A stretch of DNA of 32,000 bases from Mesoplasma florum L1 (GTDB lineage: Bacteria; Bacillota_I; Bacilli_A; Mycoplasmatales; Mycoplasmataceae): NCBI RefSeq assembly GCF_000008305.1, contig NC_006055.1, forward strand, positions 480,001 through 512,000, read 5' to 3'. Each line of letters opens with the position of its first letter. The first letter of the stretch is position 1. This document shows positions 1 to 32,000 of this stretch, piece after piece. The notes below the pieces were generated by a model. The model was given only the letters and a program-made list of their open reading frames with translations, made no database searches and had not been told where the DNA came from. A program made the position numbers and the translations under genes.

Positions 1-452
1 TCAAAAAATTTTAATTCATCAAGATTTGCTGTTGATTTTTTTTCACTTCTTTTATCATTAGCAATGATATTTTTCATGTCAAAATATTCTCTAACTTTCT
101 CACCAAATGCATTACCATCTTCAATAGTTTCTCCAGCAAATAATTCAGGGTCAAAACCAGTTTCAGAATCTCATGCAGAGTTTCATTTTTTAAGAAACTC
201 TTCTTTCTCATTTTCATTAAGTGATTCAATGTTTAAATATGCAGAAAATATATCAATTGATTCTGCTGAATCAGAAAATTCATTTTCATCATCAAAATTA
301 GCATCAGCATCAATCTCAAGTATTCTGTCTTTTTTTCAATTAACAGCACTTGCAAAATTTTCTTTGTTATCTCATATTCATGCTTTTTTAACGCATTCTT
401 TCATGGATAATTTAAATGTTTCTTTATTAACTTTAGCTTTTAATTTAAACAT
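1..452 (-). CDS. hypothetical acidic protein, 5' part only (3' end runs off the window)
   Basis: ATG at 452-450 lies 8 nt downstream of AAGGAG. The frame is open to position 1 with five in-frame TGA read as Trp. It translates MFKLKAKVNKETFKLSMKECVKKAWIWDNKENF... with D/E-rich stretches. I recognise no family. Confidence 0.6.
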
Positions 453-512
453 GCTTAATCTCCTTATAAAACTTTTTATTATTAATATTTTATCAACTTT
501 AAATGTGTTATT

Positions 513-550
513 AAAAAATAACTTGCATTTATAAACATAATTGCAAGTTA
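513..550 (-). terminator. rho-independent terminator after the 560..1177 gene
   Basis: 9-bp stem TAACTTGCA (519-527) pairs with TGCAAGTTA (542-550). It is followed on the minus strand by a T6 run (plus-strand A run 513-518). Confidence 0.5.
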
Positions 551-559
551 TTGATAATA

Positions 560-1177
560 TTAGTTTTTTTCTCTACTTCTAACAGGAACAAATTTTTCTT
601 TATTTTCAGTTGTTCTTTGGATAACTGGATTTTTTTTGTTTTCTTTAGCTTCAGCTCTGATTTTTTTAATTTCAGCTTTTTCAATTTGAGCTAATTCTTT
701 TTCTTTTATACGATCAGATTTTTTAATTGCTTTTCTTTCTTCTTTAGTCAATTTAATTTCTTTTTGACCAATTGCAATTCTTTGTTCTGTTTCGTTTAAA
801 TCTAAAATTGTATTAACAACTCATTTTGTTGCATAGTTTTTTTTATCAATTTTAGTTGTTATACCTTCAACTTCATAAGCTCTTCTTTCGATTGACTTTT
901 GAGTTTTAGGTTCAATTAATTCAACAACAACATCAAATACGTCACGATATTTATATTCAGGGCCTTTTCTTGAATAAACCTTTTCAAATTCAACTCTAAT
1001 GTTTTTTCTGTTATCTGATTTAGCTAAAAATGCTTTAATTTCATTTCTAACTGCTTTATACCTTTGTTCTTTTTCTTTTTTAGCAGCTTTTTTACCAGTA
1101 ATTGTTGTAATAATTACAAAACCTACAACAACAACAAGCATAACTAAAAGAATTATTAATCCTGCACTATTACCCAT
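560..1177 (-). CDS. membrane-anchored lysine-rich hypothetical protein (about 205 aa)
   Basis: Track ORFs 821..1177 and 560..751 share a frame. They are joined through one TGA (821-823) with no TAA/TAG in between, checked codon by codon. The N-terminal TM is GLIILLVMLVVVVGFVIITTI, followed by K/E-rich sequence. Confidence 0.75.
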
Positions 1178-1234
1178 AAAAATATCATTCCTTCTTTTTA
1201 ATTTCTTTATTATTATAAATTATTTTTTCTAAAA

Positions 1235-2368
<1,134 letters not shown>

Positions 2369-2373
2369 TTAAA

Positions 2374-2399
2374 CAAAAAAATTACTCAAATGAGTAATT
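2374..2399 (-). terminator. rho-independent terminator after the permease gene
   Basis: AATTACTCA (2380-2388) pairs with TGAGTAATT (2391-2399). A T-run follows on the minus strand (plus-strand A run 2375-2380), just upstream of the mnmA RBS. Confidence 0.5.
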
Positions 2400-2429
2400 T
2401 AATTTTAACATATTTTAATTTATTTCAAA

Positions 2430-3959
2430 TTATATTTGTATGAATGCAAAAGCAATGAAGTAAATAATAAATAAGAATGACAAGCAGTAAACTGCTGGAT
2501 GAACTTTTTTAGCTTTCGCTGTTATCATCATCATGAATGAATATCCTATAAATGCCATCGCAACACCATTTGCAATTTCATAAGTTGCAATCATAAATAA
2601 AATTGATAAGAATGTAGGAACTAAAAATTCAGGTTTATCTCATTCAACATGAGCAGCTTCTTTAATCATCATAATTCCAATATATACACAAGCAGCACTT
2701 GTAATAGGTTGAGGAATTAATTTAAAGATTGGGAACATTATAATTGCCAATAAAAATAGAATTCCATTAACAACTGCTGCTAATCCTGTTTTAGCACCTT
2801 GTTCTATACCTGCTGCTGATTCAGCAAAAACTCCTAAAGGTGTTGTTCCAGTTACTGAAGCCATCATTGTTCCCATTGAATCAATAACTAAAGCTTTTTG
2901 ACTTATTTCTTTATGTTGATTTGTTTTTTGATCTAATTGATGTGTAAATGCAGCCATTGTTCCTGTTGCATCAAAGAAATTAATTAACATAACAACAAAT
3001 ATTGAAATATATGTTACTGGTGAAGTTCAAATTTTAGCATTACCGAATGCCTTAAATGTAGAAGTTCAATTTCATGCAAAACCATCAAAATCATAATTTC
3101 ATCCTTCTCATTTTCTTAAGTCAGCTGAACCTAATAATGAAATAGCTTTTGAATCACTAGGAAGTGTAGATGCTAATATAATTGCAATAACTGACATTGA
3201 TAAAATAGCAATTGCTACTGCTCCTGGTATTTTTTTAAATGCTAAAAATAAAATTAATAATAAAGTTATTGAACCTAATATTATTGGTAAGTAATTATCT
3301 TTTAATGTAGCTACTGAAGCCATTGGTATTCCATTTTCTTGAGCTAATCATCCCATGCTTGAAATACCTACATAAGCTATAAATAAACCAATACCAATAC
3401 CAATAGCTAATACGATTCCTTTTGGAATTGATTTAATAATGAATGATCTTAAAGGCGTAAGTGAAACTGTTACAAACACTACAGATGATAACATTGTAAC
3501 AATCATTGCACCTTCAAAGCCTAAACCACCACTAATTCCAATGTTTACACTAACCAATGCATTCATTCCCATTGATGTTGACATTGCTACAGGTATATTA
3601 GCAAATAAACCCATAATTATACAACATATACCAGAAACCAATGCTGTTGCAAAAAATATACCAAAGTAATTCATATTTCCAGCACCAGTATTAATTGAAG
3701 GTGTTCCTGAAACTAATCCAGGGTTTACTGTAAGTATGTACATCAATGATAAAAATGTTGTAATACCACCAATGATTTCTTTCTTCATAATTGCACCTAA
3801 AGTATCAAACTTAAAGTACTTTTCAATTGATCGGATAGCTTTATTGTTGCTGAAGACAAAAGCTTCCTTATTTCTCTGAGCCGTTTGCTCAGGTGTTTCA
3901 TTTATAAATAATTCAGACTCATTCTCAACTTGAGTCTGTTTTAGACTTTTATTATCCAT
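2430..3959 (-). CDS. NCS2/AzgA-family purine (adenine/guanine/hypoxanthine) permease
   Basis: Three track ORFs (2640.., 3108.., 3348..) share one frame and join via TGA. The stop TAA is at 2430-2432. The motif ...EKYFKFDTLGAIMKKEIIGGITTFLSLMYILTVNPGLVS is typical of AzgA/PbuG-type permeases, and the protein is multi-TM. Confidence 0.88.
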
Positions 3960-4003
3960 TTTGCCTATTCTTTCTATGTATAAAATTCAATGAAGAACTC
4001 AGC

Positions 4004-4053
4004 AAAAAATAAAAAAAGTTTTCGTCTACGTAAAAAATACGCATAGCGAAAAC
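4004..4053 (-). terminator. riboswitch expression-platform terminator
   Basis: On the minus strand, GUUUUCG...CGAAAAC forms the outer stem and CGUA-loop-UACG the inner stem. The hairpin (4018-4053) is followed by UUUUUUUAUUUUUU. It sits between the aptamer and the permease start. Confidence 0.7.
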
Positions 4054-4056
4054 CAT

Positions 4057-4124
4057 AAAACTCATAATCTAACATTGGTGTTAGGTAGAGACTCCTTCCC
4101 GATATGAAGGATTATACAAGTTTT
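4057..4124 (-). promoter_or_regulatory. purine riboswitch aptamer, adenine-type discriminator (U at the xpt C74-equivalent position)
   Basis: Minus-strand RNA: AAAACUUGUAUAAUCCUUCAUAUCGGGAAGGAGUCUCUACCUAACACCAAUGUUAGAUUAUGAGUUUU. P1 is CUUGUA/UAUGAG extended by A4/U4. J1/2 is UAUAAU. P2 is CCUUC/GAAGG with L2 AUAUCGG. J2/3 is AGUCUCUACC. P3 is CUAACA/UGUUAG. J3/1 is A-U where guanine riboswitches have A-C. Confidence 0.8.
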
Positions 4125-4146
4125 CATATTAATTTTATACTTAACG

Positions 4147-4175
4147 ATTTTATATAAAAAATAGTCAATATTCAA
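4147..4175 (-). promoter_or_regulatory. putative sigma-70-like promoter for the riboswitch-permease transcript
   Basis: On the minus strand: TTGAAT (4175-4170), 17 nt spacer, TAAAAT (4152-4147). This is about 25 nt upstream of the aptamer. Confidence 0.35.
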
Positions 4176-4210
4176 ATAAAAAAAACTAACTTTTATTTTA
4201 AGTTAGTTTT
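4176..4210 (-). terminator. rho-independent terminator after dnaJ
   Basis: 11-bp stem AAAACTAACTT (4182-4192) pairs with AAGTTAGTTTT (4200-4210). It overlaps the dnaJ stop codon and is followed by a T-run on the minus strand. Confidence 0.65.
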
Positions 4211-5333
4211 AATCAATAATATTTTTAGGCTCAAAATTAGAAAGTTGTTCTAACTCTTTAAGTATTTTTTTCTCTTCTTTAGAAACTGATGTTGGAATAG
4301 AAATACTTATTTTAATTAATAAATCTCCACGCTTATCAGAAGTTTGATTTTTGTATAATCCTTTATCATGTACTTTTATTAGTTGACCAGAATAAACACC
4401 TTTTGGTATTTTTAATCTTACAGGTCCATCTAATGTTTTAATGATAACTTCATTTCCTAAAATAGCATCAAGGTATGAAATATTATAATTCATTATTAAA
4501 TCATTTGAATTTGGAATCAATTCAAATACATCGCTTTTCACAATACCTATAGTTATGTAAAGATCACCTGGAATTCCACCTTCTAGTGATGCATGTCCTT
4601 TTCCTCGCATAACAAATTGTTGACCAGGTCATAAACCTTTTGGAAGAGGTATTTCAACTTCTTCTCTTTTAGATTCAACACCTTTACCATGACAATTTTT
4701 ACATTTGCTTTTAAATTCTTTTCCAACTCCATTACATTTATCACAAGTAACTTGGTTTTGAACTTGGAAAGGTCCCATTTGTTTATTAACAATAATTTGT
4801 CCAGCACCATTACATTTTGTACAAATATGAACATCAGAAGGGTTTTCAGCACCTACACCATCACATTTTGTACAAGTTTTAACTAAATTTAAAATTGTTT
4901 TTTTATTTACTCCAAAAACTAATTCTTTAAAAGTTAGTGTTGCTTCTAATCCAATGTCTTGACCTTTTGAAGGTCCTCTTCTAGAAGAACGCCCGCTTCT
5001 TCCCCCACCGAATAAATCAGAGAATATGTCACCAAAGTCCATTCCTCCACCCATGTTTGAGAAGAAATCTTCAAATCCACCAAAGCCTGATCCACCAAAA
5101 CCTGAACTACCATCAAAAGCTGCATGACCAAATTGATCATATTTAGCTTTTTTATCAGCGTCAAGTAAAACGCTTGCAGCTTCATTAACTTCTTTAAATT
5201 TTTCTTCAGCACCGCTCTCTTTATTCATATCGGGGTGATACTTTTTAGCAAGTTTTCTGTATGCGCTTTTTATTTCTTGTTCTGTTGAAGTTTTAGAAAC
5301 ACCTAAAACTTCATAATAATCTCTTTTTGCCAT
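4209..5333 (-). CDS. dnaJ: chaperone DnaJ
   Basis: [12 protein letters not shown]...KKYHPD J-domain, a G/F-rich region, and four CxxCxGxG zinc-finger repeats. ORFs 4209..4610 and 4629..5366 are in frame across one TGA (...KGLWPGQQF...). The true ATG is at 5333. Confidence 0.95.
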
Positions 5334-5348
5334 GTTCTTTTCCTTTTT

Positions 5349-5377
5349 AAAAAATAAAACTAACAATTGTTAGTTTT
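5349..5377 (-). terminator. hairpin/attenuator between dnaK and dnaJ
   Basis: Perfect 22-nt palindrome AAAACTAACAATTGTTAGTTTT (5356-5377). A T-rich tract follows on the minus strand. Confidence 0.45.
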
Positions 5378-5387
5378 TAAATTTGGT

Positions 5388-7169
<1,782 letters not shown>

Positions 7170-7187
7170 TTATTTCTCCTCTTAATA

Positions 7188-7751
7188 CTATTTTGCTACT
7201 TTTACAATTGCGTGAATTAATACTCTATCATGAATCATATATCCATCTGATATTACAGATACTATTTTATTTGATTCCATTCCACTGTTTTCCAGTGATT
7301 CATTTGCTTCATGAAAGCTTGAATCAAATTCATCCCCCGCTTTTACACCCATTGCTTTTATTCCGTTAGTTTCAAATGCATTTTCAATTTGACTAATGAT
7401 CATTTTAAATCCCATCAAATAATTTTGTAACTCTGGAATATCTGTAGGTGTCTCAACCACTTTTTTTAGTAAGTCAATTGGTTTTATTAAGTCCTCAGCT
7501 AAATTGCTTGAACCATATTTTCTAACTAAAGCTTCTTGTTCATTTCTTTTTTTTGTAAGATTTGCAATATCAGCATTTCTTAAACTTTTTTGAAATTCAA
7601 TTTCTTTTTGACAACTCTCAATTTGCTTTTCAAGATCTTGAATTATTTTTTTATAATCTTTTTTCTCTTTTTTGATTTCTTCAGTTGCAACTTTTTTCTC
7701 TTTATTCTCAACTGAAGTTTCTTCTTTTTTTAATTCTTTTTCGTTATTCAT
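7188..7751 (-). CDS. grpE: nucleotide exchange factor GrpE
   Basis: K/E-rich N-terminus and a C-terminal GrpE core (...SVISDGYMIHDRVLIHAIVKVAK). It sits between hrcA and dnaK. I chose the start at ATG 7751 (MNNEKELKK) with GGAG upstream; the upstream ATG at 7769 remains possible. Confidence 0.9.
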   Translation of the reverse strand: MNNEKELKKEETSVENKEKKVATEEIKKEKKDYKKIIQDLEKQIESCQKEIEFQKSLRNADIANLTKKRNEQEALVRKYGSSNLAEDLIKPIDLLKKVVETPTDIPELQNYLMGFKMIISQIENAFETNGIKAMGVKAGDEFDSSFHEANESLENSGMESNKIVSVISDGYMIHDRVLIHAIVKVAK

Positions 7752-8772
7752 TTTTATGATCATCTCCATTTATTATTTCTACTATCAAGTTAATTAATTG
7801 ATTAGCTTGAGAATAATCAACTCTTTTAGGCCCAACCAAAGTTAACATTGTTGAACCCTGTTCTGTTTTAATTGCGGTTTCAACAATTGAAATATCACTT
7901 AAATCTTCTGAAATTTCTTCACCTATTTTTGTGCTTATTTGAATCATTTTTTGATTTGAACTATAACTTACATCAAATCAATCAAATGGTGACATGTTTT
8001 CCATAATGTTAATAACTTTTCTAAGTTTATCTGTATCATTAAATTCTGGATTTTCTAACATGTTTTTCATTCCAACAATTTCTTTTTTAGATTCTTTTGT
8101 TTGTAAAATGTTTGACATAAAAGTTTCTAAAATTAAATCATAGTTTTTAACAGTTGTTTCTAAGTTAGGTCTGATAAGTGATATGTTATTTTCAATTTCT
8201 TTAACCGGAGTATCAACTAAACAATCTGAAAATATTTTTATTGATATTGATAAGTCTGATAAAGAAATATCTTTTAAATTGAATAATTGATTTTGCATTT
8301 CTCCATTTGAAAGAATAAAAATAACTGATGCCATAGTTTCTGATAATGGAATTAGGTCTATTTTTTTGACCATTAGTTCACTATTTAAATTTTGCTTTGT
8401 CACAATTGCTGTCATTTTAGTCATTTCACTAATTATTTGACTTGCTTGTTCTAAAACATTTTCAATTTTTGTTCCGCGTTGAAATAAAATTGATTTTAAG
8501 TTTTCTTTTAAACTTTCATTATAATCATCAAATTCCATTAAGTGATCAACATAATATCTGTATCCCTTTGTTGAAGGAACTCTCCCAGATGATGTGTGTT
8601 GCTTCTCTAAAAAATTCATTTCTTCAAGTGCTGCTGAATCATTTCTGATAGTTGCACTTGAAACTTTTATGTTAAGTAATTCTTGAATTCTTTTAGAACT
8701 AACAGCTTGGTTAGTCTTAATATATTCTGAAACAATTACTTTTAAAATTTTAGCTTGTCTTTCGCTTAACAT
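7744..8772 (-). CDS. hrcA: heat-inducible transcription repressor HrcA
   Basis: MLSERQAKILKVIVSEYIKTNQAVSSKRIQELL... winged-helix N-terminus. ORFs 7744..7947 and 7978..8772 share a frame. The gene overlaps the grpE start by 8 nt. Confidence 0.93.
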
Positions 8773-8791
8773 TTGATCACCTATTTTTATT

Positions 8792-8818
8792 TTAGCACTC
8801 TATACATTAGATTGCTAC
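8792..8818 (-). promoter_or_regulatory. CIRCE operator upstream of hrcA
   Basis: TTAGCACTC-N9-GATTGCTAC. One arm is perfect and the other matches 7/9 against the consensus TTAGCACTC-N9-GAGTGCTAA. It lies 20 nt upstream of the hrcA ATG. Confidence 0.8.
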
Positions 8819-8826
8819 TTTTTTTC

Positions 8827-10962
8827 TTAATTTCTAATTTTTGTTAATTCAAAGTCATCATTTTCAACTGTTATTGTATATCTAATGTTTTCTTCTATTT
8901 CACCAGAAATTATTTTTTGAGCTAATAATGTTTCAATATTTTTTTCAATATATCTTTTTATTGGTCTTGCTCCGAATTGAGAGTCATATCCTTCATCAAT
9001 TATTTTATTTTTTGCTTTCATATCAAATGTTAAAAAGAAATTTTTATCATTTTCTAATCTTGCTGATAAAGTATTTAGTTCTTTTGTTACTATTTCAGAA
9101 ACATTTTCTTTTGACAATGGATTAAATACAACAACATTATCAATTCTATTTAAAAATTCAGGTCTAAAATGTTTTAGCAATTCTGCTTGAATAGCTATTT
9201 TACTTTCTTCAGATGTTGAACCATTTTTTAAAATATATTCACTACCTAGATTTGAAGTTAATATGATAATTGTGTTTTTGAAGTCTACTGTTTTACCTAG
9301 TGAGTCTGTAATTCTTCCTTCATCCAAAACTTGCAATAAAATGTTAAATACATCAGGGTGCGCTTTTTCAATTTCATCAAATAGAACAATTGAGTACGGA
9401 TTTCTTCTAACAGCTTCAGTTAATCTTCCACCTTCTTCATACCCAACATAACCTGGAGGAGAACCAATTAATTTAGATACACTATGTTTTTCCATGTATT
9501 CACTCATATCTATTCTTACCATTTTTTTATTTGAGTTAAATAATATATCAGCTAAACTTCTTGCAACTTCAGTCTTACCAACACCTGTTGGACCTAAGAA
9601 TAAGAATGAACCAATTGGTTTATTGGGATCTTTAATACCACTTCTGCTTCTCAAGATAGCCTGAGAAACAGCTTCGATTGCTTGATTTTGTCCTTTTACT
9701 CTTTCTTCTAAAGTTTTTTCTAACTCAAGTAATTTTGTTTTTTCAGACTCAACTAGTCTATCAACTGGAATACCTGTTCATTTAGCAACAATTTCAGCAA
9801 CATCTTTTTCAGTAACTTCTTCACTAACTAATGTTTCACGAGTATCTTTTTCAGCTTCACTTAATTGTTTTTCTAAACTTGGTAATAATGAATATTGTAT
9901 TTCTCCAGCACGTTTATAATTACCTTCATTCTGTGAAATTTCTAATTCATTTTTTAAGTTTTCAATAGTTGTTTTGAAACTATTTATTTTTTCTAATTGA
10001 GATTTTTGTTTATTTCATTCGCTTGCTAATTTATCTTGTTCAATTTTTGTTTTTTCAAGTTCTTTAACAGCTTCAGCTAAACGTTCTTTTGATTTATCGT
10101 CTTTTTCTTTTGAAAGTGCACTTTTTTCAATTTCAAGTTGCATAACTTTACGATTAACTTGATCTAGTTCAGTAGGTACACTTGCTAATTCAGTTTTAAT
10201 TGTAGAAGATGCTTCATCAATTAAATCAATTGCTTTATCTGGTAAGAATCTATCAGCTATATATCTATTTGATAAATTTGCAGCACTTACAATTGCATTA
10301 TCATGAATTCTAACTCCATGATAAGTTTCAAATCTTTCTTTTAATCCTCTAAGAATAGAAATAGTTTGATCAACAGTTGGTTCTTCTACCATTACTCTTT
10401 GAAATCTTCTTTCTAATGCAGAATCTTTTTCAATGTATTCTCTATATTCTTTTAAAGTTGTAGCTCCAATAGCTTTTAACTCTCCTCTTGCAAGAGCTGG
10501 TTTTAGAAGGTTTGAAACATCCATTCCTCCACCATTACCTGTTTTACCAGCACCAACTATTAAATGAAGTTCGTCAATGAATAAAATTATTTCACCTTCT
10601 GATTTTTTGATTTCATTAACAATTGCTTTTACCCTAGACTCATAGTCCCCAAGATACATAGCACCAGCCATTAAGCTTCCCATATCTAATTCTAAAATTC
10701 TTTTTCCTTTTAAAATTGAAGGCACATCACCTTTAACTATTCTTTGAGCTAATCCTTCAACTACTGCAGTTTTACCAACTCCGGGTTCTCCAATTAAAAC
10801 AGGATTGTTTTTTGTTTTTCTTGAAAGAATTCTAATAACTCTCAATATTTCTTCTTCTCTACCAATAATAGGATCAATTTTTCCATCCTTAGCACTTTGA
10901 GTTAAATCACGTGTGTACTTTTCTAATGCGTTAATTTCTTCACCTTTTTGTTGAAATTCCAT
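8827..10962 (-). CDS. clpB: ATP-dependent chaperone ClpB lacking the N-terminal domain (about 711 aa)
   Basis: Starts [65 protein letters not shown], directly at the NBD1 linker. A second AAA module follows ([13 protein letters not shown]..., [11 protein letters not shown]). AGGAGG sits 8 nt upstream of ATG 10962. The fragments are in frame. Confidence 0.93.
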
Positions 10963-11008
10963 AATAAATTTCCTCCTTGATAAAAACCTTTTTCCTAGGT
11001 TTGTAATT

Positions 11009-11037
11009 ATATTAATACATAATTTTAGCAAAGTCAA
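11009..11037 (-). promoter_or_regulatory. putative clpB promoter overlapped by CIRCE
   Basis: On the minus strand: TTGACT (11037-11032), 17 nt spacer, TAATAT (11014-11009). The -35 box lies inside the CIRCE spacer. Confidence 0.5.
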
Positions 11038-11051
11038 TAATAGAGTGCTAA
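11025..11051 (-). promoter_or_regulatory. CIRCE operator upstream of clpB
   Basis: Plus strand reads TTAGCAAAG-N9-GAGTGCTAA. One arm is perfect and the other matches 6/9. It lies between the thyA stop (11075) and the clpB start. Confidence 0.75.
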
Positions 11052-11074
11052 TTCTTAAAATAAAGAAAAAGTTA

Positions 11075-11941
11075 CTAAACTGCAACTTCTCCTGTTATTT
11101 TAGCATGACTTTCATAACCTTCAATTTCAATGTCCTCAAATGCAATATCAAAAATTGATTTTTCAGAATTAATCTTAATTTTGCATAGTGGCAATGGTTT
11201 TCTTTTTAATTGCTCATTAATTTGTTCTAGATGGTTTAAATAAATATGAGCATCCCCAATTGTATGAACAAAGTATCTTGCTTTTAAGTTACATTCTTTT
11301 GCGATTAATTCCATTAGTAACGCATACGATGCTATATTAAATGGCACTCCTAAAAACACATCACCACTTCTTTGGTATAGTTGTAAATCTAATCAACCGT
11401 CTTTTGAAACATAAACTTGTCAAAAAGAATGACATGGTGGTAACAACATGTTATCAACTTCAGCTGGATTTCATGCTGAAACAATATGTCTTCTTGAAAA
11501 TGGATTTTTCTTAATATCATTAATTAGTTTTGCAAATTGATCAATTCCACCAAAGTCTCTTCATTGTTTTCCATAAACAGGTCCTAAATCTCCTCATTTA
11601 TTACAGAACTCATTATCATTCTTTAATCTTTCAACAAACTCTTGTAAAGTCTCATTATTGAACTCAGATGATTTTTTAAAATTTTCATATGGTCATTCAT
11701 TTCAAATTTTTACATTATTCTCAACCAAGTATTTAATATTGGTATCACCTTTTATAAACCATAACATCTCATGAAAGATTGCTTTATAAAAAACTTTTTT
11801 AGTTGTTAGTAATGGAAAACCTTCACGTAAATCATATCTTTTTTGTACACCAAACTTAGATATTGTTCCTGTGTTTGTACGATCTTCTCTTTTTTCTCCA
11901 TCTTTTAAAATTTCATTAACTAATTCTAAATATTGTTTCAT
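11075..11941 (-). CDS. thyA: thymidylate synthase ThyA
   Basis: [12 protein letters not shown]..., ...[12 protein letters not shown]..., ...[24 protein letters not shown]..., ...[16 protein letters not shown]... The conserved Trp positions are encoded by TGA. AAGGAG sits upstream of ATG 11941. Confidence 0.95.
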
Positions 11942-11999
11942 ATACAATCTCCTTATTTCAATGTAAAGATTATAATTCTAAAATTATTAATTTTCTTTT

Positions 12000-12947
12000 C
12001 TAAATATGTTGATTTTTATTTTTTTCTAAATATATTTTTCCTTTGTTAGTTAATTGTCTACCACGGCCTGTTTTTATAATTAATCTTTCTTTTAAAAAGA
12101 TTGGCTCCATATTATTTAAAATTGTTTGATTAGGTACATTTATAATTTGCGCTAAGCTATCTAATGACAATGTATTATTTTCTAATAGTGTAAATAAGTA
12201 GTCTAAATCTTTTTCATTTAAACCATATTCATAAAGACCCATTTGTTTAAAAACTCATATTAAATTTTTTTCTGATAAATCTTTTATTTTTTCTGTTATC
12301 AAAAAATCATAAATTCTTTTTACTAAATTTATAGCAACTCTTGGAACTAATCGAGAAAATTTAGCAATAATCTTTGCTTGTTCAATTTCTATTTTGTATT
12401 GCAATTTATTAAATGTATTAATTATAATTTTTGTTAAATCATCATGATTGTAACCCTCTAATTCGAATTGTATTGGAAATCTATTCAAAAAAGGAAATGG
12501 TAATTTATTTATTTCTGTTGTTGCAGTTATGATAGTAAAGTTTGGTAACTTTATATTAACTATTTTAGAATTATATTCTTTTCCAATAATAATACTAAGT
12601 TTATTTTCTTCTAAAACCGGATATAACACTTCCATGATATCTTTGCTAACTGAATGAACTTCATCAATAAAAAGAATTTGATTTTCTTTTATACTTGTTA
12701 GAACTGAAATCAAATCACTTGGTCTTTGTAAACTAGGCCCATTAACAATATGAATTTTAGTTTTTAATATTTTGCTTAATAAATAAGCTAAGCTTGTTTT
12801 ACCCATTCCACTTGGTCCTGAGAAAATTATTGGATCTAAAACTTTATTTTGTTTGATTGATGATTCTATACATATTTTTAAATTCTTAATGACCTTTTCT
12901 TGTCCTATGTATTCACTCCACTTACTAGGTCTAAAATCATTACTCAT
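12000..12947 (-). CDS. ruvB: Holliday junction helicase RuvB
   Basis: ...FRPSKWSEYIGQEKV...FSGPSGMGKTSLA...LFIDEVH... AAA+ motifs. The C-terminal winged helix is in ORF 12000..12242, in the same frame. Confidence 0.93.
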
Positions 12948-13488
12948 AACTAATTTGCTCCATAACTATTTTGGTTATTTCATCCACTGAAAGTAAATTA
13001 TCAACATTAGCAATATTTTTCATTATTGTTTTATAAGAAAATCCCAGCTTAACAAGTGATGTTATTATTTTTTCTTTTTTCTGAGTTATTTTGTTTTTGA
13101 AAAAATGCTTTTGCAATTCTTCAATTATTAGTTTAGCTGTATAATTGCCAATCCCTTTTAATTTAGCTAATTTCTCAATATCATATTCTTCAATCATTTT
13201 TATAAATTCTTCAAATGAAAAATTATTTAATAAATAAAAAGAAGTTTTAAGTCCTACTGTTTTAATTTTCACCAATTCTTTAAAAAGGTTTCTTTCATCT
13301 CTTGATCTGAAAACTATTTCAACATTTTCAAATTCAGTATTATGATCAACAATAAACAATTTAATGTTTTTTTCATTTTTAAAATTATCTTTTGTTAAAT
13401 AAGAAAAGTATTCTCCTTTATTCTGATACTCAACATATAAATAATTATCATCCTTTGAATTAATATCACAAACTAAATAATCCTTCAT
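12940..13488 (-). CDS. ruvA: Holliday junction DNA-binding protein RuvA (divergent)
   Basis: HhH-like KLKGIGNYTAKLIIEEL. It overlaps the ruvB start by 8 nt. ATG 13488 lies 6 nt after GAGGTG, and the GTG called by the track is part of that RBS. Confidence 0.8.
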   Translation of the reverse strand: MKDYLVCDINSKDDNYLYVEYQNKGEYFSYLTKDNFKNEKNIKLFIVDHNTEFENVEIVFRSRDERNLFKELVKIKTVGLKTSFYLLNNFSFEEFIKMIEEYDIEKLAKLKGIGNYTAKLIIEELQKHFFKNKITQKKEKIITSLVKLGFSYKTIMKNIANVDNLLSVDEITKIVMEQISYE

Positions 13489-13516
13489 TCTTTTCACCTC
13501 ATATAGTTATTAAAGA

Positions 13517-13552
13517 AAAAATAAAAAAATCATCTCAATTGAAATGATTTTT
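13517..13552 (-). terminator. rho-independent terminator after the ABC exporter pair
   Basis: AAAAATCAT (13525-13533) pairs with ATGATTTTT (13544-13552). A T-run follows on the minus strand. Confidence 0.5.
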
Positions 13553-13557
13553 ATATA

Positions 13558-15390
13558 TTAATGTTCAATTTTTCCTGCTTCATATAAGTTTTTAAAATGA
13601 CCTTCTTTTTTAGTTAATTCATTAAATGTACCTTCTTGTACAATACCAGCACCATTAGCACCAAGTACTATAATATGATCTACATTTTTAATAGTTGAAA
13701 GTTTATGAGCGATAGTAACACTTGTTCTACCTTTCATTAATTGATTCAATTTATTTTGAATTTCTTTTTCAACAATATTATCTAAAGCAGAAGTAGCCTC
13801 ATCTAAAATTAATAGCTCAGGATTTTTTAAAATCATTCTAGCAATAACTAATCTTTGTTTTTGTCCACCAGATAACATAAATCCACGTTCACCTAGAACA
13901 GTTTGATAACCTTCAGGTCAACTCATAACTAATGCATGTAACTCAGCTTTTTTACAAGCTTCAATCGCATCATCATCAGTTGCATCAAATTTACCATATT
14001 TAATGTTTTCTAAAACAGTTCCAAAAAGAATTTGTGGTTCTTGTTCTACATAACCAACATGGTCTAAATAATGTGATAAATTTAAATCTTTTAAATCATC
14101 TTTATTATTAATTAATATTTGTCCTTCAGTAGGATCATAAAATCTTAATAATAATTTAGCAACTGTTGACTTACCAGAACCAGTTTCACCAACAAAGGCA
14201 TATGACTTACCATATTGTAAAGTAAAGTTAAAATTAGGTAAGATTAAGTTTTCAGGTTTTTCTGGATATCTAAACTTAACATCTTTGAAAACAATATCAC
14301 CTTTTAAATCTTTGATTTCTTTTCCTTCATGATAATGAAAATCTAAAATTGATTCAGCATTTAAAGTTTTTAGAATTCTTGAAGAAGAAACTCCTGCCAT
14401 AGCAGCACCACCAGATATTACAAATAAAGTAATAATTGGACCAGTCAACATCCCTTGTGCCATAACAAAGGCTGGGAATACTTGGAAGAAAGCTTGCATT
14501 CTAGCAGTATCTGAATCTCCACCAAAGAAAACTGCAGCAAATACAGGAGCTGTAAATAATAATAAGAAGTCTCCTGCGAAAACAATAACTGAGAATAAAC
14601 TTAATCATTTACCAATTGGTTTACCTTGATCAAAATAATCAACATGTTTGTCTTTAAAGTATTGTGTTTCATAATCTTCTGTTCCTGAAGATTTAATTAA
14701 TCTAATTGAAATAACTCGATCAATTACATTACCATTAGTTTTTTCTAAAGTTAATCTAACCTTTTCTCATTTTTTAACTAATGCAATATAACAACCAAAA
14801 AATGCAATTAAAATTAATACAAAAATTACAAATCCAACTAAAGCAATTCTTCATTCTAAAATAAAAGTTAAAGATAATCCTATAAGTGATTGAATAACTG
14901 CACTAGCAACATTCATTGGAATATCAACAGCTTGATTTCCTACTACTTGAGCATCAGAAATAACATTAGTTAACAATTCTCCAATTTTCTTATCTGAATA
15001 ATAAGAAATATCTTGTCTAATTAATTTTTCTAAAATTTCATTTCTTAAATGAGTTTCAATTTGTTTTGCAAAAGTATTTGATCATCAATTAAATAAAAAT
15101 GAGTTAAATAAGTTAAATAATAATAAAGCTACTGAGATAATAATTAATTCTGTTGTCTCTAAACCTCAAAATCTAATTAATCAAAAACCACTTGAAGCAG
15201 CTTTTTCTGCATCAGTTAAACTTAAAGCTAAGTTTATTTGGTTTGTTAGCAATGGTGCTAAGAACAACATAGAAGCTCAAAATATAAAGTTAGGAATTAC
15301 TCATCAGTTTTTCTTAAAGTCTTGTTTATAATATTTAAAAAATAAATATAAAAATGCTCGACTGTTAGAAATTTCTTTTTTCTTTTTCAT
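13558..15390 (-). CDS. ABC exporter, fused permease/ATPase half-transporter (MdlB/MsbA-type), downstream paralog
   Basis: AGGAGG RBS and ATG at 15390. I checked every in-frame triplet from 14461 to 15390 and found no TAA/TAG. Walker [10 protein letters not shown], signature LSGGQKQR, Walker [12 protein letters not shown]-loop AHKLST. Confidence 0.9.
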
Positions 15391-15400
15391 AATTACCTCC

Positions 15401-17244
15401 TTAGTGATTTTGTTGTTGTTCTTCTAATAAACCTGCTTCATATAAGTTTTTAAAGTGTCCTTCAACTTTAACTAACTCTTTAAATGTTCCTTGTTGAACT
15501 ATTCCTTTAGCGTTTCCACCTAAAACAATAATGTGATCAACATTTTTAATTGTTGAAAGTCTATGAGCAATAGTGAAACTTGTTCTACCTTTCATCAATT
15601 CATTTAGTTTTGCTTGAATTTCTTTTTCTACAATATTATCTAAAGCTGATGTAGCTTCATCTAAAATTAATATTTGTGGATTTTTTAAAATCATTCTAGC
15701 AATAACTAGTCTTTGTTTTTGTCCACCAGATAACATAAATCCTCTTTCACCAAGAATTGTGTCATATCCTTCTGGTCATGAACTAATTAATTTATGTATT
15801 TCAGCTTTTTTACATGCTTCAATAACTTCTTCATTAGTTGCATCAAATCTTCCATATTTAACGTTTTCATAAACATCACCAAATAAGATTTGAGGTTCTT
15901 GTTCTACATAACCAACATGTCTTAAATAACTTGATAAGTTTAAGTCTTTTAAGTTTTGATCTTTATTAATAATGATTTCTCCATTACTTGGATCATAGAA
16001 TCTTAATAATAAACGAGCAATTGTTGACTTACCTGAACCAGTCTCACCAACAAACGCATATGACTTACCTTCTTCAAATGTAAAGTTGAATTTAGGCAAA
16101 ATTAATTTTTCTGGTTTTTCTGGATATCTAAATTCAATATCTTTAAATACAATGTCCCCTTTAATCTCATCAACTATAATTCCATCAGTATAATGTGGAT
16201 CTAGTCTTGATTCATCTTTTAATAAGTTTGATACTTTTACACTAGCAACTCCAGCTACAGCTAATGAGAATGTAATTCCCATTAAACTACTATATGTTGC
16301 AATTAAACTTGCTTGATTAATCATATAAGCTGGGAAAGTTACTGAGAAGAATGTAGCAGATGCTGCTGTATCTCCTTTAATTGAATAAATAATCCCTGCA
16401 ATTATTGGAATAGCAAATTGTAAGATCATTGAACCTGCATAAACTGTAGTCATTAAGAATGACAAGTTTAAAATAGCTGGTTTATGTGCTTTATAGTTAA
16501 TATCTTGTTGTTTTTCTAAATAAGCTTTTTCATAATCTTCTGTTCCAGTTGATTTAATTAATCTAATTGTTCCAACTCTATCAGTAACATTACCATTAAC
16601 TTCTTCATACACTTCTCTAACAACTGCATATTTTTTAACAGTTTGAATATAGAAAACAAAGTATAAAGCTAATAATAAGAAGTAAATAATTGATCCAAAG
16701 ATTGCAATTTTTCATGCAAGAATAAATGTCATGGTAAATGCAACAACAAATTGTGATAATGAAATTCCAATATTAGTAGGAATTCTAACCGCACCATCAC
16801 CTAAGTTTTGAGTATCAGCAACAACACTTGTTAAGATTTCTCCAATTTTTTTATCTGAGTAATATGAAATATCTTGTCTTACCAATTTTTCAAGAATTTT
16901 ATTTCTTAAATCAATTTCAATTTTTCTTCCTAAAATATATGAGAAATAGTTAAAAATAAAAGTTCCTATTGCATCAATTAAAATCATAACTACAGCAACA
17001 ATAATAATAGTTGTAGAACTTCATCCTCAAAAAAGAGCTTGTTCTGCATCATTTAAAACTACTTTATTTTCACTTTTAATAGCCAATGTAATTTGTTGTG
17101 TTAAAAGTGGTATTGAAGCTCTAGTTAAACAGAAAGATAATATTGTTAATGCTAGAATAATTGTTATTCATCAATATTTTAAATAATACTTAGAAATTAT
17201 TTTAAAGAATTCTGCATTTTGTGATGTTTTTTTATTTGTCTTCA
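15401..17244 (-). CDS. ABC exporter half-transporter, upstream paralog; its 5' ATG/RBS is out of frame with the body across an A7 tract
   Basis: The body frame is open from 17230 down to the stop at 15401. Motifs: [33 protein letters not shown]. The only SD-preceded ATG (17244) is in another frame and stops after 15 codons. One extra A in the run at 17226-17232 would give [26 protein letters not shown]..., which parallels the paralog N-terminus. Confidence 0.8.
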
Positions 17245-17340
17245 TAAAGTCCTTTCTTAAGTATTTTTACAATATATAAATAATATCATTTAGTTTTGAA
17301 ATTAGATAGATTAAAATATCATTTTTTTAAAAAATAAATA

Positions 17341-17360
17341 AAAAATGCTTGCGCATTTTC
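17341..17360 (-). terminator. weak hairpin terminator after rpiR-like gene 1
   Basis: AAAATGC-TTGC-GCATTTT hairpin, followed by a T-rich tract on the minus strand. Confidence 0.4.
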
Positions 17361-17366
17361 TTTTGA

Positions 17367-18116
17367 TTAAAGTTTTATTATTACTTTTGTAAATAAATAA
17401 TTAAGAACTACAGATCTCATAGATAAATATATATCTTCTCTATTATGTTCATATATTAAAATTTCTGCTTTAAATTCTTGAAATTTATGACTTTGAGATG
17501 ATGAAGTTACAATTACAATATTTTTTGTTTTATTTTTAACTAAATTATAATAGTTTACTAAGTATTGATTATCTAATCCAAATGCAAAGAATATACATAA
17601 ATCGTCTTCTTTACAATAATCTATTCAAATAGGATTCATTTTTCTTTGTGAATTAAAGTTTGAATCAATACCTTTATATTGCAATTGACTTGCAAAGATT
17701 TCAACATTAAAGTTCTGTTCATAAGAACTAAATAAAAATGTTCTTCCACATTCTTTTAACAAACTTACCAACAAACTTATTTCATCTTCTTGGACATCAA
17801 TTTGTTTTATATTTTGAACAACTTGATTAAATAAGGTAGATGGCTTGGCAGAAAGTTTTTGCTTTTCAAAATCTTTGTAATATTCTCTTTCAACTTTTAT
17901 TCTAATAGCTATTTCTCTAAAACCGTTATAACCATATTTTTTAGAAAATGATGTTAACGCTGATTCAGAAATAAAACATACTTCAGAGCATTCTTTACTA
18001 GTTGGGGTTTTATTTTCTTCCAAACAATCAAGTAAATATTTAGCAATTAATTTATGTGTATTACTCTCGTTGTTATTATAAATAACAGTTAACTTTTCTT
18101 TTATACTTTGAAACAT
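17367..18116 (-). CDS. RpiR/MurR-family transcriptional regulator (HTH + SIS-like)
   Basis: HTH region ...SKECSEVCFISESALTSFSKKYGYNGFREIAIRIKVE... I translated through TGA 17625 to the TAA at 17367. ATG 18116 has GGGAGA 7 nt upstream; the alternative ATG at 18143 lacks an SD. Confidence 0.85.
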
Positions 18117-18235
18117 ATTTTTTCTCCCAAAAGTACTTCTCATAAATTTAAGTACTTCTTTATAAATATACTACATGTAAAATTAATAGCAAAATTTTTA
18201 TATAAAATAAGTGTAGAAAAAAGAGGATTATAAAA

Positions 18236-19594
18236 ATGTTAAAATTTCCTAAAAATTTTCACATCGGTGCTTCAATGAGTGCTATGCAAACAGAAGGAAA
18301 AGGAATTACTGAAATAGGTGATTTAACTTTTGATGCATATTTCAAAGAAAATCCGGAATTGTTTTACCATGGTGTTGGGCCAGATCTGACAAGTGATATT
18401 ACAAGACACTATAAAGATGATATTGAAAAATTTAAATACATCGGATTAGATTCAGTTAGAACAGGTTTTTCTTGAGCTAGATTATTTCCAGATGGTATTA
18501 ATCTAAACAAAGAAGCAGTAAAGTTCTATCATGACTATATCGATGAGTATTTAAAAAATGATATTGAAATTATTATGACTTTATTTCACTTTGACATGCC
18601 TTTATGAGCACATGAATTAGGTGGTTGAGAGAGCAGAGAAGTTATTGAAAAATTTATAAGTTATTGTGAATTTGTATTCAAGGAATATGGATCAAAAATA
18701 AATTATTTTGTTACCTTCAATGAACCACTTGTTCCTGTATTTGAAGGATATGTAGGTAAAATGCACTATCCCGCAAAGGATAGTCCCAAAGAAGCTGTAG
18801 CTCAAGCATATGGAATTTTCCTAGCTCATGCTAAAGCAGTAAAGTTATTTAAAGAATTAAAAATTGATTCAAAAATAGGAGTTGTTTATAACTGAAACTT
18901 TACATTCCCATTTTCAGATTCAGCAGAAGATAAAATTTCAGCTGAAATCTATGATGCTTATGTAAATAGAGGACCATTAAACATTATGTATAATGGAAAT
19001 ATTAACCCAATTATTATAAAAACCTTAGAAGAATATAACATAACTCCATTTCACACAAGCGAAGAAATTGAAATAATTAAACAAACTGAAATTGATTTTT
19101 TAGGAGTTAATTATTATTTCCCTTGTAGAGTTAAAACAAATGAAAATGTAAAAAATAGATGAGCTTTAGATCAAATGCATATTGAAATTCCTGCAGATGC
19201 AAAAATTAATCCTTTTAGAGGGTGAGAAATTTATCCTGAAGGGCTATATGATATATCTATAGCAATTAAAAAAGAGTTAAATAACATTCCATGATACATT
19301 GCTGAAAATGGTATGGGTGTTGAAAATGAAGATAGATTTAGAAATGAAAATGGACAAATAGATGATGATTACAGAATTGAGTTTTTAGAAACTCATATGT
19401 CTGAATTAAAAAGAGGTTTAGATGCTGGATCAAATTGTTTTGGTTACCACATTTGAGCTGCCATTGACTGCTGAAGCTTTAGAAATGCTTATAAAAATAG
19501 ATATGGTTTAATTGAAGTTGATTTAAAAGACCAATCTAGAAAGTTTAAAAAATCAGCTTACTGATATAAAGAACTAATAGAAAATAAGGAGTAA
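18236..19594 (+). CDS. GH1 6-phospho-beta-glucosidase (locus 1)
   Basis: GH1 motifs: VTFNEPLV (acid/base Glu) and YIAENGMG (nucleophile Glu). Multiple TGA codons fall at Trp positions. The stop is at 19592-19594. It lies immediately upstream of a PTS EIIBC gene. Confidence 0.92.
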
Positions 19595-19597
19595 ACT

Positions 19598-21229
19598 ATG
19601 GCTACAAAAAGTCAAATATACAAAAATGTTGAAAAATTATTTTTAAGTCTTGGTGGACATGAAAATATTCAATATTTCACTCACTGTATGACTAGAATGC
19701 GTTTTCATTTGCATGATTGAGATAAAGCAAATGAAAATGAAATTAAAGATGGTGGTTATGCTGTTGGTGTTAACAAAAATAAAAGCAACGGTGAATTCCA
19801 AGTTATTATAGGTCCTGAAGTTGAAAGTTTTTACAATGCTTTTTGCGAAGTTAATGGATATGATGAAGATGGAAAAACATTAATTGTTAAAAATGATAAA
19901 CCAAATTTAACAGAGAAACAAAATAAAGAAATTGTTGATATGAAAAATAGATTTAGAGTTAAAGGTTCATTTAACAAAGCCCTTTCTTTTATCTCAAAAG
20001 TTTTTGCCCCAATAGTTATACCTCTTGTAGGTTATGGATTGATTTTGACAATCGCATCATTGATAACTGTTGAATGAAGTGGATCAGATAGTAGTTTAGC
20101 TGCTAATTCACATTTTTTTAAAGAGTTTTCTGGAATACTTTCAATTCTTGTTAATTCATTTTCATTGTTTGTTACAGTTGCTGTAGGTTATACAACAGCT
20201 AAAGCATTAAGATGTAATGGAATTTATGGAATTATAATTGCACTTGTTTTAACATCACCAGGATTAATAAATATGGGAGATGTTAAACCAGCTGATGGTC
20301 AAAGTATTTTAGGAGCTTATGACGGATGAACATTATTTGGAGATGGAGTTAAATATCCATGAAAAATAAACTTCAATGGATTAATTATTCCAATGATAGT
20401 TGTTGTTTCATTTGGTGCATTCTTAGAAATACAAACTAATAAAATTAAACAAAGTACATTAAAAATGATTATTCAACCAATTGCTATTATTGGTGGAGGT
20501 TTCTTATTTGGAGTATTCATAGTAGCACCTGTTGGGTTACTATTCACAAACTACTTATCAATTGGTATAAATTGATTAAGTACAAATAGTATTGCTAAAT
20601 ATATTGCTATACCTGTTGTTGGAGGATTATATGGCCCTTTAGTTATAACTGGTTTACACCACTCATTAACTCCAATTATTTTACAAGGTCAAGCAATTTA
20701 TGGAGCCACATTGATTCAAGGTTTCTGTACTATTTCAAACGTTTCACAAGGGGTTGCTTCAATTGCATTCGTTGTGTTACACAGAAGAGTTTCAAAAATG
20801 AAAGATATTGGAGTTTCAAACGGGGTTTCTGCCATTGTTGGAGGAATCACAGAACCATCATTATATACAATAAACTTAAAACATTTATTCCCACTAATCG
20901 GATGTTCAATAGGTACATTCTTTGGAACAATGATTATGGTTGCTTCTAATTCATATGCATTGCAAGGGGCTTCTTCAATTTTCGGAATACTTATGTTCTT
21001 ACAACAAGCACCTGAAAAAACTGGAGCTACAACTTGAATTGGTGGAGGATACTTATGAGGTACAATCTCAGTATTAACTTCATGTATAATAACTTTTGTT
21101 GCAACTTATTCTTTAGGTAAAACTAAATACTTCTGAAATAGATCAAGAGAAATCTTATTAAATGATTTCCATGAAGATATTAATGAATTAAAACTTTTAC
21201 CAAAAACTAAAAAAGCGAAAAGAGCTTAA
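19598..21229 (+). CDS. PTS beta-glucoside-family transporter EIIBC (no EIIA domain)
   Basis: AAGGAG sits 6 nt upstream of ATG 19598. The EIIB motif is THCMTRMRF, followed by a multi-TM EIIC with GITEPSLY. All track fragments share one frame, and the stop is at 21227-21229. Confidence 0.9.
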
Positions 21230-21232
21230 TAT

Positions 21233-21261
21233 AAAAAATTCACATTATTTGTGAATTTTTT
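21233..21261. terminator. bidirectional rho-independent terminator between convergent genes
   Basis: A6-AATTCACA-TTATT-TGTGAATT-T run. The A-run on the left and T-run on the right serve both the PTS gene (+) and the DUF2130-like gene (-). Confidence 0.7.
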
Positions 21262-21264
21262 ATA

Positions 21265-22704
21265 TTATAAATATTCTGCTTTCATTTCTCCAAGTATACT
21301 TGATAATCCTTTTTGTACTTTATTAAAGAATTGTTGATTAATAACATTAATTGATTTTTTTATTCTTGATGAGTTTCTTTCTAAACTATCAGCCACTTTA
21401 TCAAGATCTTCTAATTCTTTTTGCATTTTTTTATACGCTGTTGGGAATTGAATCGTTCAATATTCATTTAATTCAGCTTTTTGTTTTTCTAATTCTTTTA
21501 GTAATTCATTATCAGAAGCTTTAGTAACTGTTTTAATTTTTTGATTATATTCATTTTCAAATTCAACTAGTCTTCTTACGATTTGACCGACAAATACAAA
21601 ACTTTCTGAATCAGTTATTCAAATGTTTTCATATTCATCACTTCTCATAAAAGGTATTCCTGGGTATTTATCATTAAAACTTGTTGCAATTAAAATTCCA
21701 TATTTAGTGTTATTACTTGCAGCGTCAGTTGATAATTTAGGAATTCAAGTATTACTTCATTCCGCATTCTTAACTTCATAAACAATTTTTCCAATTTCTT
21801 CACGTTTATGATTTTTAATAGTTTGTAAGTAATCTGCTTTCTTTTCACCAGTTGTTATTTTTTCAATACCATCAAACAATGAAAACGCTTTAACTAAATC
21901 TTCATACACTTCATGTTCAAAGTTTTCACCTTTTCGTTTTGAATTAATAATTTTAAATTCACGGTTAGCTTGCACTAAATCAGCTATTCTTTTATCATAA
22001 TCATTTATTAAAGTTAATTCTTTAGTTTTTGATTCAGCTTCTTTTTGAATAGCAAAGTTTTCTAATTCAATTTTTTTATTATTTAACTCTAGTTTTAAAT
22101 TATTTATTTCTTGACTAAATTGATTAATTAAAACTTCTTTATTTTTTTCAATCTCAAGATTTAGTTTTTGATCCAAAGCTTTAATTTCAACTTCTTTATT
22201 TGCAAGTTTAATCTCTAATGAATTTTTAACATCATTAAACTCATTTAATAAATTACTTTTTGCTTCATTCAATTCTGCAATCTTTTGTTGATTTAATTGA
22301 TCAATCATATTTTGTTGTTTTTGAATGTTCAATTCATATGTTTTAATTTTTTCATTAAACTCATTAATAACAGCATTTCTTTCTTTATCTATTTCTAATG
22401 CCTTTTGTTCATTTAATTTATTAATTAAATTATCTTTTTCATTAATTGAAATATTTAAGCTTTCTAATTGTTTATTAAAGTTATTTAGCATTTCTTGTTT
22501 AACTAAACTAATTTCAGCAATCTGTTTATCATTCATTTGTGCTATTAATTCATTTTTAAGTTGCACTCGAATTTCATTCTCTTGCTTTTGTTTTAATTCA
22601 CTTAAATAGTTTTCAATAACTGTTCAGTTTGAATTATGATTCTTAAAAGAATCTTTTGTGATTTCTTCGCCACATTTGGGGCAACGAAAAAGTATATCGC
22701 TCAT
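21265..22704 (-). CDS. DUF2130-like protein: N-terminal CxxC ribbon, long coiled coil, C-terminal PD-(D/E)xK-like module
   Basis: AGGAGG RBS, ATG at 22704. N-terminus MSDILFRCPKCGEEITKD. Four 40-aa coiled-coil repeats. C-terminus ...GENFEHEVYEDL...KKADYLQ...GKIVYEVKNAEW...GILIATS... (a D...ExK arrangement). All in frame with ORF 21757..22566. Confidence 0.8.
22012..22491 (-). repeat. four tandem degenerate 120-bp (40-aa) coding repeats in the coiled coil
   Basis: The units start MLNNFNKQ.., VINEFNEK.., LLNEFNDV.., LINQFSQE.. at an exact 40-residue period. A fifth partial unit begins LINDYDKR. Confidence 0.75.
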
Positions 22705-22892
22705 GGATATATCCTCCTTTATTTAATATTTCTTTGTTTTATTTTTAGAGTCTAGAATAAGCACAGACTGTCAACTTTGGCTCACTTTCTTTATCATTCT
22801 AAGGTATAAAACTTACCTACTTTTATATTACTATTTTAATTTTTAAAATAATGTTATTTTTATATTGTCATTATTTATTTTTTGGTTAAAAT

Positions 22893-22918
22893 AGAAAAAA
22901 ATAAGCCTAAGCTTATTT
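22893..22918 (-). terminator. rho-independent terminator after the HU-fold gene
   Basis: AAATAAGC-CTAA-GCTTATTT hairpin followed by a T-run on the minus strand. It overlaps the stop codon at 22913-22915. Confidence 0.6.
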
Positions 22919-23728
22919 TTGTTCCTCTTCAATTGTTATCGTTTCAATTGTTTTTTTATTATATTTAATTCCAGTTCATTTTGTATCTGACATAATTAAT
23001 TTTAAATTACGTGAAGGTTTAAATTTAATTATTGTTGTTGCGGGAACTTCTACAATTTCTCCATTTGATGGATTAATTGCTTGTTTTACCGGCTTTTCAA
23101 CTTTAATTAATTTTCCAAAGTTTTCAATTATAACTTCTTCTCCACTTATTAAATGATTTTCAACATTTTGAAATAAATTTTTAACAATTTCATCAATAGT
23201 TTTCTTTTTATAATCAGGATACATTTCTGTAAGTCTTTCAACTAAATATTTTTTTGATACCTTATCATAACTAGTTTTCTTAATTAATTTATCTTCTCTA
23301 ATAACTTTTTCTTTAATAATTAATAATGAACTTTTATTTTTTTGAACTATAGTTTCATTTGTTTTTATTGTTTGTTTTTTAAATCAAAACTGTAAAACAA
23401 GTATAGTTAACAAAATTATTAGGATAATCACATACATTCAATTTATAAATGCATCTAAAAATATAGGAGTTAAGAAAGTTGAATCAACATATAGTTTAGA
23501 TTGAAACATAGAATAAAAACCAATAGGACCTTGTAAAAAATGATTAGTATTTTCAAATCATTTAGATACAACTTGTGAGTTAAATCCAGATGAAATTACC
23601 TCACTTCATTCTTGATTTCCATTATAAACATTATTTAATAATTTAAAAATGATCAATAAAGTAGTAAAAAGAATAATCAATAGAAAAATAATTGATATTT
23701 TAAGATTATTTTTATTAATTAATTTCAT
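22913..23728 (-). CDS. membrane-tethered HU/IHF-fold protein (2 TM + C-terminal HU-like domain, 271 aa)
   Basis: The whole frame was checked triplet by triplet and has no TAA/TAG, with 5 TGA. TM1 is ISIIFLLIILFTTLLIIF and TM2 is MYVIILIILLTILVLQFWF. The HU-like domain follows: VSKKYLVERLTEMYPDYKKKTIDEIVKNLFQNVENHLISGEEVIIENFGKLIKVEKPVKQAINPSNGEIVEVPATTIIKFKPSRNLK. Confidence 0.8.
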
Positions 23729-23731
23729 ATC

Positions 23732-26700
23732 TTAATTCTCATCTTTCTTTTTCTTTTTAATAAATATAGCTGCTATAGCAATTGCAACTATATTAAGTGC
23801 TGCTAGAATTCATAGTAATATACTTATTGTATTATTTCTTGTATTAATAGTAGTATTGTTTTTAATGAAGTCAAAGTTAGCTTGACCAATATACATTTTT
23901 GAATTATCTATTGGTTTAATAACTACTTTTGCACTATCTCCATCAATTACTACTTCTGTAATAACTTGATTTCATACAATATCGCTATTTTGTTCTTTAA
24001 TTATAGAAATTATTCCTGCTTCATTAAACTTATTTTTTGGAATTGAGTCAATAGAAACATTTATTATTAAATTTAAATCTTGTATTGGAGAAACCTTAAC
24101 TTCTAATTTACCAGAATACAAACTTGTTTCTTCTTTACCTTCAACAATTAAATTTCCACTTTCGTTTTTACTTATTTTTGTTTCTGATCAATTAATAACA
24201 GTATTTTGGTATTGTAATTTTAATGCATCTTCAAGTTTATTAATATTATCTATATCCTCTTGATTAACAAAAATACCATCTTTAAATTCTGCTTTATGCT
24301 CAGCTATATCGTATTGTAAATAGTATTTAGCATCAATTGAACCTTTATAATTTTCAGAATCATCATTTGCTACAATTTTAAAGTTAAATCTATCAATTAG
24401 TTCAATATGTAAATCTTCATATTTAATATCAGAATTTTTAATTTCTGCTTTTGACTGTTCCATTATTTGATTTTTTAAATTGATTATCAATTCTTCATTA
24501 GTATTACCATCAATATTTCATGCATCAACTTTTTTAATGTCTAAAGGTTTTATATTCAATGTTGATAAATCTTTTCTTGCTGGTTTTACATCAACCTCTA
24601 TAAATTGATTGTCTTGGGTTACTCCAACAAAGTCAGATCCAATTATTTCAGACTTTAAAGATGTTATTTTATATTTTAATGAATAAGAACTAACACGTTC
24701 AAATGATATATAAGACGAATCAACATTAGTTCAATGTTTTTGATTTTGTAAATAACTCATAATATCATAAGTATTCGTATCCTCATAAAAAATAAAGTCC
24801 TTAAATAAATCAGTTTCATTAAGATTCAATATTTTTGGAACATTAATTTCTTTATTATTTTGAAGAAGTTTTGAATCATCTGTTGCGGTTAAAGTAATTT
24901 TACCTTCTTTTTCTAATGTTGAATTATTGATTTTAAAGTTAAAATCTTGCTCTGTAACACTACTTAATCCTGTTATTAATTTTAATCTTCTTAATATTTC
25001 ATTTTTGTCAGTTAAATTTGATGAATCAGCAATTTTAAAGTCTTTTAAATTATATTTCAATTGCTCAATTGTGAATGTATTAAAATTGCTAACATTAATT
25101 GATACCGGTTTAGCTTTTACAACTATGTACCCTTCTTCTCCAACTTTTGCACTTTTTACTCTTTCAATATCAATATCATCAGCATTGATTTCAACTTTAA
25201 CAATTGGTTGATTAAGGTTCTCTTTAATTAATTCATTTATTGTTTGAATAATTTCTGCGTCAGAAGTTGTATTAGAAAGTGGTTTTTTGTTAAAATCTAA
25301 TTTTGATAAATCAATTGCATTAGTTGCAGGTAGAATAATAGTTTGTTCACCTTTTATTTGCAAAGCTGATTCTTTTGCTTTTACAGATATTGATCCGTTC
25401 TTACCAATGGCTGGATTAGCTATTTTTAATTCTTCTAACTGATTTTCTACTAGATCAGTTGTTAATTGACTTTTACCATTTATAGATTGAGCTACTATTG
25501 TGTTTACAATTTTGGTTCTATCAGTATCTTCATTAGTAAATTTAGTTTTTGAAATATCATAAACTAAATGAGGTATTAAAATTTTTTGTTGATTCATAAC
25601 AAGCTTAGAAGATGGATTAGCTTCTATTTGTATTTCACCATCTTTTTCATATGTTGATGGTTGAATTTTTATTGTTACATCTTCATTTGTTATTTTTGTT
25701 TCTGTAACTTTTGATAATGAAGCCAAAATTTCGGTATCTTTTATTTCATTTGATGGATTGATTTTACCTTCAATTGAATTTTCTGCATTAGCTAAATCAA
25801 TTTTGGCGCTATCGGTTGGTCTCAATTTAAGAATTGAAGTAATGACATTATTAGGTTGTTTTTCTTCATCAAAAAATTGAACATATAAATCATACCCTTC
25901 TCTATCATGTTCATCAGGTGTTTTTATTTCTCAATATTGTTCATCATCAGAAATTTTATTATAAATAACACCATTCTCAACTGGTGTTTCAGTTCCTTCA
26001 TGAACTAATAAAACTTTTGTTATATATGATTTAGCTGTTAATTTTAATAAATTATTAGATTTTGTGACATCATTTCAAATATAAACTTCACCTTTTGATC
26101 CTAAACTTCAATCTAATGAATTTGCTCCTATTAAATTAGATGATCTAAGAGTTTCTTGAAATTTATCGTTAAACACTCTATTAACTTGAGCTCTATCTGT
26201 TGTTGGTTTGTTTTTGGCAGTCACAGTTTTATATGTTTCATCTGCTTGGTACATAACACCATAATCAAACATACCACTATATCTTGGCAAACCGTCCTCA
26301 TATCGAACTGTTAAATTAGGGTTCAATTTAGTACCATCAATAATATACTTTGATGCAGAATATGAGTTCGATTTAACAATAGTTTTTGAATCATAGATAA
26401 CATATTTAGTTATTCGGTTAACTCATTGAACATCTCTGATATATCCATCTCCATCACTAGGATATGAAACTTCATCATTGCTTCTATCAATATATAAAGT
26501 TTTAGCAGTCTTTTTAATTTCACCTGATTCATGAGCTTCAAAATTAGTATTTTTACTTTCTGATAAACCTATATACATGCCTTCTGTATCAACAAAAATA
26601 TTATAGGCTTGTAATTGTTTATATTTTTCAATATTTGCTATAACTTCAACTTGATTTTCTGTTTTTTCTTCTCTATAAATAGAAACCTCTCCATCAACCA

Positions 26701-27511
26701 TAAAATATGTATTACTTGAATTATCTTCAATAGATACAATTGGATAATTTCCATAATTACTTGTTCCAGATGCTAAAGTAATTTCTTCTGATTTATTGAT
26801 GTAAATTTTATTAATTTGTCAATCTTTTCCATTATCATCTAACGTAGAATAAATTAAAGAATTATCAAATGAATTATATTTTACACTTTTAATAGATCTA
26901 TTGTAAACTTCAAGTTGAACTTGTTCAGATCCTGTTATTGGTTTTGGTTTAGGCGCAGATGGAAGTAAAAGTTGCCCAACTCCGCCAAGTATTCCACCAA
27001 CTCCACCAAGTATTCCACCAACTCCACCAATTATGCCACCAAGTCCACCAACTAAACCATAATTACTTGGTTGATCATTTAATCATTCAAATTTATATAT
27101 TTTAGAGTCATCAAAATAATAAGATATTTTATCATCTCCATAGAATATTGTTTTTCCTGAAACATCAAGTGGTGTTGTATTCTTATTAGTGCCTGCTTTG
27201 TAGACGTAGGCAACTTCTTTTGTTGGACCACTCATTTGTGAGTTCATTTTAGTTTTTGATAAACCTTGTACTTTTACTTTCTTATTATTTGGATCTGTAT
27301 AATTTCCTGTTCATGTAGTAATGCCATCTTTTTGATCAAAATAGGATTGTCTTACTTTTGTGCCAAATGTTAAAGCTGCTCTATTCATTGCCTCATACTC
27401 TAATATTTCATAATTTTTATTTGAATTGATTGAAAAATTAGCCAATTCAACAATATTAAATGAACCTTGACCAATAGTCAAAGCCGTTAAAAATGATAAT
27501 AAAAACTTCAT
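23732..27511 (-). CDS. large surface protein (1259 aa): signal peptide, Gly-zipper segment, repeated surface modules, C-terminal TM anchor
   Basis: Five track ORFs share one frame, and I checked all gaps for TAA/TAG and found none. N-terminus MKFLLSFLTALTIGQGS. Gly-zipper LVGGLGGIIGGVGGILGGVGGILGGVG. Repeated modules end ...E(K/E)(D/E)GxIx(I/V)xA. C-terminus ISILLWILAALNIVAIAIAAIFIKKKKKDEN. Confidence 0.85.
26971..27058 (-). repeat. 21-bp tandem coding repeat (GGxGGIx heptads)
   Basis: Two identical 21-mers, CCAAGTATTCCACCAACTCCA, sit at 26985-27005 and 27006-27026. A 17/21 copy follows at 27027-27047, with partial copies on both flanks. Confidence 0.85.
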
Positions 27512-27551
27512 TTGTTTGTCCCCTTATAGTATGTTTAATTTAATTTAAAAT

Positions 27552-27580
27552 ATTTTAACAATTAAAATTAATAAAGTCAA
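27552..27580 (-). promoter_or_regulatory. putative promoter of the surface-protein operon
   Basis: On the minus strand: TTGACT (27580-27575), 17 nt spacer, TAAAAT (27557-27552). This is about 40 nt upstream of ATG 27511, which has an AAGGGG RBS. Confidence 0.55.
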
Positions 27581-27596
27581 ATATATATATTTGTAA

Positions 27597-27620
27597 CAAA
27601 ACAAAAAACCCGTAAGGGTT

Positions 27621-27622
<2 letters not shown>
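27597..27622 (-). terminator. rho-independent terminator after GH1 gene 2
   Basis: AAAACCC-GTAA-GGGTTTT hairpin overlapping the stop codon, followed by a T-rich tract on the minus strand. Confidence 0.7.
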
Positions 27623-29046
<1,424 letters not shown>

Positions 29047-29063
<17 letters not shown>

Positions 29064-30591
29064 TTTTATTACCTTTAAATTTAAATATACTTTTTTGTTT
29101 TAATTCAGGAGTAAATCCGTATTCATCAAAAAGTATTTTATTTGTTCTTTCTTTAAAATATTTAACTTGACTTAAAACTATTGTCATAAATATTGTTATT
29201 GATATTCCCAAAATTACACTTAGTGTTCCTCAAACAATTGAACCACCAGCTCATTGTTCTACATTTATGCCTTGTGGTATAGTTGAAGCAAAACCGATTA
29301 TTCCTAAAATACCAAAAGGTGCTGCATTTGTTCAAACTCCAGCTGAAGTATACAATAAGCATCCAAAATATGTTCCTATAGCAGAAGCTATTAAAGGGAA
29401 AAGATATTTTAAAGAAATTGAATAAATAGCAGGCTCAGTTACTCCTGCGATAAATGCAGAAATACCATTAGAATATGCAATATTTTTTACTTCTTTACAG
29501 TTTTTGTTTAATCTTCCAAATGTTAAACAACCTACAGCTAAACAAATGTTAGAAATGATCATTAACCCCATTATAAAACTACCGTTAAATTTTAATATAT
29601 CTTGCATTAATATAGGTGTTATTGTTCTATGTAATCCAAATACTACCATTGGTGCATATAGCATTCCTATTAATGGTGAGAATATATATTTTGTTATATT
29701 ATGTGTCATTAAAAAGTTAAATGATATAGACATATAATTTGTTATTATTAATCCTGCTGGAGCAATTGTAAACATAGTTACAATAACTGTTCCAGCAATA
29801 ACAACCATTGGTTGAATAAGCATTCTAGCTCCACCTAAATTAACTTTATTCATCCCTCTTTCAATGAAAACTCCTAGTAAACCAACAAAAATCATCGGTA
29901 TTACTAAACCTTCAAATGAAACTTTTCATGGGAAAACAGCGTTTCCAAATATTTTTCAACCATGTTCATTCATTGCTTGTATTATTGTTTTACCACCATC
30001 AAGATCAAGTGCTGAAAGAGGTGTTAACATTGGACTAATAAGAATTGCGCCAATTGCTAAACCTATAATTGGTGTCCCTCCCATTACTCTAAATGTACTT
30101 CAACAAACTGCCATAACAATAAATCAACTTAATCCTTTTGAAATTAATTCCATAAAACTATTAATTTCAATTAATGTTGGAATTTCTGTTGAATTAGAAG
30201 ATAAGAAGAAAGGCGTTCTTACCATTTCTCACATTCCGTATACAACAAGCAAAATCATTATTGGGCTAAAAATTGATGAAACAAACATAATAAAAGTCAT
30301 TTTTTGTTTTTTAGTTTTTAACTCATCATTTGCGTTTTCATTTATTCCAGTTGTTTTTAAAAACATTTTATAAAAACTTTCAATTTCTGTTCCTATAACA
30401 ACTTGATATTCACCACCAACAATTAAAACACCTTTACATCATTTTTGCTTTTTGATTTCCTCAGTGTTAGCTTTTGTAATATCTACAAGTTTAAATCTCA
30501 TTCTAGAAATACAGTGACTTATTTTTTCAATATTTTCAGATCCACCAACATTTTCTAAAAGAAATACAATATTTTCTTTTGTAAATTTCAT
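29047..30591 (-). CDS. PTS beta-glucoside-family transporter EIIBC (locus 2, no EIIA)
   Basis: AAGGAG RBS, ATG at 30591. EIIB motif SHCISRMRF, EIIC with GVTEPAIY. The stop at 29047 overlaps the GH1 start by 17 nt. Confidence 0.9.
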
Positions 30592-30650
30592 AAAATTCTC
30601 CTTTGTATATATTTCAACTCATTTTTTATAAAAATGCTAAAGTAAAATAA

Positions 30651-30691
30651 AATACTAAACTAGTTTGTTTTCTAAAAACTAGTTTAGTATT
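30651..30691. repeat. perfect 16-bp inverted repeat (terminator or operator)
   Basis: AATACTAAACTAGTTT (30651-30666), 9 nt loop, AAACTAGTTTAGTATT (30676-30691). It overlaps the stop of rpiR-like gene 2 and lies about 60 nt upstream of the PTS start. Confidence 0.8.
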
Positions 30692-31436
30692 CTGTTGTCA
30701 TTAATAATTCCTCTAATAATTTAAATAAGTTTATTAATCAAAAATTTCTGTCAACATAATTTCTTTGACAAAGCTTATTATCAAAATACATAGCTTTAGT
30801 ATTATCATCATCAAATTTTCAGTTCGTTGAACAAATTATATAAACTTTAGAACCAATACTTGTTAAGTATTCATAAATTAATTTTAAACTTCCATTATCT
30901 CTTCCGGTTAAAATCAATAAAACAAGTTTCTTTTCTCATTCTATTTTTTTCAATTTATTTAAATCTTTTTCTAAATTAAAAATATTGGCTTGATAATCAT
31001 GTTTTTCTAAAACATCAATCAAAAAAGTTGATGCATATTGTGTTTGAAAACTTGGAAATAAAAATACTTCTTCTTTTTTCTTTATATCATTAGCAAACTC
31101 TATTAAAAAATCATAATTTTCTGAAATTCATTTTTCAAATGAAACATAATATTCTCTAACAGTTAAGTGTTTCGAGTAATTTGCATTTTTTTCTGTGAAA
31201 TTATTTTCATATTCAATTTTCAATCTAACTTGCAACTCACGAAATCCTGTGCATTCAGCTATTTTAGCAAATTGTGTAATTGTTGATTTACTTACAAAAC
31301 ATTTTTTAGCTAACTCATCTTGTGTTCTAAATAAACCTTTTGAAAAATCTTTAAGTATTTGTTGAGCAATTTGTTTAAAAGTTGTCTCTCTATTATCTCT
31401 ACTTAAATTGTCAACTTTTTTGTATATTGAATTCAT
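30684..31436 (-). CDS. RpiR/MurR-family transcriptional regulator (locus 2)
   Basis: HTH ...QDELAKKCFVSKSTITQFAKIAECTGFRELQVRLKIE... I translated through TGA 31128 to the TAA at 30684. Confidence 0.85.
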
Positions 31437-31457
31437 TTATCAATTTTCCCTTACTAA

Positions 31458-31925
31458 TTATTCTTCAATTAAATCTTTTACTTTCACTTTATTAATATAA
31501 TTACTTACATAAAATTTGAATTCTTCTTCATCCATAGAATCTTTCATTTTCATATTTGCATTACATATATTTCTACCTGAATATAGAATATTTAAAATAG
31601 CTATTATAGTTAAGAAGACTCAAACTCCATACATTCCTCAACCAATATATAAATCTAAATTATGAATAGGAAATACATCACCAACAATAATAGGAGTTAA
31701 GTTTAATTGAATCATCATGAAAAAGATTCCAAACATTAATGAAATAAATAAAGCTCAGTTTAATTTTATATAGCGATCTTTTCTTTCATTCTTTACATAT
31801 TCTAAATAAATAGTTTGTTTTTCAGTTAAATTTTTCATTTTTCAATGGCGATTAAGACTTGAAAATATTAATAAAATTACTCAAATAATAAAAACGGCTA
31901 TAATTGTTCATAAAAATGAAAACAT
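31458..31925 (-). CDS. small multi-TM membrane protein, hypothetical
   Basis: ATG 31925 lies 5 nt after GAGGGG. Hydrophobic segments MFSFLWTIIAVFIIWVILLIF, ALFISLMFGIFFMMI and WGMYGVWVFLTIIAIL. The stop is at 31458. The frame stays open upstream to 31976, so a non-ATG start near 31964 is possible. Confidence 0.65.
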
Positions 31926-31985
31926 ATTTGCCCCTCATGTTGATAAACCTGATGCTAATAAGATATAAATCACCTCTTAAGTATG

Positions 31986-31993
31986 ATTATACA
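31986..31993 (-). promoter_or_regulatory. extended -10 element (TGTATAAT)
   Basis: The minus strand reads TGTATAAT about 10 nt upstream of an AAGAGG Shine-Dalgarno. Any -35 element would lie at or beyond the window edge. Confidence 0.4.
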
Positions 31994-32000
31994 ATTTAAA

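Follow-up and report, generated by a model that had tools for sequence, protein, structure and literature searches.

The window analysed here (32,000 nucleotides of the Mesoplasma florum L1 chromosome) contains a minus-strand reading frame in which a domain of the HU/IHF pattern follows two hydrophobic helices. The locus raises the question of whether a DNA-binding fold of this kind is held at the membrane, on which side, and to what end.

Reading frame, domains and topology of mfl428

The open reading frame was identical to M. florum L1 mfl428 (genome 502913-503728), and an NCBI protein of another M. florum strain, named ‘HU family DNA-binding protein’, differed from it by 1 residue. Under table 11 the frame was broken by 5 in-frame TGA codons (residues 41, 57, 97, 115 and 251), and under table 4 (TGA = Trp) a single 271-aa frame was obtained; W41, W57, W97 and W251 were invariant Trp among orthologs, and the frame is regarded as established. 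It was intact, at 271-277 aa, in M. florum, M. tabanidae and M. entomophilum. Features of the protein were assigned as follows.

22913..23728, minus strand: CDS mfl428, membrane-anchored HU-family protein, 271 aa plus stop, genetic code 4
23699..23728, minus strand: residues 1-10, K-rich N-terminus, predicted cytoplasmic (3 K, 0 D/E)
23636..23698, minus strand: residues 11-31, TM helix 1 (KD maximum 2.98; AF2 helix 6-36, pLDDT ~80)
23441..23635, minus strand: residues 32-96, predicted extracellular loop of ‘module A’ (2 K/R vs. 5 D/E; low AF2 confidence)
23381..23440, minus strand: residues 97-116, TM helix 2, from invariant W97 (KD maximum 2.77; AF2 helix 87-126)
23258..23380, minus strand: residues 117-157, basic linker, predicted cytoplasmic (12 K/R, 5 D/E; AF2 pLDDT <50 at 120-151)
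22997..23257, minus strand: residues 158-244, HU/IHF (DNABII) domain (PF00216, 74.7 bits, E 7e-21)
22916..22996, minus strand: residues 245-271, C-terminal tail IMSDTKWTGIKYNKKTIETITIEEEQK, identical in three species

Hydrophobicity of the TM segments was scored by Kyte-Doolittle (19-residue maxima). The K-rich N-terminus, first helix, ~65-aa loop and second helix of the original prediction were all recovered, the loop measuring 65 aa, and the two hydrophobic helices are clear. The linker was shorter than the ~55 aa proposed, with ~41 aa measured from TM2 to the HU domain, and the domain was found to begin near residue 158 rather than 170. Residues 134-157 of the linker were strongly conserved, with the family motif KK.Y.(Q/K)VSK directly before the HU fold.

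The HU/IHF-like segment seen in the sequence was borne out by the Pfam match, which cleared the gathering score of 22.4 and ran from position 2 to position 87 of a 90-position profile, and by a confident HU fold in the AF2 model (helices 159-169 and 175-194, strands 199-238, helix 240-248, pLDDT ~87-94); this model was a monomer, with low confidence in loop, linker and tail (residues 250-271). Best PDB sequence matches were the HU entries 5l8z and 5ogu (E ~1e-12), and in Foldseek comparisons with HU/IHF structures target-normalised TM-scores of 0.78-0.87 were obtained, the top match being Spiroplasma HU. The fold is taken as established. NCBIfam equivalog scores for HU-beta and IHF were far under cut-offs, IHF subunits scoring above HU (~42 bits vs. 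IHF cut-offs of 111-115 bits), and at 271 aa, with two TM helices and ~21 molecules per cell, mfl428 fell outside canonical HU in size and abundance. No ParB-family match was found in Pfam or NCBIfam, and no wHTH or peptidoglycan-binding domain in Pfam. A defence-system or phage origin was rejected, as no PADLOC match and only a generic HU PHROG were obtained.

The beta-arm comprised K212, K215, I218, N219 and P220, N219-P220 aligning to N62-P63 with its intercalating Pro. The original prediction was right that this Pro is kept, but the conserved Arg described as lost were conservatively replaced by Lys at two of three positions (R55 by K212, R58 by K215), only R61 (I218) becoming non-basic; R53 was Val. 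Other family members had K or R at the R61 position. The canonical HU of M. florum has Ile there too (GINPSTG), so that Ile-61 need not be a sign of degeneration and the suggestion of a degenerate arm is weakened; by sequence, this unusual residue appears to be a lineage trait. Canonical HU and mfl428 agreed at K3, K18, F47, P63, F79, K80 and K86, F47 and F79 belonging to the core, and positions 55, 58 and 83 were kept basic.

Evolutionary rates switched just past TM2. Residues 1-116 (dS 0.96, dN/dS 0.29), including a fast-evolving loop at residues 32-96 (dS 0.89, dN/dS 0.27), resembled the surface protein mfl429 encoded upstream (dS 0.81, dN/dS 0.46), and residues 134-271 (dS 0.30, dN/dS 0.18) resembled the housekeeping neighbours (dS 0.31-0.40), the fast-evolving parts being the N-terminal half of mfl428 and mfl429. 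The 27-aa tail had dN = 0 at dS 0.33. Unusual synonymous-site conservation in the C-terminal half, as from an overlapping RNA element or gene conversion, was considered and rejected, because its dS equals the housekeeping baseline.

The N-terminus was net-positive in 14/14 members of the 2-TM family examined, and the 20 residues past TM2 of mfl428 held 5 K/R vs. 1 D/E. By the positive-inside rule the N-terminus would lie inside and, with two TM helices, the C-terminus would be cytoplasmic; from this rule and the sharp rate change past TM2 we infer that the HU domain is cytoplasmic, in agreement with the side originally predicted. As an architecture alone, a membrane-anchored HU domain on the cytoplasmic side is held with high confidence. 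Extracellular DNA matrices are known to contain HU-family (DNABII) proteins, and ComEA is a DNA receptor anchored in the membrane, so an HU domain outside the cell, binding extracellular DNA as a ComEA-like uptake receptor or a biofilm eDNA binder, was also considered. It is hardly credible, however, given that the C-terminus would lie on the same side as the K-rich N-terminus, both inside in all members examined, and that the HU half has the slow rate of cytoplasmic proteins and the loop the fast one of the surface protein mfl429.

A second alternative was that only a soluble HU-like protein of ~103 aa is made, the upstream frame being untranslated. The internal in-frame ATG noted originally is indeed present (23222-23224, Met169), and M. 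grammopterae has an HU-only ORF. This ORF (P0158), however, is a deletion remnant at the syntenic site, its N-terminus non-homologous and its HU part beginning within HU helix 2. In the model Met169 sits past HU helix 1, so that a product started there would be without part of the dimerisation body. The 168 codons upstream of Met169 are free of TAA/TAG (P ~1e-6 by chance at 21% GC); the N-terminal 157 codons are open, evolve under purifying selection (dN/dS 0.29) and have a homologous counterpart in the N-terminal module of all family members, mfl670 among them; and no TSS within mfl428 or directly upstream is on record. The soluble-only product is considered extremely improbable. The HU profile, the translation start and the side of the membrane, on each of which the original prediction had staked itself, were each checked, and each favoured its reading.

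Transcription unit and expression

The surroundings of the gene were delimited by the following features.

23732..27511, minus strand: mfl429, upstream co-transcribed gene, 1259-aa surface protein
22886..22939, minus strand: intrinsic terminator over the mfl428 stop (UAAGC-UUAG-GCUUA stem-loop at 22901-22915, then a U-run)
27552..27580, minus strand: best promoter-like site of the mfl429-mfl428 unit (TTGACT-17-TAAAAT, extended -10 TG; consensus scan, pattern match only, total matches equal to shuffle expectation)
27605..27622, minus strand: mfl430 terminator, 5' boundary of the two-gene unit (scan and Matteau et al., 2020, genome 507593-507643)

mfl429 and mfl428 form one two-gene unit with terminators at both ends. 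In the mfl429 product a signal-like N-terminus is combined with a Spiralin domain and, at the C-terminus, a TM anchor. Only 3 nt separate the mfl429 stop from the mfl428 start, spacing and gene order being the same in M. entomophilum. The mfl428 terminator scored under the GC-pair threshold of the in-house scan and was taken from the supplement list of Matteau et al. (2020), where it is assigned to peg.430 (genome 502886-502939); the same source lists no motif-associated TSS for mfl429. Beyond the mfl429-mfl428-mfl427 block, neighbours varied between species. In M. florum the locus is flanked by two RpiR/PTS/glycosidase cassettes; a recent inverted duplication of these was rejected, as they are old paralogs (26-36% protein identity) with no long DNA repeats.

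The mfl428 protein was detected by mass spectrometry. Copy numbers per cell were ~21 for mfl428 (resting on a single validated peptide), ~34 for mfl429, ~9 for mfl456 and ~522 for mfl670; at ~21 molecules a global structural role for mfl428 is implausible. RNA-seq counts were zero in 3/6 replicates. The gene is non-core, non-essential, strain-variable and absent from JCVI-syn3.0.

Module A, its paralogs and known systems

M. florum encodes three membrane-anchored HU paralogs (mfl670, mfl456 and mfl428) and a canonical 90-aa HU. That it might be without a canonical HU, as keyword searches of the tables of Baby et al. gave only the three paralogs, was rejected because the 90-aa sequence is present in the proteome table of Matteau et al. 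TM+HU fusions, for which a search in relatives had been proposed, were conserved across Mesoplasma and Entomoplasma, and the family appears to be Entomoplasmataceae-specific and built on one conserved 2-TM module. This ‘module A’ is a membrane family defined in the present analysis, without a curated model, and no Pfam family covering it was found. Its signature is a K-rich N-terminus, a TM1 end ..FK.(L/I)N, a loop W..(I)..WF..GP.G..S, and (L)P(I/V)(F/L).D..INW leading into TM2. In the 12-sequence alignment A2, N32, W41, W57-F58, G67-P68-x-G70, S73, P88 and D92 of the loop were family-invariant, and mfl428 had 12/12 invariant columns.

Paralogy with mfl670 is evident, at 40% identity in module A (E 1e-22) and 44% in the HU domain, the mfl670 sequence being compared up to ~residue 400. 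mfl670 and its orthologs share with mfl428 module A, the HU subtype with a KK.Y.QVSKK extension, the predicted topology and the tail, whose M-S-x-x-K-W-T-G motif is common to the gidA-linked paralogs (MS..KWTG). They differ in that mfl670 has a ~190-aa AKKP/VEE-repeat linker, its AKKP repeats histone-H1-like, where mfl428 has 41 aa, and in that mfl670 has its own promoter and TSS, is ~25-fold more abundant and keeps a conserved gidA-bmp synteny, whereas mfl428 is paired with a surface-protein gene. mfl670 adjoins gidA ~14 kb from dnaA, and its orthologs lie directly beside gidA in at least 4 species. In P0040, P0042 and P0056 module A was present and the HU domain absent, the alternative cytoplasmic head of such paralogs being a coiled coil plus module C. 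All non-gidA-linked module-A genes examined (4/4) adjoined genes for large proteins with a signal peptide, drawn from unrelated families (a Spiralin-domain protein, DUF285 proteins, unclassified large proteins).

Searches with the module-A alignment against a large database gave 0 significant matches among 8000 candidates, low-complexity TM words apparently swamping the word index, and a scan of the genome collection with a 6-sequence alignment gave one locus only, in M. grammopterae (L010). The HU-module alignment retrieved mostly canonical HUs and the M. grammopterae remnant, and missed known full-length family members.

Against canonical HU (Spiroplasma melliferum HU, 5L8Z; the M. florum 90-aa HU), mfl428 shares the fold and a full-length domain match but is 3x longer, with the N-terminal 2-TM module, a KK.Y.KVSK basic extension and the 27-aa tail, besides its arm substitutions, very low abundance and dispensable, strain-variable status. 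The original prediction set it against HU proteins as normally small soluble dimers, which overlooks published predictions of membrane-tethered HUs in other lineages (Burroughs, Kaur, Zhang, Aravind, 2017, PMC5499826). There, bacterial HU-CCDC81 and halobacterial TM-HU proteins were proposed, as predictions only, to be nucleoid-envelope tethers; as in mfl428 the HU fold is predicted to be cytoplasmic and membrane-anchored, and in halobacterial TM-HU the TM helices are likewise N-terminal (PMC5499826). Bacteroidetes HU-CCDC81 proteins have an N-terminal HU, one C-terminal TM and extracellular SPOR/LysM domains, in contrast to the N-terminal 2-TM module of mfl428, which is moreover a different conserved module in a wall-less host; mfl428 gave no match to the HU-CCDC81 profiles (PF18174/PF18175) at E up to 10.

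Three proteins of walled, standard-code bacteria (P0041, P0063 and P0083) also have two N-terminal hydrophobic helices and, beyond a linker that is acidic or of low complexity, HU domains, but with an unrelated N-terminal region, a 14-28-aa loop, 2-3 HU domains and another gene context, and they are fusions independent of the mfl428 family. Noc of Bacillus subtilis and Rv3852 of M. tuberculosis combine DNA binding with membrane binding or insertion and recruit DNA to the cell periphery, as might, by analogy, mfl428. Bacillus noc is located in a gidA-gidB-noc-soj-spo0J cluster, and mfl670 orthologs are similarly close to gidA. Membrane contact is made by an amphipathic helix in Noc and by a C-terminal TM in Rv3852, whereas mfl428 has neither a ParB/Noc nor an H-NS-like domain; as it has no sequence relationship to either protein, the analogy is functional only.

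Proposed mechanism and competing readings

In the mechanism proposed, mfl428 would be integral in the membrane with both termini cytoplasmic, its TM helices flanking the small conserved extracellular loop, and the basic ~40-residue linker would hold a complete HU/IHF fold just beneath the membrane. Since HU folds form obligate, intertwined dimers, the working unit would most likely be a dimer with four TM helices. The two beta-arms, with the intercalating Pro and with Lys at 2/3 Arg positions, would engage DNA, bend it and keep the bound segment against the membrane, giving a DNA/nucleoid-membrane tether. mfl428 is made from the same transcript as mfl429, probably via translational coupling, and as module A evolves as fast as mfl429, both may act together at the cell surface. 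Set against mfl670, which is abundant and gidA-linked, mfl428 is a paralog of low copy number, dispensable and variable between strains. Dimerisation, DNA binding, tethering and the mfl429 interaction are what we infer beyond the architecture, and for the full mechanism, a cytoplasmic, DNA-binding, membrane-tethering HU, the odds are judged to be even. Chromosome-membrane attachment is a postulate of the classical replicon model, and a bolder version, in which mfl670, mfl456 and mfl428 form the chromosome-membrane attachment system of these wall-less bacteria and mfl428, as a specialised member, would through its loop and mfl429 link surface events directly across the membrane to the DNA-bound HU dimer as the output on the DNA side, is speculative and considered unlikely.

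Paralogs with module A but no HU suggest that the membrane module may be the primary functional unit and HU an interchangeable head. Module A would then be the core of a surface-module adaptor (for instance as membrane partner or anchor of large surface proteins, or as a factor in their assembly), and the mfl428 head would make protein-protein contacts, or couple the gene or mRNA of the surface protein to the place where that protein is inserted, with no part in nucleoid organisation. The shared rate class of module A and mfl429, the invariant residues in the extracellular loop, the similarly low copy numbers of the two proteins and the 4/4 adjacency to large signal-peptide protein genes fit this, and a shift to protein binding has been argued for some membrane-anchored HU domains (Burroughs et al., PMC5499826). 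The adjacency could, however, stem from common residence in variable genomic islands; mfl670 and its orthologs, the most abundant and most widely syntenic members, stand beside gidA with no surface-protein gene adjacent, and mfl670 has DNA-binding-type AKKP repeats. The mfl428 HU domain, for its part, keeps the intercalating Pro and most basic contacts under strong purifying selection, and the adaptor is regarded as a minor possibility. A membrane-bound transcription regulator would use the same topology, with its conserved loop outside and its DNA-binding domain in the cytoplasm, differently: the loop, alone or with mfl429, would sense a signal, and the IHF-like domain would bind specific sites, for example near the operon that encodes it or near the sugar-uptake cassettes on either side, and change transcription. 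Very low copy number suits a regulator better than a structural protein, the NCBIfam scores favour IHF over HU, and the locus lies between the two RpiR/PTS/glycosidase cassettes; against this, the IHF scores remain far under cut-offs, no candidate binding site was found, and neighbours beyond the three-gene block differ by species. ToxR and CadC, the models for such a regulator, have an N-terminal cytoplasmic OmpR-type winged-helix, a single TM and a C-terminal periplasmic sensor, whereas mfl428 has no wHTH, the reversed order and two TM helices. To our knowledge, no HU/IHF-family member is a membrane-integrated one-component sensor, and regulation of this kind is considered improbable.

The remaining alternative, that mfl428 is an accessory paralog in decay, doing little or nothing at present in M. 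florum L1, would account for its non-core, non-essential status and absence from syn3.0, the one validated peptide and ~21 molecules per cell, the replicates without reads, and the truncated M. grammopterae remnant at the syntenic site. Decay is nonetheless very doubtful: the ORF is intact in three species although dS is 0.3-0.96, dN/dS is 0.18 in the cytoplasmic and 0.29 in the membrane half with a tail of dN = 0, and the protein was seen by mass spectrometry.

Chromosome positioning and segregation in wall-less, genome-reduced bacteria are poorly understood, and M. florum ranks among the leading chassis for designing minimal genomes. mfl428, mfl456 and mfl670 are good candidates for DNA-membrane attachments of the wall-less cell and, all three tolerating transposons and being genetically dispensable, testable ones; mfl428 itself, as a low-abundance accessory paralog, is of limited importance. 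Reports of DNA-membrane association in mycoplasmas are decades old and without molecular explanation (cited in PMC8637272). The analysis also defines a previously unannotated membrane module that recurs beside surface-protein genes, and corrects the family-member names ‘30S ribosomal protein S6’ and ‘low-complexity acidic protein’. For mfl670 and its orthologs the only annotations are ‘HU family DNA-binding protein’, ‘Histone protein’ or ‘low-complexity acidic protein’, and mfl670 carries the CDD label ‘RhaT’.

Reading frame and domain anatomy of mfl428

Translated with genetic code 4 (TGA = Trp), positions 22913-23728 of the minus strand form one uninterrupted 271-aa ORF, a region that table 11 breaks into ORFs of 82 aa and 40 aa. 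The product has exactly the sequence of Mesoplasma florum L1 mfl428 (genome 502,913-503,728), which fixes the window as L1 480,001-512,000; for a near-twin in another M. florum strain (1 residue different) NCBI uses the name 'HU family DNA-binding protein'. In-frame TGAs fall at residues 41, 57, 97, 115 and 251, and four of the five are invariant Trp in orthologs.

Features of mfl428 (window 22913-23728, minus strand)
Residues 1-10: K-rich N-terminus
Residues 11-31: TM1, strongly hydrophobic (KD maximum 2.98)
65 residues between the helices: loop, net acidic
Residues 97-116: TM2, strongly hydrophobic (KD maximum 2.77)
41 residues after TM2: basic linker (12 K/R vs 5 D/E)
Residues 158-244: HU domain, essentially the whole of Pfam PF00216 (74.7 bits, E 7e-21)

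The HU/IHF pattern proposed for the C-terminal segment was borne out by the PF00216 match and by AlphaFold2, run on a 10-sequence family alignment, which gave a confident HU fold for residues 155-248 (pLDDT ~87-94) and two long helices (6-36 and 87-126), with low confidence in the loop, the linker (120-151) and the 27-residue tail. Foldseek against the PDB returned HU and IHF structures (target-normalised TM-scores 0.78-0.87), and the nearest solved relatives of the HU domain by sequence were the HU entries 5l8z (Spiroplasma melliferum HU) and 5ogu. In Bacillus HU numbering, K3, K18, F47, P63 (P220), F79, K80, a basic residue at 83 and K86 are retained, and the arm carries Val at 53, Lys at 55 and 58, and Ile at 61. 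The original prediction read the lost arm Arg as possible degeneracy: the Ile at 61 is present, but the canonical 90-aa HU of M. florum also has G-I-N-P at this site, so the absence of Arg61 is probably a lineage trait and not a sign of degeneration.

Membrane topology and evolutionary rates

The N-terminus was net positive in all 14 two-TM family members examined (3-11 K/R vs 0-2 D/E), and a net-positive N-terminus followed by two TM helices places the C-terminal domain in the cytoplasm, as had been predicted from charge. An independent argument came from dS and dN/dS computed between M. florum and M. entomophilum, where a switch in evolutionary rate was positioned just past TM2.

Substitution rates, M. 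florum against M. entomophilum
Housekeeping neighbours: dS 0.31-0.40, dN/dS 0.06-0.09
mfl428 residues 134-271: dS 0.30, dN/dS 0.18
mfl428 residues 1-116: dS 0.96, dN/dS 0.29
Surface protein mfl429 (fast-evolving): dS 0.81, dN/dS 0.46

In its rates, the membrane and outside part of mfl428 resembles a surface protein and the HU part a cytoplasmic one. The architecture, in which two helices hold a cytoplasmic HU domain at the membrane, is well supported.

Genomic neighbourhood and the module-A family

Genes adjoining mfl428
23732-27511, minus strand: mfl429, 1259 aa, signal-like N-terminus, Spiralin domain (residues 819-889), C-terminal TM anchor followed by KKKKKDEN
21265-22704, minus strand: mfl427, core gene, DUF2130 protein (E 2e-51)

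Published terminator lists and an in-house scan placed terminators at 27605-27622 and 22901-22915, on both sides of a two-gene mfl429-mfl428 unit. The 3-nt gap between the mfl429 stop and the mfl428 start, which M. entomophilum shares with M. florum, together with a weak Shine-Dalgarno-like GA(T/G)GAG(G)A inside the end of mfl429, suggests that the two genes are translationally coupled. The order mfl429-mfl428-mfl427 is retained in M. entomophilum. In M. florum, M. entomophilum and M. grammopterae alike, mfl427 follows the TM-HU gene in synteny, though 208 nt and a terminator lie between it and mfl428. The mfl427 product also carries a zinc-ribbon-like motif, CPKCGEE, at its N-terminus and a ~200-residue coiled coil. 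At ~residues 152-180, mfl429 carries a striking glycine-zipper-like hydrophobic repeat, GLVGGLGGIIGGVGGILGGVGGILGGVG, and M. entomophilum has a hydrophobic segment at the matching site. No defence-system or phage link of the locus was found. On either side of it lie two RpiR / PTS-EIIBC / GH1 glycosidase cassettes, inverted relative to each other (17367-21229 and 27621-31436), which are old paralogs (26-36% protein identity, without long DNA repeats).

When 1.84 billion representatives were searched with a profile and the sequences inspected, the family was so far confined to Mesoplasma, Entomoplasma and '[Acholeplasma] multilocale'. What all members share is module A, the two TM helices and the loop, with invariant N32, W41, W57-F58, G67-P68-x-G70, S73, P88, D92 and W97; no Pfam model covers it. 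One partner is an HU domain whose KK.Y.QVSK extension is specific to the family and which often has an MS..KWTG tail. The other, alone or with HU, is module C (..RAKLDGS..ELQKHAN..NLRDMTKKEL..; in general ..R(A/S)K(L/I/T)DGS..ELQK(H/Y)(A/S)N..NLR(D/N)(M/L)TKKEL..), which matched nothing in Pfam or PHROG and stands after HU, before HU or without it; some paralogs, which lack HU, combine module C with a coiled coil. Module C occurs at loci L003 8001-9347 and L005 8001-9203 (M. florum strain CP023736) and in mfl456 of L1.

Three membrane-anchored HU proteins are encoded by M. florum L1: mfl428, mfl456 (a variant of module A, followed by module C and by an HU domain with no N-P in its arm) and mfl670 (module A, ~190 residues of histone-H1-like AKKPVAKKPAAKKVEE repeats, then HU). 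mfl670 (genome 778,357-779,682, outside the window; related loci L007, L008 and L010) shares 40% identity with mfl428 in module A and 44% in the HU part, and lies ~14 kb from dnaA. It or its orthologs directly adjoin gidA (mnmG) in at least four species, M. florum, M. coleopterae, M. corruscae and M. grammopterae, and the '[A.] multilocale' copy sits between gidA and gidB. Module-A genes without gidA linkage adjoined large signal-peptide proteins in 4/4 cases examined; mfl428 aside, these neighbours were DUF285 or unclassified. Annotations vary: mfl670 appears as 'low-complexity acidic protein' or 'Histone protein', and '30S ribosomal protein S6' or 'SSU ribosomal protein S6p' is attached in UniRef, RAST or GenBank to the family proteins P0009, P0155 and P0156 and, in RAST, to mfl428; the S6 names are probably an artefact of low-complexity K/E linkers.

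Proposed role, alternatives and expression

The most likely role for mfl428 is that of a dimeric DNA-membrane tether; that it dimerises, binds DNA and tethers it is inferred from the conservation of its fold and contact residues. In this scheme the abundant mfl670 would act as the main tether, and mfl428 as a low-copy accessory paralog linked to the surface protein. The main rival makes module A the functional core, partnering surface proteins, with HU as one of several exchangeable heads; the variable partners of module A and its surface-protein neighbours can be read in this way, and the retained HU contact residues count against it.

The remaining readings are less likely. A soluble isoform translated from Met169 only, a possibility raised in the original prediction, is unsupported: Met169 lies past HU helix 1, the N-terminal module is kept in all relatives, and the probability of no TAA/TAG in the 168 codons ahead of Met169 is ~1e-6 (computed at 21% GC; the GC content of this very AT-rich window is ~22-30%). 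No TSS in or ahead of mfl428 is recorded in published M. florum data. The sole HU-only ORF found, P0158 of M. grammopterae (111 aa, L011 6001-6336), starts within helix 2 after a non-homologous leader; it occupies the syntenic site and is what a deletion left there. Lost were the surface-protein gene and 60% of the TM-HU gene, from its 5' end, but 100% identity persists in the 27-aa tail, and NCBI labels the protein MULTISPECIES. An outward-facing HU domain is opposed by the N-terminal charge and the rate switch. A decaying gene would fit dispensability, set against the intact ORF and the dN/dS of 0.18 over the HU part; a ToxR-like regulator would share the membrane-held cytoplasmic domain.

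mfl428, mfl429, mfl456 and mfl670 are non-core, non-essential and without a JCVI-syn3.0 homolog (Baby et al. 2018). Protein copies per cell (validated peptides in brackets) are ~21 (1) for mfl428, ~34 (16) for mfl429, ~9 (4) for mfl456, ~522 (33) for mfl670 and ~82 (5) for DnaA (Matteau et al. 2020), as read from gene rows whose abundance columns were assumed to be in register. In the text of Dataset EV6, the gene rows do not line up with the two final columns, which give conserved domains and amino-acid sequence (the mfl428 sequence stands in the mfl461 row, that of mfl670 in the mfl111 row), and sequences were identified by content. RNA-seq raw counts over six replicates were 0, 0, 730, 1, 0 and 1027 for mfl428 and 6767, 6804, 9260, 6846, 14 and 3025 for mfl429 (Matteau 2020 Dataset EV5); the all-or-none counts of mfl428 could reflect an artefact of counting, heterogeneous cultures or ON/OFF switching. 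The family, especially mfl670, may bear on chromosome-membrane attachment in a minimal-cell model; mfl428 itself is less important, given its low abundance.

Membrane-anchored HUs were predicted earlier, among them Bacteroidetes HU-CCDC81 proteins (C-terminal TM plus SPOR/LysM) and halobacterial HUs (N-terminal TM helices), for which a nucleoid-envelope tether role was proposed by analogy with Noc and RacA (PMC5499826). mfl428 has no HU-CCDC81 profile match, and its membrane module is different and lineage-specific. Mollicute HUs with long N-termini were remarked on, without analysis, by Kamashev et al., and our literature search found no published description of the Mollicute module-A/HU family. 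Walled, standard-code bacteria also have N-terminal-TM, tandem-HU proteins, which are unrelated. On two metagenome contigs (L012 6001-7410, L013 6001-7545) such proteins combine a pair of N-terminal TM helices with an acidic linker and 2-3 tandem HU domains and appear to be independent TM-HU fusions; GGDEF, lspA, PelG and CotH genes are among their neighbours.
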